Source of the DNA: Bacteroidales bacterium
GTDB lineage: Bacteria; Bacteroidota; Bacteroidia; Bacteroidales; JAAUTT01
NCBI GenBank assembly: GCA_025361285.1
Contig: JANYAP010000022.1
Span: 255 to 64,254, forward strand
Direction: 5' to 3'
DNA length: 64,000 nucleotides
Numbering within the stretch: the first letter of the stretch is position 1; every line of letters begins with the position of its first letter. Below the pieces are notes generated by a model that saw only the letters and a list, made by a program, of their open reading frames with translations, did no database searches and had not been told where the DNA came from. The position numbers were made by a program, and so were the translations under genes. Shown one piece after another: positions 1-64,000 of the stretch.

Positions 1-390
1 TTATATTTTATAATTTTTCTTGTCATCTTTATTAAAGGTTTAAATTTTAAGACCGCTAAGGTATTACTTATTTATTTGTTTTGATATTTGTTGTTTAGTT
101 ATAGTTATGGGTTTTGATTAGCAAGTTGTTTTAGGGTGTAAAAGCTATGTTAAGCCTGATTAAAGTTTGGGCGCTTATTCGAGCGCATCTAAATTGTGCC
201 GATAAGAAAACTCTTCTTTATTACTTTTTTGGAAAACTTAGCGAAGCGTTCTCATGAGCGAAAGCGAATAAAAAAGTAACAAGAAAAAATATTTGAAACT
301 TCTTATAAATATTGACATACAACTATGTTTTTGACATTTTAACGAGTTTTCTTGGTAATACTTTATAAAATGCGCAACAGTCTTTTTTGT

Positions 391-1854
391 TTAATTCTTT
401 GTTTTTTTACCTGCTGCATTAACCTTTATAACTGTGTCGAATTCGATGTAAGTGGGCACTTTATATAAAGGTAGATGCTTTTGGCAATGGTTTGAAATAT
501 CTTTAATCGATATAGCGTTTCTTTTATCGTCGGCTAATACCACTGTGGCTTTCATGGCTTCGCCGAGTATCTCATCGTCTACTTGCGTAATAGTGCAATC
601 AACAACTTCGGGCATCGACAATATTACTTCTTCAATTTCCTTGGGGCTAATTCGTTTTCCGCCTACTTTAATAAAATCTTTTTTACGAGATTGAATAAAA
701 ATGAATCCGTCGTTATCAATGGTGGCAATATCGCCAGTATATAACCAGCCGTTCTTTATTGTTTCGGCAGTTAGCGCCTCATCCTTATAGTAACCCTTCA
801 TCACATTATCGCCTAGTGCAACTATTTCGCCTGCTTCGCCAACTGCTACATTATCACCCTGTTCGTTAACAACCCGAAGTGTTACGTTTGGAATTCCTTT
901 ACCTATCGACCCAAGCTTTTCGTGTAATTTATTGGGTGGCAAGTACGAAAGGCGCGCGGTAGCTTCGGTTTGACCGTACATAACAACAAAATTTATGTTC
1001 GGAAAAGCCTGTGTAAATTCCGAAATAAATACCGATGGCAACTTGCCTCCAGCTTGTGTAACATAGCGAAGATGAGGGAATAACGTGGTTGTGAAGGATT
1101 TCGATTTTCGTAGCAATACTTGATAATGGCTTGGTACGCCAGCAAAACCAGTGCATTGATACTGATTTAGATCGCGAAAAATTCCGCCAATAAATATAAA
1201 TGAGTTGTTGAAAGCTATTGAACCGCCTACCTTAAGGTGCGTATGAAGTAGCGACAAGCCATAACAGTAGTAGAACGGCAGTACTACCAACATTTTGTCG
1301 TTAAAAGTTAAGTTTAGGTAATTAATAATAGACGATGTATTGGCAATAAGGTTTCTGTGACTAAGAACTACGCCCTTAGGCACACCAGTTGAACCCGATG
1401 TAAATATTATCTCGGCCGATGCTTCGGAATTGGCAATTGGAGTTATCGAGAAATTGTTACTTGTTTCGCCTGCCAATATTTCTTTAATGCCATCTTCTGA
1501 AATAACGTGAGATAGTGCTTCCGATTTAACTTTTGTAAATTTGGAAATAAATCCCGTTAACGTATTGCACTGATTGATAATAAAATCGAGTGTTTTCTGG
1601 TCGGTGGCAGGGTTTAAGGGCACAACCGTATTTCCCGATTTTAGTATAGCCAAATAGCATAAAACAAAAAACAGGTTGTTATGGCTTATTAATAAGATAC
1701 ACTGATCTTTGCCATACATTTTTTGAATATAACCAGCCAAAAATAAGCTATTCTTATGCAGCTTAGCGAAAGTAATTTCTTCGCTAGGGTTAAGAATAAA
1801 GGCTCTATCGTGTAACTGGGTCTCTGAAAACAAGTAATCAAAGACATTATTCAT
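391..1854 (-). CDS. AMP-dependent synthetase/ligase (adenylate-forming enzyme, probable acyl- or aminoacyl-carrier-protein ligase)
   Basis: 487-aa ORF with adenylation core motifs TSGSTGVPKG, YGQTE, YTGD and GGKRISPKEIE, plus a C-terminal GK. It is the last gene of a co-directional cluster that contains two carrier proteins. Confidence 0.85.
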   Translation of the reverse strand: MNNVFDYLFSETQLHDRAFILNPSEEITFAKLHKNSLFLAGYIQKMYGKDQCILLISHNNLFFVLCYLAILKSGNTVVPLNPATDQKTLDFIINQCNTLTGFISKFTKVKSEALSHVISEDGIKEILAGETSNNFSITPIANSEASAEIIFTSGSTGVPKGVVLSHRNLIANTSSIINYLNLTFNDKMLVVLPFYYCYGLSLLHTHLKVGGSIAFNNSFIFIGGIFRDLNQYQCTGFAGVPSHYQVLLRKSKSFTTTLFPHLRYVTQAGGKLPSVFISEFTQAFPNINFVVMYGQTEATARLSYLPPNKLHEKLGSIGKGIPNVTLRVVNEQGDNVAVGEAGEIVALGDNVMKGYYKDEALTAETIKNGWLYTGDIATIDNDGFIFIQSRKKDFIKVGGKRISPKEIEEVILSMPEVVDCTITQVDDEILGEAMKATVVLADDKRNAISIKDISNHCQKHLPLYKVPTYIEFDTVIKVNAAGKKTKN

Positions 1855-1876
1855 GGTAAAAACAATTAGGAGTTAT

Positions 1877-2221
1877 TTATTTTAATTTTTTTATTGCAGA
1901 TTCAGATAACCCTGTTGACTTTGTTATTAAATCAATGGAAACACCACTTAATAAAAGATTTTTAGCAACTTCTATCTTTCCTTCGTCTCGTGCGGTATCT
2001 AACGAATTTTTTAAATCTCGGTAATATTTTAAACTATCCTCATAGGAACGAGCCTGTTCCCGTGTAAAGCGAGCGATTTCGGCTGTTTCAAATAGCTTGT
2101 CAAATATTTTTTCTCTCAGCTTGTCCGGTATTCTATCAAGTTTGTTTAAATTCCTTATTACGTAAAGCCATTTATCAAATCTCGTTTCAAGTTCGTCAAC
2201 CGATTTATTGAACTTGGGCAT
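1877..2221 (-). pseudogene. C-terminal fragment of an Rpn-family PD-(D/E)XK nuclease / putative transposase
   Basis: The 114-aa ORF resembles only the C-terminal ~110 residues of Bacteroidota Rpn-type putative transposases (FDKWLYVIRNL..., RSYEDSLKYYRD, LSESAIKKL). The nuclease core is absent. Its ATG at 2221 abuts the stop of the upstream gene (2222-2224). Confidence 0.45.
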
Positions 2222-3190
2222 TTACATATGTATTGGTGCGCGGCGCAGGTAATCGGTAGTTTGCTGCTTACGGGCAAAATTTTCGAATATTTTTTCGAGT
2301 GCGTCAACGGTCATATCCATTTCCTTGGCCACTTCGGCAAGTGGGAACTTATTCTCATAAGCATACCAAAGTATATCCATCTGTTTAAAAGGTATTTGGT
2401 AGAAAAACTCTTCCTGAGTTTGCTCGGCGGTATATGTATCGGTTGTTGGCGTTCTGTCTATAATTTCCTGTGGCACACCTAAGTACGATGCCAATTGATA
2501 TACTTGTGTTTTATAAAGTTTACCTATAGGCATTACATCTGCACCTCCGTCGCCGTATTTCACAAAAAAGCCTTGCTCAACTTCGTGCTTGTTTGGAGTT
2601 CCAATTACTGCATAATGAAGACGTTCGGCATGATAATAAAGCATCGACATTCGCGAGCGTTGTTTAAAGTTCGAAGCAGCAACAATTTGAAGATATTCGG
2701 CTGCAGGCAACATCTTACTTTGTTCTTTCCCATAAGGATCGACAATTGTTAGATAAAAAATTGGCGGAAGGTTTTGACTAACATTGCTTTGCTTAACCCC
2801 AATTTTCATCTTATAGGTTTTCGGGTTGTATTCTGGAAACACGCAGGCTACCGATTCGTCGCGGCGTTGATAGCATCCATAACCTTCCAGAGCGCCTGTA
2901 ATATTCTCAGTTAAGGTTTTAACTCTATAAGTGTCGGCAAGTTTTTGCGCTAACATAGCGCTATCGGGGCTTGAGTCCTTTTCGGGAAGCATAACACCCA
3001 GAATTTTATCGGCACCAAATGCTTTAACCGATAACGCCAGTGAAACCGACGAATCGATACCTCCACTTATGCCAACAACAGCGCCTTTTCGGCGAAGAGT
3101 ATTTAAAACGTTGCTACGTAATTCATTTACAATCTGATCTACAACTTCGGGTACATTTGTTAGATGTATAATTTCTTTTTTGAATTCCAT
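2222..3190 (-). CDS. NAD+ synthetase-family ATP pyrophosphatase (NadE-like amidating enzyme)
   Basis: 322 aa with PP-loop GISGGIDSS near the N-terminus and an NadE-like core (GTPNKHEVEQGFFVKYGDGGAD). Confidence 0.8.
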   Translation of the reverse strand: MEFKKEIIHLTNVPEVVDQIVNELRSNVLNTLRRKGAVVGISGGIDSSVSLALSVKAFGADKILGVMLPEKDSSPDSAMLAQKLADTYRVKTLTENITGALEGYGCYQRRDESVACVFPEYNPKTYKMKIGVKQSNVSQNLPPIFYLTIVDPYGKEQSKMLPAAEYLQIVAASNFKQRSRMSMLYYHAERLHYAVIGTPNKHEVEQGFFVKYGDGGADVMPIGKLYKTQVYQLASYLGVPQEIIDRTPTTDTYTAEQTQEEFFYQIPFKQMDILWYAYENKFPLAEVAKEMDMTVDALEKIFENFARKQQTTDYLRRAPIHM

Positions 3191-3207
3191 AAGAATTAAT
3201 GTTAAGT

Positions 3208-5187
3208 TTATTTTCTGTTAGTTACTATTCGTGGTGTTAAAATATTTTTATATTCGTCTGGTTTATAGCTGTTTTCGATAAACATTGAATATATTAATTG
3301 AGTTGATAGGATAGCCGTTATAGCCATCGTATCCGATTCGCTGTATAAGTTTGTGATTTCGAATTTGTTTTTAAGCACTTTTACAAGCGCGGGGTCGAAA
3401 ATGCCATATTTTTTAATTTTTTCTTCCGACAAAAATTCCTGTACATAGCTGGGCGAATCTTTCGAGAAAAAGGCACTTATTATAGGTGCTCTATAAGCCT
3501 GTTTGCTTCGTTTTAATATCGATTGAGGAAGCCGATTCTTCATCATTTGCTTCATCAGGTATTTTTCGTCTAACCCCTTCATTTTAAAATGAGAAGGAAG
3601 TGAAGCGCTATATTCTATTACCCGGTAATCAAGAAACGGGTATCGGCCTTCAATTGAGTTGCCCATTCCCATGCGATCGCCTTGCGTTGATAGTAAGTAA
3701 TTGGACATTAGTAACTTTGTTTCGAGCCACTGTGCCTGAGAAAGACCATCGAGATTTGAAAAATTTGATGGTAATTCTTTCTCGAATTCAGTTAATGGGT
3801 TATATTCGTTTAACGATGCTCGAATATTGGTGCTGAAGTACTTAAGCATTATTGCGCCATTGTTCCATCGCAGCAAATGCGAATAAAATGGGTTATTAAC
3901 ATCGTTGAGTTTACCCCCAAAAACAAATTTAAGAGCTTGCTCGCTCATATTCTGAATTTGAGGTATATATGGGTAAAGTTTCTTCAACAGCAGTGGTCGA
4001 ATTTTAGAATCGGGGTATTTAGCCCAGAATCGGCGAATTTGCGATTCTTTAAAAATATCGTATCCAGCCATAATCTCGTCGGCGCCTTCGCCAGTAATAA
4101 CAACCTTTATATTTTGCTCCCGAACCTTTTTCGATAGAAGAAACATTGGTGCTGGGGCTGTACGCAGCATTGGAACCTCGGAATACCAAACTACTTTTGG
4201 GAAAATTTCAGCAATATCGGAAGCAGTACAAGTAAAACTTGTGTGCTTAGTGTGCAGATATTGAGACACTTCGTTCTGAAACACACTTTCGTCGTAATCT
4301 TTATCGGTAAAACCAATGGAAAACGTTTGCAGGTGTTCGGGCGATATTTCCTTAATTAACGAGGTGGTGATGCTGGAATCGAGACCTCCGCTTAAGTATG
4401 CGGCTACAGGCACGTCCGAGCGAAGTCGAAGGCGTACAGAGTCCTTCAATAAGGCATCGAATTGCTCCATTGCCTCGTTAAAATTTGTGGTTTGGTATTT
4501 ATCTTTTTCGGCAAACGATAATTCCCAAAAACACTTTTTTGAAACAGCTTGGTCTTTAATTATCATGTAGTTACCAGGTTCGAGCTCGCTAATTTCGTTG
4601 AAAATAGTTTTGCCTGGCAATGGTGTCCACATTGTAAAAACTTCCGCTAGTGTTTGTGGGTTTAAAGTTACATTTACCGATGGATGTTCGAGTATTGCCT
4701 TAATTTCGGAAGCAAACACTAGGCTATCGTTGGTATTGGTGTAGAACAAAGGACGAATTCCAACCCTATCGCGAGCTATAATAAGTTCTTTTTTATTTCT
4801 ATCCCAAATTGCGAAAACAAATTGACCGTTTAGCTTTTGCAGGCACGAAATACCGTATTCTATAAATAAATTGAGCAGAACCTCGGTGTCGGAATTTGTA
4901 CGGAATTTACATCCTTTAGCTTTAAGCTCTTCGCGTAGCTCGATATAATTGAAAATTTCGCCATTGAAAACTATCCAATATCGTTCGTCGATATCGCTTA
5001 TAGGCTGTTGCCCCGATGCAATATCGATAATGCTTAATCGAACATTTCCGAAGCAAACCTGATTGTCGTAAAATATACCGCTTTCGTCGGGTCCTCTATG
5101 CTTAATCATGCTAAGCATTTGGGTAACAATTGGTACCAGTTGTTCGGCCTTATGATGGAAATTTAATATACCTGCAATACCACACAT
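3208..5187 (-). CDS. asparagine synthase (glutamine-hydrolysing) family amidotransferase
   Basis: 659 aa with the N-terminal Ntn nucleophile MCGIAG, a class-II GATase domain and PP-loop SGGLDSS in the synthetase domain. Confidence 0.9.
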   Translation of the reverse strand: MCGIAGILNFHHKAEQLVPIVTQMLSMIKHRGPDESGIFYDNQVCFGNVRLSIIDIASGQQPISDIDERYWIVFNGEIFNYIELREELKAKGCKFRTNSDTEVLLNLFIEYGISCLQKLNGQFVFAIWDRNKKELIIARDRVGIRPLFYTNTNDSLVFASEIKAILEHPSVNVTLNPQTLAEVFTMWTPLPGKTIFNEISELEPGNYMIIKDQAVSKKCFWELSFAEKDKYQTTNFNEAMEQFDALLKDSVRLRLRSDVPVAAYLSGGLDSSITTSLIKEISPEHLQTFSIGFTDKDYDESVFQNEVSQYLHTKHTSFTCTASDIAEIFPKVVWYSEVPMLRTAPAPMFLLSKKVREQNIKVVITGEGADEIMAGYDIFKESQIRRFWAKYPDSKIRPLLLKKLYPYIPQIQNMSEQALKFVFGGKLNDVNNPFYSHLLRWNNGAIMLKYFSTNIRASLNEYNPLTEFEKELPSNFSNLDGLSQAQWLETKLLMSNYLLSTQGDRMGMGNSIEGRYPFLDYRVIEYSASLPSHFKMKGLDEKYLMKQMMKNRLPQSILKRSKQAYRAPIISAFFSKDSPSYVQEFLSEEKIKKYGIFDPALVKVLKNKFEITNLYSESDTMAITAILSTQLIYSMFIENSYKPDEYKNILTPRIVTNRK

Positions 5188-5226
5188 TGAGGGAAATTCA
5201 TTATGTTGAAATAAAACAGCACATAT

Positions 5227-5490
5227 TTACTGTACTGATATTTTTGTAAGAACGTATCGTTCAATAGCATCAATCGATTCATAGTTTTCTTCAACAAAAT
5301 CGACATCCTTGCTAATAATGTTAAACTCCTTTTCAATAAACGTTATTAAGGAATATAAGCCTATTGAGTCGAGGTAATTTTCTTGAAAAAGCAGAGTGCT
5401 ATCATCTAACGAATTATCATCGTTCGATCCATTTTCGAGTATATACTTTCGCACTATTGCCTTTATGTTATTGGTATTCAATTGGGTCAT
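5227..5490 (-). CDS. acyl/peptidyl carrier protein
   Basis: 87-aa acidic protein with a phosphopantetheine attachment-type motif (YLDSIGLYSL). Confidence 0.75.
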   Translation of the reverse strand: MTQLNTNNIKAIVRKYILENGSNDDNSLDDSTLLFQENYLDSIGLYSLITFIEKEFNIISKDVDFVEENYESIDAIERYVLTKISVQ

Positions 5491-5501
5491 ATTTTGTGCT
5501 G

Positions 5502-5777
5502 CTATAATTTAGATGAAATATATTTAGTTATAGCATCTATTGACTCAAAGTTCTCCTCTACAATGTCGCCATCGAGGGTTGTAATGTGAAAATCGTTCTC
5601 TAGAAAAGAGATTAACGACACAAAACCCATCGAATCGAAAAAGCCTTCGCGAAAAATAAGGGTTTCATCCTTAATTTTGTCGTTATGCTCAAACACATTG
5701 TCTTCGATATACTTACGAACTACACTTTTTATTTCCAAAGTTTCCATATTTATACTAGTTTTTGTTGATGTTTCCAT
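5502..5777 (-). CDS. acyl/peptidyl carrier protein (paralogue of 5227-5490)
   Basis: Carries the FFDSMGFVSL attachment motif. It shares VRKYI and EEN(Y/F)ESIDAI with the neighbouring carrier protein. The ATG at 5747 (81 aa) avoids the 28-nt overlap with the upstream gene and may be the real start. Confidence 0.75.
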   Translation of the reverse strand: METSTKTSINMETLEIKSVVRKYIEDNVFEHNDKIKDETLIFREGFFDSMGFVSLISFLENDFHITTLDGDIVEENFESIDAITKYISSKL

Positions 5778-6697
5778 TTAAGTATGCTACCACGCGGAAT
5801 TATTACTCTGTAAGGCGTAGGTATATATTTACCTTCCTCAAACATTTTTTTTCGGTTTCGGTTCATAAAAGTAGCATCTTTTATTACATAATCGTCCGTT
5901 TTTAGTTTCATAAAAAAACCGCCTGCTTCTAGTGCATATTCCCTAATATAGGCTATTTCGGGGCTAACTTCTTTAAGTGCAGGGTCGAAAAACCAAGCTG
6001 AACCAAGAATGCATTTTATCGATTTGTTTTTCTCCACTAGTTCGGCTAAATTATTAAACAAGGTTTTCCATCCGTTCGGATTGAAATGTGACATCAAAAA
6101 AGGATCGATTTGGTTTGTATGAAGCTCGTATATAGGTTTATAACCTCGAACCAAAAACAGGGTAGAAACCATACTTTTAATAAATAGCAGGATACCTTGG
6201 TTTTTTACCATACTTAGCGACAATTGATTAATTGTAATAAACTGCGGACCAACGGGAATTGCTTGTAATCGAATAATGCTAAATTCTTTACAAAACTTAT
6301 CTTGTGTAAAATCTATCCAATCGGTGGTAACGTTATTTGTATTAATGCGTTTATAAATTCTCTCGAAATGATTTTCGAAATTTTGAACTACTGTCGGAGG
6401 AAAATTACCCAAATTTAACTCGTTAAGAGACTGTTCGATATACTTCAATAAAAAAAGCCGGTGATAATTAATGGCTGCCGAATGGCTGAAATCATTTTTT
6501 ACATTATAGTGGATTTCTAAAGCTAAATTGCTAAATTGCTTATAATTAGAACGGTGATTGTTATACGAACTTGATTGAACAAATCGATTGATAGGATACT
6601 TATCTAGTAGCAATGAATCGCTCTTCCGTAGTTCGGTTTCAATTTCGGTGCCTAACTTATGAACTTCTTCTATTGTAATCATTATGACAATATTCAA
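5750..6697 (-). CDS. hypothetical protein (candidate transferase by context only)
   Basis: 315-aa uninterrupted ORF that abuts the carrier-protein gene. I can name no family motif. Confidence 0.55.
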   Translation of the reverse strand: MNIVIMITIEEVHKLGTEIETELRKSDSLLLDKYPINRFVQSSSYNNHRSNYKQFSNLALEIHYNVKNDFSHSAAINYHRLFLLKYIEQSLNELNLGNFPPTVVQNFENHFERIYKRINTNNVTTDWIDFTQDKFCKEFSIIRLQAIPVGPQFITINQLSLSMVKNQGILLFIKSMVSTLFLVRGYKPIYELHTNQIDPFLMSHFNPNGWKTLFNNLAELVEKNKSIKCILGSAWFFDPALKEVSPEIAYIREYALEAGGFFMKLKTDDYVIKDATFMNRNRKKMFEEGKYIPTPYRVIIPRGSILKWKHQQKLV

Positions 6698-6923
6698 TTA
6701 GTTTCGTTTTTTGCAAACCTTAATTTCGGCGTGACAGCTTTTAAATATTAATACCTAATTCAATTGGGAATATTGCGCTTTGAAAGTGCAAACTAACTAT
6801 TTTTTTACATAGGAACAAATATTTCATTTTTAAATTTTGATTAATTTAAGATATTTGTGGATAAAACTGATTTAACGGTACTTAAAACGAACATATTTCA
6901 ATGCTGTAAAATAAAGTAATCTG

Positions 6924-6931
6924 TATATTTG
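6924..6931 (+). promoter_or_regulatory. Bacteroidota sigma-A -7 box (TATATTTG, followed by CA)
   Basis: Matches TAnnTTTG about 100 nt upstream of the ATG at 7032, inside a 334-bp AT-rich divergent intergenic region. Confidence 0.3.
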
Positions 6932-7031
6932 CATAATAGAAAAATTGAATTGCAATGCGTTAATTATTTGATTGTTAAATTAATACTAAAAGCAATTTAT
7001 TTATACATTAATCGTAGTAAATATTAGCAAT

Positions 7032-7463
7032 ATGATAATTGATCATCTTGGAATTGTAGTAGTATCAATTGAAAATAGCATAAACTATTGGCATAAAGTA
7101 TTTGGTTATAAGCAACATACCGAGGTAGTTGTAAATACTAGGCAAAAGGTTAAAGTTGTATTTTTATCTAAAGAAGGTTCAACAATGGTTAAATTGTTGG
7201 AACCTCTTGATGAATCGTCAACTATTTATCTTTTTGCGAAGCGGGGCGGAGGAATGCATCATATTTGCTTTAAATGCGATAATTTAACTAGTAAAATTAC
7301 TGAGCTAAATGCACTTGGCTTGCGAACACTTACATCACCTGAACCTGGCGAAGCTTTTGATAATGAACATATTGCATTTTTACATTCGTCGCAAAATTTA
7401 TATATTGAATTAATTGATACCGATAAGAAAGCTAGTATTTTAGACCAAATAAACACTATTTAG
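7032..7463 (+). CDS. VOC/glyoxalase-family protein, methylmalonyl-CoA epimerase-like
   Basis: 143 aa with IDHLGIVV at the N-terminus, GGGMHHICF and YIELID, the typical paired beta-alpha-beta-beta-beta VOC signature of epimerases. Confidence 0.7.
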   Translation: MIIDHLGIVVVSIENSINYWHKVFGYKQHTEVVVNTRQKVKVVFLSKEGSTMVKLLEPLDESSTIYLFAKRGGGMHHICFKCDNLTSKITELNALGLRTLTSPEPGEAFDNEHIAFLHSSQNLYIELIDTDKKASILDQINTI

Positions 7464-7474
7464 CCGCTATGTTT

Positions 7475-8458
7475 TCACGAAAACGGAGCCTTTAAAATTA
7501 GTTGTGGTAAATAAGAGTGAGTAAACGGAAATCGAGGTATTTCCATCAAGTCGGTATTAGGTTCCCATTTACGAGCAATGGTTGTAAAGCAGAATTTATA
7601 ATTGGCTTTTTGGCACGATAGTTTTGTTTGTGCCGAAAAGTCGTTAATACCGCCGTTTTGGTAGCAAAATGTTGTTTGCTGTTTTTCAAGTAGTTGTTCG
7701 AGTAAATTGTACGACTGTTGAAGTTCGAGCATTCGCTCGTTTTCGGTTAAAGTAGTTTGAATGTAATGATTATAACCATGCGAGCCAATATGTACAAGTG
7801 GATCGGCGGCAAGCAATTTTAAGTCATCTACACTTAAAACATCCTCCGATTCGTATATGCGGTTGTAATATTCCCATTCGTAACTGTCTAATAAATTGCA
7901 TATTGTCGGTAAAATGGCATTTTTCTCTTCAACCGAAATATACTTGTATTTACGAATTATTAAGTTAATTAATGCGCTTCTATCGTTATTTGTAATACCT
8001 AATGAACCAGCAATTTCGGTAAGTGTTTGATTTTGTTTGGTATGCTTAATGGCGGCAGCTATTAGGTAATGATCGAAGCGTTTGTTGCTAACTATGTGAT
8101 TTATTGAGATAAAAATTGTAAACGGAATTTGTTTTTGTTTTAAATACGGGTATAATTCTGTTAAATTGTTCTTGTATCCATCGTCGAAAGTGAGATGCAC
8201 CCACGGATAATTGGGTTTAATTTTTAAAGCTGCTATTTCCTGAAATTGCTCCATGGAAATGAATCGGAAATTAAGTTTTTCCAGAAATTCAATGGCTTTA
8301 ACAAAATCATTGTTATGTAGTTGAATGCGTTGAATATCAGTATCTATTATATTTTTGGTAACTCCATGCCCGAACAATACAAAACCTGGGTTAAGCGTTG
8401 AAGTGTAGGTAGCAAGTAGATTTACAAAAGGAGCTTTTTCGAGAAATCCTAAGTTCAT
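7475..8458 (-). CDS. polysaccharide deacetylase (NodB-homology) family protein
   Basis: 327 aa with NodB motifs LTFDDGY and GSHGYNH. Confidence 0.75.
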   Translation of the reverse strand: MNLGFLEKAPFVNLLATYTSTLNPGFVLFGHGVTKNIIDTDIQRIQLHNNDFVKAIEFLEKLNFRFISMEQFQEIAALKIKPNYPWVHLTFDDGYKNNLTELYPYLKQKQIPFTIFISINHIVSNKRFDHYLIAAAIKHTKQNQTLTEIAGSLGITNNDRSALINLIIRKYKYISVEEKNAILPTICNLLDSYEWEYYNRIYESEDVLSVDDLKLLAADPLVHIGSHGYNHYIQTTLTENERMLELQQSYNLLEQLLEKQQTTFCYQNGGINDFSAQTKLSCQKANYKFCFTTIARKWEPNTDLMEIPRFPFTHSYLPQLILKAPFS

Positions 8459-8499
8459 ATCAGTTATAAATTATTCGATATTAATGTATTGTAAGAAAG

Positions 8500-9054
8500 T
8501 TACGGTTTTTTATTCGCAGCAAATCGTTCTAATAGAATTCGTTTTTTTTCTTCTTCGGAGAGTAATTTATAATCGTGCAGTATTGGGTTTGCGTATATTT
8601 TGCTTCTATATTTCTCGGTGGTCATTATTACTCGTGCCGGATTGCCAATTGCAACAGAATTGTCGGGTATTTTGCCTCTAACAATGGAACCAGCTCCTAT
8701 AATACAGTTGTTGCCAATGGTTGTGTTGGGCATAATAAGGCTATTCATTCCAATAAAGCAATTATTGCCAATTTTTATTGTGCCGAACAAATCCATATGC
8801 GGGTTTTCGTTATGGAAAAGGCATATACTGCCTTCGTGGGTAATTAGATAAACGTTTTCGGTAATTATTACATCGTTACCAATTTCGATAAGGTACGATT
8901 CGGGCGATAAGGAAAAGCAATGAATTCGGCAATTTTCGCCAATTTTCACGCCCATTTTTCGCCACATCCATACTCTAAACTTGTTGTTTAAGTGTTTAAA
9001 AAGGAATTTGATGATGTCTCTTTTAACTCGTTTCGCAACATTTATAATGTTCAT
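8500..9054 (-). CDS. hexapeptide-repeat (LbH) O-acetyltransferase
   Basis: 184 aa with consecutive hexapeptide repeats (IGNNCFIGMNSLIMPNTTIGNNCIIGAGSIVRGKIPDNSVAIGNPARV). Confidence 0.85.
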   Translation of the reverse strand: MNIINVAKRVKRDIIKFLFKHLNNKFRVWMWRKMGVKIGENCRIHCFSLSPESYLIEIGNDVIITENVYLITHEGSICLFHNENPHMDLFGTIKIGNNCFIGMNSLIMPNTTIGNNCIIGAGSIVRGKIPDNSVAIGNPARVIMTTEKYRSKIYANPILHDYKLLSEEEKKRILLERFAANKKP

Positions 9055-9076
9055 AATTAATATTAGTAATTGGTTA

Positions 9077-12000
9077 TTAGTCTTTTAAACAACGTACCGC
9101 AAATGCCATAACTTTAGTAAAATGCCATTGTATTCCGTCGGGCATTGAAGCGTTTCCTGCTGTATAAAACATGTGAAAGTGATAGCTATTATTTGGGTAG
9201 CCAGGGGTTGAAGTGGTTGTTTGAAAACAGCCCCATTGTAGAAATTCGGCGAATTTACCATCATTCATTCTATTGCCTGCGGGAAGCACAGTCATTCCAC
9301 TAGAGTTAGTTGCTTCTGCATTAGGCGATTGCCAATGGCTAGTTCCTGTTTCCTTTAATTTACCTCCAGCAACTGAAAGTCCTCCTAAAAAATCTATCAG
9401 AACCTCCCACTCGGTTTTTGCTGGCACATGCCAGCCAATAGGGCAAACATTTCTTGGATCGACAACCGTATAGTGGTTGTATAATCTACCATAAACAGGT
9501 ACATTAGCTTCTTCGCCATGGCAGGGCCAAGTGTATGCGGTATGATTTATTAAGGTGTCGCCTAGCACATTCAGACCTAGTGGGGTAGTTGTGGGTATTA
9601 GGTCGCCATTTTGGTAATGTGTTGTTGTGAGATTTTCGGCCATCCACGTTTGTGTGCCTACTGTAACTGTTTTGTACATATTCCCTTCAATATCGGTAAC
9701 GAAGTGCGTCATTATATTGTCGTATCGGGTTTGCAGGCTGGCTAATTGCGATTCAAGATTGAGATTATCGATATATGCTTTTGTTGCAATATCTTGATCG
9801 TTAACAGGCTCTGCCACATTTGTAATATTTTTGTTATTAGCGTTTAATCCGTTATTGGCTGAAATTGCATTGTTTGTTGTTATTGTACCAGTAAACGTTT
9901 TATTGTTAGTAATTGTTTGATCGTTGGATGAGTTTAAGTCGTCGGATTTATCGATATCCCAGTTAGAAAAGGTAATTGTGTTGCCATTGGTTATAGTTAA
10001 CTCATTGGTAGATAGCGACAACTGTTGTGTTTCGGTGGTTAAAAAATTGGGAGTAAAGTTTTCCCATTTACCTGATGTTGAGTTGAAATGCAATAATTGT
10101 GAGTTTAAAGGGCTAACTATTTTAATATCGGCAAAGCCAAAATCACTTAATAACGATGTTGGTTTATTAGTTATATTGCTCCACAATACTTGGGCTTGAC
10201 CGCTGTTTTGAAGGTTATTTTTTGAATAATAATCGGTTGCGAAACCATAGCCTGCTGATGCGTGATTTCCCCAAGAATAGGCTTCGTTCCAATCGGTTAT
10301 TTTGGAGGCTGTAATGCCATTTGCTGCGTGGGTTGTGCGCATTGCATCGGTAATTCCATAATTAGTAAGGGTTGTAGGTTTGTTGGTAATGTTGTTGAAA
10401 TGCACTTGCGCTTGCCCTGTGGTGTTTAGCTGAGTTTGAGTGTAAAAATTTGCCGCAGTTGCCGCATTAGCGTACCCTGCCGATGCTGAGTTTCCCCAAC
10501 CATAAGTGGTATTCCAATGTGCAGTTAGTGTGCTTGTAATTCCATTTGCAACGTGAGAAGTTGACATGGCATCGGAAATGCTGTATCCTGCAAGGGTTGT
10601 GGGTTTGTTTAGTATTGAACTCCAACTGCTGCTAATTACAGGCTTATTTGAAAGGTCGTTGTAACTGCCCGATGTTGCAACTGTTGCAAAAGTTGGCTTT
10701 AGCGTGAGTGAACTCCAAGTTCCATCGAATAGCAATTGCTTGTTCGAAAGGTCGTTGTAGTCTCCACTAAATGGCAATGGTTTGTTCGATAAATTGTTAT
10801 AACTTCCACTTGTTGCAACTGTTGCTAAAGGTACGCCTGTTAACGAGTTCCACGATCCACTAAATAGTGCAGGTTTATTCGATAAAGAGGCATAAGTGCC
10901 ATTAAACATGGTCGGCTTATTTGTTAAATCGGTGTAACTACCAGTAAAATAAATTGGTATGTTAATTAAATTGGTGTAACTGCCTGTTGAGGCTACATTT
11001 GCAAATGATGGCTTGCCTGTAATAGAAGCCCATGTTCCGAGTGGTAGCGATGGCTGATTTAATAAATCGTTATAACTGCCACTAAATAAGATTGGTTTGT
11101 TTGTTAAACTTGTGTAACTGCCGCTAGTTGCAATGGTAGAAAATGATGGTTTTCCTGTGATTAAAGTCCAAGTCCAACTTGTTAGTATTGGTTTGTTAGT
11201 TAAATCGTTATAGCTACCACTAAATATAGATGGTTTGCTTATTAAATCGTTATAGCTGCCACTTGTAGCAACGGTCGCAAATGTTGGTTTTAAGCTTAAT
11301 GAAGTCCATTTACCGTCGAAAAGTAATGGTTTATTAGTTAGGCTTGCATACGCGCCACTGAACAATATTGGTTTGTTTGATAAATCATCGTAATTGCCAC
11401 TAAATAAGGTTGGTATGTTTTTTAAAACATTATAATTGTTATTATATGCTACTGCCGACAGTGAAGGTTTACCACTTAATGAAGTCCATGTTCCATCGAA
11501 AAGATTAGGCTTCGAGGTTAAATTGTCATAATTTCCGCCGAAAAGGATTGGCTTGTTTAATAAATCGTTGTAACTACCTGTTAAAGAAACCGAAGAAAAT
11601 GTTGGGGTTCCAGTTAACGAATTCCAAAAGCCATCGAAAAGGACTGGTTTATCGGTTAAATTGGTGTAACTTCCACTAAAGTATGCCGTTGGAATGTTCG
11701 ACAATTCGTTGTAATTGGCAGTTGTGGCCACAGAAGCAAATTCTGGCTTATTTGCCAGCAAAGCCCATGTGCCGTCGATTGGTGCGGGTATATCGGATAA
11801 ATTGTTATAGCTTCCGCTTAGCGCGATGGCTTCCAAAGCAGGTTTTCCAGTAATTGTTACCCAATTTCCATCAACGAAAGTTGGTTTATTTATTAAATCG
11901 GTATAGTTTCCACTGAAGCCATTAGCTGTTTTGTCGGCATATAGTGCGTAAGGAACACTCAATAACTGGCTGGTTCCTAATTCGTTTCCATTTATGCTAA

Positions 12001-12307
12001 TGTTAATATAATACGAATCGTTGGCCCACACTATGTTAGCGAATGAACCAGATGTTTGAGTTCCGTTACCAATTTCGAGATTAATTATTCCGAATTGGTT
12101 TGTGGCAGGAAAATGCGATTCGCTATAAACTATTGTTCCATTGGCATTTCCTTTAAGAATACCAATTTGAATTTCTATAATTTTATTTGTAATGAGGCTA
12201 CCCGACGGATCGCGAACTATAGCCTGATATTTAAATGGTTGTGGATTTTGTGAATACACACCTAGTGCCAATAATATGGCAAAAACTGTATTTATAATTT
12301 TCTTCAT
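9077..12307 (-). CDS. secreted tail-fibre-like repeat protein with a C-terminal Fibrobacter succinogenes major paralogous (FISUMP, lectin-like) domain
   Basis: 1076 aa with a signal peptide (MKKIINTVFAILLALGVYSQ). About 30 short repeats of type FSGSYNDLxNKP / FDGTWxSLTGKP / FATVATSGSYxDL span nt ~10640-11950, followed by two GYGITDA...ANGIT...W..GY units. The last 205 aa (nt 9080-9694) carry YKTVTVGTQTWMAENL, YGRLYN, CPIGWHVPxxxEW, AGGKLK and LPAGNR. Confidence 0.85.
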   Translation of the reverse strand: MKKIINTVFAILLALGVYSQNPQPFKYQAIVRDPSGSLITNKIIEIQIGILKGNANGTIVYSESHFPATNQFGIINLEIGNGTQTSGSFANIVWANDSYYINISINGNELGTSQLLSVPYALYADKTANGFSGNYTDLINKPTFVDGNWVTITGKPALEAIALSGSYNNLSDIPAPIDGTWALLANKPEFASVATTANYNELSNIPTAYFSGSYTNLTDKPVLFDGFWNSLTGTPTFSSVSLTGSYNDLLNKPILFGGNYDNLTSKPNLFDGTWTSLSGKPSLSAVAYNNNYNVLKNIPTLFSGNYDDLSNKPILFSGAYASLTNKPLLFDGKWTSLSLKPTFATVATSGSYNDLISKPSIFSGSYNDLTNKPILTSWTWTLITGKPSFSTIATSGSYTSLTNKPILFSGSYNDLLNQPSLPLGTWASITGKPSFANVASTGSYTNLINIPIYFTGSYTDLTNKPTMFNGTYASLSNKPALFSGSWNSLTGVPLATVATSGSYNNLSNKPLPFSGDYNDLSNKQLLFDGTWSSLTLKPTFATVATSGSYNDLSNKPVISSSWSSILNKPTTLAGYSISDAMSTSHVANGITSTLTAHWNTTYGWGNSASAGYANAATAANFYTQTQLNTTGQAQVHFNNITNKPTTLTNYGITDAMRTTHAANGITASKITDWNEAYSWGNHASAGYGFATDYYSKNNLQNSGQAQVLWSNITNKPTSLLSDFGFADIKIVSPLNSQLLHFNSTSGKWENFTPNFLTTETQQLSLSTNELTITNGNTITFSNWDIDKSDDLNSSNDQTITNNKTFTGTITTNNAISANNGLNANNKNITNVAEPVNDQDIATKAYIDNLNLESQLASLQTRYDNIMTHFVTDIEGNMYKTVTVGTQTWMAENLTTTHYQNGDLIPTTTPLGLNVLGDTLINHTAYTWPCHGEEANVPVYGRLYNHYTVVDPRNVCPIGWHVPAKTEWEVLIDFLGGLSVAGGKLKETGTSHWQSPNAEATNSSGMTVLPAGNRMNDGKFAEFLQWGCFQTTTSTPGYPNNSYHFHMFYTAGNASMPDGIQWHFTKVMAFAVRCLKD

Positions 12308-12311
12308 AATA

Positions 12312-14909
12312 CTAAAGACCTAATTTAGTTTCTATTGCGGCAATTTTTCCTTCGAGAATAGCAATATTTGTCTTCAAAATATCGGCATAAGCTTTGGTGG
12401 CAGCATCGCTAGTGGCACTTGGGTTGGCAACATTTATAATGTTGGTATTGTTTGCATTCAATCCATTTGACGCCATAATTGTAGCCGATGCAGTTAGTGT
12501 TCCCGAAAATGTTTTATTTCCAGCTATAGTTTGGTCTCCAGTTAGCGTAACATCGTCGTTTTTATTTGTATCCCAGTTGCTATCGAAAGTAACAGTGTTA
12601 CCGTTTGTAATGGTTAAATCGTAACCCGACAGAGTTAAGGTTTGCGATTCGGCGGTTAAGTAGGCCGGCGATGAGTTTTCCCATTTACTTGTGGCGCTGT
12701 TGTATCGAAGTATTTGATTATTCGCTGGTGATGAGATGTTTACATCGGCAAAGCCAAAATTTTGAAATGTAGGTTTGTTAGTGATATTACCCCAATGCAC
12801 TAAAGCCTCGCCATTGGTTTGAAGGTTCGTTTTGGTGTAATAGTTTGTACCCGTTACGTACCCAGCCAATGCGTGATTTCCCCATGTGTGAGCGGCATCC
12901 CAATTTGTTATTTGGGTGCTTGTAATACCGTTGGCGATGTGCGATGTTTTCATTGCATCGGTAATGCCATAACCATCTACGGTTATAGGCTTGTTTGTAA
13001 TGTTACCCCAATGCACTAGTGCTTGAGTGCTTGTTTGTAAGTTTGTTTTGCTATAATAATTGGCAGCAAGCGCATATCCTTTTGTAGAATGGTCGCCCCA
13101 TCCATAAGCTGTGTTCCAATTAGTTATTTGAGTTGCGCTAATGCCGTTTGCAGCGTGTGTTGTAGAAATTGCGTCGGTAATTCCGTAGCCTGCTATAGTT
13201 GTGGGTTTACCTGTTAGCGAACTCCAGTTTCCATCGAAAAATGATGGTTTATTTAACAAGTCGTTGTAACTACCTGAAGATGCAACTGTTGCAAAAGCAG
13301 GTTTTGCAGTTAAGGACGTGTATTTACCATCGAATAGAACTGGCTGACCCGATAAGTCGGCGTAATTTCCGCTAAACAATTCTGGTTTGTTTATCAAATC
13401 GTTGTAGCTCCCGCTTGTAGCAACTGTTGCAAAAGTTGGTACGTTCGTTAACGACGTCCATTTACTATCGAACAGAACGGGCTTACCCGATAGGTCGGCG
13501 TAATTTCCACTAAACACGTAAGGTTTATTGGATAAATCGTTGTAACTACCACTAAATAAAACAGGTTTGTTTAATAAATCGTTGTAACTACCAGTTGTGG
13601 CTACTGTTGCAAAAGTGGGTTTTCCGGTTAATGCGCCCCACGTACCGTTGAAAATTGCAGGTTTATCGGATAAATCGTTATAGCTACCGCTAAATAATGT
13701 TGGTTGATCGGTTAAATCGGTGTATTTTCCGCTTGTGGCAACAGTAGCGAAAGTGGGTTTGCCAGAAAGTGAGACCCAGGTTCCGTTGAAAATTGTTGGT
13801 TTATCGGATAAATCGTTGTAGCTACCGCTAAAAATTGTTGGTTTGTTTAATAAATCGGTATAATTACCGCTAGTGGCTATTAATGCGAATGTTGGTGTTT
13901 CTGTTAACGATGAGTACTTTCCATCGAAAAGTGTTGGTTTGCCAGATAAATCGGCGTAATTACCACTAAACAAAGTGGGCTTATTTGACAAATCAGCGTA
14001 GTTGCCGCTAAATAGGGTTGGTAAATTGTTTAAGTCGGTATAGATGCCTGTTGTAGCTACTTTTGCAAGCACAGGTTTTCCGGTAAGTGTATTCCAAGTT
14101 CCATCGAAAAGAGCGGGTTTATTTGATAAATCGTTGTAACTGCCGCTAAACAAGGCTGGTTTATCTAACAAATCGTTGTAACTACCGCTAGTTGCTATTG
14201 TTGCAAAGGCAGGTTTGCCAGTAAGCGCTACCCAAGTGCCATTAAAAATTGTTGGCTTATCGGTTAAGTCGGTGTATTTGCCACTAAACAATACTGGTTT
14301 GTTTATCAAGTCGTTGTAGCTCCCGCTTGTAGCAACTGTTGCAAAAGTTGGTTTTCCGTTTAATGTTTCCCAATTTCCGTCGAAAGTTGGTCGGTCGAGT
14401 AAGTCGTTATAACTGCCACTAAATGCCACGTTCGAAAAATTAGGTTTCCCAGAAACATTTTCCCAAGTTCCATCAAATACAAATGGTTTGTTTTTCAAAT
14501 CGTTATAATTTCCACTAAAGCCATTTCCTGCTTTATCGGCGTATTTTGCGTACGGAACGCTTAGTAATTGATTTATACCTATTTCGATGCCATTTACACT
14601 TACTTTTACAAAATAAGGATTATTTGCCCAATTTATTGTCGAAAAATTGCCCGAAACTAGTGTTCCGTTGCCAATTTCTATATTAACCTGCCCAAATTGG
14701 TTAGCATCGGACGAGTGTGTTTCGGTAAATACCGATGTGCCAGAGCTAGAGCCTTGTAGAATATCGATTTGGATATCTACTTTTTGGCTGGCAATTAAAT
14801 TTCCAGCGTTATCGCGTACAATTGCCTGATACTTAAACGCATTGGGACTTTGTCCAAACATATTTGATGCCAGCAGAAGGATAGCAATGGTGTTGATTAA
14901 CTTTTTCAT
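12312..14909 (-). CDS. secreted tail-fibre-like repeat protein (paralogue of 9077-12307, with a coiled-coil C-terminus instead of a lectin domain)
   Basis: 865 aa with the same N-terminal domain (FKYQAIVRD...SVPYA) and the same YNDLxNKP repeat field (nt ~13230-14550). It has two GYGITDA units, an IINVANPSATSDAATKAYAD motif typical of phage fibre proteins, and a C-terminal heptad-like ILEGKIAAIETKL. Only 4 nt separate it from the next gene. Confidence 0.85.
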   Translation of the reverse strand: MKKLINTIAILLLASNMFGQSPNAFKYQAIVRDNAGNLIASQKVDIQIDILQGSSSGTSVFTETHSSDANQFGQVNIEIGNGTLVSGNFSTINWANNPYFVKVSVNGIEIGINQLLSVPYAKYADKAGNGFSGNYNDLKNKPFVFDGTWENVSGKPNFSNVAFSGSYNDLLDRPTFDGNWETLNGKPTFATVATSGSYNDLINKPVLFSGKYTDLTDKPTIFNGTWVALTGKPAFATIATSGSYNDLLDKPALFSGSYNDLSNKPALFDGTWNTLTGKPVLAKVATTGIYTDLNNLPTLFSGNYADLSNKPTLFSGNYADLSGKPTLFDGKYSSLTETPTFALIATSGNYTDLLNKPTIFSGSYNDLSDKPTIFNGTWVSLSGKPTFATVATSGKYTDLTDQPTLFSGSYNDLSDKPAIFNGTWGALTGKPTFATVATTGSYNDLLNKPVLFSGSYNDLSNKPYVFSGNYADLSGKPVLFDSKWTSLTNVPTFATVATSGSYNDLINKPELFSGNYADLSGQPVLFDGKYTSLTAKPAFATVASSGSYNDLLNKPSFFDGNWSSLTGKPTTIAGYGITDAISTTHAANGISATQITNWNTAYGWGDHSTKGYALAANYYSKTNLQTSTQALVHWGNITNKPITVDGYGITDAMKTSHIANGITSTQITNWDAAHTWGNHALAGYVTGTNYYTKTNLQTNGEALVHWGNITNKPTFQNFGFADVNISSPANNQILRYNSATSKWENSSPAYLTAESQTLTLSGYDLTITNGNTVTFDSNWDTNKNDDVTLTGDQTIAGNKTFSGTLTASATIMASNGLNANNTNIINVANPSATSDAATKAYADILKTNIAILEGKIAAIETKLGL

Positions 14910-14943
14910 GTTATAATAATTGATATAGAATGAGTTATAATAG

Positions 14944-15435
14944 TTACTGATTTATTATTTTAAATGTTTCAATGAGTTTTTTATTCTGAAGTATCTGCAA
15001 TATATACGAGCCACTTGTAAGGTTTCGGAAGTCGATTTGTTCGATGCTTGAACTTATATTTTTCTGAATATTAACACTTCCCGTAGTATTATAAACAATA
15101 TACTCAAATCCCTTATAGTTGGTGGTTTCAACTTTAAGAAATACTATATCGTTTGTGGGGTTTGGGTAGGCTGTTACTGAAATTGCTATGTTTGCAATTT
15201 CGCCAATCGATGTAACAATTAGCTTTGTTTGGTGAAAACCCTGGGTGAGAGTTAAGTTGTTGTCGTTGTTACCTATAGTTTCGGTAAAGGCTTCTCCTAA
15301 AGTCCAACTTACTAAATATTCGGAATTTTTGTATTCGTCGCCTGCCGATGCAATTACTTGTGATGTAGGGTTTTGACTAAAACTATTGACTGATAAAATT
15401 ACACTTAAGCTAAGAACGATTATTACCGATTTCAT
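14944..15435 (-). CDS. small secreted protein with a T9SS type-A C-terminal sorting domain
   Basis: The C-terminus reads YPNPTNDIVFLKV...GSYILQI...KIINQ. Signal peptide MKSVIIVLSLSVILSVNSFSQ follows M19 of the tracked ORF. A -7 box at 15487-15494 overlaps the tracked start, so the ATG at 15435 is preferred. Confidence 0.75.
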   Translation of the reverse strand: MKSVIIVLSLSVILSVNSFSQNPTSQVIASAGDEYKNSEYLVSWTLGEAFTETIGNNDNNLTLTQGFHQTKLIVTSIGEIANIAISVTAYPNPTNDIVFLKVETTNYKGFEYIVYNTTGSVNIQKNISSSIEQIDFRNLTSGSYILQILQNKKLIETFKIINQ

Positions 15436-15486
15436 ATTGTCGCTTTCGAATTGTTTTTTGGCTATTAAAAATAGCATTTCAAGCAT

Positions 15487-15494
15487 CAAAATTA
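15487..15494 (-). promoter_or_regulatory. -7 box TAATTTTG (minus strand) for the fibre operon
   Basis: Matches TAnnTTTG about 50 nt upstream of the ATG at 15435. Confidence 0.4.
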
Positions 15495-15699
15495 GTTTAT
15501 TGAATTGAAACGTGTTTATTTAATATCAATGATAAACGCTAATATTTGACGTAGATACTATTTTTGTAGATTAAAATTCGTTGCAAAGCTTAATAATTAC
15601 TTGTATATAATTGTTTTTATGTACATTACACTACTTGCCATTAACTTTTGAATTGAGTTTTAATTGATTAGGGTTAATTTAAACGTGGTAGTAATATTA

Positions 15700-15910
15700 G
15701 GGGCTTCTCCGTTCCGACCTGCGTCGGAATGACAGTAGTGGCGTTGTCATCCCGACTTAGTAGTGGCGTTGTCATCCCGACGAAGGTCGGGATCTCAAAC
15801 GAGCGAGTGATATTAATGAAATAGCCGATTCTATATGGATTACCTCCATTTAGGGCTTCGCCGTTCCGACCTACGTCGGAATGACAGCATACGTCGGAAT
15901 AACAGCATAC
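15700..15910. repeat. composite palindromic intergenic element (hairpin A TTCCGAC-N4-GTCGGAA, hairpin B ATCCCGAC-N4-GTCGGGAT), expanded copy
   Basis: Two A hairpins (15700-15735, 15852-15887), one B hairpin (15761-15800) and duplicated half-sites. The same architecture occurs in inverted orientation at 63718-63896. Confidence 0.8.
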
Positions 15911-15924
15911 TTTTAATCTGTTTA

Positions 15925-17028
15925 TCAATTACTTAACGTAAAATGAAACTGCGTTCCATTACCAACCTCACTCTCAACCCATATTTTGCCGTTGTGTTTT
16001 TCAACAAATTCTTTGCACAGAAATAACCCAAGGCCAGTTCCGGTTTCGTTTGCTGTGCCGCGAAGGCTTTGTATATGAGTAATATCGAATAGGTTGGCTT
16101 TTATTTCGGGGGTAATTCCAACGCCAGTATCGGCAACGGTAATTGTAACGTAATCGTCGGTTTTAATCGCTATTACATCAATTCGATCGCCTGATTTAGT
16201 GAATTTTATGGCGTTCGATACCAGATTTCGTAAAACAGTTTTTACCATATTGCCATCGGCAAAAAAAATAACATCTTTAGCGGTTACATTGTTTATTAAT
16301 ATGTTTTTAGCATCGGCATTAGGTTTTAATGTTTCGAGTATTTCGCTGAAAACTTCGCTGAAAAGTAGTTTTTGTGGTTCGAAAGGTAATTTTCCCGACT
16401 GTACTCGTGCCCATAATAATAAGTTATCTAGTAGGTTATATGTATTTTGAGACACTTTATTAACGTTTGATACAAATTTTTCAATTTCGTTGATATCGTA
16501 CTTTCGAATATTTTTTAATAGTAGTTCTAACAAACCTAGAATGGCGTTAAACGGGTTTTTTAAATCGTGAGCAAGAAGGGCTAAAAACCGATCCTTATCT
16601 ACGTTAAGCCGCTGTAATTCCATGCTTTGCTGCTTTATTTTTAGGTGCGTTGATACGCGGGCCTTTACTTCCTCCGCCTGAAATGGCTTGGTAATATAAT
16701 CGACACCGCCCGAAGTGAGGGCTTTTACAATGTCGTTAGTGTCGTTTAAGGCACTTATAAAAATAACTGGAATATCGGCCAACTTAGGGTTTTCCTTAAG
16801 TTGTTGGCATACTTCGTAGCCATTCATGTCGGGCATCATTATGTCGAGCAAAATAAGGTCGGGTTTTTCCTTTTCGGCCACTTGTAAAGCCATCGATCCG
16901 CTAGGCACGGGGCGCACCTTATATCCGTCGGTTTTAAGTATGTCGCCCAATACTTTAAGGTTTGCTGGTATATCGTCCACTATAAGTATGTTGGCTACTG
17001 CCTTAATTGATGCGGTGTTATTTGCCAT
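15925..17028 (-). CDS. response-regulator receiver / histidine kinase fusion (REC-HisKA-HATPase)
   Basis: 367 aa with a REC domain (ILIVDD...LILLDIMMPDMNGYE...K), an H-box (LAHDLKNPFNAI) and N/G boxes (NAIKFT, DTGVGI, GTGLGL). Confidence 0.9.
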   Translation of the reverse strand: MANNTASIKAVANILIVDDIPANLKVLGDILKTDGYKVRPVPSGSMALQVAEKEKPDLILLDIMMPDMNGYEVCQQLKENPKLADIPVIFISALNDTNDIVKALTSGGVDYITKPFQAEEVKARVSTHLKIKQQSMELQRLNVDKDRFLALLAHDLKNPFNAILGLLELLLKNIRKYDINEIEKFVSNVNKVSQNTYNLLDNLLLWARVQSGKLPFEPQKLLFSEVFSEILETLKPNADAKNILINNVTAKDVIFFADGNMVKTVLRNLVSNAIKFTKSGDRIDVIAIKTDDYVTITVADTGVGITPEIKANLFDITHIQSLRGTANETGTGLGLFLCKEFVEKHNGKIWVESEVGNGTQFHFTLSN

Positions 17029-17039
17029 TGTTTTTCTTT

Positions 17040-20000
17040 TTATCTGAATATTTTTTGTAAGTATTCGTAATTATAATTATTTGCTTGTAATTTAAGTTGT
17101 TGTGCTAATTCGGTGCTTATCGTCTCAACATTTTTGATAAGCTCAGTTAAAAGATCCATGTCGGCAACTGCCACGGCTTCGGCCATTTGCGAAACAAGTT
17201 CGTTTGGCAATTTTGCTATATCTGTAATAATAGCATTGTCGTCGGTAATATACTTGTTTTGAAGCAAATGTGTTTTTTCTTCGTATATATACTTTATGTC
17301 GAGTATTTTGCCAATTGTACTAAAAAGTTCGCTTTCGCGAAACGGTTTGCGTATATAACCATGCATATTAAGCGTTTCTATTCGTTGCTTTTCTTCCTCG
17401 AAAGTGCTGGCGGTAAGTGCAATTATTGGCGTTTGTTTGCCTTTATCGGTAGCTTTTATGAGTGCAGTAGCCTCGTAACCGTCCATAATTGGCATACGCA
17501 TATCCATTAAAATAAGGTGCGGATTCCATTGCTCGAATTTTTCGATAGCTTCCTGCCCATTCATAGCCTCGGCGGTTTCGAAACCTACTATATTAAGCAG
17601 ACTAACAACTACTTGAAGGTTTTCCTTTTTATCGTCTACCACAAGTATTCGTAATTTAGTTGTATTATTTTCTATACCTATTACTCGGTTCGAGTTATAG
17701 TCTTCTATATCAATCGATTCGCCATTTTGTATTTCAACCACAACAGTAAAAATTGTTCCAACACCTATTTCGCTGGTAACAGTTATGTTTCCGCCCATAA
17801 GTACTGATAGTTCGCGACTTAGAGCCAAGCCCAAACCAGTTCCGCTACCAGCTTTAATGCCGCTTGTTGTTTGTACAAAATGCTTAAATAAATTACCTAT
17901 TTCACTTTCGGGAATACCAGGTCCAGTATCTTGTATATCAAAAATTAGGTGGCTTGTTTCATTGGTATAAATCGCCACTCTTGTTCTAACCGATATGCTT
18001 CCTTCATCGGTAAATTTAACAGCGTTGCCTATAAGGTTAATAAATATTTGACGCAGTTTGCTTTCGTCAACTATTACATAATGAGGCAAATCGGCTGGAA
18101 TTTCGAAATTAAATTGCAGCAGTTTCGATTGTGTACGTTCCTTAAAAATCATCTGTATATCTTTCAAAAAGGTATGCAGGTTTATTGTTGCTGGGTTAAG
18201 CACCACGCGGCCAGCTTCAACTTTCGATAGTTCCAAAATGTCGTTAATAAGCGCTAGTAAATGTTCGCCAGCGTGTATTATCGATGTATTATATTCCTTT
18301 TGCGTATTTGTTAGCATCGGTTCGCGGCTCATTAGTTGCGAAAAACCAATTATTGCGTTAAGTGGCGTACGAATTTCGTGGCTCATGTTTGCCAAAAACA
18401 TGCTTTTCGATTTGTTTGCCAGTTCGGCCTGTGCAGCCATTTGGTTTGCTGTGGCTGTAGCCTCTTCGGCGCTAAATAAGGCCATATCGAGTTCCAAGTT
18501 TTTTACTTCAATTTCCGAAGTGTAATTCATAAGCTTTTCCTCCGAAAGCTTTCGTGCCGTTATATCGCGAATGATGCCAGTAAAAAATTCGCCCGATGAT
18601 GTTTTCCATCGTGCCAACGATAATTCCACTGGAAAAGTATTTCCGAATTTATTAAGTCCTTCCAACTCAACCGTTGCGCCAATTACATGTTGCTCACCGC
18701 CTTGTTCAATGCGATTAATGCCGTTGTTGTGAAGTTCGGCATAGCTTTTTGGCATTATTAGCGATAGTTCTTTCCCGTAAATTTCATCCTCAGTATAACC
18801 AAATATTTTCTCGGCACCTCGGTTCCAGCCCATTACCAGGCCTTTACTATTTGCAGTAATTATGGCATCGTTGGCCGATTGCGCAATAGCTCGAAGTTGT
18901 TCCTCGCTTACGCGCAAAGCCTCTTCGGCATGTTTTCGTTCGGTAATATCGAGAAAAATGGTAGCAAATTTTCCGTGTTCGGGCGAGTAGGCGCTTACTT
19001 GATAGTGTTTGTTAAGCTCGCAGCTAAAATTCTCGAAATTTATAGGTATGCCAGTTAAAGCCACGCGCCCGTATGTTTCAATCCAATATGGTTCGGTATT
19101 TGGTAGTACTTCCATATTTGTTTTACCTATTAAATCAACAGATTTTAAGCCAGTTAGTTCTTCGAAAGCAGGGTTTATTTCCAGAAAGCGGTAATCGCAT
19201 GGTTTTTCGTTATTGTCGAGTATTATTTCGTGCAAAGCAAAGCCAGTTGTTAGGTTATGAAATAGTTGGCGGTATTTGGTTTCGCTTTCGCGGATTAACT
19301 GCTCGGTTAGTTTGCGCTCGGTTATGTCCTGAAAAGCCCCAAATAGCTTTACAACTGTTCCGTTTTTATCCTTTTCTGGAAACATCGACCCATTGAAAAA
19401 TGGTTGACGACCGCTATTTAAATTTACCTGAAATTCGTAATTCTTTATGGGTTCGCCAGTTTCTATAACTTTCTGTGCATAAGCTTTTAATAACTTTCTA
19501 TCGTTATGCGAATAATATTTGTCTTCTTCTTCGGGCGTTGGTGGTCCTAGTTTTGGGTCGCGCTCAAAAAGTTTGTAAATTTGGTACGACCATATCAGGG
19601 TGTTGTTCGCCAAATCGTACTCCCAATTACCAATTTTGCCTATATCTTCGGCGCGGTTAAGCCGGTCCTCGCTGTCGCGAAGCTCTTCCTCGGCACGTTT
19701 ACGTTCGGTAATGTCCTCTTTAAGAGCCATAATATGGGTAATTGTTCCATCTGTGTCCTTAACTGGTGAAATTACAGCCGATTCCCAATAATACTCACCA
19801 TTTTTTTTCTTGTTTTGAAATTCGCCATGCCAATTTTCCCCTGAGAGTATTGTTTTCCATAGTTCATTGTAATACTGCTTATTATGTAAATCGGTTTTTA
19901 GTATTTTAGGGTTTTGCCCTATTGCTTCGTCGAAGGTATATCCGGTAGTTTCTATAAACTTGGGGTTTACAAATTCGATATTGCCTTGTATATCGGTAAT

Positions 20001-21095
20001 TACCGTGGTTATTGGGCTTTGATCGATTGCCATGGATAATGTGCGCAGTTTTTCATTTGCTTTCCGCAAATCGTCTTCCGCCAGTTTTCGTTCTGTAATA
20101 TCGTGGTAATTAATTAATATTCCGTTTATTATATGGTCGTTTGCTAAATTTGTGGCGGTTAGTTCAATAGGTTTGTATGTTCCGTTTTTACATTTATATT
20201 GTAACTCCATGGTTTTTACCGAGTTTTCTTGCTCGAGAAGTGTGTAAAATATTTTTTGCGCTTTCTCCAAATCGGTAGGGTGAATATTAGCAAAGGCATC
20301 GGTACCTATTAGCTCGTGCGACGACCAGCCAAACCATTTTTCGATATTAGAACTTTTGTACTTCATTAACCCGTCAACGCCAATTATGCCTATAACATCC
20401 GAAATGTTAGAAATCATGGCAGTATGTCTATTATCGCTAACACGCAGTTTATTAGTTATTTTGCTGCGATCGAGAAACATGCCTACCTGATTGGCGTATA
20501 AATTTACATATCTTGTGTTTAAAAGTGTTTCGCCTTTATTGAACATAAGTGTAAAATCGCCTAGCACTTTATTATCCTTTGCAATTTTTATCACAAACAC
20601 TTCGCCTAAGCCAAATGTTTTTTCGATTATTAAAACTGCGTTTTTCGACACCACTTTGCTTGTAAGCTCGTGTAAACTATTAAATTGCGTTATGGTGTTC
20701 AGTTTGGTTTTTTCGGCGCGTATAGGGTCGTGTTTCCAGTGCTTGTTAATAATATCGAACCCAAGTATCGACAATGCTTTAGTAATGTTTTCCTTAATGC
20801 CCAAAATTGCAACGGTGGTAAAATCGAGACCATTATCTTCGAAAATATTGAGCGATGCATACTTTGCACACGAAATAGTTATTATGGTTTTCAGTAAGCT
20901 ATTGTAATCGGGCGTGTGGTTGGTAAACTGAATAAATTTCTCCGACGCGCCAATTAGCTCGGTTAACGCAAGTTTTTCGCTTTCGTTGTCGGCTAGTTCT
21001 TTGGCAATTGCGCTGTTTAATGCGTTGTACCTTTGTTGCAATGTTTGCAATTGGGCAATAAGTTCGCTTTTTGACTGAGTATTTTTCATATTCAT
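17040..21095 (-). CDS. hybrid sensor histidine kinase with multiple PAS domains and a C-terminal receiver
   Basis: About 1350 aa with at least 4 PAS/PAC-like repeats (recurrent DITERK), an H-box (MSHEIRTPLNAIIG), HATPase boxes (NAVKFT, DTGPGI, GTGLGLA) and a REC domain (ILVVDDKKEN...LILMDMRMPIMDGYE). The tracked start at 21098 is TTG; the first ATG is at 21095. Confidence 0.9.
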   Translation of the reverse strand: MNMKNTQSKSELIAQLQTLQQRYNALNSAIAKELADNESEKLALTELIGASEKFIQFTNHTPDYNSLLKTIITISCAKYASLNIFEDNGLDFTTVAILGIKENITKALSILGFDIINKHWKHDPIRAEKTKLNTITQFNSLHELTSKVVSKNAVLIIEKTFGLGEVFVIKIAKDNKVLGDFTLMFNKGETLLNTRYVNLYANQVGMFLDRSKITNKLRVSDNRHTAMISNISDVIGIIGVDGLMKYKSSNIEKWFGWSSHELIGTDAFANIHPTDLEKAQKIFYTLLEQENSVKTMELQYKCKNGTYKPIELTATNLANDHIINGILINYHDITERKLAEDDLRKANEKLRTLSMAIDQSPITTVITDIQGNIEFVNPKFIETTGYTFDEAIGQNPKILKTDLHNKQYYNELWKTILSGENWHGEFQNKKKNGEYYWESAVISPVKDTDGTITHIMALKEDITERKRAEEELRDSEDRLNRAEDIGKIGNWEYDLANNTLIWSYQIYKLFERDPKLGPPTPEEEDKYYSHNDRKLLKAYAQKVIETGEPIKNYEFQVNLNSGRQPFFNGSMFPEKDKNGTVVKLFGAFQDITERKLTEQLIRESETKYRQLFHNLTTGFALHEIILDNNEKPCDYRFLEINPAFEELTGLKSVDLIGKTNMEVLPNTEPYWIETYGRVALTGIPINFENFSCELNKHYQVSAYSPEHGKFATIFLDITERKHAEEALRVSEEQLRAIAQSANDAIITANSKGLVMGWNRGAEKIFGYTEDEIYGKELSLIMPKSYAELHNNGINRIEQGGEQHVIGATVELEGLNKFGNTFPVELSLARWKTSSGEFFTGIIRDITARKLSEEKLMNYTSEIEVKNLELDMALFSAEEATATANQMAAQAELANKSKSMFLANMSHEIRTPLNAIIGFSQLMSREPMLTNTQKEYNTSIIHAGEHLLALINDILELSKVEAGRVVLNPATINLHTFLKDIQMIFKERTQSKLLQFNFEIPADLPHYVIVDESKLRQIFINLIGNAVKFTDEGSISVRTRVAIYTNETSHLIFDIQDTGPGIPESEIGNLFKHFVQTTSGIKAGSGTGLGLALSRELSVLMGGNITVTSEIGVGTIFTVVVEIQNGESIDIEDYNSNRVIGIENNTTKLRILVVDDKKENLQVVVSLLNIVGFETAEAMNGQEAIEKFEQWNPHLILMDMRMPIMDGYEATALIKATDKGKQTPIIALTASTFEEEKQRIETLNMHGYIRKPFRESELFSTIGKILDIKYIYEEKTHLLQNKYITDDNAIITDIAKLPNELVSQMAEAVAVADMDLLTELIKNVETISTELAQQLKLQANNYNYEYLQKIFR

Positions 21096-21162
21096 CAATA
21101 TCAGAAACCAGATTTTTAAATACTCAAGTTAGCGAAAAAATATTAGTTAGCGAAAATAAAAA

Positions 21163-21189
21163 TGATTTTGATGATTTTGATGATTTTGG
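21163..21189. repeat. 3 x 9-bp tandem repeat TGATTTTGA
   Basis: Read directly. It is preceded by a 12-mer direct repeat, AGTTAGCGAAAA, at 21127 and 21145. Confidence 0.8.
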
Positions 21190-21224
21190 GTTATTCCATA
21201 AAGACGTGTAATTGCGTAATTGAT

Positions 21225-21304
21225 CCTGACAGGTTTTAGGTAATATGTAGATTGTATGATAATTATAAATTGCCGAGGTTAAATAAAATACAAAACCTGT
21301 CGGG
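21225..21304. repeat. 13-bp inverted repeat (CCTGACAGGTTTT / AAAACCTGTCGGG) with a ~54-nt loop
   Basis: The arms match at 12 of 13 positions. The repeat lies directly downstream of the permease stop at 21308. The ATCC(T/C)GAC half-site resembles hairpin B of the palindromic element family. Confidence 0.5.
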
Positions 21305-21307
21305 ATT

Positions 21308-22558
21308 TTACAAATTATTTGATATATAGCGTTTTATAATAAATTTTACAGGATACCATGCGGCTAGAAAACCAATTATTAAAACTGTTATTAGAACTAA
21401 AAACACATCAACAAGCTTAATATTAACCGGATATGCGCTTATAATGAACGATCCGCTGCTCGGAAACTGCACAAAACCGTATTTTATTTGCAATGCGCAA
21501 ATTATAAGGCCTAGGCTAAGCCCTAGGAATGCTCCAAAAAACGAAATCATAATTCCTTCGAATAAAAAAACTTTTCTAATTAACTTGCTATCAGCACCTA
21601 TGCTGTGTAATGTGGCAATGTCTTTTTTCTTCTCGATAATAAGCATCGATAGCGACCCTACTATATTGAACGAAGCTATGGCTAGTATGAAGCTCAAAAT
21701 CATGAATATAGCCCATTTTTCGTATTTCATTATCCTGTAAAACAGTTCTTTTTGCTGATATCGGTTTTTTACATCGAATTGTGGTCCAAATAGTTGTTGT
21801 ACTTCTTTTTGTACTTGGGCTATTTCGGCATTTTCATCGGCTTTAATTTCTATAGATGTGATGGACAGCGTATCTTCGAGCAGTTCCTGAGCGAATGAAA
21901 TGGGCACAAGCACGTATTTTGTATCGTAATCCTGAAGTACATTAAATATGCCCGACGGGTATATATATTTCTGATTGAATGCATTTTCGGGATTCATTGA
22001 AATAGTTGCCGATTTGCGCGGAACGTAAATGGTTAGCGGCGTTATAAATTTGAGACCTACCTGAAGGTAATATGCAATACCTTGACCAACAATTGCATAC
22101 CGTTCGCCTTCGTTTTCGAGTAAAAACTTACCTTCAATAATGCTCGAATCCATGTTGTTGATAGCGTAGTAGTTACTGTCAACGCCTTTAATGGTAGCTA
22201 TATATTGCTTTTCGCCATATTTTAGTAAAGCATTTTCCTCAACTATCTTGCTAAATACTACAACGCCTTTAATTTCAGACAATTGCCTTAGCTTTTCATA
22301 ATCAGTTTGAAACGATTTTCCCTCAACAATAGTTATTTTTAAATCGGGATCGAAAGTGTTGAAAAGTGTTTGAATTAACCCGTCGAACCCGTTAAAAACC
22401 GATAGCACAATTATAAGTGCCATAGTACCAATTGTAACACCAGCAAGCGATATAGCCGATATTATGTTTATGGCATTATGCGACTTTTTAGCAAATAGAT
22501 ACCGTTTAGCTATGTAAAGTGGAAAGTTCAATGTTTTTATAATAGTATTTAGTACCAA
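21308..22558 (-). CDS. FtsX-family ABC transporter permease (LolC/LolE-like)
   Basis: 416 aa with an N-terminal IAKRYLFAKKS motif, a large periplasmic loop and a C-terminal 3-TM FtsX domain. The tracked TTG start lies inside a word repeat, so the in-frame TTG at 22531 (MNFPLYIAKRYL) is more likely. Confidence 0.85.
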   Translation of the reverse strand: MVLNTIIKTLNFPLYIAKRYLFAKKSHNAINIISAISLAGVTIGTMALIIVLSVFNGFDGLIQTLFNTFDPDLKITIVEGKSFQTDYEKLRQLSEIKGVVVFSKIVEENALLKYGEKQYIATIKGVDSNYYAINNMDSSIIEGKFLLENEGERYAIVGQGIAYYLQVGLKFITPLTIYVPRKSATISMNPENAFNQKYIYPSGIFNVLQDYDTKYVLVPISFAQELLEDTLSITSIEIKADENAEIAQVQKEVQQLFGPQFDVKNRYQQKELFYRIMKYEKWAIFMILSFILAIASFNIVGSLSMLIIEKKKDIATLHSIGADSKLIRKVFLFEGIMISFFGAFLGLSLGLIICALQIKYGFVQFPSSGSFIISAYPVNIKLVDVFLVLITVLIIGFLAAWYPVKFIIKRYISNNL

Positions 22559-22640
22559 GTACTTAGTAAATGGAACTTAGAAAATGGGTTTATAGATATT
22601 ACTAAGTACTAAGTACTCGGTACTCTGTACTCATTACTCT
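22546..22640. repeat. AGTAC-word low-complexity array
   Basis: Reads ...agtaccaagtacttagta...actaagtactaagtactcggtactctgtactcattactc. It shares the 13-mer AGTACCAAGTACT with 62569-62581. Confidence 0.7.
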
Positions 22641-23446
22641 TTCCAAGCCTTTACTATCAGTCCTGTTCCCGATTTGTGGGTCATTTTAACGTCTATATAG
22701 TTTAAAATAAGCGCAAAAGGGAAAGTTACTAAGAAGTAAAACGGAAGAATAAGCAGAAATAATTTGCTTTTATTAACCATTAATATTGGATATTTCATAG
22801 ATAGCTTCCACGAAATTTTTCCTGGGCAACCATACGAATACATTGTTTCGACCTTCGAAAAGCCCGAATTCGATAATTTTTCTTCAATATCGTTTGGGTT
22901 GTAACCTTCGCGAACGTGCTCTTCGATAAACGAGCTTTCCTCGTGGTCGTGTACGTCCGATCCGCCTTGATCCGAAGGTGTAGAAACCAACAGTATGCCG
23001 CCATTTTTTAGCGATGCGTGAAAGTTCTTAAATACCGCAACATCGTCCAATATATGCTCCATTACGTCAACCGACAGTATCATATCGTATTTATTGGGCT
23101 CGCAAAATTTGGTAAGGTCGGCTTCCTCGAATACAACCTGCTTAGCTTTACCGAGTTGAGTAAAAAAACGGTTGCAATCGGCTATCTGTTCGGCTTTTAC
23201 ATCAACACCTTTAATTTTCCATGTTGGCGACTGAGTTGACAGATAATGAACGTATTGCCCAAAGCCTGAACCAGCATCGAGTATTTCCACATTATCCGAA
23301 AAGGAACTTCGCATTTTTTTTACTTCGCGTTTTATATGCCATGTGCGTAAAAGCAACAAATTTAACATTTTGTAGAATATTACACGAAGGGTAGGAGTGG
23401 AGTTGAAAATTGTGCCTAGGGTGCGTTTAATTGGATCGTATTGCAT
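22634..23446 (-). CDS. class I SAM-dependent methyltransferase with a C-terminal membrane segment
   Basis: 270 aa with SAM motif I (ILDAGSGFGQY) and a D/E-containing motif II (FEEADL). Confidence 0.8.
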   Translation of the reverse strand: MQYDPIKRTLGTIFNSTPTLRVIFYKMLNLLLLRTWHIKREVKKMRSSFSDNVEILDAGSGFGQYVHYLSTQSPTWKIKGVDVKAEQIADCNRFFTQLGKAKQVVFEEADLTKFCEPNKYDMILSVDVMEHILDDVAVFKNFHASLKNGGILLVSTPSDQGGSDVHDHEESSFIEEHVREGYNPNDIEEKLSNSGFSKVETMYSYGCPGKISWKLSMKYPILMVNKSKLFLLILPFYFLVTFPFALILNYIDVKMTHKSGTGLIVKAWKE

Positions 23447-23457
23447 GAAAAAAGATA

Positions 23458-23484
23458 TTAGTCGTAAGTATTTAGTCGTAAGAC
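23458..23484. repeat. TTAGTCGTAAG direct repeat (AAGTCGTAAG word family)
   Basis: Two 11-mers lie 14 bp apart. The 11-mer AGTCGTAAGAC is identical at 36883-36893. Confidence 0.7.
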
Positions 23485-23494
23485 AATAGTGAAA

Positions 23495-23833
23495 TTATTT
23501 TTTTAGAAGTTCTTCAATTCTGTCGGCATAGTCCAAGCTATCGTCTATTACAAACGAAATTTCGGGAATTATTCGAAGCTGATTTTTAACGCGTTGCGCC
23601 AACAATGTTCGCACTGTTTTTGTAAATTGCTGAAGATGTACAAGATATTCGTCAACTTTTTCCGAAGGGAATATACTTAAAAACACCTTCGCGAAACTTA
23701 AATCGGGGCTAACCCTTACCACTGTTACTGTTACAAGTCTTCCTTGCAAAATATCTTTGTTCAGACGCTGAAAAATATCTCCTATATCCTTCTGTATTAA
23801 GCGAGCTACTTTGCTCTGTCGGGTCGATTCCAT
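23495..23833 (-). CDS. rbfA: ribosome-binding factor A
   Basis: 112 aa with an RQSKVARLIQKDIGDIF N-terminus and the overall RbfA pattern. Confidence 0.9.
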   Translation of the reverse strand: MESTRQSKVARLIQKDIGDIFQRLNKDILQGRLVTVTVVRVSPDLSFAKVFLSIFPSEKVDEYLVHLQQFTKTVRTLLAQRVKNQLRIIPEISFVIDDSLDYADRIEELLKK

Positions 23834-23989
23834 TGTCTATTATGTATTTGTGCGAAATAATTTTCGGCAAAACTCTATTTATTAAAAATTACGAAGATAT
23901 TAATAGTAATGTGAGCCACCAAAAGTAATGTTAAACAAATAACATTCCGCGATGTTTTAATATGCGAATCAATCTAATACAAAAAAATC

Positions 23990-24346
23990 ATGAAAAAAAA
24001 TTATTTAATTATAGTAGTAGCTTTTATAGCTTTGGTTTCGGGAATATTTGGTTGTAGTAAATCGAGCGTTAACATTGTCGCTCCAGCTAACGACACTGCT
24101 GTAGTTAATGTGTTAATGCAAGCTTCAACATTTACGCCTTCCAACCTTAATGTGGCTGTTAATACAACAGTTAAGTGGACTAATAAAGATGCGTATTTGC
24201 ATACAGTAACAAGCGATTCTGTTATGTTCGACAGTGGCAATATGGCCCAAAATGCGGTTTTCACTCATAAATTTACCAACAAAGGAAGCTTTAAATATCA
24301 CTGCTCTAAACACACGCATATGACGGGTACAGTTGTGGTTGAGTAA
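23990..24346 (+). CDS. secreted cupredoxin (plastocyanin/azurin-like blue copper protein)
   Basis: 118 aa with a signal peptide and lipobox-like GCS. The type-1 Cu ligand pattern is H (LHTVTSD) plus C-x2-H-x2-M (YHCSKHTHMTG). Confidence 0.8.
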   Translation: MKKNYLIIVVAFIALVSGIFGCSKSSVNIVAPANDTAVVNVLMQASTFTPSNLNVAVNTTVKWTNKDAYLHTVTSDSVMFDSGNMAQNAVFTHKFTNKGSFKYHCSKHTHMTGTVVVE

Positions 24347-24408
24347 TAAAACAGTTGATATTTTATTTATATTCGACCGTAATTAACAATTTTTTAAGTA
24401 ACATTTTA

Positions 24409-24416
24409 TAGTTTTG
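24409..24416 (+). promoter_or_regulatory. -7 box TAGTTTTG (followed by CA) upstream of the trpS repeat leader
   Basis: This is the only full TAnnTTTG match between 24347 and the trpS ATG. Confidence 0.4.
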
Positions 24417-24453
24417 CACTTCTTATAACAGGAAAATTCTGGTCAATAGAGTT

Positions 24454-24660
24454 CTACAACCTTTACAACCTTTACAACCTCTACAACCTTTACAACCTCT
24501 ACAACCTCTACAACCTCTACAACCTTTACAACCTCTACAACCTCTACAACCTTTACAACCTCTACAACCTCTACAACCTCTACAACCTTTGCAACCTCTA
24601 CAACCTTTACAACCTCTACAACCTTTACAACCTCTACAACCTCTACAACCTTTACAAACT
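24454..24660 (+). repeat. 23 x 9-bp perfect-phase tandem repeat YTACAACCT
   Basis: There are 14 CTACAACCT units and 9 TTACAACCT-type units (variants TTGCAACCT at 24589 and TTACAAACT at 24652). The array has one G in 207 nt and ends on the base before the trpS ATG. Confidence 0.97.
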
Positions 24661-25650
24661 ATGGAAATCGTTCTTAGCGGCATTAGGCCTACGGGCAACC
24701 TGCACATGGGTAATTACTTTGGTGCATTGCAAAATTTTGTTAAAATGCAACATCAATATAAATGCTACTTTTTTATCGCCGATTTGCATTCGCTTACCAC
24801 GCACCCTACACCAGCCGACTTGCATGGCAATGTTCGTACAGTGTTAGCCGAATATTTGGCATGCGGTCTCGATCCAGAAGCAGCTACTATTTTTGTGCAG
24901 AGCGACGTTCCTGAAATTTCGGAATTATACCTTCTGCTCAACATGAATGCGTATATTGGTGAACTTGAGCGAACTACCACTTTTAAAGATAAGGTACGCG
25001 CTCAACCCGATAACGTAAATGCTGGATTGCTTACATATCCTGTTCTGCAAGCGGCTGATATATTGATACATAAAGCAACGAAAGTCCCCGTAGGGAAAGA
25101 TCAAAAGCCACATCTGGAAATTACAGCTAAATACGCACGCCGGTTTAATCAGTTATATAAAGTTGATTATTTTCCTGAGCCTGAGGCATTTAATTTTGGT
25201 GAAAGCTTAATAAAAGTGCCAGGCCTCGATGGATCGGGTAAAATGGGAAAATCGGAAGGTAACGGTATTTTTTTGGCCGACGATCCTAAGGTTATCCGTA
25301 AGAAAGTTATGTCGGCAGTTACCGATGCTGGTCCCACGGTGTCGAACCAAGATATGACCGACGCCGTAAAAAATTTGTTTACGATTATGGATATTGTGTC
25401 GGCGCCTGATACAGTGCTGCACTTTCGTGAAAAATACAATACCTGCGAAATACGCTATGGCGACATGAAAAAACAGCTTGCCGAGGATATTGTAACATAC
25501 TTAACACCAATACGCGAGAAAATAAACGATATTTATAACAATAACGCTTATTTGCGCAAGGTAGTAGGTATCGGTACCGAAAAGGCTCGCGAAAGCGCTT
25601 CGAAAACTTTACGCGAAGTACGCGAAATTATTGGCTTTAGAGCTTTTTAG
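24661..25650 (+). CDS. trpS: tryptophan--tRNA ligase
   Basis: 329 aa from MEIVLSGIRPTGNLHMGNYFG (HIGH-type HMGN) with KMGKS (KMSKS-type). The tracked 24589 start is a TTG inside the repeat array. Confidence 0.95.
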   Translation: MEIVLSGIRPTGNLHMGNYFGALQNFVKMQHQYKCYFFIADLHSLTTHPTPADLHGNVRTVLAEYLACGLDPEAATIFVQSDVPEISELYLLLNMNAYIGELERTTTFKDKVRAQPDNVNAGLLTYPVLQAADILIHKATKVPVGKDQKPHLEITAKYARRFNQLYKVDYFPEPEAFNFGESLIKVPGLDGSGKMGKSEGNGIFLADDPKVIRKKVMSAVTDAGPTVSNQDMTDAVKNLFTIMDIVSAPDTVLHFREKYNTCEIRYGDMKKQLAEDIVTYLTPIREKINDIYNNNAYLRKVVGIGTEKARESASKTLREVREIIGFRAF

Positions 25651-25881
25651 GAATAGTTGGCTTCGGCGCGGCTATACCTAGCAAACCGCATTATAGACAT
25701 CCGTGCGTAAGTTGGTGTGAGAGGCGCACCAGTAATTATATCGCTACCAGCCGTCTACTCGGTTAGCAGTTTTTTTATTGGTTCTATATAAAAAAAATGG
25801 CATTTGCTATGGTTTTGCACAACATGGAGGCACATAACCATCCCAACAGATATAATAATGAGTCCAAGGAAATGATCATTT

Positions 25882-26388
25882 TTAAAAACTGTTATCTGTT
25901 TTGAAATTTCGCTCAGTAACTAAAACTTCGGGCGTATTCTTTATTGTCTGTTCAAGTTCTTTGGTTGTTTTTTGAAAATCTTCCGATTGATAGAAAGTAT
26001 AATACGATTGTTCAATGTCGGTAACCGAAGCAAGATTAAACAATGTAAAATCCATATATTTAATGTTTATCTCTTTGGCATATTTTATCAATAATGGCAT
26101 GAGGATATAGTTTTCTTTGGTAACAACCATATTCAACATGACATCAGTGCCAGTATTCTTCGTTATTTTTGAAAGGGCTCGAAGATTTTTGTCCAATATT
26201 TTGAAATCCGATTTTTTACGAATCTTTTCGTAAATATCTTCAAGCCCATCTATGGCGTGCGCTATGCATGAGCAGCGTGAACACTTGCAAATAAGCTCGA
26301 GAAAAAGTCGAAAAAATACAAATTTAATTTCAACTTTCAATGAGGCATACAGTATGTGTGATTTCGGATGCTTTTCTTTAGAAATCAT
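25882..26388 (-). pseudogene. possible remnant of a radical-SAM/SPASM-type gene
   Basis: The 168-aa ORF has a middle section resembling the TIM-barrel part of radical SAM maturases (VMLNMVVTKENY..LIKYAKEINIKYMDF). There is no CxxxCxxC motif, the N-terminus looks like nonsense, and 230-bp and 130-bp non-coding stretches flank it. Confidence 0.25.
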
Positions 26389-26515
26389 AGATGTAGTTGA
26401 TTCAGTAAGCTGCCTGCATTTTCAAACCGTGACAATTCGTTACCGTTTCATTTCCTTCTTTCTTTTACCCATAAACGCTTCAAAATATTTTAGTTTGAAT
26501 AATTATTATATTTTT

Positions 26516-26523
26516 TATATTTG
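26516..26523 (+). promoter_or_regulatory. -7 box TATATTTG
   Basis: Matches TAnnTTTG and overlaps the tracked TTG start at 26521. This argues for the downstream start at 26554. Confidence 0.4.
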
Positions 26524-26553
26524 CTAACCATTGAAACCTACAACTTTTTTATT

Positions 26554-29500
26554 TTGTTTTACTTCAGACCATATATAAAAATATACATAGTTGTTTTATT
26601 ATCAACTATTTGGGCGAGTAGCGTAAATTCGCAATCTTCTATATCGGGCATTATAAATTCCTATGCCGAAGTGAAAAGTGTTAACCAAACTACTAGGGAT
26701 CGGGTTGTTGTTGATAATTTGTCCTTATTTAAGAAACTCGATACGGTTTTAATTATTCAAATGAAAGGTGCTGTTATAGACACACTTAACGATCATCGAT
26801 TAATTGCGCCAATAAACAGTGCGGGAAAGTACGAATTTATTCAGGTTGAGGATACAATAGGCTCAACTGTAATTTTTACTGACAAGTTTTTAAACAAATA
26901 CGATAATGGCGAAGCCATTCAGCTTGTAAAAGTGCGGAGTTATAATACTGTAAAAGTTGCATCCTTATTAACCTGCCTGCCTTGGGATGGTAAAAAAGGC
27001 GGAATAGTTGCGTTTTTTGCCGAGGACACATTAATATTGGATGCCGATATTGATGTTTCGGGGAAAGGCTTTTTGGGAGCTAGTCCTATTAGGTACGATG
27101 GCAGTTGCGATTTTGGGGAAAGATATTATGCCGATATGGTTGCAGGCAAAAAGGGAGAAGGCATTGTTGGTAAGTATTTTAATAAAAATTATGGTGTAGG
27201 TTTTCTTGCAAACGGCGGCGGCGGTGGTAACGGCAAATATGCTGGCGGCGGTGGCGGCGGCGGTTTTGGCGAGGGTGGTGGTGGAAATAGAATGACATTA
27301 CTTTGCCCCGACGAATCGAATAAAACTGGCGGAGAACCTGGAATAGGTTTTTCGGCTAGTTTAGATTATTATAATGGCGCTGACTACGAACATAGAGATA
27401 GAATATTTTTTGGTGGTGGTGGCGGAAGTGGTACATACCCCGATGGAGCTGTGTCGTCTAAAGGTGGGAATGGTGGTGGCATAGTGTTTATTATTGCTCG
27501 TAATTTTATCCCTAACAATTATGTAATTAAGGCCAACGGCGAAAGTGTTATTATTCCATCAACCAACAATGCCGGTACTGGTGGTGGTGGTGGTGGTGGA
27601 AATATCTCAATTTATTCAGAAAAAATTGAAGGTACGTTTAAAGCCGAAGTTAAAGGCGGTAGCGGTGGCGGTAATACTAAAAACGAAATTGCCGATTATT
27701 GCTCAGGACAAGGTGGTGGCGGTGGTGGCGGTCTTATTTGGTTTACAGCTTCAAAGTCGGATATTATCGATAGCACTTTTTTAACCGAGGGCGGAAAATC
27801 GGGCGATTACCGATCGGCTACTAGTTGTGGCTTAAATAGTAACCCTGGTACACAAGGAAATTCTTTACGAGGATTAATGCCTGTTCTTAATGGTTTTTTG
27901 TATAATGTTATTAACGAGCCACATACCATTTGCTACGGACAACCTTCCCTCCCAATTGTTGGAAGTAATCCTCGTGGCGGGAACGGTATATATGCTTATA
28001 AATGGATCAAACGAAAGTATAATGTTAAGGGGTGGGAATTGATAGACGGTGCTTTGAATAAAGACTACACTGCTCCAGCCCTTTACGATACTACTATATT
28101 TCGACGTATTGTTTCCACATCGAAGATAAATTCCGAGGGCGCAACTATAATAATGACCGATTCTTCTAAAGCGTTGCAAGTTAATGTTATACCTCAAATA
28201 ATAAACAATAAAATTAATCCTAATTACACCGAAATTTGTTCAGGGCAACCAGCAGTTAACCTTATTGGTGAAATTGCATCACGTCAAGGAGGCACGGTAG
28301 CTTATTCATGGCAAACCCAAAAACCTCGCTATCAGGCAATTGATGTAAATTCCGTAGAAAAAGATTATTCTCAAACATTCAATACGGCTACAAATGTTAG
28401 CGATACAACGTATTATTACCGAACAGCAACATCGTTGTTCTGTAAGGTTACCGATAAAGCTACTATTATTGTGCATCCTGTGCTTACAAACAACTCCATT
28501 TCGGTAAACTTGGTTAAAAGCTATATGCAAGAAATTTGCAGTGGTTTGGTTCCTAAACAAATTGATGGCACAACTCCACTAGGCGGTAAGGCTGGGCAAT
28601 ATATTTATAGTTGGGAAAAAAGTTCCGATACCACAAATTGGTCGTTACTAGCAGATAGTTCATTCCAAAACCTTAATTTTGGGTCGTTAATCGATACAAC
28701 CTACTACAGACGAATTGTATCGTCGGGCTTAAACAATGTTTGTACCAATATTACTAATGCTTTTTTGATAAGTGTTCTTCCTAAAATCGACAATAATACT
28801 ATAACATCCTCTCAATCATTTATTTGTGAAGAAACTGCACCCAAACCATTTGTAAATTCTTTGCCAACTGGTGGGAATAATATATTTGTTTATCAATGGA
28901 TTAAAAGCCAAAATGGTGAATCTGATTGGGATTCTATCTTAAGCACATCCGACCGCGAAAAATACCCGAATAATAGATTAAGTGTGCCTACATCGTACAA
29001 AAGAGTTGTAAGATCAGGGTTATACGATTGTTGCATCGATACTAGCGAAGTAACTGTAACATTCTCAATTCAACCTAAATTCCGAAACGGACTAATTTCG
29101 CCCGATACAACCATTTGCACTAAACAACAACCAAATAAGATAGGGCCACGGCATAAAAACATACTTTCTGGCGGAAAACTTCCGTATAAATATCAATGGT
29201 ATAGCCGAATAGATAAAAGTAACACGTGGTCGTTATCAGCTTCCGATTCGGTGTTACAGCCTGTTATACTGAAAGATACATCGTATTTCAGAAGGATAGT
29301 ATTTTCTTCCGATTCCGTTTGTAGCGACACTGCAAATATGATAGTTAACGTTTTGCCCTCTATAAAAAATAATATTATAGAAGGCGAAAATGCTGTTTGT
29401 AACGATTCAACTCTTGCTCAAATAAACGGCGATAAATCGTTGGGGGGTGGTAATATGGAATATCGTTACGTTTGGGATTATAAAGCCGCAAACGAAAGCT

Positions 29501-30249
29501 GGAAATCAACTCAGGTTACCTCGGCAAATTATCCTGCCACTATATTTAATTCCGTAACCGACTCAATAATAACTACATTCAGACGAACTGTATATTCAGG
29601 TCTTCACGATTGTTGTGTAGATACTTCTGCCGTACACGATGTTGAGGTTTTTGCCCGTCCAATTTCGGGTGGCGCACTTATCGACACTTCTGTTGTGTTC
29701 AACTTTACATATAACCTTAAAGCTCCTAAACCTATACTCGGTCGCGGCGTATGGACAATTGTCGGTTACGATATTCAACCTGTACACGAAACCGAAACTA
29801 CTGCTACCGTAACTTTACCCGACCCCGACTTGAAATACGGTATCTATTGGGTTATAACCACTAACAAGGTTTGCCCAAGTTTAATCGATTCCTTTGCCAT
29901 AACTATAAAGGATATTAAGCGCTATAATGGTTTCTCGCCCAATGGCGACCAAAAAAACGATTACTTTATAATAAGCGGCTTGCAGAACCTAAAGGAAAAC
30001 GGCGACTTTTGGGAACTTAAAATACTAAACCGCTGGGGAGGCTTAGTGTATTCGGCCGATATTAATAATAACCGACTTAAGGATTTGGCTGATGATATGC
30101 CTTATACCGAAATTGGGATTCCTCTTTGGGATGGCAAAAATATAAATGCCGAAGATGTGGCAGAAGACACTTATTATTATGTATTAACAGTTTTTAAAAA
30201 AAATGACAAACCTCGCGATTATAAAGGGTTTGTAGTTATGAAGCGATAA
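26554..30249 (+). CDS. giant T9SS type-B (gliding-motility-associated C-terminal domain) cargo protein with a Gly-rich region and Cys-bracketed repeats
   Basis: The C-terminus (YNGFSPNGDQKNDYFIISGL...LKILNRWGGLVY...WDGKN...DTYYYVL) is the type-B/CHU_C sorting domain. There are about 7 repeats of ~90 aa with C..GG...Y.Y.W....YRR signatures, and poly-Gly stretches at nt ~27210-27740. The start is uncertain (TTG at 26554 gives a plausible signal peptide). Confidence 0.85.
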   Translation: MFYFRPYIKIYIVVLLSTIWASSVNSQSSISGIINSYAEVKSVNQTTRDRVVVDNLSLFKKLDTVLIIQMKGAVIDTLNDHRLIAPINSAGKYEFIQVEDTIGSTVIFTDKFLNKYDNGEAIQLVKVRSYNTVKVASLLTCLPWDGKKGGIVAFFAEDTLILDADIDVSGKGFLGASPIRYDGSCDFGERYYADMVAGKKGEGIVGKYFNKNYGVGFLANGGGGGNGKYAGGGGGGGFGEGGGGNRMTLLCPDESNKTGGEPGIGFSASLDYYNGADYEHRDRIFFGGGGGSGTYPDGAVSSKGGNGGGIVFIIARNFIPNNYVIKANGESVIIPSTNNAGTGGGGGGGNISIYSEKIEGTFKAEVKGGSGGGNTKNEIADYCSGQGGGGGGGLIWFTASKSDIIDSTFLTEGGKSGDYRSATSCGLNSNPGTQGNSLRGLMPVLNGFLYNVINEPHTICYGQPSLPIVGSNPRGGNGIYAYKWIKRKYNVKGWELIDGALNKDYTAPALYDTTIFRRIVSTSKINSEGATIIMTDSSKALQVNVIPQIINNKINPNYTEICSGQPAVNLIGEIASRQGGTVAYSWQTQKPRYQAIDVNSVEKDYSQTFNTATNVSDTTYYYRTATSLFCKVTDKATIIVHPVLTNNSISVNLVKSYMQEICSGLVPKQIDGTTPLGGKAGQYIYSWEKSSDTTNWSLLADSSFQNLNFGSLIDTTYYRRIVSSGLNNVCTNITNAFLISVLPKIDNNTITSSQSFICEETAPKPFVNSLPTGGNNIFVYQWIKSQNGESDWDSILSTSDREKYPNNRLSVPTSYKRVVRSGLYDCCIDTSEVTVTFSIQPKFRNGLISPDTTICTKQQPNKIGPRHKNILSGGKLPYKYQWYSRIDKSNTWSLSASDSVLQPVILKDTSYFRRIVFSSDSVCSDTANMIVNVLPSIKNNIIEGENAVCNDSTLAQINGDKSLGGGNMEYRYVWDYKAANESWKSTQVTSANYPATIFNSVTDSIITTFRRTVYSGLHDCCVDTSAVHDVEVFARPISGGALIDTSVVFNFTYNLKAPKPILGRGVWTIVGYDIQPVHETETTATVTLPDPDLKYGIYWVITTNKVCPSLIDSFAITIKDIKRYNGFSPNGDQKNDYFIISGLQNLKENGDFWELKILNRWGGLVYSADINNNRLKDLADDMPYTEIGIPLWDGKNINAEDVAEDTYYYVLTVFKKNDKPRDYKGFVVMKR

Positions 30250-30250
30250 T

Positions 30251-31168
30251 ATGCGATATTTAATCTTTATAGTGTTGTTTTTTTGTTCGTTACAAACTAA
30301 CGCGCAACATTTTCCTATTTATAGCCAATACATGATGAATGGAATGGCTATAAATCCTGCTTATACAGGCAGTAGGGAAGTTGTAAGTTTGTTATTTACA
30401 CAGCGTTGGCAGTGGGTGGGTTTCGATGGTGCTCCTTCAACAACCGCAATTAGTGGACACATGCCTACAAAAAGCAAAAATGTTGCGTTTGGCATTCAAT
30501 TTATCGACGATAAATATGGTGTAACCAATAATATGAGCGTTTTCGGAAACTATGCTTATCGATTTAGGCTTGGTTCGGGTCGGCTATCGCTTGGGCTTAA
30601 AGCTGGCGTTAATGTTAAGAGCGATAATTTGCGAAAACTCAATTTACCACAAAACTTCGATACACCATTTGATAATACTGAAGCTATTTATCTTCCAAAT
30701 TTCGGCTTTGGAGCTTATTATTATAACAACAAGTTCTTTACTGGTTTGTCGATACCAACACTATTAAGCTACCACGAAGAGAGCTCGGGTAATGGCTTTA
30801 AACCATATAGTAGTATAAATAGTTACAATTTTCTGCTTACTGGAGGGGTTATTTTTAGAGTGACCGATAACTTCAAAATTAAACCATCAACATTGTTACG
30901 TTATCGATATTTCTCGCCTGCACAATACGATTTAAATTGTAACTTTATATTATTTAAGGACGATTTACTCTGGCTTGGAGCTTCTTATCGATCGAAAGAA
31001 GCAATTGTAGGTATGTTCGAATTTCAAATAAATACACAATGGCGGCTTGGGTATTCGTACGATTACACCATAGGCTCGTTCGCAAAAGCTAGTAGCGGTT
31101 CGCACGAGGTAACGCTTCGATACGAATTACGATATAAAATTAATGCTATTAATCCTCGGTATTTTTAG
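30251..31168 (+). CDS. PorP/SprF-family type IX secretion outer-membrane protein
   Basis: 305 aa with a signal peptide, then QHFPIYSQYMMNGMAINPAYTGS, RWQWVGFDGAP and a terminal aromatic residue. It sits 1 nt after the type-B cargo gene. Confidence 0.9.
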   Translation: MRYLIFIVLFFCSLQTNAQHFPIYSQYMMNGMAINPAYTGSREVVSLLFTQRWQWVGFDGAPSTTAISGHMPTKSKNVAFGIQFIDDKYGVTNNMSVFGNYAYRFRLGSGRLSLGLKAGVNVKSDNLRKLNLPQNFDTPFDNTEAIYLPNFGFGAYYYNNKFFTGLSIPTLLSYHEESSGNGFKPYSSINSYNFLLTGGVIFRVTDNFKIKPSTLLRYRYFSPAQYDLNCNFILFKDDLLWLGASYRSKEAIVGMFEFQINTQWRLGYSYDYTIGSFAKASSGSHEVTLRYELRYKINAINPRYF

Positions 31169-31185
31169 GTTAAACGACAGTATAA

Positions 31186-32595
31186 ATGATTAAGTATTTA
31201 TTAATTAGCTTATTATTAATTTTAGCTCCATTTAGAGCAATTATTGCTCAGGAACTTTACGTGGTTTCGTCGCCAGCTTTTAATACGCGCGAGTACGACG
31301 AATTTGCTGCCGTTCCCTATAAAGATGGTGTGGTTTTTTGCACCAACCGACCTCAAAGTGCTTTTGCTATACGAACCGACTCGTCGGGCAAACCATTGAA
31401 CGACTTATACTTCGCAAAAAAAACAGGCGATAAGTGGGAACGAAACCCTAGAGTATTTTCAAAAGAACTAAACTCGAAATATCACGAAGGCCCAATGACC
31501 TTTAATAAGGAAGGTACTGCAATATACTTTACCCTCGGCGAAACGGTTACCGAAGGTATTTATACGGCCAACTATACTGGTAACAAATGGAGCGAAATAA
31601 TGCCATTCCCGTTTAACGAAACGGTTTCGAAATGCGCACAACCTTGCCTTAGTGCCGATGGTACGAAGCTCTTTTTTGCCTCCAACCGACGTGGTGGTAG
31701 CGGTAAATTCGATTTGTACGTTTGCCTTTGGAACCGCAACCAATGGGGTCGCCCCAAAAATTTAGGATCCGAAATAAACTCAACCGCCGACGACAAATAC
31801 CCCTTTTATCACAAAAACGGTAAGCTTTATTTTGCATCGAACCGAACAGGCGGAGTTGGAGGTTTCGATATTTATTTTAGTCGCGAGATTGAGGGTAAAT
31901 GGACTATCCCTCAGTTGGTTGCCGAACCAATAAATTCTTCGAAGGACGATTTTGCATTCTATTCAGATAGTATTGATAGACACGGATATTTTTCATCCGA
32001 TAGAGCAAACCGATACAGGGTTGCCGATATTTTGGAGTTTACGTTTAATTTTCCTGTTATTGATAGTGCTCAAATTCAGGAAACTAACAGTTATACATTT
32101 CTGCTAAGCGAACCTAGTTCAATGAATATCGATACAACATCGTTTAAATACGAATGGGAATTTGGTGATGGAACTAAACATCTGGGCAAAGAACTCGAAA
32201 TTGAGCATACTTATGCTGCTACGGGCGACTATAATATTAAACTTAATATTATCGATACAATCACAAATACGGTGCAGGAAAACAAATTGTCAACCCTTCT
32301 GGAAGTTCGCGATATTGAACAGCCATATATCACTTGCCCCGACACTTCGCTTGTTGGAGTCGAAATTTTATTCGATGCATCGAAAACTAATCTTCCTAAT
32401 TTTACAATTGCTAACTATTATTGGGATTTTGGCGACGATCATATTGCTTTAGGTAAGGAAGTTAAGCATATATATACCGAAGCTGGAGTTTATAAAGTTA
32501 CTCTTACGATAACCTCCGTGCCCGATTCTAATAATAAAATCAATACTGAAACACGTTTTCGTCAACTTGTAGTTAAAAAGGCAACTTCTAATTAA
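31186..32595 (+). CDS. secreted PD40 (TolB-like WD40-like) repeat protein with two PKD domains
   Basis: 469 aa with repeated YFT/FFASNR..G..G.FD(L/I)Y motifs and two PKD signatures (WEFGDGT...HTYAATGDYNIKL and WDFGDD...HIYTEAGVYKVTL). Confidence 0.8.
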   Translation: MIKYLLISLLLILAPFRAIIAQELYVVSSPAFNTREYDEFAAVPYKDGVVFCTNRPQSAFAIRTDSSGKPLNDLYFAKKTGDKWERNPRVFSKELNSKYHEGPMTFNKEGTAIYFTLGETVTEGIYTANYTGNKWSEIMPFPFNETVSKCAQPCLSADGTKLFFASNRRGGSGKFDLYVCLWNRNQWGRPKNLGSEINSTADDKYPFYHKNGKLYFASNRTGGVGGFDIYFSREIEGKWTIPQLVAEPINSSKDDFAFYSDSIDRHGYFSSDRANRYRVADILEFTFNFPVIDSAQIQETNSYTFLLSEPSSMNIDTTSFKYEWEFGDGTKHLGKELEIEHTYAATGDYNIKLNIIDTITNTVQENKLSTLLEVRDIEQPYITCPDTSLVGVEILFDASKTNLPNFTIANYYWDFGDDHIALGKEVKHIYTEAGVYKVTLTITSVPDSNNKINTETRFRQLVVKKATSN

Positions 32596-32688
32596 TTTTA
32601 AGCTTCAATGTCGATAAACATAATTTTTTTAGTAACTAGCATTATATTTTCACGTTGAAGGTAGTTAATTTGTAAATTTAGATGTAGA

Positions 32689-33663
32689 ATGAAACGATTA
32701 GTAATTATTTTCTTAGTTATTTTTAGCAGTTATAATATCACATATTCTCAGCCTGTACCTGGTGTCGATGAGAATATACCGTTTTTAATGACCTTTGGTC
32801 CGAAGGCCGAAAAATCGTGGGGCGACGACGATTACTCACAAGTTTTCTTTTTTCTTATCCCCGAAAACTATAAAAGCCCTATATATATTAGGGTGTACGA
32901 CCCCGATGTTGGTGGCGATGTTGATGAATTGAATGGCACATTCGATACAAAAATGAACTATTCTGTTTATGGTGGCAAATCGGCCTACTACGATCCCGAT
33001 GCTCAGGGTGTTGACCCTGTAGGAAATTACAAAAGCGGGAATATGCTTGCTTCAAAAACATTTGCTGTCGATAATAGATACGATAAAAACTGGTACACCT
33101 TTGGCCCATTTAATCCTACTGAGGGTGAGTTTACTAAAGAGTTTGGTGGTTATATTTTCAAAGTAATATGCGATGGCATTACCGGCAACGACGGGAATAT
33201 GTATCGTTACTTTCTAAGTACTTCAGGCACTGAAAACAAACCTATTGAAGGTGGCTTTGCTTTTTCTTACGAATATTCGTTCCGTATGTGGGACAATCCA
33301 AAGGAGATTTCTCACATATACCCTTATGTTGATGAACGAACCGAAGCTGTAAAAATGATGAATTTCGATTGGGATGCAGATGGTATAATTCGCGTAGTTT
33401 CAGTATCGCGTAAAGGTCAGGATTTTGAGGTTTCAAACCAAGACGAATGGAAAGAAGTGAAGTTTTCCGTTAAACCTGAAGAAAAAAAATCGTCGCTCGA
33501 TTTTCAATTCATTAAAAAACAAGGTGTTGCCGTAAAAAACAATAACGTTGTAATAAATGTTCGTAACCAATACAACGAAGTATTACGCTTTTTTACCGTT
33601 CCTATTGGCGGCGTTCCTAAATATAAATGGCAGAAAATTAATGTTAAACAGATAAAGAAATAG
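32689..33663 (+). CDS. secreted hypothetical protein
   Basis: 324 aa with a signal peptide (MKRLVIIFLVIFSSYNITYSQ). I recognise no family. Confidence 0.6.
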   Translation: MKRLVIIFLVIFSSYNITYSQPVPGVDENIPFLMTFGPKAEKSWGDDDYSQVFFFLIPENYKSPIYIRVYDPDVGGDVDELNGTFDTKMNYSVYGGKSAYYDPDAQGVDPVGNYKSGNMLASKTFAVDNRYDKNWYTFGPFNPTEGEFTKEFGGYIFKVICDGITGNDGNMYRYFLSTSGTENKPIEGGFAFSYEYSFRMWDNPKEISHIYPYVDERTEAVKMMNFDWDADGIIRVVSVSRKGQDFEVSNQDEWKEVKFSVKPEEKKSSLDFQFIKKQGVAVKNNNVVINVRNQYNEVLRFFTVPIGGVPKYKWQKINVKQIKK

Positions 33664-33685
33664 AAACCAATAATCCAGCAATCGA

Positions 33686-36600
33686 ATGAAGAAGTTATCT
33701 CTAAATCAATGGTCTATTTCGGTTCTTTTATTTATATCTTCTTTTTCGGGGCTACAAGCCCAACAATATAAGTTTCAAACCTATGGCGTACTTAACGGCA
33801 TTTGTCATCCGTTTGTATATTCGGTAAATCAAGATAAAAACGGGTTTATTTGGGCATCAACAGGAACAGGTCTATGTAGGTTCGATGGTTTTAGGTTTAC
33901 ACACACCATTAATAGTACCGATACTTTACCCGGTTCGCAAGCAGGCGTTAGCTTTAAGGCTAGTAATGGAAACCTTTGGACGGGGCATAGCGATGGAACT
34001 ATTGTTTGTTTCGACGGAAAGCACGCTCGTATATTTAAGCCCGACTCCGCACAATTTGGAAGCATCAACGACATTATTGAAGACAAGGCTGGCAACATTA
34101 TTGCAGCAAGCCAAAGCTCAGGTTTAATAATTATCGATAAAAAGCTAAACAAAACATTTGTAAATGCTCCATTCCAAGGCAAGTTGGTTTATTCATTGCT
34201 ACTTATTAATAACAACCAATTACTTGTTGGATCCGACGATGGCGTGTACATATACTCGTACGGCACTATTAATGACCAAATTAAAATGATAGGGCAGATT
34301 GATGGACTGCCACTAAGTAAAGTTACCCGCATTGTTGGTCGCCATATTAGCAAAAGTATTTGGATTTGTACCGAGGATGCTGGTATATATATGGTTACTC
34401 CAAGCGCAAATAACTCATTTATTGTCGATAATTTTGGAAGCTTGCTAAAACTCGATTTAACAAACGTGCAATCGGTTTTCGATGATAAAGACGGAAACAC
34501 TTGGATATCAACACTTGGCAAGGGTCTTTTTAAAGTATTGTCGGTAAACGGAAAAGCTATATTGAATGCAATTAACTATAACTCTGTTAATGGTTTAGGT
34601 ACCGACGACATAAAAAGTGCATTTCAGGATCGCGAAGGAAATATTTGGGTGGCTACCTATGGCAACGGATTGTCCAATCTTTTAAACGAGTCGTTTGTTA
34701 ACTACGACTTTAAAAATCAAATGCAAGGTAAAAATGTGTTGTCGGTTTGTTATAGTAACGATGGTTACTGGCTTGGAGGGGAACACGGAATACTTCATGT
34801 TAAAAAAGGTGCAGACGTATCCAGCCAATTTTATGGTGTTTCAGCTGGTTTGCCAAACGACAATATTACAGCACTTTATATCGATGAAAAAGGAACCTTG
34901 TGGATTGGAACTGATAAGAATGGCGTTTATCAAATGCCTTTTGGAACTAAACAAATTGTTAATTTTAGCCGTAGCGACAACTCTTTGGCTAATTCGGTAA
35001 ATAGCATTACCGGCAAAGGGCAAAACGTGTATATTGCCACAAAAAATGGCGTTTACAAACACAATATTTTCGATAAAAGTAAGCAGCATTTTTCCACCTC
35101 CGAGGGTCTTCCACACAACAATATCCGTCAGGTTTATATCGATTCGAAAGGAACTCCATGGGTTTCAACTCGTAGTAATATGTTAGTTGACGTTACAAAC
35201 GAAACACAGCTAATAATTAAAGGAAATGCTGGCGAGCTCGATTTTGCCGCAATTGCCGAGGATACTGACCAAAATATTTGGGCTGGTACCATCGGAAGCG
35301 GGCTGTTTAAGTTTAAAAAGGACACACTCTTTACTTTTTCGCAACGCGAAGGCCTAAAAGCCGATTATTGCTACTCGGTTACTGCCGACAAAAACGGATT
35401 TATTTGGGTGGGGCACAGGTTAGGCTTAAGCCGCATTAACACCAAAACCAATAAGATAAAGGTTTTTGGATCCGATTACATTTCGGGCGATATAAATCCA
35501 AATGCGGTTTCTATTTCCTCCGAAGGAAATATTATTTTTGGTACAACCGAAGGATTGGTTGCTTACGAACCTTCGAAAAACACTGAAGCTATTGCACCGC
35601 CAAAGGTAAATGTAACTTCGTTGACTATTAACGATAAAGCAATCGACTTGTCGGAAAAGGTTGTTTTGCCATATTCATATTCGGGTTATAGAATGAAAAT
35701 TGAGTTTATTGGTTTGAACTACAATAATCCCGATCAGGTTACTTATCAATATAAGTTAGATGGGTTCGATCAAGTGTGGTCGGAACCATCGGACAATAGA
35801 TTAGCTATTTATGGTAAATTAACCGATGGAAAGTACATATTTCAGATAAAAGCCTGCAATGGCGATGGCGTTTGTGCCGAAGTGCCATTGGTGTTCGAGC
35901 TGATTATTAGAAAACCATTTTGGAAAACGTGGTGGTTTATTGCACTGGCAATCATTTCGTTAATTGTTGGCGTTTATCTTATTATTCAAATGAGAGAACG
36001 AAAGCAGAAGGAGTTTCAAAAATATCTCGAAAGGCTTTTAGATGAGCGTACTAAGGAAGTTCGCGAACAAAAGGACGAAATAGAGGTTAAAAATCGCGAT
36101 ATTACCGACTCAATTAACTACGCCCAGCGTATTCAGGCTAGCATATTACCATCGCTACGCAAACTACAAAATATATTTACCGGCTCGTTTGTTTACTACG
36201 AGCCTCGCAATATTGTTAGTGGCGACTTTTATTGGTTCGAATTAATACCAAATTCTACCAAATTTGTAATGGTTTGTGCCGATTCCACAGGTCATGGCGT
36301 GCCTGGCGCTTTTATGTCGATAATTGGTACCACTTTGCTAAAAGATATTTTTAACAGACCCGATGTTCATCAACCATCCGATATTCTTAATCTTCTCGAC
36401 AACGAGTTGAAAATAACTTTGAATAAAAATGTTGATGGCGAACGACCTAATGATGGAATGGATATTATTGTTTGTGAGATAGATACAAAAACCTATATTG
36501 CAAAGTTTGCTTCGGCTATGCGTCCATTTATGGTTTACAAGAATGGTGAACAACTTTATTTTAAGGGAAGCCGCAGCTCCATTGGCGGACAGATGAAAGA

Positions 36601-36856
36601 GGAAAAAATATTTGAGGACGTTGAAGTTCAATTATCTAAAGGCGACCTTATTTATATGTTTTCCGACGGATACCCCGACCAGTTTGGCGGTCCATTAGGT
36701 AAGAAGTTTAAAATGGTGCGCCTGAAGAACTTACTGAAAGATATACACGAAAAACCTATGGAAGAACAGTACAACTATATTAAGTCGAACTTCGATTTAT
36801 GGAAAGGTGATTTAGACCAGGTTGACGATATACTTTTTATGGGAATTAAGATTTAG
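33686..36856 (+). CDS. sensor phosphatase: periplasmic two-component-regulator propeller repeats + Y_Y_Y domain + TM + PP2C/SpoIIE phosphatase
   Basis: 1056 aa with many G.IW(V/I).T..G(L/V) propeller repeats, YQYKLDGFDQVWS (Y_Y_Y) and a TM helix (WWFIALAIISLIVGVYLII). The SpoIIE motifs are VSGDFYWFE, CADSTGHGVPGAFMS and FSDGYPDQFG. Confidence 0.85.
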   Translation: MKKLSLNQWSISVLLFISSFSGLQAQQYKFQTYGVLNGICHPFVYSVNQDKNGFIWASTGTGLCRFDGFRFTHTINSTDTLPGSQAGVSFKASNGNLWTGHSDGTIVCFDGKHARIFKPDSAQFGSINDIIEDKAGNIIAASQSSGLIIIDKKLNKTFVNAPFQGKLVYSLLLINNNQLLVGSDDGVYIYSYGTINDQIKMIGQIDGLPLSKVTRIVGRHISKSIWICTEDAGIYMVTPSANNSFIVDNFGSLLKLDLTNVQSVFDDKDGNTWISTLGKGLFKVLSVNGKAILNAINYNSVNGLGTDDIKSAFQDREGNIWVATYGNGLSNLLNESFVNYDFKNQMQGKNVLSVCYSNDGYWLGGEHGILHVKKGADVSSQFYGVSAGLPNDNITALYIDEKGTLWIGTDKNGVYQMPFGTKQIVNFSRSDNSLANSVNSITGKGQNVYIATKNGVYKHNIFDKSKQHFSTSEGLPHNNIRQVYIDSKGTPWVSTRSNMLVDVTNETQLIIKGNAGELDFAAIAEDTDQNIWAGTIGSGLFKFKKDTLFTFSQREGLKADYCYSVTADKNGFIWVGHRLGLSRINTKTNKIKVFGSDYISGDINPNAVSISSEGNIIFGTTEGLVAYEPSKNTEAIAPPKVNVTSLTINDKAIDLSEKVVLPYSYSGYRMKIEFIGLNYNNPDQVTYQYKLDGFDQVWSEPSDNRLAIYGKLTDGKYIFQIKACNGDGVCAEVPLVFELIIRKPFWKTWWFIALAIISLIVGVYLIIQMRERKQKEFQKYLERLLDERTKEVREQKDEIEVKNRDITDSINYAQRIQASILPSLRKLQNIFTGSFVYYEPRNIVSGDFYWFELIPNSTKFVMVCADSTGHGVPGAFMSIIGTTLLKDIFNRPDVHQPSDILNLLDNELKITLNKNVDGERPNDGMDIIVCEIDTKTYIAKFASAMRPFMVYKNGEQLYFKGSRSSIGGQMKEEKIFEDVEVQLSKGDLIYMFSDGYPDQFGGPLGKKFKMVRLKNLLKDIHEKPMEEQYNYIKSNFDLWKGDLDQVDDILFMGIKI

Positions 36857-36893
36857 GTATAAGATATTAGATATAAGTCGTAAGTCGTAAGAC
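36857..36893. repeat. word array TATAAGATATTAGATATAAG + (AAGTCGT)2AAGAC
   Basis: Read directly between two convergent stops. It shares AGTCGTAAGAC with 23474-23484. Confidence 0.7.
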
Positions 36894-36920
36894 ACAAGTT
36901 ATTGGATTGGAAGTTTACTG

Positions 36921-38036
36921 TTAATAAACTTTAACCTGCTCGTAAATGCTATTACGCTCAACAGCAATGCGGTTCGCTTTACGTATTATATCTACCAAGT
37001 CGTTGGTAGTGAGCGATGGAGATTGATCCTCAACTCCAGCCATTGAATATATTTTTGTAGTGTCGTCGATTGTTCCATCAATATCATCAACCCCAAAGCT
37101 AAGGGCAAGTTGAGCCATATCTTTACCTATCATTGGCCAGTATGCTTTTAGGTGCGGAAAATTATCGAGAAAGATTCGCGATACAGCGTAATTTCTTAAA
37201 TCCTCAATAACAGCTACTTCGCCAATATCCGACATCGGGTTGTTCTCATTTCGGTATTTCAACGGAATAAAGCAATTAAACCCTTTTGTGCGGTCTTGAA
37301 CTTCGCGCAAGCGACTCATGTGGTCAACTCGTTGTGCATAAGTTTCAATATGACCGTATAGCATGGTTGCGTTCGACGAAACTCCTTGTTGGTGAGCAGT
37401 TTCGTGAATATTTAGCCAACCATCGGAATTAACTTTGTCGGGGCAAATTTTTGCTCGGAGCGTTTCGTCGAATATCTCGGCTCCACCGCCAGGTATAGAA
37501 TTTAAGCCAGCATTTTTAAGAATGGTAAATCCTTGTGATACAGTTACGTTGGCTTTTTTGAACATATATTCCAGCTCTACTGCACTATATGCTTTTATGT
37601 GAATGTTGGGGAGTTCGCTCCTAATTCGGGAAACTAATTCGGCATAATAATAAAGGTCGCGATGTGGGTGCACGCCACCAACAACATGCACTTCGGTAAC
37701 ATCCTTGCCTTGGTATGTTTTTGCTAATGCCGATATTTCATCTAGGCTACTCTCCCACGAACCGTGCTCATTCATTTTTCGAGAATAGGAGCAAAACTCG
37801 CATCGATAAATACAAATGTTAGTGGGTTCAATATGGAAATTCTTATTGAAATAGGCGTTATTTCCATTTAGGTTTTCGCGTACAAAATTGGCAAGTGAAC
37901 CCAAGAATCCCAAATCGGCTTTTTGGTAAAGTATTATAGCGTCCTCTGCCGAAATACGTTCGCCCGTAAGCACTTTGTCGGAAATTTGCTGTAGTTCCAA
38001 CGAAAGGTTAAAAAGGCTAAAAGCAGCTTTTTCCAT
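36921..38036 (-). CDS. radical SAM enzyme of the MqnE/MqnC/CofH family (futalosine-pathway type)
   Basis: 371 aa with EPTNICIYRCEFCSY (CxxxCxxC), VHVVGGVHP, GGGAEIF and a C-terminal GVDDIDGTI. Confidence 0.8.
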   Translation of the reverse strand: MEKAAFSLFNLSLELQQISDKVLTGERISAEDAIILYQKADLGFLGSLANFVRENLNGNNAYFNKNFHIEPTNICIYRCEFCSYSRKMNEHGSWESSLDEISALAKTYQGKDVTEVHVVGGVHPHRDLYYYAELVSRIRSELPNIHIKAYSAVELEYMFKKANVTVSQGFTILKNAGLNSIPGGGAEIFDETLRAKICPDKVNSDGWLNIHETAHQQGVSSNATMLYGHIETYAQRVDHMSRLREVQDRTKGFNCFIPLKYRNENNPMSDIGEVAVIEDLRNYAVSRIFLDNFPHLKAYWPMIGKDMAQLALSFGVDDIDGTIDDTTKIYSMAGVEDQSPSLTTNDLVDIIRKANRIAVERNSIYEQVKVY

Positions 38037-38090
38037 ACCTTATAAAAATAAAAAAGTAAAGAACTGAAAAATCAATCCCTTACTTTTGTG

Positions 38091-38098
38091 CGAAAATA
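38091..38098 (-). promoter_or_regulatory. -7 box variant TATTTTCG (followed by CAC), minus strand
   Basis: The string TATTTTCGCAC is identical to the box before aspS. It lies about 55 nt upstream of the ATG at 38036. Confidence 0.35.
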
Positions 38099-38114
38099 TT
38101 ATTAAATAAACTGG

Positions 38115-38270
38115 CTATTTCCTTCTTATAGAGTCGGAAACGCTAAGTCTTTTTCTTCCTTTAGCTCTGCGTGCAGTTATTACTTTACGACCATTTGCTG
38201 TCGACATTCTTTCTCTGAAGCCGTGCTTGTTGCGTCTTTTCTTTATCGACGGCTGAAAAGTCCTTTTCAT
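38115..38270 (-). CDS. rpmH: 50S ribosomal protein L34
   Basis: My own translation of the minus strand gives [51 protein letters not shown] (51 aa). At under 60 aa it is too short for the supplied ORF track. Confidence 0.92.
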
Positions 38271-38316
38271 TGGGGTGTATTTTTATTTGTAAAACAATAT
38301 CGTAAAAATGAGAGTG

Positions 38317-38324
38317 CAAAAGTA
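38317..38324 (-). promoter_or_regulatory. -7 box TACTTTTG (followed by CA), minus strand, for rpmH
   Basis: Matches TAnnTTTG about 45 nt upstream of the rpmH ATG. Confidence 0.45.
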
Positions 38325-38370
38325 ACCAAATTTTGTTTTATTCAAAAAAACTTATGTTATTTTTTAACAT

Positions 38371-38994
38371 TTAGCTAAAAGGCAGATATACAATCTTTTT
38401 GGTGCTAAAAAATTCTTCGCCAAAAAAATCGCTTATTTCAATTACTGTTGCTCGCTTCTTGTAGGGTTTAACTTCTTCGGCTAAATCGCCTCCTTTGAGG
38501 TATATTATGCCATTTTTAAATAAATGATTATTTTGCTTTGCTAGTTTTGAATGTACCCACGAAACAAATTCGGGTAAGTTGGTTACGGCGCGGCTTACTA
38601 TAAAATCGTATTTATCCTTTAGTTCCTCGGCACGTATTTGCTGGTATGTAACGTTGGTGAGATCTAATTCGGTGGCTATTGCTTCTACTACTTTAATTTT
38701 TTTGCCAACCGAGTCAACTAAGTGAAAATGAGTTTGGTCGAATAAAATAGCCAATGGAATACCCGGAAATCCTCCGCCTGTTCCAACATCGAGTATTTTT
38801 GCGCCCGTTTTAAAAGTTACTGCCTTTGCAATAGCCAGTGAGTGAAGTACATGATGGGTATATAGATTATCGATATCTTTTCGGGAAATAACATTAATTC
38901 GCTCATTCCAAGTGGAATACAATTCGCCTAATTGCGCGAACCTGCTTTTCTGAATTTCGGTTAAATTGGGGAAATACTTAAGGATAACATCCAT
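38371..38994 (-). CDS. rsmG: 16S rRNA (guanine527-N7)-methyltransferase
   Basis: 207 aa with ILDVGTGGGFPGIPLAI and the overall GidB/RsmG pattern. Confidence 0.9.
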   Translation of the reverse strand: MDVILKYFPNLTEIQKSRFAQLGELYSTWNERINVISRKDIDNLYTHHVLHSLAIAKAVTFKTGAKILDVGTGGGFPGIPLAILFDQTHFHLVDSVGKKIKVVEAIATELDLTNVTYQQIRAEELKDKYDFIVSRAVTNLPEFVSWVHSKLAKQNNHLFKNGIIYLKGGDLAEEVKPYKKRATVIEISDFFGEEFFSTKKIVYLPFS

Positions 38995-39005
38995 AATGGT
39001 TTAGC

Positions 39006-39605
39006 TTAAATCTTATGGCTTGAATTCTTTAATATATTGTATAACAGCTCGCGTGCGCGAAAAAGTTGCGCTTTAACGGTGCCTATTGGTAGTTCTAGTT
39101 CTTCGCTAATTTCTTCGTACGAAAATTCGTGAAAGTATCTGAGTTCTATTAGTTTACGATACCTAGGTTTGAGTTTCGAAACTACTGCGCGTAATAAAAT
39201 AACTTTTTGCTGACTTATAAGATTTTCCTCCGGATCGAGCGTGTCCGAGGCTATAGTCATTGGCGTCGAATTCTCGTTTATGGAGTTATGGTCAATAGAT
39301 ATGTTGTTTAGCTTTTTCTTGCGAATAAAATCGATGCAATTGTTTGTGGCAATTTTAAATAGCCATGTGCTGAAGGCGAAATTGGGGGCGTATTGGTTTA
39401 TATTTTTAAATGCTTTGCCAAATGCCTCAATAGTAAGATCTTCGGCGTCGCTCGAATTCGAAACCATTTTTAGTAACATAAAATATATAGCATCTCTGTA
39501 CCGCCCTAAAAGCTCGGCATAAGCCTTCTGGTCGCCATTAATTGCTAGCAAAACCAATTCGTAATCGTATTGCGCCTTTTCAGATAAATTGGCCGTTATT
39601 TCCAT
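39006..39605 (-). CDS. ECF-type RNA polymerase sigma-70 family factor
   Basis: 199 aa with region 2 (FSTWLFKIATNNCIDFIRKKK) and a region 4 HTH (SYEEISEELELPIGTVKAQLFRARE). Confidence 0.85.
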   Translation of the reverse strand: MEITANLSEKAQYDYELVLLAINGDQKAYAELLGRYRDAIYFMLLKMVSNSSDAEDLTIEAFGKAFKNINQYAPNFAFSTWLFKIATNNCIDFIRKKKLNNISIDHNSINENSTPMTIASDTLDPEENLISQQKVILLRAVVSKLKPRYRKLIELRYFHEFSYEEISEELELPIGTVKAQLFRARELLYNILKNSSHKI

Positions 39606-40738
39606 TTATTCTGTTTTGAATTAATAGTATTAACCGAGTACAAAAATATATTTAATAATGGTAAAATTAGGTCGAATAGACATGAAAGTGGTAATAATTT
39701 TTTTTCGTTGAGTTTATTCATGACACCATTGAATATGATTATCAATATAATACAGCGGAATAAAAATGCCGACAGTCCTAACATCCAAGTAGTTGGGTTA
39801 AATATTAACAGCAATACGCTTAAGTAAAACAGAAAACGTGAACTTATTTCGCCTCCCAGCAGGCAAAGATGCTGCGTGCGGTATTTTATGCCAGTTGACA
39901 AATGTCGTTTTTTTTGATTTGCCCAAAAACGAAACTCCGTTTTAGGTATCGATCGCGTATGTGCATTGGGCGAGAATTCCACGGCTGTCGATTTTCCATT
40001 AGCTACTTCGTTGATAAACAGGTCGTCGTCGCCCGATGCTATATGTGCATGCGAGGCAAAACCTTTGTTTTTCATGAAAACCGATTTGCGATAAGCTAAA
40101 TTACGACCAACACCCATGTACGGAGCTTTAATCAAGGCAAAGCTTAGGTATTGTAAGGCAATAAAAAAGGTATCGAACCTTATAAGTTTATTCAAAAAAG
40201 TTTTTTCTTCAGCATAACCGCCATATCCCAAAACTATGTTGTTGTCGTTTGTGAAATTTCTCTGCATTGTTGCCAACCATTCTGTGTTGGTGGGGATGCA
40301 ATCGGCATCGGTAAGTAATAACCATTCGTTCTTGGCCGCTTTTATGCCAATTGTAAGCGCCAGCTTTTTGCCATGAGTAAATTTTTCGTCGTGCTTAATA
40401 CGCGTTGTTCGTAAATTAGTATATTCGACTTGGAATTTTTCGATAACATCCTGAGTATCATCATCCGAACAATCGTTTACTACAATCACCTCATAGTTGG
40501 GATAGTTCTGTGTAAGCAGCAAAGGAAGGTGCTTGCTGAGGTTTTCGGCTTCGCTACGGGCACAAATAATTACCGAAACAGGCTCTTGCGTGTTTGTATA
40601 TTTATTTTTGCTAGACTTAAAAAACGCTACTCGTACAAAAAAAACCAAATAATAAACTAATTGAATAAAAAGAGCTACTGCTAGTATTTCTGTGATAATC
40701 AATTCGTAAGTACCGAAATTTGCAAAATATTCTCCCAC
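39596..40738 (-). CDS. family 2 glycosyltransferase, membrane-anchored
   Basis: 380 aa with VSVIICARSEAENL, VIVVNDCSDDDT and a DAD motif (TDADC). TM helices sit at both ends. It overlaps the sigma gene by 10 nt. Confidence 0.85.
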   Translation of the reverse strand: MGEYFANFGTYELIITEILAVALFIQLVYYLVFFVRVAFFKSSKNKYTNTQEPVSVIICARSEAENLSKHLPLLLTQNYPNYEVIVVNDCSDDDTQDVIEKFQVEYTNLRTTRIKHDEKFTHGKKLALTIGIKAAKNEWLLLTDADCIPTNTEWLATMQRNFTNDNNIVLGYGGYAEEKTFLNKLIRFDTFFIALQYLSFALIKAPYMGVGRNLAYRKSVFMKNKGFASHAHIASGDDDLFINEVANGKSTAVEFSPNAHTRSIPKTEFRFWANQKKRHLSTGIKYRTQHLCLLGGEISSRFLFYLSVLLLIFNPTTWMLGLSAFLFRCIILIIIFNGVMNKLNEKKLLPLSCLFDLILPLLNIFLYSVNTINSKQNKWK

Positions 40739-40825
40739 TTTTCTTTTCTTTTAAATATACAACAAGTTTATTAAAAATATTTTTCATTCGGAAAGTTTAG
40801 CGCTATTGGTTTAGTTGATTTGTTA

Positions 40826-40833
40826 TATCTTTG
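40826..40833 (+). promoter_or_regulatory. -7 box TATCTTTG (followed by CA)
   Basis: Matches TAnnTTTG 20 nt upstream of the GTG start of tgt. Confidence 0.4.
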
Positions 40834-40852
40834 CAGCCAAAATTTTAAATAG

Positions 40853-41983
40853 GTGAAATTCAACATACTTCGTACTGATAAGGACTCGAAAGCGCGAACT
40901 GGGATTATTAAAACCAGCCATGGCGAAATAGAAACACCTATTTTTATGCCCGTAGGAACGTTAGGAAGCGTAAAAGGTGTTCATCAACGCGAACTTAAGG
41001 ACGATATTAAGGCTCAAATTATTCTTGGCAATACCTACCATTTATACCTTCGCCCAGGCTTGGACGTTCTAAAAAAAGCTGGTGGTTTACACGGCTTTAT
41101 GAACTGGGAAGGCCCTATTTTAACCGATAGTGGTGGTTATCAGGTGTTTTCGTTGGCGGCTAATAGAAAACTTACCTCCGAAGGAGCAGTTTTTAAATCG
41201 CACATCGACGGATCGACTCATTTGTTTACTCCCGAAAATGTTGTGGATATACAACGCACCATTGGTTCCGACATAATGATGGCGTTTGATGAATGCGCTC
41301 CTTACCCATCGGAGTACGATTATGCAAAAAAATCGCTCGATTTAACTCATCAGTGGCTCGATAGAGGCTTAACGCATTTTGCGAATACCGAATCAAATTA
41401 TGGACACTATCAAACCTTCTTTCCTATTGTGCAAGGCAGTGTTTTTAAGGATTTGCGAATAAAATCGGCCGAATTCGTAGCCAGCAAAAATTGCTTTGGC
41501 AATGCTATTGGCGGCTTGGCTGTTGGCGAACCTGCCCACGAAATGTACGAAGTGATAGAGGTAGTAAACAACATATTACCTTTAGATAAACCACGTTACC
41601 TTATGGGCGTGGGAACTCCAGCAAATATTTTGGAAAGTATTGCTTTAGGTATCGATATGTTCGATTGCGTTATGCCTACCCGAAATGGCCGTAATGGTAT
41701 GATTTTCACCAGCGAAGGAACTATAAACCTACGTAACGAAAAATGGAAAGACGATTTTTCGGTAATCGACCCTAACGGCACATCTTTTGTTGACAAAACA
41801 TACACGAAAGCGTACCTTCGTCATCTAGTAATTTGTAAGGAAATGCTTGGCGCTCAAATTGCAAGTATCCATAACTTAGCTTTTTACCTTGATTTGGTTA
41901 AGCAAGCGCGCGAAAACATTAACGATGGAACGTTTAATGAATGGAAAAATGTAATGGTAAAACAAACTAGCCAAAGGTTATGA
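40853..41983 (+). CDS. tgt: tRNA-guanine(34) transglycosylase (queuine tRNA-ribosyltransferase)
   Basis: 376 aa with TPIFMPVGT, LTDSGGYQV, GGLAVGE, YLMGVGTP and FDCVMPTRNGRNG. The canonical CxCxxC zinc motif is absent (see findings). Confidence 0.93.
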   Translation: MKFNILRTDKDSKARTGIIKTSHGEIETPIFMPVGTLGSVKGVHQRELKDDIKAQIILGNTYHLYLRPGLDVLKKAGGLHGFMNWEGPILTDSGGYQVFSLAANRKLTSEGAVFKSHIDGSTHLFTPENVVDIQRTIGSDIMMAFDECAPYPSEYDYAKKSLDLTHQWLDRGLTHFANTESNYGHYQTFFPIVQGSVFKDLRIKSAEFVASKNCFGNAIGGLAVGEPAHEMYEVIEVVNNILPLDKPRYLMGVGTPANILESIALGIDMFDCVMPTRNGRNGMIFTSEGTINLRNEKWKDDFSVIDPNGTSFVDKTYTKAYLRHLVICKEMLGAQIASIHNLAFYLDLVKQARENINDGTFNEWKNVMVKQTSQRL

Positions 41984-43074
41984 ACAAGTGGCGACTGAAA
42001 ATAATTGATTATTATATAATTAAGAAATTCCTCGGAACATTCTTCTTCGCGTTAATGCTTATTATTGGCATTGCGGTAGTGTTCGACTTGTCAGAAAAAA
42101 TCGACGATTTCATGACCAAAGGTGCGCCTTTGAAAATGATTATTTTCGATTATTACCTCAACTTCATTCCATACTTTGCAGTTCTGTTCAGCTCGCTGTT
42201 TACCTTTATTGCAGTCATTTTTTTTACCTCAAAAATGGCCTACAACACCGAAATTATTGCCATTTTAAATAGCGGAATGAGCTTTCGACGACTGCTTTAC
42301 CCATATTTTATTTCGGCATTTATTTTGGCCGCCTTTTCGTTCGGTTTAAGCAACTATATTATTCCGAAGGCTAATATGAAAAGGTTTGTTTTTGAAGAAG
42401 TTTATGTTCGAAACAATCCGTATAGTTTTGATAAACAAGATATTCATAAACAGTTGGAGCCAGGAGTTTTTATCTACATGCAATCGTTTAGTAACCCTAC
42501 AGCTACAGGATATAAGTTTTCGATGGAAACATTTGATGGTCAGAAGCTTAAATCGAAACTGATGGCCGATTATATTAAATGGGATTCTACTCGAAATAAG
42601 TGGTTGATTAACAACTATTACATCCGTAATATGGATGGGCTTAATGAATCGGTTAAACGTGGCGAAAAAATTGACACTACCCTTAATTTAAAACCCGACG
42701 AATTTAAACGACGCGATAATTTTGTTGAGGCCATGAGCATTGGCGAGCTTAATAGCTATATAAAAACCCTTGCTATGCAAGGAACTGATAATATAAGCCT
42801 GTATAAAATTGAACGCGAGAAACGTTTGGCATTTCCGTTTTCCACCTTTATTCTTACGCTTATTGGCGTTACATTATCTACCCGTAAGGTGCGTGGCGGC
42901 ATTGGTGTGCATATTGGAACAGGTTTGGCACTTAGCTTTACCTATATTCTTTTCATGCAATTTTCGCAACAATTTGCTATTTCGGGTATGCTAAGCCCCT
43001 TGCTCGCCGCTTGGATACCAAACATAATATTCGCTTTTATATCGTTATATTTATATCGTTTAGCCCCTAAATAA
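41980..43074 (+). CDS. LptF/LptG (YjgP/YjgQ) family LPS export permease
   Basis: 364 aa with an N-terminal IIDYYIIKKFLGTFFF, 3+3 TM helices and a periplasmic beta-jellyroll segment. It overlaps the tgt stop by 4 nt. Confidence 0.85.
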   Translation: MNKWRLKIIDYYIIKKFLGTFFFALMLIIGIAVVFDLSEKIDDFMTKGAPLKMIIFDYYLNFIPYFAVLFSSLFTFIAVIFFTSKMAYNTEIIAILNSGMSFRRLLYPYFISAFILAAFSFGLSNYIIPKANMKRFVFEEVYVRNNPYSFDKQDIHKQLEPGVFIYMQSFSNPTATGYKFSMETFDGQKLKSKLMADYIKWDSTRNKWLINNYYIRNMDGLNESVKRGEKIDTTLNLKPDEFKRRDNFVEAMSIGELNSYIKTLAMQGTDNISLYKIEREKRLAFPFSTFILTLIGVTLSTRKVRGGIGVHIGTGLALSFTYILFMQFSQQFAISGMLSPLLAAWIPNIIFAFISLYLYRLAPK

Positions 43075-43103
43075 TTTAGTCATTACCTTGGCTAGCAGGT
43101 ATA

Positions 43104-43267
43104 TCTGTCATTTTTACATTTATTATTTGTAATCCGTAATTTGCGCATCTGTAATTTGTAATTTCCTCATTTCCTCAGTTCTAAATCTGTCATTTGTAAT
43201 TTGTAATTTGTCATTTGCACATCTGTCATCTGTAATTCCCACACCTGTAATTTGTAATCTCCACATC
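43104..43267 (+). repeat. degenerate 7-8-bp tandem word array (TGTAATT / TGTCATT / YCCACAYC / TGCRCATC)
   Basis: There are 8 TGTAAT, 4 TGTCAT and about 6 related C-rich words head-to-tail. The array ends 12 nt before the aspS -7 box. Confidence 0.85.
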
Positions 43268-43278
43268 AATAATTTTCG

Positions 43279-43286
43279 TATTTTCG
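43279..43286 (+). promoter_or_regulatory. -7 box variant TATTTTCG (followed by CACC) for aspS
   Basis: Matches TAnnTTTG at 7 of 8 positions. The same TAnnTTCGCAC string precedes two other genes (38091-38098 minus, 60720-60727). It lies 20 nt before the ATG. Confidence 0.35.
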
Positions 43287-43306
43287 CACCTTAAAAGCTA
43301 TAAAAC

Positions 43307-45070
43307 ATGTACAGAACACATACCTGTGGAGAATTAACCATGGCGCAAGTTGGTAAAACTGTTACCCTTGCCGGATGGATGCAACGCTCGCGCGATTTGG
43401 GCGGAATGACTTTTATCGACCTTCGCGACCGTTATGGGCTTACCCAGCTTGTATTTAACATGGAAACCAATGCTGGTCTTTGCACCGAAGCACGTAAGTT
43501 TGGTCGCGAATTTGTACTTCAGGCAACTGGCAAGGTTACAGAACGATACAACAAAAACCTAAACATGCCCACAGGGGAAATAGAAATTATTGTTGACGAA
43601 ATTAAAGTGTTAAATGTTTCAGCAACACCTCCTTTCACTATCGAAGACGAATCCGATGGTGGCGACGAACTTCGTATGAAATACCGGTATCTCGATTTGC
43701 GCCGAAGCACTGTTCGCCGTAATCTGGAGCTTCGCCACCACATGGCACAGGAAGTTCGTAAATATTTCGATGCACTTGGTTTTATGGAAGTTGAAACACC
43801 AGTACTCATAAAATCGACACCCGAAGGAGCACGCGACTTTGTTGTTCCTTCGCGATTAAATCCGGGGCAGTTTTACGCTTTGCCGCAGTCGCCACAAACC
43901 TTCAAGCAACTTATGATGGTGGCAGGCTTCGACCGCTATTTTCAAATTGTAAAATGCTTTCGCGACGAGGATTTACGCGCCGACCGCCAGCCCGAGTTTA
44001 CGCAAATTGATTGCGAAATGGCTTTTGTAGAACAGGAGGATATTCTTCAGGCTTTCGAGGGTATGCTAAAACACCTGTTTAAAACCGTTCGAGGCGTTGA
44101 GTTTACCGAACCTTTCGTGCGAATGACATTTGCCGATGCCATCAATACATACGGTAACGATAAGCCCGATTTGCGCTTTGGCATGAAAATACATGAAGTT
44201 ACCAATTTGGTAAAAGGTAAAGGTTTTAGCATTTTCGATAACGCCGATTACGTTGGGGGTATATGTGCCGAGGGTTGCAGCGAATACACACGCAAACAGC
44301 TCGACGAACTTACCGAATGGGTTAAACGTCCACAAATTGGGGCATTGGGGTTAATTTATATAAAATTTAATATCGATGGTACGCTTAAATCGACGGTCGA
44401 TAAATTCTATTCTCCCGAAGAGATTAAGGCATTGGCCGATAACTTCAACGCAAAACCAAGCGATATAATTTTTCTTCTTCCCGGAAAGAAAAAGAAAACA
44501 CTTGCACAACTTAGTGAGCTTCGCCTCGAAATGGGCGCTCGCTTGGGCTTACGCGACAAAAATACTTTCGCACCACTTTGGGTAATCGATTTTCCGCTTT
44601 TCGAATACGACGAAGAAACTGGCAGGTATTACGCTATGCATCACCCATTTACATCGCCAAAAATTGACGATTTACAATACTTCGAAACCGATTCGGCTCG
44701 TGTTCGGGCCAACGCTTACGATTGTGTTGTAAACGGCGTTGAACTTGGTGGCGGTTCCATTCGTATTCACGATCAGGAATTGCAACAACGTATGTTTAAA
44801 GTACTTGGCTTTACTAAGGAACAGGCCGAATACCAATTCGGGTTTCTAATGAATGCCTTTACTTATGGCGCCCCTCCGCATGGCGGCATTGCCTTTGGCT
44901 TCGACCGTCTGGCTTCCATGTTTGCTGGTCTTGACTCCATTCGCGATGTAATTGCCTTCCCTAAAAACAACTCAGGCCGCGATGTAATGATCGATAGCCC
45001 ATCGCATATTGCCGACGAGCAACTCAAGGAGTTGAATATTAAGGTTGAAGTGAAGATGGAGAAGTCGTAA
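43307..45070 (+). CDS. aspS: aspartate--tRNA ligase
   Basis: 587 aa with [10 protein letters not shown], an OB-fold, class II motifs ([30 protein letters not shown]) and a bacterial insertion domain. Confidence 0.95.
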
Positions 45071-45102
45071 GTTTGACGATTGCTAATCGTTTTAGAATTG
45101 TG

Positions 45103-45155
45103 TTTATAAGGTTACAGCCTTATAAACATGTTTTATAAGGTTACAGCCTTATAAA
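45103..45155. repeat. two identical 24-bp perfect palindromes TTTATAAGG-TTACAG-CCTTATAAA, 29 bp apart
   Basis: Read directly (45103-45126 and 45132-45155). Each has 9-bp arms and a 6-nt loop. They lie downstream of the aspS stop and 120-170 bp upstream of the SatD-like gene. Confidence 0.9.
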
Positions 45156-45274
45156 TTAATAGAAAGTATTATATTTGTTTTTTTAAATTGCACACACAAT
45201 GATTATTACGAACTGATTACGTAACTAACTGTTAATTTATTTACTGCATAGTTTTTATATCTTTTCAATTTGGC

Positions 45275-45964
45275 ATGATTAAGGCAACAATATCTGGCGA
45301 CATAATTGCATCGACAACCATAAGTGTTGACGATAGATTGTTGTTTTTAAGCAAGTTAAAAGAACTGTTTGCACGCATCGAAAATAAATACAACTTTTAT
45401 GGTCGCATTATAAAGGGCGATTATTTGGAATGTTATATCGACGACCCACGCTTTGCGCTGCGAATAGCACTAATAATTAAAAACTTTATAAAATCGACGA
45501 GTGCATACGCATTGAACAAAAGTACCAAAAACGAAAGTCGCGGAAAATATTTCAAAATTTATGGTGTTCGTTTGGCAATTGGCGTAGGCAGTATTGAGCG
45601 TTTCGATAAAGAAAACGGAATTATTGAAGGCGAATCTATTCAATTTTCGGGGCGAATTATTGGCAACGAAAGTTCGCACAATAACGAGAAAAGGGTGGTA
45701 ATAAAGCAAACACTTTTTATTCAAACATCAAACACATTGTGGAACAACGAGTTTAATGTAACCGTTTCTCTTATCGACTTTCTCCTTACAAAAAGCACGT
45801 CAAACCAATGTGCCATTATTATCGAAAAGCTTTTGGGCGAAAGCGAAGAGCAAATTGCAACGCAACTGAATATTAGTCAATCGGCAGTAAACCAGCGTTC
45901 TAAATCGGGAGGGTGGAATGCTATCGAAAAAGCTATCGAACGATTCGAAAACGTTGTTCAATAA
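45275..45964 (+). CDS. SatD-like protein: nucleotidyl-cyclase-homology-like N-domain + C-terminal sigma-70-region-4-like HTH
   Basis: 229 aa with ISGDIIAST, IKGDYLECY and VRLAIGVGSIE....GESIQFSGR, which echo class III cyclase/GGDEF-fold motifs. The C-terminal HTH is EEQIATQLNISQSAVNQRSKSG. The family name is recalled from Pfam SatD and was not verified. Confidence 0.55.
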   Translation: MIKATISGDIIASTTISVDDRLLFLSKLKELFARIENKYNFYGRIIKGDYLECYIDDPRFALRIALIIKNFIKSTSAYALNKSTKNESRGKYFKIYGVRLAIGVGSIERFDKENGIIEGESIQFSGRIIGNESSHNNEKRVVIKQTLFIQTSNTLWNNEFNVTVSLIDFLLTKSTSNQCAIIIEKLLGESEEQIATQLNISQSAVNQRSKSGGWNAIEKAIERFENVVQ

Positions 45965-45976
45965 AATCATGTTTTA

Positions 45977-46726
45977 ATGAATGCTACCCTTGTAAATATT
46001 ATCATTCTGCAGCTTATAGCTCACTTCCTTGCCGATTTTATTATATTAAACGATAAAAATTCGCGAGAGAAGAATAGTAATGGAATACGCTCTAAGCACC
46101 TATACATCCATATTGCCGTTGTAACATTTTTATCGTTTGTGTTTTCGGCTAATTTACACTTTTGGTGGTGCTCGCTCGTTATTGGAAGTTTGCATTTTGT
46201 TACCGATGCTTCGAAAGCTAAAACCTTGAAACTTAATTGTAACACTCGCTGGGTGTTTTTCATCGACCAAATAGTTCATATTGTTATAATTACAATAGTG
46301 TCGTGGATATTTGTTAACTCGTGGGAAACCCCTGCAATGCTTTTTGAATATTTTGGTAATCTACTTCGAAATACGCAATTATTGCTTTATGTACTTGGTT
46401 ATCTGCTTTGTTTAAAACCTTCGAACATAATTGTGATGCAAATAATTTCCAAATGGATGCAGGAAAAGGATGTAAACGATGGTGAGCTTGAAAATGCAGG
46501 TAAACTTATTGGTATAATTGAACGAGTGCTTACATTAACGTTTGTAATTCTAAATCAGTATTCTGCAATCGGTTTTCTTTTGGCAGCCAAGTCGATATTG
46601 CGATTTAAGGAAACTACTGGTCAAAAACGAAGCGAATACGTTTTACTGGGTACATTGCTCAGTTTTAGTATCGCCATTTTTATTGGAATTATTATTAAGG
46701 TTGTAATCAATAACTATAATCCTTAA
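45977..46726 (+). CDS. DUF3307-like polytopic membrane protein
   Basis: 249 aa with about 7 hydrophobic helices and an N-terminal LIAHFLADF motif that I associate with DUF3307. It starts 12 nt after the SatD-like gene and ends 12 nt before queC. Confidence 0.55.
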   Translation: MNATLVNIIILQLIAHFLADFIILNDKNSREKNSNGIRSKHLYIHIAVVTFLSFVFSANLHFWWCSLVIGSLHFVTDASKAKTLKLNCNTRWVFFIDQIVHIVIITIVSWIFVNSWETPAMLFEYFGNLLRNTQLLLYVLGYLLCLKPSNIIVMQIISKWMQEKDVNDGELENAGKLIGIIERVLTLTFVILNQYSAIGFLLAAKSILRFKETTGQKRSEYVLLGTLLSFSIAIFIGIIIKVVINNYNP

Positions 46727-46738
46727 ATTGCGTTTATT

Positions 46739-47431
46739 ATGACTGCTAACAAACAAAAAGCATACATATTATTATCTGGCGGACAGGATTCGTTTGTGTG
46801 TCTCTTATGGGCATTGCAAATGTTCGACGAAGTTGAAGCTGTGAGTATTAACTACGGTCAGAGGCACAATGCCGAATTACGCTACGCTGGCTTAGTTGCC
46901 AATTATTTTAACGTAAAACATACCGTTTACAATATCGGCGAATTTATTACATCTATGGCCGATAGCACGTTACTTAACTCCGGTAATCATAACGATTCGC
47001 ATCCACAAGCTAACAACTTGCCTGCCAGCTTTGTGCCAAACCGAAACGGCATTTTCCTTACCGTTATTTCGAACCATGCTTTTCGCAATAATGAGCCAAT
47101 AATTAACTTAATTACAGGTACTTGCGAAACAGATTTTTCGGGATATCCCGATTGTCGCGATGCATATATAAAAGCCAAAGCGTTGGAACTTTCGCTAGGT
47201 TTGGATCGCACTGTAAACATTCTTACTCCACTTATGTGGAAAAACAAAGCTCAAACCTTCGAAATGGCAGATAAGGCTGGTAAACTTAACGAACTTAACG
47301 AACTTACGTTGACTTGCTATAATGCAGTAGAACAATTAAATGTGTGGGGGCGTGGTTGTGGCAGTTGCCCTGCTTGCAAACTGCGCGAAAGAGGTTTTTT
47401 GGATTATTTGGCTTCGACGAATATAAAATAA
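46739..47431 (+). CDS. queC: 7-cyano-7-deazaguanine (preQ0) synthase
   Basis: 230 aa with PP-loop LLSGGQDS and a C-terminal Zn cluster (C..(x)..CGSCPACKLR). Confidence 0.92.
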   Translation: MTANKQKAYILLSGGQDSFVCLLWALQMFDEVEAVSINYGQRHNAELRYAGLVANYFNVKHTVYNIGEFITSMADSTLLNSGNHNDSHPQANNLPASFVPNRNGIFLTVISNHAFRNNEPIINLITGTCETDFSGYPDCRDAYIKAKALELSLGLDRTVNILTPLMWKNKAQTFEMADKAGKLNELNELTLTCYNAVEQLNVWGRGCGSCPACKLRERGFLDYLASTNIK

Positions 47432-48145
47432 ATGATTGATATACTGGAAACTCCATTTTTTCTTAACGAACACTTCGAATCTATTCAAGGTGAAGGAAAT
47501 TACGCTGGAGCGAATAGTTTGTTTCTTCGTTTTCACTTCTGCAACCTTACTTGTAGCTGGTGCGACAGCAAATTTACTTGGTTTGGAAACGAACGTAATT
47601 ACGTGGAATACTCGTCTAATCAAATTAAAGCGATAATTACATCCCATCAAGCGCCTCATATTGTGCTAACTGGTGGAGAACCAACTTTGTACAGGCTCGA
47701 TAAATTAGTAGTAGCCAATAAAAAGTTTCATGTTGAAAGCAACGGTACATTTATACCTACCGAACCCCTTGAGATTGCAGTGCGCGAAAACCTTACTATT
47801 CGGCGCGATGCTATGAACGAAGCTATTATAAGTCAATTCAACTGGGTTATTTCGCCAAAACTATCAAATGCTCGCCAGAAACTAAACGATCGTAGCCTTC
47901 GTTTCTGGGCGCAAACCAGTTACTCTATTTTTAAGTTTGTTGTTCGAAATACCGACGACATAAATGAGGTGGAAACCATCGTTAATAAGTTTTCAATAAG
48001 CAGTTTTAAAGTATATTTGGCACTCGAAGGTCAAACCCTCGAATCGCAACTAAAACCCTCTCTGGTTGATGAAATTGTGAAACGAGGTTATAACTACTCG
48101 CCACGTTTACACGTAATGCTTTGGGGAATGCAACGTGGAAAATAG
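47432..48145 (+). CDS. queE: 7-carboxy-7-deazaguanine synthase (radical SAM)
   Basis: 237 aa with ESIQGEGNYAG, then CNLTCSWCDS (CxxxCxxC) and LTGGEP. The start codon directly follows the queC stop. Confidence 0.88.
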   Translation: MIDILETPFFLNEHFESIQGEGNYAGANSLFLRFHFCNLTCSWCDSKFTWFGNERNYVEYSSNQIKAIITSHQAPHIVLTGGEPTLYRLDKLVVANKKFHVESNGTFIPTEPLEIAVRENLTIRRDAMNEAIISQFNWVISPKLSNARQKLNDRSLRFWAQTSYSIFKFVVRNTDDINEVETIVNKFSISSFKVYLALEGQTLESQLKPSLVDEIVKRGYNYSPRLHVMLWGMQRGK

Positions 48146-48185
48146 TGGTAAATAGTACCAGGTACCTAGTAATTAGACTTATAAG

Positions 48186-48286
48186 TACCTTTGTTCCCAA
48201 ATACTATTTACTCATTACTTAGTACTCAATACTATTTTTACCTTTGTTCCCAATTACTAGTTACTCAGTACTTAGTACTCAATACT
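48186..48286 (+). repeat. 2 x 53-bp tandem duplication, each unit carrying a -7 box TACCTTTG and AGTACT words
   Basis: Units 48186-48233 and 48239-48286 are identical at 45 of 48 positions. -7-like boxes lie at 48186-48193 and 48239-48246. The second unit ends 5 nt before the queD ATG. Confidence 0.85.
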
Positions 48287-48291
48287 TTTTT

Positions 48292-48708
48292 ATGACATAC
48301 GAAATATTCAAAGAATTCCGCTTCGAAGCTGCGCATAGGTTGGTAAAAAACTACACAGGCAAATGCACTAATAATCACGGGCATTCATGGCATGTGCGTA
48401 TTCACCTGCAAGCCAATTCGCTCGATGAAAAAGATATGCTTATCGATTTTCAGGAAGTGAAAGTGCTAAAGCAATGGATTGACGATAACCTCGACCACGC
48501 CACACTGCTTTGGGAAAACGACCCAATGTGCGCGTATATTCGTCAATCGGAGCAACGCATTTACGTTACGTTAAAAAATCCCACATCGGAGCATATAGCC
48601 GAAATTATTATGCAACAAGCTATTAGACTTTTCCAAAATAACCGAATAAACGTTGCATGCGTAGAAGTAAACGAAACCTGCACTACCGGCGCTAAGATCT
48701 ATCAGTAA
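48292..48708 (+). CDS. queD: 6-carboxy-5,6,7,8-tetrahydropterin synthase
   Basis: 138 aa from MTYEIFKEFRFEAAHRL, with NHGHSWHV Zn-binding histidines. The tracked TTG start at 48244 lies in the repeat. Confidence 0.9.
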   Translation: MTYEIFKEFRFEAAHRLVKNYTGKCTNNHGHSWHVRIHLQANSLDEKDMLIDFQEVKVLKQWIDDNLDHATLLWENDPMCAYIRQSEQRIYVTLKNPTSEHIAEIIMQQAIRLFQNNRINVACVEVNETCTTGAKIYQ

Positions 48709-48787
48709 ATCCGAGCAATTAATACATATCCGAAAATTTAGATGTAATAATTGGTTGTAAGTTTATAACTTTGTTAAAAACTGAAAA

Positions 48788-48994
48788 ATGGAGCACTTAG
48801 TAATTGAAAATAAGGGTAATCAAATGATATTGAAACTTAATAAAAATGGTTTCAACGAGAATTATTTAATTTCTTTAGTAAAACGTTTGCAAATAGAGAG
48901 TTTAGCACAAAAGGCGGAATTTGATTCCAAAATTTTACATGTCGCCGAGAAGATAAATAGAGATTGGTGGAGTAAGCATGGCGATAATTTTTAA
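48788..48994 (+). CDS. small hypothetical protein, possible antitoxin of the adjacent decayed PIN gene
   Basis: The 68-aa ORF ends 14 nt before the PIN-like reading frame. No family is recognised. Confidence 0.4.
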   Translation: MEHLVIENKGNQMILKLNKNGFNENYLISLVKRLQIESLAQKAEFDSKILHVAEKINRDWWSKHGDNF

Positions 48995-49008
48995 AAAGGA
49001 ATTAAGAA

Positions 49009-49429
49009 ATGATTCCTAATGCGGTGGTAGTTGATACTAATTTGATATTTTCATCGTTGATTTCTATTAATTCGAAAATTCGCGATATTTAGGTTCGAAT
49101 CTGGCATGACTTTTTATTCCCCAAACTATTTAATTACTGAAATTTACACTCATAAAGATAAGATATCTAAATATTCTAAGCTTTCTAAAACAGAGTTTTA
49201 TATTTATTTTAGTGGCATTATTGAGCTGATAACGTTTGTTCCAACATAATTTATTGAATTAGAAAGTCGGCAAAAAGCTTATTATCTTTGCCAACATGTC
49301 GATATCAAAGATTCTCCATTTTTATCTCTGGCAATTCATTTGAATATTCCTTTATGGACAGGGGATAAAAAATTAAAAGATGGGTTGAAACTTCAAGGTT
49401 ATAACAATTTCTACAATTACGTAGTTTAA
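49009..49429 (+). pseudogene. PIN-domain toxin pseudogene
   Basis: My translation gives MIPNAVVVDTNLIFSSLISINSKIRDI, then TAG at 49090. It continues in the +1 frame as FYSPNYLITEIYTHKD...ITFVPT, hits an in-frame TAA, then reads ...DIKDSPFLSLAIHLNIPLWTGDKKL. The PIN acidic motifs (DTN, TE, D.PFL.LA) are present but the frame is broken at least twice. Confidence 0.65.
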
Positions 49430-49450
49430 AATATTGATAATTAATATATT

Positions 49451-49828
49451 ATGACCGAATTTACATTCCTTGGGAAAAAGATAAGCACTCCTTCCAAAAA
49501 GCTCGATACGTTCCCTACGCCTGCCAACATTACAGCGGTTAAGTTCGAAAGCAACGAGCTTACAAGCTTTTGTCCGGTAACGCATCAGCCCGATTTTAAT
49601 ACTGTAGTTATTGAGTTTGTTCCTAACGAGTTATGTATCGAAAGTAAGAGCCTTAAATTATACTTGTGGTCGTTCCGCGACGAAGCCATTTTTGCCGAAG
49701 GCCTTGCCAACACTATCGCAAACGATATTTTCGAAGCCATTAAACCGCAATATGTTAAAATTACTCTAACGCAGAATATTCGTGGAGGAATGCAGTTAAG
49801 TGTGGTGGCGGAGAGGAATACAGAATAA
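49451..49828 (+). CDS. queF: NADPH-dependent 7-cyano-7-deazaguanine reductase (type I)
   Basis: 125 aa with the catalytic Cys context ELTSFCPVTHQPDF and the QueF motif ESKSLKLYLWSFR. Confidence 0.92.
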   Translation: MTEFTFLGKKISTPSKKLDTFPTPANITAVKFESNELTSFCPVTHQPDFNTVVIEFVPNELCIESKSLKLYLWSFRDEAIFAEGLANTIANDIFEAIKPQYVKITLTQNIRGGMQLSVVAERNTE

Positions 49829-49837
49829 TTAGGGTCT

Positions 49838-49862
49838 AGCCTCCAGCCTCCAGCCTCCAGCC
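49838..49862. repeat. 3.6 x 7-bp tandem repeat AGCCTCC
   Basis: Read directly, 10 nt after the queF stop. Confidence 0.85.
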
Positions 49863-50023
49863 AAAATATAGCTAAGTGTCTTATAATAAAACAAGTTGAT
49901 ATACGCATGGCCGTTGCGTTCTAAATTACATCTAAATTACCTGTAAAAAAAATCGTTATGTAATTGTTTTTAATTTCTAAAATAGTATTTTTAGCAATTA
50001 TTAACAAAACCAAATTTATTAAT

Positions 50024-50479
50024 ATGAAAAAATTATTCTTATCGTTGTGTATCGCGGTGTCGGCTTTGTCATTAGTTAAGGCTAACGATGCCGAATTGTT
50101 TAGTTACGACCGCAATGCCTTGGAAACAGCTATCTCGGCTATTTCGGCAGTTGAAAATTTTGTGGCTCAGAACCCAGAAATTTCGGTTAACGACCTTGCC
50201 AAAACTGGTAATTTACTCGTTAATGGTTTCGAAATGGCAACAAACCCTTTTGGTTTAAGTGGCGAACCTGCTCTTGGCATACCTTCGTTCCTTTGGGGTT
50301 GCGTATTAAGTTGGGTAGGTTTATTGGTTGTATTTATTGTTACCGATAACGACAAAGATCAAGTTAAGAAAGCTCTTATAGGTTGCGTAGTTAATGCACT
50401 TTTCTGGGGTGTTTTCTATGTTATTTATGTTGCTCTTGTTGTATCAACGGTTACTACTGTTACACCAACTTATTACTAA
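50024..50479 (+). CDS. small secreted/bitopic membrane protein, copy 1 of a tandem pair
   Basis: 151 aa from MKKLFLSLCIAVSALSLVKA. It has a ~75-aa exported domain, then two TM helices flanking TDNDKDQVKKA and a Thr/Tyr-rich tail. Confidence 0.7.
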   Translation: MKKLFLSLCIAVSALSLVKANDAELFSYDRNALETAISAISAVENFVAQNPEISVNDLAKTGNLLVNGFEMATNPFGLSGEPALGIPSFLWGCVLSWVGLLVVFIVTDNDKDQVKKALIGCVVNALFWGVFYVIYVALVVSTVTTVTPTYY

Positions 50480-50497
50480 TTTAATTTGTATTAAAAA

Positions 50498-50532
50498 GGT
50501 TGCTCAAATTTCGGTTTGGGCAACCTTTTTTT
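50498..50532 (+). terminator. rho-independent terminator
   Basis: An 11-bp stem (GGTTGCTCAAA / TTTGGGCAACC), a 6-nt loop and T7, 19 nt after the stop. Confidence 0.85.
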
Positions 50533-50823
50533 GTTTGTATGGGTTAGTTTGAACCCTTCATACTTATTAAATATTAGTGCTATAATTCAATAATTCGGTA
50601 AATTTCTAATATTCATTATTTACTTATCTGTAATACGTTGAAATACATATAAATATATTTTAACTTGTTTCTCTGTATTTCAAAGTGTTAATAATTAACA
50701 TTTTGTAAAAATGTATCGAAGTATTGATAATTCAGAATTGGATATTCGCAAATTAAACTTTCCCTTGCATGTTATTCCGAAATGTGTATTTTTAGCGATT
50801 ATTAACAAATCCAAATTTGTAAA

Positions 50824-51282
50824 ATGAAAAAGTTATTTATTTCGCTGTTTATCATGGCGTTTGCTGCATCAATTGTTAAGGCTAACGATGCCGATTTATT
50901 TAGTTATAACCGCAGCGCGTTAGAAATTGCTATTGCACCTATCTCGAACGTTGAAAATTTTGTGGCACAAAATCCTTCGCTTTCAGTTACCGAACTTGTA
51001 AACACTGGCGTTGAACTATTTAATGGTGTTGGAACAACTGGTAGCCCATTTGGTTTAAATGAGCCTCTTCCGCTTGGTTGCCCTGCATTTCTATGGGGTT
51101 GTATTTTTTCGGTGTCTGGTTTAATAGTAGTTTATATTATGACCGACAATGATCGTGAGCAAGTTAAAAAGGCATTTACTGGTTGCATGGTTAGTGCTGT
51201 TGTAACTATTGCCTTATATACTATTGTGCTTGTTGCAAGTGCGGGGAATACAACTACAACTACCACACCCTATTATTATTAG
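50824..51282 (+). CDS. small secreted/bitopic membrane protein, copy 2 of a tandem pair
   Basis: 152 aa with the same architecture and many identical blocks (VKANDA, VENFVAQNP, FLWGC, TDNDREQVKKA). Confidence 0.7.
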   Translation: MKKLFISLFIMAFAASIVKANDADLFSYNRSALEIAIAPISNVENFVAQNPSLSVTELVNTGVELFNGVGTTGSPFGLNEPLPLGCPAFLWGCIFSVSGLIVVYIMTDNDREQVKKAFTGCMVSAVVTIALYTIVLVASAGNTTTTTTPYYY

Positions 51283-51317
51283 GTTTACATTCCATTTAAA
51301 AAAAATGTTTATTAAGT

Positions 51318-51352
51318 GGTTGTTCAAATTTCGGTTTGGGCAACCTTTTTTT
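51318..51352 (+). terminator. rho-independent terminator (duplicate of 50498-50532)
   Basis: Stem GGTTGTTCAAA / TTTGGGCAACC plus T7. A 38-nt stretch is identical to copy 1. Confidence 0.85.
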
Positions 51353-51424
51353 GTTTGTATGCATTAGTTAGCAAAAATGCAAAAAAAGAATTTTCAGTAA
51401 TTACCATTATGGTTACTTTTACAT

Positions 51425-51432
51425 TATCTTTG
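51425..51432 (+). promoter_or_regulatory. -7 box TATCTTTG for higBA
   Basis: Matches TAnnTTTG 20 nt upstream of the higB ATG. Confidence 0.4.
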
Positions 51433-51452
51433 ATGTAATTATTTAAATAATA

Positions 51453-51746
51453 ATGAGGGTAGTTGCAAAAAAAGCACTTAGAGAGTTTTGTGAGAAACAA
51501 ACTGATTCGGAAGAGCAATTAAAGACTTGGTATAAGGAAGCTTTAAAAACTATATGGATTTCACCTAATGGCGTAAAATCTGAATATCCAAAGGCAAGTA
51601 TTCTTAAAAGTGGAAGGGTTGTTTTTAATATTTGTGGGAATAAATATAGGTTGATTGGTCAGATTAACTACTTAAGAAAATGGGTTTTTATTAGATTTAT
51701 TGGAACACATGTGGAATATGATAAAATAGATGCTGATAAAATTTAA
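51453..51746 (+). CDS. higB: type II toxin HigB-family mRNA interferase
   Basis: 97 aa. The blocks KKALREF, W(Y)KE, ASILKSGRVVFNICGNKYRLI and FIRFIGTHVEYDKIDA match the HigB_toxin family along its whole length. Confidence 0.85.
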   Translation: MRVVAKKALREFCEKQTDSEEQLKTWYKEALKTIWISPNGVKSEYPKASILKSGRVVFNICGNKYRLIGQINYLRKWVFIRFIGTHVEYDKIDADKI

Positions 51747-51750
51747 AGTT

Positions 51751-52110
51751 ATGGATATAAAAGTAATAAAAACGGAAGCGGATTATAATAAAGCACTCAA
51801 AAGGCTTGAGGTTATTTTTGATGCATCTGCAAATACGGCTGAAGGAGATGAAGCCGATTTACTAGTAATGTTGATCGAAAGATTTGAGGATGAACACTAT
51901 CCTATTGAAGCCCCAGATCCAATAGAAGCAATTAAGTTTAGAATGGAGCAAATGAATATGGATAACCAAGATTTAGCAAGAATTATTGGATATAAAAGTA
52001 GGGTTTCAGAGATATTTAGTCGTAAAAGAAAATTGAATCTTAAAATGATAAGAAGCCTCCATGATAAAATGAAAATTCCTTATGAATCTTTAATTTCCGA
52101 TTACAAATAA
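51751..52110 (+). CDS. higA: HigA-type antitoxin (XRE-like HTH)
   Basis: 119 aa from MDIKVIKTEADYNKAL, with an HTH in the C-terminal half (QDLARIIGYKSRVSEIFSRKRKL). An alternative ATG at 51730 overlaps higB. Confidence 0.8.
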   Translation: MDIKVIKTEADYNKALKRLEVIFDASANTAEGDEADLLVMLIERFEDEHYPIEAPDPIEAIKFRMEQMNMDNQDLARIIGYKSRVSEIFSRKRKLNLKMIRSLHDKMKIPYESLISDYK

Positions 52111-52265
52111 GGCACTTTTACTTACACACGCTTTAATCAATAAGGGTTTCATAGGTATGGCACATAATCTCAAAAGCACTTTTCGGAGTAGAATCAATAG
52201 TTAGATTAATAAAATATATATATCCAGTACTTTAACACAAGCTCAACGCTTCATTTGACCATAAT

Positions 52266-52946
52266 ATGCACAAAGTATTACTATTCATTATTTTAACTAG
52301 CTTTTCGCTATTCCATTTACAGGCGCAAAAGTTTTACCGTATTAAGGGCGAGTATTCAATTAAGGCTAAAACGGCCGAAGGTAAATCGCAGCTTACAATA
52401 GGTAAGTTTTTTTACGATAAGAACATTAAAAAGCTTACGTATCAAAATTCGTTTCCGCAGAAGGAAACATGGGTGTCGGCCGATACTTTGGTTTACCGAA
52501 TTGTTAACGACAAGCTTATGGCTAAATACTCGTCGCCACCGGTAGGTATTTTTTCGATATTTCATTTAGCATTAACCAATCAAATAAACAATTACGGTCT
52601 TAAAAACTCGCCTTTTACAATTCAAAAGGTCGAAAAGCAGAACGATTTGGTTATAACTACTTGGTTACCACCTAAATATTTGCTGAAAATATTTAAAAAG
52701 GTGCTTATTTCGAACAAAAACAACCACTTGTTTGGCTTAGTTTTTATCGATAGTAAAGACAAAATTATTCGGAAGCAGTTTTTCGATCAATATCGTAATT
52801 TTCAAGGGCTTGAGTTTCCGATGGAAATTGTTGATATTACCTATACTTTAGACAAGGAAAACTATCAGGTTACAACGTATAAAAATATTATAATTGACGA
52901 TGTTACAGAGGATTATCTTTACAATTACGCTATTCCTAAGCTTTAA
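52266..52946 (+). CDS. secreted hypothetical protein (LolA-like size and composition, unverified)
   Basis: 226 aa with a signal peptide (MHKVLLFIILTSFSLFHLQAQ). It is the first of three overlapping genes. Confidence 0.55.
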   Translation: MHKVLLFIILTSFSLFHLQAQKFYRIKGEYSIKAKTAEGKSQLTIGKFFYDKNIKKLTYQNSFPQKETWVSADTLVYRIVNDKLMAKYSSPPVGIFSIFHLALTNQINNYGLKNSPFTIQKVEKQNDLVITTWLPPKYLLKIFKKVLISNKNNHLFGLVFIDSKDKIIRKQFFDQYRNFQGLEFPMEIVDITYTLDKENYQVTTYKNIIIDDVTEDYLYNYAIPKL

Positions 52947-53295
52947 TTTTGTTTCGCAAGCACAATCGAAAGCCGATGTGATGAAATTTAGGGGAGTATT
53001 TGAGGTGCACAATCACCCAGATAGTTATGAGTATGCAAAAAATGCAAAAAACGAAGTTCAAGTAGTATTTTCGGGGCTTTTTCTGTTTTATAAATACTTT
53101 ATTTCATCGCAGGATCGCGCATCGTGTGTGTTTCACCCTTCGTGCTCGGTATATGCTTTACAAAAAATACAAAAAAACGGTGTTGCCGAAGGTGCACTAG
53201 CAACATTCGATAGGTTTTGCCGTTGTAATGCTTTTAGTGCTAAAAATTACGAAACTTACCAAGGAACACAGCTATTATATGACCCAGTTGAATAA
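52900..53295 (+). CDS. YidD-family (membrane protein insertion efficiency factor-like) protein with an N-terminal extension
   Basis: The core FYKYFISSQDRASCVFHPSCSVYA...G...G......R..RCN matches the YidD signature. It is preceded by ~55 extra residues that include a signal-like segment (IIFTITLFLSFNFVSQAQ). Confidence 0.65.
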   Translation: MLQRIIFTITLFLSFNFVSQAQSKADVMKFRGVFEVHNHPDSYEYAKNAKNEVQVVFSGLFLFYKYFISSQDRASCVFHPSCSVYALQKIQKNGVAEGALATFDRFCRCNAFSAKNYETYQGTQLLYDPVE

Positions 53296-54106
53296 ATTAA
53301 TTATGGTTTTGGCAGGCTTTTTATTGTCGAGCCAGTTGTTTTCGCAAAACATTTTCGATGAGGCGAATACATTTAAGTTTTCCGATTATCTGTATAAAAC
53401 GCAGCAGTATTCACTGGCGTCGCAGGAATATGAGCGTTTGGTTATGATGGTTCCGCGGAACGTTGATTACAAACTGTCTCTAATACAATGTTATAGGTTA
53501 AGTAGCAACTTTGCCTTTGCCGAAAAACGTTTTGTCGATTTTTTTGCCGATAGCTTATTTGCATTACCTACTTCAATATCAGGCGAATATCTAAAAATTA
53601 AATTATTGCAGGAAGATTTTCCTGTAGCTCAAAACTTTATTAATAAGTCGACAAACATAGAGTTGTCTACAAAACTGCATTATCAGGAATGTATTTATCT
53701 GTTAAGTCGCAACTGGAAAAAATCCGATTCGCTGCTTCGCCAAAACCCCGATCTCGATCCCCGCTTTAGCGCAATAACCGCCGACGCTATGGCAGCGCAT
53801 TACAAAAGTCCGTTTTTGGCCGCAGCATTTTCGTCGATAATTCCTGGTTCGGGAAAGGTTTATACGGGCTATTGGAAAGACGGGATAATAGCTTTAGTAT
53901 TTGTGGCGGTCAACTCGTGGCAAGCTTACCGAGGCTTTTCGACTTACGGCATCGAAAATACTCATGGCTGGATATTTGGCGGCATAGCAACAGGCTTTTA
54001 TCTGGGCAATATTTATGGTTCGTTTAAATCGGCAAAACGCCGTAATAAAAAGGTAAACGACGAACTTTACAAACGCTCGAAGGCCATTATTTACCCGAGT
54101 TTTTAG
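53279..54106 (+). CDS. hypothetical membrane protein (helical-repeat N-domain, two C-terminal TM helices)
   Basis: 275 aa from MTQLNKLIMVLAGFLLSSQLFSQ, with a C-terminal IIPGSGKVYTGYWKDGIIALVFV motif. It overlaps the yidD-like stop. Confidence 0.55.
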   Translation: MTQLNKLIMVLAGFLLSSQLFSQNIFDEANTFKFSDYLYKTQQYSLASQEYERLVMMVPRNVDYKLSLIQCYRLSSNFAFAEKRFVDFFADSLFALPTSISGEYLKIKLLQEDFPVAQNFINKSTNIELSTKLHYQECIYLLSRNWKKSDSLLRQNPDLDPRFSAITADAMAAHYKSPFLAAAFSSIIPGSGKVYTGYWKDGIIALVFVAVNSWQAYRGFSTYGIENTHGWIFGGIATGFYLGNIYGSFKSAKRRNKKVNDELYKRSKAIIYPSF

Positions 54107-54121
54107 TGGTAGGGAATTCGT

Positions 54122-54343
54122 TTACCTTTTACTCGCATTTAGTATAGTTAATCCTATAATTTCATTGTTGTTATATCGAATTATAATTTCGTCGTCGGAC
54201 ATTTCTGAATGATCGGAGTGGTTTGGCTTTTTGAAATGCATATACAGTGTATCAGCTTCTTGGTCATAATTTGTCCACACATTTTTGTGCTTCATAAAAT
54301 AAGGCAATATGTATTTTATCTCATCAGACACTAACGTTTCCAT
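54122..54343 (-). CDS. DUF2283-family small protein (antitoxin-like)
   Basis: 73 aa with YDQEADTLYMHF......SEM.DDEIIIRYNNNEIIGLTILNAS, matching the DUF2283 pattern. Confidence 0.65.
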   Translation of the reverse strand: METLVSDEIKYILPYFMKHKNVWTNYDQEADTLYMHFKKPNHSDHSEMSDDEIIIRYNNNEIIGLTILNASKR

Positions 54344-54546
54344 AATACATTTTTTTTGTTAAACGATTGTTCTTTATTTGAAACATAAGCGGTAATTATA
54401 AACCCATCGTTAATGCTAACTTCTTTATAAACAACAACTATAAATTTATTTGAATATTCAATCATAATAGCTACGACCATTTTAAACATGAAATATAACA
54501 AATGTAGCAATAAATGAACTATTATTGTTATGATTATGCAGACCAA
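54331..54546 (-). pseudogene. possible truncated DUF4258-like toxin remnant
   Basis: Only the last ~45 aa (FIVVVYKEVSINDGFIITAYVSNKE....VLW) look protein-like and DUF4258-like. The N-terminal half of the ORF is low-complexity nonsense. Confidence 0.25.
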
Positions 54547-54576
54547 TCAAAAGCGTAGGCTATAAGTTTTTTTTTG

Positions 54577-54584
54577 TAAATTTG
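54577..54584 (+). promoter_or_regulatory. -7 box TAAATTTG (followed by CA) for gmhA
   Basis: Matches TAnnTTTG 16 nt upstream of the ATG. Confidence 0.45.
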
Positions 54585-54600
54585 CATAAAATACGCCTGC

Positions 54601-55176
54601 ATGATAAATGAAATAAAGAAAAATTTTACCGAGGCTCAGCATGTATTGAATTACTTTATTGCTGATGAAAAAAGCTGGATAGAATTCGAAAAGGCTGGTA
54701 ATATTATGGTTAACGCAATTAAGCATAATAATATTATTTTTTCGTGTGGTAACGGTGGCTCCATGTGCGATGCAATGCATTTTGCCGAGGAACTGTCGGG
54801 AAGGTTCCGGCTCGAGCGGCCGTCGTTGCCCGGTATTGCAATAAGCGATGTTTCGCATATAACTTGTGCTGGTAACGATTATGGCTTCGAATACATATTT
54901 TCGCGATATTTGGAAGGGATTGCAAAACCAGGCGATGTGTTACTGGCAATTAGTACCAGTGGAAACTCGAAAAATGTGGTTAATGCTGCTTTAACGGCTA
55001 AAGCCAAAGGCATGAAGGTTGTAGCGCTTACTGGCAAAACTGGCGGCGAGCTAGCCACCATTGCCGATGCCGAAATACGTATCCCAAACACCCAGTTTGC
55101 CGATAGAGTGCAGGAATTACATATTAAAATTATTCATTCGCTTATTCATTATATCGAGTTAAGTCTTCAGGCATAG
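54601..55176 (+). CDS. gmhA: D-sedoheptulose-7-phosphate isomerase (SIS domain)
   Basis: 191 aa with CGNGGSMCDAMHFAEEL, ISTSGNS and QE.H motifs. Confidence 0.88.
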   Translation: MINEIKKNFTEAQHVLNYFIADEKSWIEFEKAGNIMVNAIKHNNIIFSCGNGGSMCDAMHFAEELSGRFRLERPSLPGIAISDVSHITCAGNDYGFEYIFSRYLEGIAKPGDVLLAISTSGNSKNVVNAALTAKAKGMKVVALTGKTGGELATIADAEIRIPNTQFADRVQELHIKIIHSLIHYIELSLQA

Positions 55177-55212
55177 CATTTATTAATTCAACATTTAAGT
55201 AAATTTCTTGTT

Positions 55213-55220
55213 TATATTTG
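55213..55220 (+). promoter_or_regulatory. -7 box TATATTTG
   Basis: Matches TAnnTTTG 16 nt upstream of the ATG at 55237. Confidence 0.4.
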
Positions 55221-55236
55221 TGTAAAAACTTATGCT

Positions 55237-55866
55237 ATGTTAATTAATAATAAACCAGTAAGATACATACCTGTTTTTTTTCTATCGGTATTAATACTAA
55301 GTTCGTGCATAACAAACGAATTGGAGCATGCACAGGAAAACATGTTGATTACTCAGAGTTTTTCGATACCATTAGGCCAAAAGCCTATATTTTTCCCAAC
55401 TCCCAAAGCAAATGAAGCCAGTACAACATCAGGACCAAACGGCTCATTTTTTTATGACGATGTTCAATACCCAAATCCGGCTGCTTCGTTTTCAAAACTT
55501 TTTCAGGTTGATGTAAACTTAAATGATCAAATAGACAAGTATGCTGCAACCATTAAATATATTAGCTTTCATGTTACTATCGCGAACAGTTTTCCTTCCC
55601 AAATAAATACAAAAATTATATTGTTCAATAACAATAACTTTCAATTTTACTCAAATAATTTAAATGTAGGTGCGCTAAAAACTGAAGTATTCGATATTCC
55701 GATACAAGCAAAAGATTTAAAGCTTATTGAAACTGCGTTGCATTTAGAATTTACACCTACAATTTACACCCCTGATGGAATAAGGCTTACAGTTGACAGT
55801 AAGGTTACAATAAGTGTGGGTGCGAGATTACAGGTAGAATACACAAAAGATGATTTATTGAACTAA
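55237..55866 (+). CDS. hypothetical lipoprotein
   Basis: 209 aa with a signal peptide and lipobox (LILSSC). Its stop overlaps the next ATG by 1 nt. Confidence 0.6.
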   Translation: MLINNKPVRYIPVFFLSVLILSSCITNELEHAQENMLITQSFSIPLGQKPIFFPTPKANEASTTSGPNGSFFYDDVQYPNPAASFSKLFQVDVNLNDQIDKYAATIKYISFHVTIANSFPSQINTKIILFNNNNFQFYSNNLNVGALKTEVFDIPIQAKDLKLIETALHLEFTPTIYTPDGIRLTVDSKVTISVGARLQVEYTKDDLLN

Positions 55867-57278
55867 TGCACAGAATATTATTCTCAATCGTATTTAGCCT
55901 TTTACTTAAAAACCTGTGTTTTAGCCAACAGAATAGCACTCTATTTTTTATGCAGGCTACGCCGCAGGCTAATTTTGTAAATCCGGCAGTTCGCAACGAA
56001 TGTAAATGGTTGATTGGCTTGCCAGTTATATCGTCGTTACACGTTAATTACGGCAATTCGGCTTTTTCGGCAAATCAAATTATGGACGCCTCAAATTTCG
56101 ATGGGGTTGTTAGTAAAGCTAAGAAAACCAACTTTATAACCTCCGAATTACAAGCTAATCTATTGTTTTTAGGCTTTTGGATTAAAGAAAGCTATTTAAC
56201 TTTTTCGATAAATGAGAAAGCCGATCTTTTTGCTACGTATTCGGGCGATGCTCTGGCTTTGGCATGGAATGGAAATACACAGTTCGAAGGCAAAACAGCA
56301 AAACTTGGTAATACGGGTGCTTTCTTAAATTATCGTCGCGAGTTTGCTTTTGGCATTGCGCGTAAGGCTAGCGATGATCTCGACTGGGGTATCCGTGCAA
56401 AGCTTCTGTTTGGTAAGCTAAGTACTTCGATGGCTAAATCGAATATGGATTTGCACACCGACGCTTCAACGTTCGATATATCAATAACATCTAACTGGCA
56501 GGTAAATACATCGTTACCTTTGGTAATTGCACGAAACAAAAGTGGAAATTATGATTCGTACCTTACAAATGGAACGGTTGGCGGTATTCTGTTTAACCGC
56601 AAAAACATTGGGTTTGCCTTCGATTTTGGCTTCGTAAATTACCGCGACGACAAAATTACTATTGCTGGCAGCATTCTCGATTTAGGCTTTGTTTACTGGG
56701 CTAGTAACCTTAATTCGTTTAGTGGAATTGGCAATTATGCATATACTGGAAATATATTAAGTACTAACAATATAAGTAATTTTATTGACGATTTTCTTGG
56801 AAATATTAAGGACGATTTAGGAATAAAAGTCGATAATAAATCGTACGTGTCGTTTTTAAACCCAATGGCTTATTTGGGAGCAACTTACGCTATTAAAACC
56901 GATTTAAATGCTGGTTTATTACTGTCGAGCCGAATAAATCGATACCGCATAACTACGGGGGTTACATTGTCGTTAAATAAAACTTTTAACAAAAAATCGT
57001 CAGTAAGTATTAGTTATTCATATATTTACAATAGTTTTAAAAATCTTGGTGCTGGAGTAAAACTTGGAAAGCAGCCTGTGCAATTTTATGCTGTAAGCGA
57101 CAATATACTTGGGTTTATAAAACCTTTCGATACCCGAAATATTAACCTTAGGTTGGGCTTGCAAATTAACTTTGGTTGTAACCGAAAACAACTGGAAAAG
57201 GGCAGAGGATGTACATGGATAAACCAAGCCGAGGACAGGAGGATACGAAATAACCGATTGCTAAAGAAAAAAAATTGA
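55866..57278 (+). CDS. hypothetical outer-membrane beta-barrel protein (PorP/SprF-like N-terminal motif)
   Basis: 470 aa with a signal peptide, then QQNSTLFFMQATPQANFVNPA, which is reminiscent of the PorP/SprF N-terminus. It has an alternating beta-strand pattern and a basic tail after the barrel. Confidence 0.55.
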   Translation: MHRILFSIVFSLLLKNLCFSQQNSTLFFMQATPQANFVNPAVRNECKWLIGLPVISSLHVNYGNSAFSANQIMDASNFDGVVSKAKKTNFITSELQANLLFLGFWIKESYLTFSINEKADLFATYSGDALALAWNGNTQFEGKTAKLGNTGAFLNYRREFAFGIARKASDDLDWGIRAKLLFGKLSTSMAKSNMDLHTDASTFDISITSNWQVNTSLPLVIARNKSGNYDSYLTNGTVGGILFNRKNIGFAFDFGFVNYRDDKITIAGSILDLGFVYWASNLNSFSGIGNYAYTGNILSTNNISNFIDDFLGNIKDDLGIKVDNKSYVSFLNPMAYLGATYAIKTDLNAGLLLSSRINRYRITTGVTLSLNKTFNKKSSVSISYSYIYNSFKNLGAGVKLGKQPVQFYAVSDNILGFIKPFDTRNINLRLGLQINFGCNRKQLEKGRGCTWINQAEDRRIRNNRLLKKKN

Positions 57279-57455
57279 AAACTTCTGCTCGATTCAAATA
57301 TTTATTTATAAGTACTTGATATTATTACTATTACAATGATATGTTTTACAACTTACTTATAATTAATACATAGAAATACATAGAAATACCTTGAAATTGA
57401 AAAGAATTATCGGTTTACTGAACTATTGCTAAACAAACCTTACCTCAATAAAACT

Positions 57456-58994
57456 ATGCTTGTAAAAACCTATGGAAGTGCCGTTTATGGAATTAAAGCT
57501 ACAACTATAACTATCGAGGTTAATGTTTCGCAAGGTATTAATTTTATGATGGTTGGCCTGCCCGATGCAGCTGTAAAGGAAAGTCAGCAGCGTATTGAAT
57601 CGGCATTACAGATGCATGGTTATCGTATTCCTGGCAAGAAGGTAGTTATAAATATGGCGCCGGCCGATATACGCAAGGAAGGTTCGGCATACGATTTGCC
57701 ACTCGCCATAGGAATTTTGGCTGCTTCGGAGCAAATACAAGCCAGTAAACTCGAGGAATATACCATTATGGGTGAGTTATCGCTCGATGGTAGTCTTCAG
57801 CCAATTAGGGGCGTTCTGCCTATAACAATACAAGCCCGCGACGAAGGTTTTAAAGGAATTATACTTCCTGCACAAAATGCCCGCGAAGCTGGTGTAGTGA
57901 ACAATATTAAGGTTTTAAGCGCTACGAATATTCGCGAAGTAATCGATTTTTTTAACGGTGTGGCCGAGTTAGAGGAATCGATTGTTGATATCGACAAGGA
58001 ATTTCTTCATCAAACCAGCAACAGCGAGGCCGATTTCTCGGATGTGAAAGGGCAGGAAAACGTAAAAAGGGCATTGGAAATTTCGGCTGCTGGAGGTCAT
58101 AATATTATTATGATTGGCCCTCCTGGCGCAGGTAAAACAATGTTAGCCAAACGATTATCGGCTATACTTCCCCCTCTTACACTCGACGAGGCTTTGGAAA
58201 CAACTAAAATTCATTCCGTTGCCGGAAAAATTGACAAAAACTCGTCGCTTATTACAGCCCGTCCATTTCGAGCTCCGCATCATACTATTTCCGACGTTGC
58301 GCTCGTAGGTGGCGGTACTTTTCCGCAGCCTGGCGAAATATCGCTTTCGCATAACGGCGTTTTGTTTCTCGATGAGCTTCCCGAATTTAAACGAACAGTT
58401 CTCGAAGTTATGCGGCAACCGCTTGAGGACAGGTATATAACCATATCGCGTGCTAAATTTACAGTTGAATATCCAGCAAGTTTTATGCTTGTGGCGTCTA
58501 TGAATCCTTGTCCGTGCGGGTTTTACAATCATCCCGAAAAGGATTGTGTTTGTTCGCCTGGGATTGTTCAAAAATACCTAAACAAAATATCGGGACCATT
58601 GCTCGATCGTATTGATATTCACATAGAAGTGGTGCCAGTACCTTTCGAAAAACTATCGGAGAATAAACCTGCCGAAACAAGCGCAGCAATTCGCGACCGT
58701 GTTGTTGCAGCCCGCAAAATTCAGGAAGTACGGTTTGCTTCGTATGCTGGCATTCACAGCAACGCACAAATGACTTCGAAAATGCTTCGTAAGTACTGCA
58801 ATATCGATATTGCTGGGCAAACAATTCTAAAAACAGCTATGGAGCGACTTGGTCTTTCGGCACGAGCCTACGATAGAATTTTAAAGGTGTCGCGAACTAT
58901 TGCCGATTTGGAAGGGTGCGAAAAAATAGAAACTTTTCATCTGGCGGAGGCTATTCAATATCGCAGCTTGGATCGGGACAGTTGGGCTGGGTAG
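57456..58994 (+). CDS. YifB/ComM-family Mg-chelatase-like AAA+ ATPase
   Basis: 512 aa from [13 protein letters not shown], with a Lon-like N-domain, Walker A (GPPGAGKT), Walker B (LFLDE) and a C-terminal ChlI-like region. Confidence 0.9.
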
Positions 58995-59149
58995 TGTATA
59001 GCCTAAATAATGCATTTATTAACACTATAACTTACAAAAACTTCGACGTTTGTAAGATTAAGAGGACTAAATACTCGAATATATGAAGCTGAATTTCAGA
59101 TTTGTAAAGTCGATAGTGAAACGCTTCGAAGCCTTTTAGTCATTTACAT

Positions 59150-60535
59150 TCAAGCCATTGTTACCTCTATTTCTTCAACGGTTTTAGGTATTGGCTTACC
59201 CATTAACCTACAGCCTTTTGCGGTAACCAACAGGTCGTCCTCAATACGTATTCCGCCGAATGTTTTGTAAGCTTCCAGCTTATTGTAATTAATAAATTCC
59301 GAAAACTTATTTTGGCTGGTCCATAAATCGATTAATGCAGGAATAAAGTAAATACCTGGTTCATTGGTTAATACGTATCCTTCCATTGGTTTTCGCGCAA
59401 AGCGCAAATACGCCAATCCAAACTGCGAACTCCTTGTAATAGTGTCGCTATAACCTACATAATCCTCGCCAAGTGCTTCCATATCGTGCACATCGAGCCC
59501 CAACTGGTGGCCAATTCCATGTGGGAAAAATAGCGCATGAGCGCCTTCGCGAACCGCATCGTCGATATTTCCTTTCATTAATCCCAAATCCTTTAAACCG
59601 TTAGTAATTACTTTGGCCGCTTCGAGATGCACTTCGAGATATGAAAGTTGTGGCGATAAAATTTCTATAGCCTTCGTATTAGCTTGTAATACAATGTTAT
59701 AAATATCTTTTTGTTGCGAATTGAATTTTCCGCCCACGGGAACAGTACGAGTTATATCGCTGGCGTACAATAGCTCCGATTCGGCTCCAGCGTCGGTAAG
59801 CATTAACTTGCCGTTTTTTAGGATATTTCCGCGGTAATGATTATGAAGTGTTTCGCCATTCATGGTAAGAATTGTGGGAAACGAAACGCCTTTTCCGTGC
59901 GAAAGTGCAATGCCTTCGATAATGCCTGCAATTTTACGTTCCGAAGTGCCTGCTCGGGCAATTTTCATGGCCGTTGTGTGCATTATCCACGCAACATCAA
60001 TCATTTGCTCAATTTCGGCAATTTCGGCAATTTCCTTAACGGAGCGCAGATTTACTATTGCTTTGGTAAGTTCAACAGAAATATTTGCATTAACGTCATT
60101 ACAAGACATTTCGAGCAAAGTACTTAGCATTATCGTGTTCTCGGGTCTATATTGCGAAGTAAAATGTATTTTACGATTTTTTTGGAGTGCTTCCCCGAAA
60201 AAATCTTTTAAATTGTTATGTTTTAACGCGTTAGGTATTCCAACCGATGCAGCTTTCTCAAGCATTGAAGGCTGTGCACCCATCCATATTATATCATCTA
60301 TTTCGATATTCTCGCCCACCAGATATTCCAAATTCTCGTCTATATCTATAATACCCATAAGGTTAGGCTCGTCGATGCCAAAAAAATACGAAAATGTGCT
60401 GTCCTGCCGAAAGCGGTAAGCGTTTGATTTGTAATTACATGCCGCTTCGCCATTACCAGGAATAATTATCAATCCGTTTGTAATTTGGCTGCGGAGTTTA
60501 TTTCGTCGAGTAATATATGTTTGGGTCGAAAACAT
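59150..60535 (-). CDS. M24B Xaa-Pro aminopeptidase
   Basis: 461 aa with an AMP_N-type N-domain and pita-bread metal ligands (DAG...D, HGIGHQLGLDVHD, EPGIY, IRIED). Confidence 0.88.
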   Translation of the reverse strand: MFSTQTYITRRNKLRSQITNGLIIIPGNGEAACNYKSNAYRFRQDSTFSYFFGIDEPNLMGIIDIDENLEYLVGENIEIDDIIWMGAQPSMLEKAASVGIPNALKHNNLKDFFGEALQKNRKIHFTSQYRPENTIMLSTLLEMSCNDVNANISVELTKAIVNLRSVKEIAEIAEIEQMIDVAWIMHTTAMKIARAGTSERKIAGIIEGIALSHGKGVSFPTILTMNGETLHNHYRGNILKNGKLMLTDAGAESELLYASDITRTVPVGGKFNSQQKDIYNIVLQANTKAIEILSPQLSYLEVHLEAAKVITNGLKDLGLMKGNIDDAVREGAHALFFPHGIGHQLGLDVHDMEALGEDYVGYSDTITRSSQFGLAYLRFARKPMEGYVLTNEPGIYFIPALIDLWTSQNKFSEFINYNKLEAYKTFGGIRIEDDLLVTAKGCRLMGKPIPKTVEEIEVTMA

Positions 60536-60719
60536 TTGTTTTTTTATAAAGGTAGAAATAATTTTTCAAAATGCTTTAATGTATTTATTTATAAAGCCTT
60601 AGTTGTATTACTTTGATTATGACACAACTAAATTTTCTCTAACATACAACTATTTCGATATCAAACCGTAATAGAAGTAAAAAAAATACGAATACCCTTG
60701 CTTTCTTTTAAATAATTCT

Positions 60720-60727
60720 TATATTCG
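60720..60727 (+). promoter_or_regulatory. -7 box variant TATATTCG (followed by CACC)
   Basis: Same TAnnTTCGCACC form as before aspS, about 45 nt upstream of the ATG at 60772. Confidence 0.3.
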
Positions 60728-60771
60728 CACCAATAAATTAATTATTAACATTATTTTTAATTTTATTAACA

Positions 60772-61506
60772 ATGCCATATCGCCGCTTACCAAACACCGA
60801 CATTGCTCGTTTACGAGCATTAAAGATTGCTTATGTAAAGGGGAAGGAGCTTCCACCGTTTAAATTGGCTTATAGTCAGGCTACTTTCACGAAGGTGCAA
60901 GCTTTTTTGCCGCAATTTGAGCATGCTCTTATGGTTCATAAAAGTGCTTTTAATACGCAGGTAAATAAAAGTAAGGAATACCTTATGGCATTAAAAAAGG
61001 CTAAGCTGTATATTTCGCATTTTATACAGGTAATAAATATGGCTATTGTTCGTGGCGATATGGCAAGTAGCGTGCTTACTTTCTATGGATTAGCCGATTA
61101 CGAAAATAGGGTACCTCTTTTAAATACCGAAGCCGATGTTATTAAGTGGGGCGATGCCATTATTGCAGGGGAGTTGGATAGGACTAAACGAGGAATGACT
61201 GCCGTTACAAACCCATCGATAGCATTGGTAAAGGTTAGATATGAGTTGTTTAAGGATTCGTATAACTTTCAGAAAACACTTCAAAAAAATAACGCTCGAA
61301 CTCATTTAGATCTTACAAAACTGCGCGATAACGCCGATGAACTAGTTGCGAAAATTTGGGATGAAGTTGAAGGAACGTACCGCGAATTGCCCGACGATTT
61401 GCGAAGGGAACGTGCTAAAGAATACGGACTTATATACGTATTTCGCAAAAATGAACTCCGTGGCGTATCGGTATTACAACCAGCACTCGAAGAAAGTGTA
61501 GCGTAG
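60772..61506 (+). CDS. hypothetical protein
   Basis: 244-aa helical, charged ORF (MPYRRLPNTDIARLRALK...) with no signal peptide and no motif I can name. Confidence 0.55.
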   Translation: MPYRRLPNTDIARLRALKIAYVKGKELPPFKLAYSQATFTKVQAFLPQFEHALMVHKSAFNTQVNKSKEYLMALKKAKLYISHFIQVINMAIVRGDMASSVLTFYGLADYENRVPLLNTEADVIKWGDAIIAGELDRTKRGMTAVTNPSIALVKVRYELFKDSYNFQKTLQKNNARTHLDLTKLRDNADELVAKIWDEVEGTYRELPDDLRRERAKEYGLIYVFRKNELRGVSVLQPALEESVA

Positions 61507-61583
61507 TTTCTTAAGTAATATGCATTAAATAAGCTGGTTTAAAATTTTATCACGCCTTGAAGGTACTTATTTTCTACACATTA

Positions 61584-62522
61584 CTAAACTTCAGATAGAT
61601 TGCTATTTAAAATACCATTTCTAGTTGTGTATAATTTATAAATGCCTAAAGCTGAAGGAATTATACATGTAAGTGTTAGTGGTATTTGGCTACTCGAAAT
61701 GCCTATGTTTATTATTTTTTCGTCGATAACGTTAATTGATACAAGGTAGTAGGCTATAACTGCCAAGGAATTATTTACAAAGTGAGCCAAAATTGGAAGC
61801 CACAAGCTACCACTCCATAAAAATAAATACCCAAACATTGCGCCAAGCAAAAAACGTGGGAAGAAACCATAAAACTGCATGTGAATAGCGCTGAATATCA
61901 ATGCCGAAATTATTATTCCCCAATGGCTGTTTTTTGTCCAGTTCGAAAAAATACGCTGCAATACACCTCTAAATAGAAATTCCTCACCTATAGCAGGAAT
62001 AACTCCAATCATCAGTAAATTAATGCATAAGCCGTTAATGCTGGTTGTTTTAAGAAATGCTTCGGTTAATGTTTCCGCTTCTTTTTCAGTACGTTGAAGG
62101 TATGCTTCGATAGATGACATAAAATCAGGAAATTTTATCATCGAATTAAGTTCGGCAATTAAGTTGGTAACTGGTAGTAACACAACAATTAACATAGCCA
62201 CAATAACCATTTGGGAAATTTGTGGGCGTTTGTTAATATGAAGATAATTTGAACTATTTCCACTAAAAATTTTTGCAAGAAATATTGGAGCTATTATGAA
62301 TAAGCTAGTTGACTGTACAATTTGAATATATTTAAGAATGGGAATGTTCTTTGGGTTCGATAAGTTTGTGATATCGAACAAGTTACCCGAATTTACACCA
62401 AATATTGGTATTGCTAGTAATAATGCAAGTAATGAGAATGTTAGCAATGAAGTTATTGCAACTAATACTGTCATACCAAGTTGCGCAACTGGAAAATCGT
62501 CGTTAAAAGCCTTTCGCTCCAT
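61584..62522 (-). CDS. CPBP-family intramembrane glutamic endopeptidase (CAAX protease-like)
   Basis: Carries motifs EEFLFRG, FSAIHM and HFVNN within a polytopic protein. The ATG at 62522 (MERKAFN) is preferred over the tracked start inside the word repeat. Confidence 0.8.
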   Translation of the reverse strand: MERKAFNDDFPVAQLGMTVLVAITSLLTFSLLALLLAIPIFGVNSGNLFDITNLSNPKNIPILKYIQIVQSTSLFIIAPIFLAKIFSGNSSNYLHINKRPQISQMVIVAMLIVVLLPVTNLIAELNSMIKFPDFMSSIEAYLQRTEKEAETLTEAFLKTTSINGLCINLLMIGVIPAIGEEFLFRGVLQRIFSNWTKNSHWGIIISALIFSAIHMQFYGFFPRFLLGAMFGYLFLWSGSLWLPILAHFVNNSLAVIAYYLVSINVIDEKIINIGISSSQIPLTLTCIIPSALGIYKLYTTRNGILNSNLSEV

Positions 62523-62560
62523 GAGAATAAAATGAGTATTTTTGCCAAAAGTAGCGATTT

Positions 62561-62596
62561 TAGTACTAAGTACCAAGTACTAAGTACTTAGTACTT
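62561..62596. repeat. AGTAC-word array
   Basis: Reads tagtactaagtaccaagtactaagtacttagtacttga, between the divergent CPBP and dusB genes. Confidence 0.75.
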
Positions 62597-62625
62597 GATA
62601 ACCAGCAAACACGTACAATTAAAAA

Positions 62626-63654
62626 ATGAGAATAGGCACAATTGATTTAGGTGAAAAGCCACTTTTTCTGGCACCGATGGAGGACGTAACTGACCCATCG
62701 TTTCGTTATATATGCAAGCAATATGGGGCTGATATGATGTACACCGAATTTATTTCGAGCGACGGCTTAATACGCGATGCCCGAACAAGTGTTAAAAAGC
62801 TCGATATATTTGATTATGAGCGCCCAATTGGTATTCAAATATATGGTCATCTTATTGAACCTATGGTTGAGGCGGCTAAAATTGCCGAAGCTGCTAATCC
62901 CGATGTTATCGATATTAATTTTGGCTGTCCGGTTCGTAAAATTGCTGCACGTGGCGCAGGATCGGGCATGATGAACAATGTTCCACTTATGGTAACAATG
63001 ACCAAAGCCATAGTTGACGCCGTAAAAATACCAGTAACCGTAAAAACCCGATTGGGTTACGACGAAAATTCGAAGAATATTGTTGAAATTGCCGAACGGC
63101 TGCAAGATGTTGGTATTCAAGCATTAACTATACACGGACGAACTCGGGCGCAACTGTACAAAGGCGTTGCCGATTGGACACTTATTGGCGATGTAAAAAA
63201 CAATGCGCGAATGAATATTCCCATAATTGGAAATGGCGATATAAATAGTGCAGAAAGGGCAGGGGAGATGTTTGATAAATACGGGGTTGATGGTATTATG
63301 ATTGCACGAGCTACGTACGGCCGACCTTGGATATTTAAGGAAATTAAACATTATTTAGCAACCGGAATGTTAATGCCCTCATTGTCAATACTGGAAAAGG
63401 TGGAATTGGCAAAAATGCATTTGCAAAAGTCGTTCGATATAAAGGGCTGCACTGTTGGCATTTACGAAATGCGCCGGCATCTTACCAATTATTTTAAAGG
63501 CTTACCTCATTTTAAAGAAACCCGGTTAAAATTGGTAACAACGCTCGATATTGTGGAGCTAATGAGTATTTTAGACGATATAGCCATAAAATACGAAGGC
63601 TTTCAGCCCGAAAACGAAGCAGAGGAAACAAGTGCAGTTAATGAGGATTTGTAA
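62626..63654 (+). CDS. dusB: tRNA-dihydrouridine synthase
   Basis: 342 aa with LAPMEDVTD, DINFGCP (catalytic Cys) and the HGRT motif of the Dus TIM barrel, plus a C-terminal helical domain. Confidence 0.9.
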   Translation: MRIGTIDLGEKPLFLAPMEDVTDPSFRYICKQYGADMMYTEFISSDGLIRDARTSVKKLDIFDYERPIGIQIYGHLIEPMVEAAKIAEAANPDVIDINFGCPVRKIAARGAGSGMMNNVPLMVTMTKAIVDAVKIPVTVKTRLGYDENSKNIVEIAERLQDVGIQALTIHGRTRAQLYKGVADWTLIGDVKNNARMNIPIIGNGDINSAERAGEMFDKYGVDGIMIARATYGRPWIFKEIKHYLATGMLMPSLSILEKVELAKMHLQKSFDIKGCTVGIYEMRRHLTNYFKGLPHFKETRLKLVTTLDIVELMSILDDIAIKYEGFQPENEAEETSAVNEDL

Positions 63655-63717
63655 TTAAATAAGTTGTACAAATGTATGGGCTGCAAAACCATCCACAAAG
63701 CAATCCATAAAAGTATA

Positions 63718-63896
63718 CTGTCATTCCGACGCAGGTCGGAACGGCGAAGCCCTCACCGAAGGTAATCCAATACAAGTAAGCTATTGCATTACTGGCGAAC
63801 ATTCGTTTGAGATCCCGACCTACGTCGGGATGACAGCACCAATAATGGATTGCCCTTCGGCGAGCTCGTAAACTCGGTTCCGACTTACGTCGCAAT
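63718..63896. repeat. composite palindromic intergenic element, second copy (hairpin A 63718-63754, GGTAATCCA box, hairpin B 63815-63847, degenerate A-like hairpin 63876-63896)
   Basis: It is the reverse complement of the core at 15761-15887, with both hairpins and the GGTAATCCA box conserved and the ~50-nt spacer diverged. Confidence 0.8.
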
Positions 63897-64000
63897 TACA
63901 CAAAGTCGCATGACTTCTTTTATTACAAAGCCATTAGTGCATATCCGTACTATACGGCAACAGACGAAACCTTTCCATTGAGTATTCGATTATACGCTTC

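Follow-up and report, generated by a model that had tools for sequence, protein, structure and literature searches.

The window, a stretch of 64,000 nt from the genome of a sediment Bacteroidota bacterium, carries an operon of three genes, all on the minus strand, encoding proteins of 163, 865 and 1076 amino acids (Table 1): a small T9SS cargo protein (s) and two large proteins, fibre A and fibre B. The co-directional arrangement and the spacers of 34 and 4 nt described in the initial annotation are confirmed by the open reading frames, all three of which are intact. The ATG start codon of s (MK) is backed by an alignment of 54 homologues; a TTG start further upstream would extend the protein to 181 amino acids. 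A search for the full -33/-7 promoter pattern gave no match at the candidate TAATTTTG site upstream of s. A third paralogous fibre locus is found on a separate contig of the same genome, which has exactly two s genes, each at the head of a fibre locus, and which encodes PorU (1284 bits) and SprA (2618 bits).

Table 1. Features of the fibre operon, in positions of the window.
Feature	Position	Strand	Basis and remarks
Candidate Bacteroidota -7 promoter box TAATTTTG	15487..15494	-	Read from sequence; 52 nt upstream of the s ATG
Gene s, mini T9SS cargo, 163 aa	14944..15435	-	ORF; homologue alignment for start
s mini-domain, residues 24-72 (TSQVIASAG...SWTLGE...LTQGFHQTKL)	15220..15366	-	Conserved alignment block
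s type-A T9SS C-terminal sorting domain, residues 89-163	14947..15171	-	PF18962, TIGR04183; AF2
Fibre A gene, 865 aa, without CTD or tip domain	12312..14909	-	ORF; profile searches
Fibre A signal peptide (residues 1-19) and MAT-like N-terminal base domain (20-128)	14526..14909	-	NF053851, 25-31 bits
Fibre A shaft, 29 tail-fibre repeats	13194..14525	-	Repeat analysis; PHROG and tblastn matches
42-nt exact repeat, copy 1	13399..13440		Copy 2 at 14311-14352, 912 nt apart, in frame; only long one
Fibre A, two 72-aa GYGITDA...ANGIT...W.GY units	12762..13193	-	Direct-repeat family D6
Fibre A distal shaft, phage receptor-binding-protein motifs DQTIAGNKTFSG and I.NVA.P....DAATKAYAD	12381..12761	-	PF18338 BppL_N
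Fibre A C-terminal coiled coil, 22 aa (ILKTNIAILEGKIAAIETKLGL)	12315..12380	-	Conserved KLGL end
Fibre B gene, 1076 aa, without CTD, with FISUMP tip	9077..12307	-	ORF; profile searches
Fibre B signal peptide and MAT-like N-terminal base domain	11924..12307	-	NF053851, 33-39 bits
Fibre B shaft, about 29-31 tail-fibre repeats	10592..11923	-	Repeat analysis; PHROG matches
Fibre B, two 72-75-aa GYGITDA-type units	10151..10591	-	Sequence
Fibre B distal shaft (Phage_T7_tail-like, ATKAY motifs) and coiled-coil neck	9689..10150	-	PF03906; rest from sequence
Fibre B FISUMP tip, residues 874-1076	9080..9688	-	PF09603, TIGR02145

The s protein is composed of a signal peptide, a mini-domain of 45-49 amino acids, a linker of about 16 residues and a type-A C-terminal sorting domain (CTD); the mature protein minus its CTD is mini-domain and linker only. 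The CTD is matched by PF18962 (42.6 bits, cut-off 27) and TIGR04183 (38.6 bits, cut-off 23) and is modelled by AF2 at pLDDT >95, and the CTD fold in the model of a homologue (L065) superimposes on the NucA CTD of the T9SS translocon complex (8glk_D) with a TM score of 0.82. As first read, s alone carries such a domain, since neither the type-A nor the type-B CTD models match either large protein at E <= 0.1. The mini-domain is matched by no model in Pfam or NCBIfam and is predicted by AF2 to be a three-stranded beta meander (pLDDT 54-80). A profile built on it matched 10,249 cluster representatives, and the best matches have a median length of 160 amino acids with the mini-domain at residues ~20-68.

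Both fibres have a Sec signal peptide, and the shared N-terminal domain and the roughly 30 short repeats reported initially are borne out, with 29-31 KP-anchored repeats per protein between about residues 130 and 570. The repeats are spaced 14/14/18 residues, giving a super-repeat of 46 amino acids (138 nt). The GYGITDA units, previously put at ~67 residues, are in fact spaced 72-75 residues apart. The distal shaft of fibre A matches BppL_N (PF18338, 28.6 bits, cut-off 25.8), and that of fibre B gives a match to PF03906 of 20.4 bits, which is under its cut-off. The FISUMP domain recognised at the end of fibre B is found at residues 874/881-1076 by both PF09603 (109 bits) and TIGR02145 (98.5 bits), each above cut-off. 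Fibre A ends in a coiled coil with Ile/Leu spaced 4-3-4-3-4; a KLGL or QLGL end 22 residues past the preceding motif is also found in three further homologues (P0001, P0002 and P0003) and, among orthologous operons, in L104 and L105, and by this recurrence the KLGL end is a conserved terminus rather than a truncation.

Fibres A and B had been considered paralogues differing by a tip swap. Their ends do differ; the two proteins are, however, only 58% identical over their common length (56% in the N-domains), and since fibre A ends in a conserved coiled coil without tip domain, a simple swap does not account for the pair. The order of s, KLGL-ended fibre and FISUMP fibre is the same in GCA_025350365 and GCA_052915925, and shaft identity is 60-69% between A and B of the same genome but 49-52% between B orthologues of different genomes, which hints at co-evolution or gene conversion. 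Conserved order and ending in three genomes, together with the shaft identities and the lack of a ligand-binding tip on fibre A, would fit a single composite structure made by end-to-end joining or as heterotrimers; there the coiled-coil end of A could serve as a joint or stoichiometry device and the FISUMP head would come from B only. We consider this unlikely, as each protein has its own full signal peptide and base domain, as expected of independent fibres, and KLGL-ended homologues such as P0001 are seen on short contigs only.

The DNA of the operon is less repetitive than the near-identical stretches described earlier had implied. Most repeat copies show 60-80% identity, and exact repeats reach at most 42 nt inside the fibre A gene, 26 nt from one gene to the other and 16 nt inside the fibre B gene. 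Metagenome unitigs stop precisely at the 42-nt repeat. The variation in repeat number that had been predicted is seen on the evolutionary scale, where orthologous operons have 10-17 repeats against the 29-31 of this operon; as an ongoing process it was not seen, the contigs of four metagenome runs containing no joined or length variants, although rare variants may escape contigs. The action of a DGR on the tip is not supported.

The N-domain is widespread. At least 485 proteins contain it, its genomic loci number 588 or more, and of 301 Bacteroidota genomes sampled it is present in 90, from 57 of 144 genera. All 26 N-domains tested match NF053851 (Bdello_MAT_N; best E 1e-13), with 25-46 bits against an NCBI cut-off of 60 and over the first half of the model only, and the domain is modelled in a homologue as a beta sandwich (pLDDT 92-97). 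These profile matches mark it as distantly homologous to the base domain found in the mosaic adhesive trimer (MAT) fibres, the chimeric fibres described in Bdellovibrio bacteriovorus (Caulton et al. 2024, Nat Microbiol, PMC10769870). Behind this one N-domain are found FISUMP, S74 chaperone-protease, DUF1566, collagen, C1q, Kelch, YadA and fn3 tips, which upholds the proposal that cellular fibres or adhesins are assembled here from tail-fibre modules and end in tips that can be exchanged. S74, collagen, C1q and YadA are obligate trimer modules, and fibres A and B are probably trimers as well. The MAT homology, the third paralogue locus and the stereotyped 45-aa mini-domain had been overlooked at first reading.

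The kinship of the repeats with phage tail fibres, originally suggested, is supported by matches to PHROG 9729 (tail fibre, E 1e-13) and PHROGs 17509 and 31472 (E 2e-56 and 1e-45), and by tblastn matches to annotated tail fibres of Ralstonia phage phiRSL1, Synechococcus phage S-H34, Vibrio phage CHOED and Pseudomonas phage PAC2 and to a structural protein of phage PA5oct. The 14-aa repeats are homologous to those of the phage fibres, with 31-43% identity over 400-500 residues; the relationship is a true one. Such homology in repeats and distal motifs would also be expected if the operon were a prophage or tailocin remnant with decaying tail fibres. That origin is extremely improbable and is effectively refuted by the neighbouring genes, the intact reading frames, the signal peptides on both fibres and the conservation of the cassette in the 57 genera. 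The neighbourhood consists of a biosynthetic cluster together with genes for histidine kinases and housekeeping functions; in line with the initial annotation, it contains no genes for phage structure or integration. There is no tRNA gene in the window, and the GC content of the operon is that of its surroundings.

The association of s with the fibres extends across the phylum. Among 93 evaluable fibre genes, s is directly upstream of 53 and another fibre gene, as part of an array, upstream of 16, while 24 have neither. In the in-frame cases the gap from s to the fibre is mostly 2-5 codons and reaches at most 16, in one. A fibre N-domain is found 150-900 nt downstream of 72 out of 77 mini-domains, and when 301 genomes were sampled without bias, 52 of the 56 mini-domain matches were within ~2.5 kb of one; all 32 genomes of this sample with a mini-domain also have fibres (hypergeometric p = 2e-19). 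Distances between mini-domains correlate with those between the adjacent N-domains (r = 0.68, reached in none of 2000 permutations), and two mini-domain classes match two N-domain classes, both pairings being found together inside single genomes. Co-inheritance of a tight cassette, without physical contact, may also give such a mirror-tree signal. This linkage makes s a real functional partner of the fibres, as had been proposed for the small CTD protein; their binding itself we infer.

The linkage includes the T9SS. PorU is present in 85 of 90 fibre-bearing genomes and in 128 of 211 fibre-free ones (p = 2e-10), and the five fibre-bearing genomes without a PorU match have SprA, which brings the genomes with a T9SS marker to 90/90. 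In another lineage (genomes G179 and G259) mini-domains adjoining fibres carry a type-B CTD instead (TIGR04131, 44-77 bits), and the gene for this protein is followed by one for a PorP/SprF protein (TIGR03519, 162-176 bits). Type-A CTD cargo, such as the gingipains of P. gingivalis, is anchored by PorU to A-LPS, and type-B cargo has a PorP/SprF partner, as for SprB/SprF of F. johnsoniae.

The juxtaposition of fibres without CTD and a mini CTD protein implies a sorting signal in trans. We give an even chance to the reading that the locus is one example of a surface-fibre cassette spread across the phylum Bacteroidota, in which s supplies the sorting domain in trans and its stub takes the fibres outward. 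Fibres A and B would leave via Sec, each with a base domain, a shaft of tail-fibre repeats and a distal end resembling receptor-binding proteins, A finishing as a bare coiled coil and B as a coiled-coil neck with a FISUMP ligand-binding head. The type-A CTD would pass s through the T9SS, and the PorU sortase would cut off the CTD and join the ~65-aa stub (45-aa mini-domain and linker) to anionic LPS. The stub would bind the fibre base domain and either take the folded fibre through the SprA translocon or dock it on the surface; by either route the variable tips would point outward for adhesion to glycans or other cells. Stub-to-base binding, co-export, surface anchoring, trimer formation and adhesin function are what we infer for a system in which s probably takes untagged fibres to the cell surface.

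It is possible, though clearly less probable, that s is tied to the fibres without being their carrier or anchor, the fibres crossing the outer membrane and attaching by the T9SS-independent route of MAT. Bdellovibrio has the homologous base domain and surface MAT fibres but no T9SS (PMC10769870), which indicates that the base domain needs no T9SS. The 24 fibre genes with neither s nor fibre upstream, and the larger non-fibre T9SS cargo proteins some of which also start with the mini-domain, point the same way. In an AF2 model of a natural read-through fusion of s with a fibre N-domain the mini-domain was no better ordered beside the N-domain (pLDDT 41-82, pTM 0.55) than in s alone, in what is a weak test (monomer, block-diagonal MSA of 81 rows with 15 paired, no PAE). 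As a non-carrier, s could help in assembly, or serve as a cap, a surface-coat spacer or a second ligand-binding element. This leaves unexplained why the partner has shrunk to a stub of 45 amino acids with a sorting domain, why the same stub occurs beside fibres with two sorting types (A, and B with PorP/SprF) and why every sampled fibre-bearing genome has a T9SS.

Compared with known systems, s resembles classical T9SS cargo in its bona fide type-A CTD, and its relatives do so in their type-B CTD with PorP/SprF. In classical cargo, however, passenger and CTD are on the same polypeptide, whereas the passenger of s is ~65 amino acids and the large surface proteins encoded alongside have no CTD. 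A sorting signal supplied in trans was not found described in the literature searched, nor was a published description of the locus.

The BppL_N and T7-tail-like motifs preceding the tip in the window's fibres recall phage tail fibres and lactococcal phage receptor-binding proteins of the BppL type. Phage fibres are without Sec signal peptides; unlike them, the fibres described here are chromosomal and without phage context, and in place of a virion-attachment domain they have a base domain of cellular type behind a Sec signal peptide. With the YadA family of trimeric autotransporter adhesins they would share the plan of a long trimer on the cell surface whose heads and stalks are modular, and some members of the Bacteroidota family contain YadA head repeats (PF05658), but they have no C-terminal membrane-anchor barrel and use another export route.

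The likeness to MAT includes the signal peptide and, behind it, a base domain that is conserved and rich in beta structure, the long shaft of phage tail-fibre-like elements, the interchangeable C-terminal tips (with S74 and non-S74 subtypes in the Bacteroidota family) and the presence of several paralogues per genome. The MAT N-domain is presumed to bind tightly to some surface element (PMC10769870). In distinction to MAT, the host of the window is a non-predatory Bacteroidota, the shaft repeat is of 14/14/18 residues, the tip is FISUMP or none, and the fibre genes come in close linkage with a mini T9SS-CTD protein, a partner which Bdellovibrio cannot have because it has no T9SS. The locus is a T9SS-coupled form of MAT-like fibres, apparently a new one.

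The operon on the minus strand is composed of three genes, those of the small protein s and of the two large fibres A and B (see the table), with intergenic gaps of 34 nt (s-A) and 4 nt (A-B). Cargo of the T9SS is defined by a C-terminal domain (CTD) on the same polypeptide. A CTD of type A is recognised by the translocon, and after its cleavage by PorU the freed C-terminus is joined to anionic LPS; cargo of type B remains with its PorP/SprF partner. The small protein s carries a type-A CTD (PF18962, 42.6 bits against a cut-off of 27; TIGR04183, 38.6 bits against a cut-off of 23), modelled by AF2 with a pLDDT above 95, and its hydrophobic N-terminus followed by Q21 corresponds to the Sec signal peptide of type-A cargo. 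Fibres A and B have no match to PF18962, TIGR04183 or TIGR04131, the models of type-A and type-B CTDs, at E <= 0.1. Residues 874-1076 of fibre B form a FISUMP domain (PF09603, 109 bits against 33.9; TIGR02145, 98.5 bits against 41.65). The initial annotation had described three co-directional genes with the same gaps, a CTD on the small first gene only and a FISUMP domain at the end of the 1076-aa protein; these observations are confirmed, the reading frames lying exactly where it had placed them, and its interpretation is partly supported.

Location of the operon genes and of the other features discussed (L numbers, loci in collected genomic sequences; all other positions, window; the four type-B loci belong to genomes G259 and G179)
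Feature	Position	Strand	Size
Gene of s	15435..14944	minus	163 aa
Gene of fibre A	14909..12312	minus	865 aa
Gene of fibre B	12307..9077	minus	1076 aa
Shaft-distal region, fibre A	12381-13193		
Shaft-distal region, fibre B	9767-10591		
Region next to the fibre B stop with the LbH acetyltransferase gene	8500-9076	minus	
Composite hairpin element	15700-15910		
Third fibre locus, contig C200 (s-like gene and fibre gene)	L003:535-2454		165 and 464 aa
T9SS cargo headed by a mini-domain	L030:2598-3980		
Locus with s-like gene after a fibre gene (G207)	L095:662-1873		
Type-B locus	L106:7015-8508		
Type-B locus	L107:220-1616		
Type-B locus	L108:2797-4244		
Type-B locus	L109:3875-5837		

Common to both fibres is a signal peptide followed by a 108-aa base domain (N-domain). 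The shaft of each is built from 29-31 KP-anchored repeats in a 14/14/18-aa rhythm, giving a 138-nt super-repeat, and each fibre has two GYGITDA units of 72-75 aa and a distal segment with phage receptor-binding-protein motifs (BppL_N above its cut-off with 28.6 bits, Phage_T7_tail below its cut-off). Fibre A has no tip domain and ends in a 22-aa coiled coil of Ile/Leu heptads (...KLGL) conserved in other proteins. Sequence searches of the PDB with the FISUMP tip and with fibre A gave no meaningful relatives. The same order of s, KLGL-ended fibre and FISUMP-tipped fibre is present in GCA_025350365 (163/608/780 aa) and GCA_052915925 (180/561/777 aa), which marks the operon as a conserved unit, and the conservation of the KLGL-ended fibre indicates that its tip-less end is functional and not a truncation. 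The proposal that A and B are paralogues differing by a swap of tips needs correction: A has no tip domain, and the two proteins are only 58% identical.

Judged by sequence similarity, the fibre repeats are homologous to those of phage tail fibres, as had been suspected from their motifs. They match PHROG families 17509 (E 2e-56), 31472 (E 1e-45) and 9729 (tail fibre, 1e-13), and by tblastn the annotated tail fibres of Ralstonia phiRSL1, Synechococcus S-H34, Vibrio CHOED (annotated as 'tail fiber repeat family protein') and Pseudomonas PAC2 as well as a structural protein of PA5oct, the phage matches having 31-43% identity across 400-500 residues. A prophage or tailocin remnant is ruled out by the gene context: no phage structural, lysis or integration genes flank the operon, the window contains neither a tRNA gene nor a compositional break, and the flanks are cellular, in agreement with the earlier remark that other phage genes are absent. 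Downstream are found an LbH acetyltransferase, a polysaccharide deacetylase, a VOC-family protein and an AsnB-type amidotransferase, and upstream two histidine kinases, FtsX and a methyltransferase.

The LbH acetyltransferase gene begins 22 nt past the stop codon of fibre B on the same strand. As a gap this short cannot accommodate a terminator, transcription of the fibre operon may extend into the carrier-protein/amidotransferase cluster downstream. A conserved link to this biosynthetic cluster was rejected, since one of the orthologous operons (L105) has a different downstream gene. Scans for promoters and terminators gave counts at chance level. A GC-rich composite hairpin element (CTGTCATTCCGAC...GTCGGAAC repeats) occupies the whole spacer that separates the promoter region of s from the REC-HK gene upstream.

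The initial annotation had also described highly repetitive DNA with near-identical stretches; the repetition is much lower, the repeat copies being mostly 60-80% identical. Exact repeats are no longer than 42 nt inside the gene of A (13399/14311) and 16 nt inside that of B, and those shared by the two genes do not exceed 26 nt. Length variation, expected as well, is evident for repeat number on the evolutionary scale, since the shafts of the two orthologous operons have 10-17 repeats against the 29-31 of the window and repeat number therefore shifts over evolutionary time; in four sediment metagenome runs containing the locus, the contigs, which may miss rare variants, showed no deletion or duplication joints. 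Metagenome unitigs break at the 42-nt repeat. In a 261-nt contig of low depth (3.2x) from the metagenome runs X1-X3, position 13872 is followed by 6 additional letters and then by position 13603, which would equal an in-frame duplication of 276 nt (two 138-nt units). It was rejected as a repeat variant, because one side matches over only 28 nt before the sequence becomes unlike, and probably represents a related gene of another organism.

In the shaft-distal region, compared between the window and the orthologous operons L104 and L105, A and B of the same genome are 60-69% identical, while fibre B orthologues of different genomes reach only 49-52%. The N-domains follow orthology, with identities between window and L104 of 72% for A-A and 68% for B-B against 56% for A-B. 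These identities give a faint hint of gene conversion between the tandem paralogues in the shaft. FISUMP and DUF1566 have been reported as DGR targets (PMC11661182). A DGR acting on the FISUMP tip is ruled out here, as there is no second copy of the FISUMP-coding DNA (template repeat) in the window and the only RT gene of the source genome is a fragment with a stop codon on contig C83.

The small protein s is a dedicated partner of the fibres; a partnership had been suggested as possible by the initial annotation and is borne out by gene linkage in both directions and by a second locus in the same genome. It is composed of a signal peptide, a mini-domain of 45-49 aa (consensus AQEV...GG......G..S.T.GE.V..T.......LTQGFQQ), a linker of about 15 aa and the type-A CTD; the mini-domain is covered by no Pfam or NCBIfam model. 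The source genome encodes a third fibre paralogue on contig C200, with the same N-domain and a C-terminal half which is unrelated to A and B and matches no family. Directly preceding it is the gene of a 165-aa s-like protein of the same layout with a type-A CTD, and a genome-wide search found exactly two full-length s genes, in the window and on C200, the other matches being to the CTD only.

Among 93 evaluable fibre genes at 80 loci of other genomes, 53 have an s homologue immediately upstream, 16 have another fibre upstream (tandem array) and 24 have neither; the gap of in-frame s-fibre pairs is mostly 2-5 codons and in one case up to 16. In the reverse direction, a fibre N-domain is located 150-900 nt downstream of 72 of the 77 mini-domains in the collected loci. 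The mini-domain profile matches 32 genomes of an unbiased sample of 301, all 32 of which are fibre-positive (hypergeometric p = 2e-19), and by count 52 of the 56 matches in this sample have a listed fibre N-domain no more than about 2.5 kb away. At one locus of G207 the fibre gene comes first and an s-like gene follows downstream; next to it is the gene of a 403-aa protein with a signal peptide and no NCBIfam match, which could be an outer-membrane protein.

An HMMER search of 1.84 billion cluster representatives with the mini-domain profile gave 10,249 matches at E <= 1e-3, of which 1,908 reach E <= 1e-10. Among the best 150 of the 10,249 the median length is 160 aa and the mini-domain spans about residues 20-68; nine of these 150 are larger proteins, namely other T9SS cargo with the mini-domain first (SprB repeats, fn3, dockerin, plus CTD), and none is a Rosetta-stone fusion of mini-domain and fibre N-domain. 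Cargo proteins of 450-920 aa headed by a mini-domain include P0141, P0183, P0208 and P0164 and the one at L030, and some small proteins have two tandem mini-domain copies. Its occurrence on larger non-fibre T9SS cargo means that the mini-domain may be a general N-terminal docking module and not specific to fibres.

The source genome has the T9SS machinery (PorU, NF033707, 1284 bits; SprA, TIGR04189, 2618 bits). Within the 301 genomes, PorU is present in 85 of 90 fibre-bearing and in 128 of 211 fibre-less ones (Fisher p = 2e-10), and all five fibre-bearing genomes apparently without PorU have SprA. At four loci of G179 and G259, genomes of another Bacteroidia family, the mini-domain is found on a small protein with a type-B CTD (TIGR04131, 44-77 bits against a cut-off of 35), and the following gene encodes a PorP/SprF-family protein (TIGR03519, 162-176 bits); this pair is located immediately downstream of the fibre genes, not upstream. 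The presence of two T9SS signal types on one and the same stub beside fibres makes T9SS sorting of the stub the likely purpose of the partnership.

Two classes of mini-domain (SWTLGE...LTQGFHQ and GG.ASGSGG..SYSVGQ...QGVQQPYE) and two of N-domain (FKYQAV.RD and KMSYQAVIRN...MQISI) can be distinguished, the pairing of which is nearly consistent, with one visible exception (L102); both pairings coexist within G079, G207 and G283. Pairwise distances of mini-domains and N-domains correlate with r = 0.68, a value reached in 0 of 2000 permutations, which fits co-evolving partners, although co-inheritance of a tight cassette would give the same.

Domain content, linkage and the presence of the T9SS are observed and make the following mechanism plausible, the remainder of which we infer. 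Fibres A and B would be exported by Sec and folded, probably as trimers, before they meet the stub, i.e. the mature s of about 65 aa after removal of the CTD (mini-domain and linker). The stub would bind the fibre base domain and either take the fibres through SprA or dock fibres which are already outside, and the tips would then face outward for adhesion. We regard this whole chain as evenly balanced between right and wrong. Held with somewhat less confidence, and as a tentative proposal, is the reading that the 45-aa mini-domain is a dedicated adaptor by which the T9SS exports and anchors CTD-less proteins, the fibres hitch-hiking through SprA. The stub would here supply the sorting signal in trans, either type A (A-LPS) or type B (PorP/SprF), and grip the MAT-like base domain, so that whole trimeric fibres would pass the SprA translocon.

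Several observations count against the mechanism. Docking was modelled with AF2 on a natural in-frame read-through of s and a fibre N-domain (L065; 15 paired and 66 unpaired MSA rows). In this monomer model, which has no PAE, N-domain and CTD are confident, the mini-domain has a pLDDT of 41-82 at a pTM of 0.55, against 54-80 for s alone, and docking by the stub is unsupported in this weak test. A Foldseek search of the PDB with the same model matched 8glk_D with the CTD, as expected, and otherwise gave nothing beyond generic tandem matches (Ig, fn3, macroglobulin) with rmsd >20 Å. Also against the mechanism stand the quarter of evaluable fibre genes without s, the mini-domains on non-fibre cargo, and Bdellovibrio, which copes without T9SS. 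If the mechanism is true, large CTD-less fibres using a separate minimal CTD partner would represent a new mode of T9SS substrate recruitment; full-text literature searches found no description of a T9SS signal supplied in trans. Such a class would be widespread: the mini-domain family comprises about 10,000 sequence clusters, and about 40% of the Bacteroidota genera sampled have the fibres.

The N-domain is found in at least 485 proteins (word-seeded search), at no fewer than 588 loci in GTDB species genomes, and in 90 of 301 genomes and 57 of 144 genera of an even sample of Bacteroidota. Its C-terminal partners include FISUMP (PF09603), Peptidase_S74 (PF13884), DUF1566 (PF07603), collagen (PF01391) and C1q (PF00386), and Kelch, YadA-head, fn3 and phage Collar domains also occur behind it. 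Since several of these modules (S74, collagen, C1q, YadA) are obligate trimers, the fibres are probably trimeric, and fibre A ends in Ile/Leu heptads that are compatible with a coiled coil. Fibres with swappable lectin-like, collagen, C1q and S74 tips are likely to be major determinants of adhesion to particles, glycans or other cells, which would concern sediment, aquatic and gut Bacteroidota, and they show that cells have domesticated modules of phage tail fibres on a large scale.

The known fibres closest in kind are the mosaic adhesive trimer (MAT) fibres of Bdellovibrio. NF053851 (Bdello_MAT_N) is matched by 26 of 26 N-domains of the family (best E 1e-13) and by both fibres of the window, all scores being 25-46 bits against a cut-off of 60 and covering only about positions 3-86 of the 162 of the model. 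From these matches we read the N-domain as a distant homologue of the MAT base domain and not as a member by NCBI's rule. Both S74 and non-S74 subtypes, the variable tips of the MAT family, are represented among the relatives. According to the MAT authors (Caulton et al. 2024, PMC10769870), their base domain 'would presumably tightly bind a surface element', still to be identified. Should the adaptor reading be true, the stub would be this 'unknown surface element' in the Bacteroidota branch, and it would offer a testable candidate for the means by which MAT-type fibres stay attached to the cell, the question left open by those authors. Full-text literature searches found no description of MAT-like fibres in Bacteroidota. 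The locus shares with the MAT family the architecture and the mix-and-match logic of the tips, and differs from it by the distant N-domain, by other shaft repeats and tips, by a non-predatory host and by its coupling to the T9SS. Among fibres of this known kind, it represents a T9SS-coupled variant that is new.

Follow-up and report, generated by a model that had tools for sequence, protein, structure and literature searches.

The cyanobacterial STRR repeats are comparable short tandem repeats. [quoted passage not shown] Among bacterial intergenic repeats, arrays of the heptamer TAACTGA have been described in Beggiatoaceae, cyanobacteria and five Bacteroidetes, where they lie in intergenic DNA, in forward orientation and a few to tens of nucleotides upstream of start codons (MacGregor, 2015; PMC4679880). 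In Bacteroidetes an array may comprise as many as 43 copies; the arrays are accompanied by other heptamer repeats, are missing where relatives have the orthologous spacer, and have no known function (PMC4679880). The term “long simple sequence repeats”, for units of 5-11 nt, is that of Mrazek (2007), as quoted in PMC4679880. Repeats are also found between promoters and start codons: Haemophilus influenzae hmw1A has an (ATCTTTC)n repeat at this place and its expression falls with repeat number, the repeat acting by pairing with a G-rich arm into a long hairpin, which RNase III cleaves (PMC12721329), and the 5′-UTR of Moraxella catarrhalis uspA2 contains an (AGAT)n repeat of 6-23 copies (in the summary given by PMC4679880).

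Here we analyse a tandem array of 23 copies of the 9-nt unit YTACAACCT that occupies positions 24454-24660 of the forward strand, immediately upstream of the tryptophanyl-tRNA synthetase gene trpS, in a stretch of 64,000 nucleotides from a Bacteroidales bacterium (the window, meaning the whole stretch analysed). The array resembles the TAACTGA arrays in its head-to-tail intergenic units, its forward orientation near a start codon, the recurrence of its unit at multiple loci (here in related MAGs) and its absence from the orthologous spacer of relatives, and in both systems very long arrays occur occasionally and other short repeats lie alongside. It differs in that the 9-mer is unrelated in sequence and the lineage belongs to the uncultured Bacteroidales; moreover, the array is placed between a promoter that recurs at 63 loci and the ATG, so that its transcription as part of a leader is better grounded. 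With hmw1A/hmw2A and uspA2 it shares the arrangement of a G-free or G-poor 5′-UTR repeat between promoter and start codon, given that the trpS array is presumably transcribed; theirs, in contrast, are contingency genes for pathogen surface proteins with documented copy-number polymorphism, and their expression is graded by the number of units. Like the omega leader, the array is nearly G-free, composed of A, C and U and unstructured, and a UUACAAC-like word is common to both; the omega leader differs in its viral origin, in its length of ~68 nt and in not being a pure tandem array, and an enhancer effect of this kind in Bacteroidota would be speculative.

Results

A nearly guanine-free array adjoins the trpS start codon

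A listing of all units resolves the 207 nt at 24454-24660 into 23 in-phase, head-to-tail 9-nt units with zero phase slips, in full agreement with the preliminary description of this DNA. Fourteen units read CTACAACCT, seven TTACAACCT, one TTGCAACCT (unit 16, starting at 24589) and one, the last, TTACAAACT; the earlier tally of 14 units of one type and nine of the other is right if the two single variants are counted with the seven TTACAACCT units. The base composition (C 82, A 69, T 55, G 1) bears out the claim that the sense strand has exactly one G, which stands at 24591 in unit 16. The near-absence of G is not an independent observation because the unit itself has none. G-free runs in the array extend over 139 and 71 nt, the next-longest in the 64-kb window over 46 nt, and the TRF score of the array is 340, compared with at most 56 for all other short-period arrays of the window. 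Its unit length lies within the 5-11 nt of long simple sequence repeats and its copy number far above chance. On the sense strand the array contains no ATG, no GTG, a single TTG (24589) and no stop codon in any frame.

That the array directly adjoins the trpS ATG at 24661 also stands, with the qualification that its final unit is degenerate and that TRF sets the right end at 24657. In this last unit (24652-24660, + strand; TTACAAACT) a C-to-A change brings an A to position −3 of the ATG. The final ACT of the unit agrees with the ancestral context, present as actATG at the locus of one relative (L003), and relatives likewise have an A at −3 (attATG, actATG).

In the minimum-free-energy structure the array RNA is nearly all unpaired (z-score of +1.58 relative to shuffled sequences), a prediction that supports the earlier view of the array as unstructured RNA; the G-rich strand folded as DNA gave no structure. 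Nowhere in the 64-kb window is the excess of C over G stronger than in the array, where 80 nt include 34 C and 0 G; across the window, C minus G per 80 nt has a mean of −1.25 and an SD of 5.9. Within these 64 kb we found neither a second array of YTACAACCT nor any TAACTGA repeats.

The array is present in independent samples

Same-species contigs were retrieved by exact-protein look-up with the cupredoxin and RbfA proteins of the window. The Logan contigs obtained in this way, from SRR20627838, SRR22198308 and SRR23617164, match positions 21490-24480 with 99.2-99.8% identity, and all contigs reaching the array have the same first three units and end 27-29 nt inside it. Short-read assemblers typically break at tandem repeats. 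The array is not an assembly artefact because contigs of at least three independent samples enter it through the same left junction; the count of 23 units is that of the window's own sequence, the same-species short-read contigs ending where stated. Contigs found through the gene downstream of trpS stop short of trpS, a fragmented NCBI MAG (GCA_043724375.1) shares an identical portion with the window, and the left junction (GGTCAATAGAGTTCTACAACCT) had no match in the JGI metagenome collection. As judged from the unit listing, the purity of the array is high.

A conserved promoter lies upstream of the array

The Bacteroidota −7 box, TAnnTTTG, was searched separately since the sigma-70 promoter and terminator scan, whose models do not cover Bacteroidota promoters and which returned nothing relevant in the leader, is unsuited to it. 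Between the upstream gene and the ATG (24347-24660) the sole exact TAnnTTTG is TAGTTTTG at 24409-24416. It forms part of a conserved trpS promoter (24398-24416, + strand) and of a 19-mer, AACATTTTATAGTTTTGCA, that spans 24400-24418. In Flavobacterium johnsoniae, transcription starts 4-5 nt past the −7 box (PMC6847099), and the trpS transcription start is predicted at ~24421-24422. Because the conserved promoter sits 5′ of the array, we infer that the array is transcribed within a trpS leader of ~240 nt. The same leader had been proposed on the grounds that the only full −7 box lies upstream of the array, and the proposal is now backed by the invariance of the 19-mer in 63 loci (see below). The array does not, as was first thought, constitute the entire leader: ~32 nt of non-repeat leader stand 5′ of it, and this non-repeat 5′ part (cttcttataacaggaaaattctggtcaatagagtt, 24419-24453, + strand) can be aligned loosely to the 53-56-nt leaders of the closest relatives. 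A permissive Rfam covariance scan of positions 23800-25000 gave three chance-level matches (E of at least 1.5) and no leader family.

The single G of the array generates the one-mismatch −7-like site AACCTTTG (24584-24591, + strand), 70 nt before the ATG, which is the leader's only site with one mismatch to TAnnTTTG and confirms the near-consensus −7 box noticed earlier at this place. The −7 boxes TACCTTTG and TATCTTTG lie directly 3′ of YTACAACCT arrays at two loci of related genomes (L010 and L020). It is possible that AACCTTTG serves as a secondary or compensating internal promoter.

With its place between promoter and start codon, which recalls hmw1A and uspA2, the repeat would suit a contingency locus in which frequent gain and loss of units switch or grade trpS expression within populations, and its high purity is suggestive of continuing homogenisation. 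However, trpS encodes an essential housekeeping enzyme and is not a surface or host-interaction gene. Furthermore, folding revealed no complementary G-rich arm or hairpin partner for the array by which the hmw mechanism could act, and in this respect the trpS array, as modelled, is unlike hmw. We consider a contingency function very improbable.

Start codon and neighbours of trpS

The trpS gene (24661-25650, + strand) encodes a tryptophanyl-tRNA synthetase of 329 aa (Pfam PF00579, E = 8.6e-68). Its homologues are up to 91% identical, most of the best 120 have 329 aa and the best-listed ones start with MEIV, METV or MDTV; the exact look-up of the window's TrpS protein matched no record. Two open reading frames run over the array, one of 353 aa that starts at the TTG (MQPLQPL...) and one of 94 aa on the minus strand that is Cys-rich (CRGCKGC), and both are listed in the window just as the preliminary description had warned in speaking of a fake (QPL)7 extension and a CRGCKGC ORF for gene callers. 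We rejected the 353-aa frame as the real TrpS, the best homologues having mostly 329 aa and no repeat-derived extension, and the 94-aa frame as a gene, given its overlap with the trpS start. None of the longer TrpS homologues examined has a repeat-derived N-terminal extension; their extra length consists of internal insertions or unrelated upstream sequence. The QP-rich insertion of one homologue (P0033) arose by local duplication within the trpS coding region and is unrelated to the array. From these comparisons the ATG at 24661 is taken to be the true trpS start.

Upstream, a cupredoxin-like gene (23990-24346, + strand; Pfam Cupredoxin_1) lies between rbfA and trpS and is co-directional with trpS. 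Its stop codon is 107 nt 5′ of the array, and no terminator-like site was found between it and trpS. None of the relatives examined has this gene between rbfA and trpS. In these relatives the gene order FtsX-methyltransferase-RbfA-trpS is kept, with rbfA (23495-23833, − strand; Pfam RBFA) as the ancestral divergent neighbour of trpS.

Leaders of relatives point to a recent insertion

Eight relatives with the same synteny, whose TrpS proteins are 85-91% identical, have the identical 19-mer and no array. Scanning metagenomes for the 19-mer gave 93 matches, of which 64 immediately precede trpS; the metagenome trpS matches, the relatives and the window together make up 63 distinct loci. Upstream of trpS the 19-mer is invariant in the 62 distinct loci other than the window, and at none of these 62 (the eight relatives and 54 further loci) does the trpS leader contain a repeat. 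Between the 19-mer and the ATG lie 2 nt in 37 distinct loci, 23-28 nt in 19, 43-56 nt in six and 242 nt in one, which is the window. Because of the 4-5-nt spacing from the −7 box to the start and the distance of 2 nt, transcription in the largest group would start on the A of the ATG, which implies that the trpS mRNA is probably leaderless in most lineages. In the 2-nt lineages, rbfA and trpS are divergent and separated by a near-invariant spacer of ~50 nt.

Without the array, the leader of the window would measure ~45-54 nt, a usual length in the clade. Because the relatives have no array and the leader of the window is clade-normal once the array is removed, the array represents a net gain of ~200 nt that took place recently in this lineage, between a strongly constrained promoter and the start codon, where other loci have a short leader or none. 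This also bears on the suggestion that a G-free leader could be a landing pad for ribosomes in a lineage that initiates without Shine-Dalgarno pairing. Such a role is compatible with the sequence but unnecessary, given that relatives translate trpS with leaders of 0-56 nt, and tolerance of the insertion does not in itself show a need for it.

The same unit recurs at unlinked intergenic loci

We scanned one genome per species for at least three consecutive YTACAACCT units and obtained 35 genome loci. About 20 of these are in Bacteroidales/Bacteroidetes MAGs, with two to six loci per listed MAG (MFD01231.bin.1.99, six; JTS-AC376, four; SMAG_U6961 and MFD03899.bin.2.103, three each; SMAG_U6955, two). 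The longest array found outside the window has 13 units, and the 23 units at trpS are almost twice as many. According to a simple ORF map, all YTACAACCT arrays in the Bacteroidales/Bacteroidetes MAGs are intergenic, while the matches in other phyla are in part coding repeats and in part short intergenic arrays. An all-against-all BLAST of the array-bearing loci returned no orthologous pairs. The same alternation of C and T at unit position 1 is seen across loci and genomes.

Forward arrays lie 6-171 nt upstream of a start codon at 11 loci, in addition to the array of the window at 0 nt, and of the reverse arrays at most two come as close as 171 nt to such a codon. Twelve of the 16 forward arrays, including that of the window, are located 1-126 nt past the stop codon of a co-directional gene, and four in divergent spacers. 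An exact −7 box stands between array and gene in five of the 11 forward upstream cases, three of them in divergent spacers, and since the box is 3′ of the array, the array would be outside the mRNA in these five cases. Reverse (G-rich) arrays adjoin stop codons or are paired with an inverted copy, giving long hairpins. The genes downstream of YTACAACCT arrays include those for phosphofructokinase, thioredoxin, aldo-keto reductase, an aminotransferase, Sua5/YciO, LemA, an M1 peptidase and others, and no functional theme or link to tryptophan was apparent among them. It had been argued that identical arrays scattered at random, non-genic positions would reduce the trpS array to a neutral microsatellite. 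Scattered arrays do exist in the related genomes, but they are intergenic and orientation-biased, not random.

The array-bearing loci and the window hold many other tandem repeats of 7-9-nt units, often side by side. On the listed strand, G or C is missing from eight of 34 repeat families of these genomes, a number with which we rejected the idea that the repeats of the clade are generally G-free. In the window, heptamers of the AGTACTN type (48186-48292 and 62537-62626) separate a −7 box from the start codon in at least two other genes.

Recurrence of this kind raises the question of a dedicated binding factor. YTACAACCT arrays, written (CUACAACCU)n and taken as RNA or as duplex DNA, could each offer multiple sites to a DNA- or RNA-binding protein specific to the clade (S1-, Csp- or RRM-type, or a transcription factor), with a regulatory network that trpS has recently joined. 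Several MAGs do carry the unit at two to six unlinked loci each, with Y again at position 1, and within 171 nt of a start codon the forward orientation prevails (11 loci and the window, against at most two reverse); the same proposal has been made for the TAACTGA repeats (PMC4679880). The position of the arrays, however, varies from upstream of the −7 box to the leader and to sites past stop codons, the downstream genes are functionally unrelated and the arrays are often compounded with unrelated repeats. Together with the absence of the array at trpS in all relatives and the lack of an identified candidate protein, this renders a dedicated factor quite improbable in our estimation.

The parallel drawn earlier with TRAP on the Bacillus trp leaders raises the question of a platform responding to tryptophan, be it TRAP-like or another amino-acid-sensing leader. 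The likeness lies in a periodic single-stranded RNA that stands before a Trp-related gene and might be wound around an oligomeric ring, and the Trp-related gene and the periodic single-stranded RNA are all that speaks for this reading. Unlike the TRAP targets, the array contains no (G/U)AG, that is, no GAG or UAG triplets, and the leader has no alternative terminator and antiterminator hairpins, no terminator-like site and no T-box or other Rfam match. The array is not conserved at trpS either, being missing from the 62 other trpS loci with the same promoter, and YTACAACCT arrays adjoin unrelated genes. A Trp-specific role of the array is extremely improbable on these grounds, and we do not retain it.

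Rho loading as a candidate effect of the array

Rho utilization (rut) sites are stretches of C>G-biased, weakly structured RNA of 60-90 nt, on which each Rho subunit binds 5 nt with linkers of 4-5 nt, amounting to a period of 9-10 nt with a preference for A and C, and Rho is encoded by Bacteroidota (2025 review; PMC12360218). The array shows these properties: it is C>G-biased, weakly structured, untranslated and longer than 60-90 nt. Its 207 nt have 82 C and one G and include the top C>G stretch of the window, they are predicted to be unstructured and their sole potential start codon is the TTG at 24589; the 9-nt period of the unit agrees with the 9-10-nt period of Rho subunits (PMC12360218), that is, with a 5-nt contact plus linker. 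Because of this C>G bias, the weak structure, the lack of translation and the 9-nt period, the 23-unit leader should be an excellent Rho substrate. The resemblance is limited by two differences, namely that natural rut sites are not tandem repeats and that the specificity of Bacteroidota Rho is assumed to be that of E. coli. Of the earlier idea that the array is a platform for an oligomeric RNA-binding protein, this is the form that survives, with the Rho hexamer as the candidate protein, while the Trp-specific form is unsupported.

Accordingly worded as an explanation of the locus, the array would be a rut site and attenuator, causing Rho-dependent premature termination unless initiation at the AUG is efficient, with the copy number setting the strength. 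One 9-nt A/C-rich unit would be bound per Rho subunit, read-through from the cupredoxin-like gene would be terminated as well, and the YTACAACCT arrays past stop codons in related genomes would be Rho-dependent terminators, for which the 12 of 16 forward arrays found 1-126 nt past a co-directional stop codon provide an argument. Other features of the family argue against it: four forward arrays are in divergent spacers, an exact −7 box between array and gene leaves the array outside the mRNA in five of the 11 forward upstream cases, reverse G-rich arrays and inverted pairs also follow stop codons, and the other repeat families are mostly not G-free (8/34 are). In addition, a strong attenuator before an essential housekeeping gene, absent in all relatives, would not be obviously useful, and the argument carries the assumption on Rho specificity made above. 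A comparison of intrinsic terminators with forward arrays, which concerns the question of replacement (0/11 versus 13/131), gave counts that favour neither side. Overall, we regard the array as a dedicated attenuator as possible but unlikely.

A more far-reaching version would hold that YTACAACCT arrays serve a clade of Bacteroidales as modular Rho-loading terminators and insulators of variable copy number between genes, that the trpS array is an attenuator coupling transcription to initiation and that its single G is a compensating promoter. In this combination the proposal is doubtful and should be read as speculative.

Discussion

The explanation that we favour, with moderate confidence, is that a long simple sequence repeat of the slippage type has expanded specifically in this lineage, that the array is transcribed as an unstructured leader and that any effect on trpS is most likely non-specific and dependent on copy number. 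Both the repeat family and the repeat-prone kind of genome are typical of this Bacteroidales clade. The array seems to fit an already known kind of element, the intergenic or 5′-UTR long simple sequence repeat. Slippage or unequal recombination inside the trpS 5′ leader would have added ~200 nt between promoter and ATG, and the expansion was possibly seeded by a TTTACA motif that is present ~15-20 nt upstream of the ATG in relatives. Transcribed from the conserved promoter, the array would yield an RNA that is G-free, rich in C, A and U and unstructured, with no AUG, GUG or stop codons.

Translation initiation in Bacteroidota responds to mRNA structure and to upstream adenines, among which A−3 has a positive effect, and not to the Shine-Dalgarno sequence; AUG is under-represented near start codons (PMC6847099). 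The array may be tolerated in a lineage whose ribosomes ignore Shine-Dalgarno sequences and with the A−3 kept; such an insertion before an essential gene would be tolerable because it is unstructured and AUG-free, preserves A−3 and meets an initiation process that is independent of Shine-Dalgarno pairing. An effect on trpS could then arise through the length of the leader and probably through Rho loading on a long untranslated C>G RNA. The single G may counterbalance this by providing a weak internal promoter.

Three observations sit uneasily with expansion by neutral slippage. It leaves unexplained why one 9-mer, with the same C/T alternation, recurs at unlinked loci, and it does not account for the bias towards the forward orientation. 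The length of 23 units next to a perfectly conserved promoter could, moreover, indicate selection.

If the favoured explanation is right, it has practical consequences. Gene callers mis-annotate the locus, either by a false (QPL)7 extension of TrpS or by a false Cys-rich ORF on the minus strand, and short-read assemblies break at the array. Biologically, the conserved promoter makes the locus a clean natural example: in a lineage that initiates without Shine-Dalgarno pairing, ~200 nt of repeat have apparently entered the leader of an essential gene, a leader that is otherwise short or missing. The recurrence of one 9-mer, with a bias in orientation, at many intergenic sites is part of a wider puzzle that concerns all such repeat families. 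If the arrays were indeed modular Rho-loading elements, the recurrence of identical units at unlinked loci would suggest, more generally, that these genomes have a dedicated mechanism by which repeats are generated or selected. The fit of unit length and composition to the Rho hexamer supplies a concrete and testable hypothesis for at least the YTACAACCT family.

Divergent promoters of rbfA and trpS

The promoter region of the rbfA-trpS spacer (window 24398-24418) was compared with loci L045-L137, the metagenome loci that match the conserved 19-nt trpS promoter sequence. Across many Bacteroidota metagenome contigs, the divergent spacer is near-invariant, with the consensus GGCAAAAGTACGTTTTTTCAAGAACATTTTATAGTTTTGCAcgATG, and carries two -7 boxes back-to-back, of which TACTTTTG, on the minus strand, belongs to rbfA and TAGTTTTG to trpS. 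Because of the spacing of these boxes, both the rbfA and the trpS mRNAs are predicted to be leaderless in 37 distinct loci. Position -10 of the trpS box is a G, a base reported to be virtually absent at this position from F. johnsoniae promoters (PMC6847099). The 19-mer is not confined to trpS: three contigs (L058, L075 and L124) carry it upstream of a tRNA gene.

In the window, a cupredoxin-like gene of 118 aa (23990-24346) lies between rbfA and trpS. This gene was not found in the spacer of any of the eight array-free relatives examined, and the rbfA-trpS spacer has therefore gained both a gene and a repeat in the lineage of the window.

Repeat arrays in related genomes

YTACAACCT arrays in related MAGs often adjoin arrays of unrelated units, forming compound repeat islands (L004, L005, L007, L023, L029, L031 and L037), in which the abutting units include GCAGTCTT (20 copies), TTAGTTG (10 copies), CTAAGCA and GCACGACT. 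Some arrays lie opposite an inverted copy (L016, L021, L022 and L036), and such pairs would form long hairpins.

The 349-aa TrpS homologue P0033 contains an internal insertion (in the region 1631-1780 of its locus, L138), in which 40 nt of nearby trpS coding DNA are present a second time, flanked by a repeated 20-mer. The insertion is unrelated to the trpS-leader array, and a local duplication or an assembly chimera is its most likely origin.

Other repeats in the window

Within coding sequence, repeats with a 138-nt period and a 42-nt sub-period (13282-14009; 72-81% matches) lie inside a long minus-strand ORF (12312-14909) and probably represent a repeated protein domain. A strongly G-rich stretch with GGC/GGT triplet repeats (27091-27732) codes for poly-glycine runs of a 1242-aa protein (26521-30249) with a CHU_C-type C-terminal domain.

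Among the intergenic repeats, about 18 degenerate TGTAATT/TGTCATT copies (43106-43275) fill the spacer upstream of a gene starting at 43307, and the palindromic element TTATAAGGTTACAGCCTTATAAA occurs twice (45100-45160) in the spacer before a gene at 45275, where both copies may be hairpins. Quasi-palindromic heptamer arrays (AGTACTN/TACTNAG) occur in three intergenic regions (22543-22639, 48186-48292 and 62560-62597). At 48186-48292, a duplicated 53-nt unit containing a -7 box (TACCTTTG) and heptamers immediately precedes the ATG at 48292, and at 62537-62626 AGTACTN-type heptamers follow a -7 box and precede the ATG. Thus, trpS is not the sole gene with a repeat-built leader in this genome.
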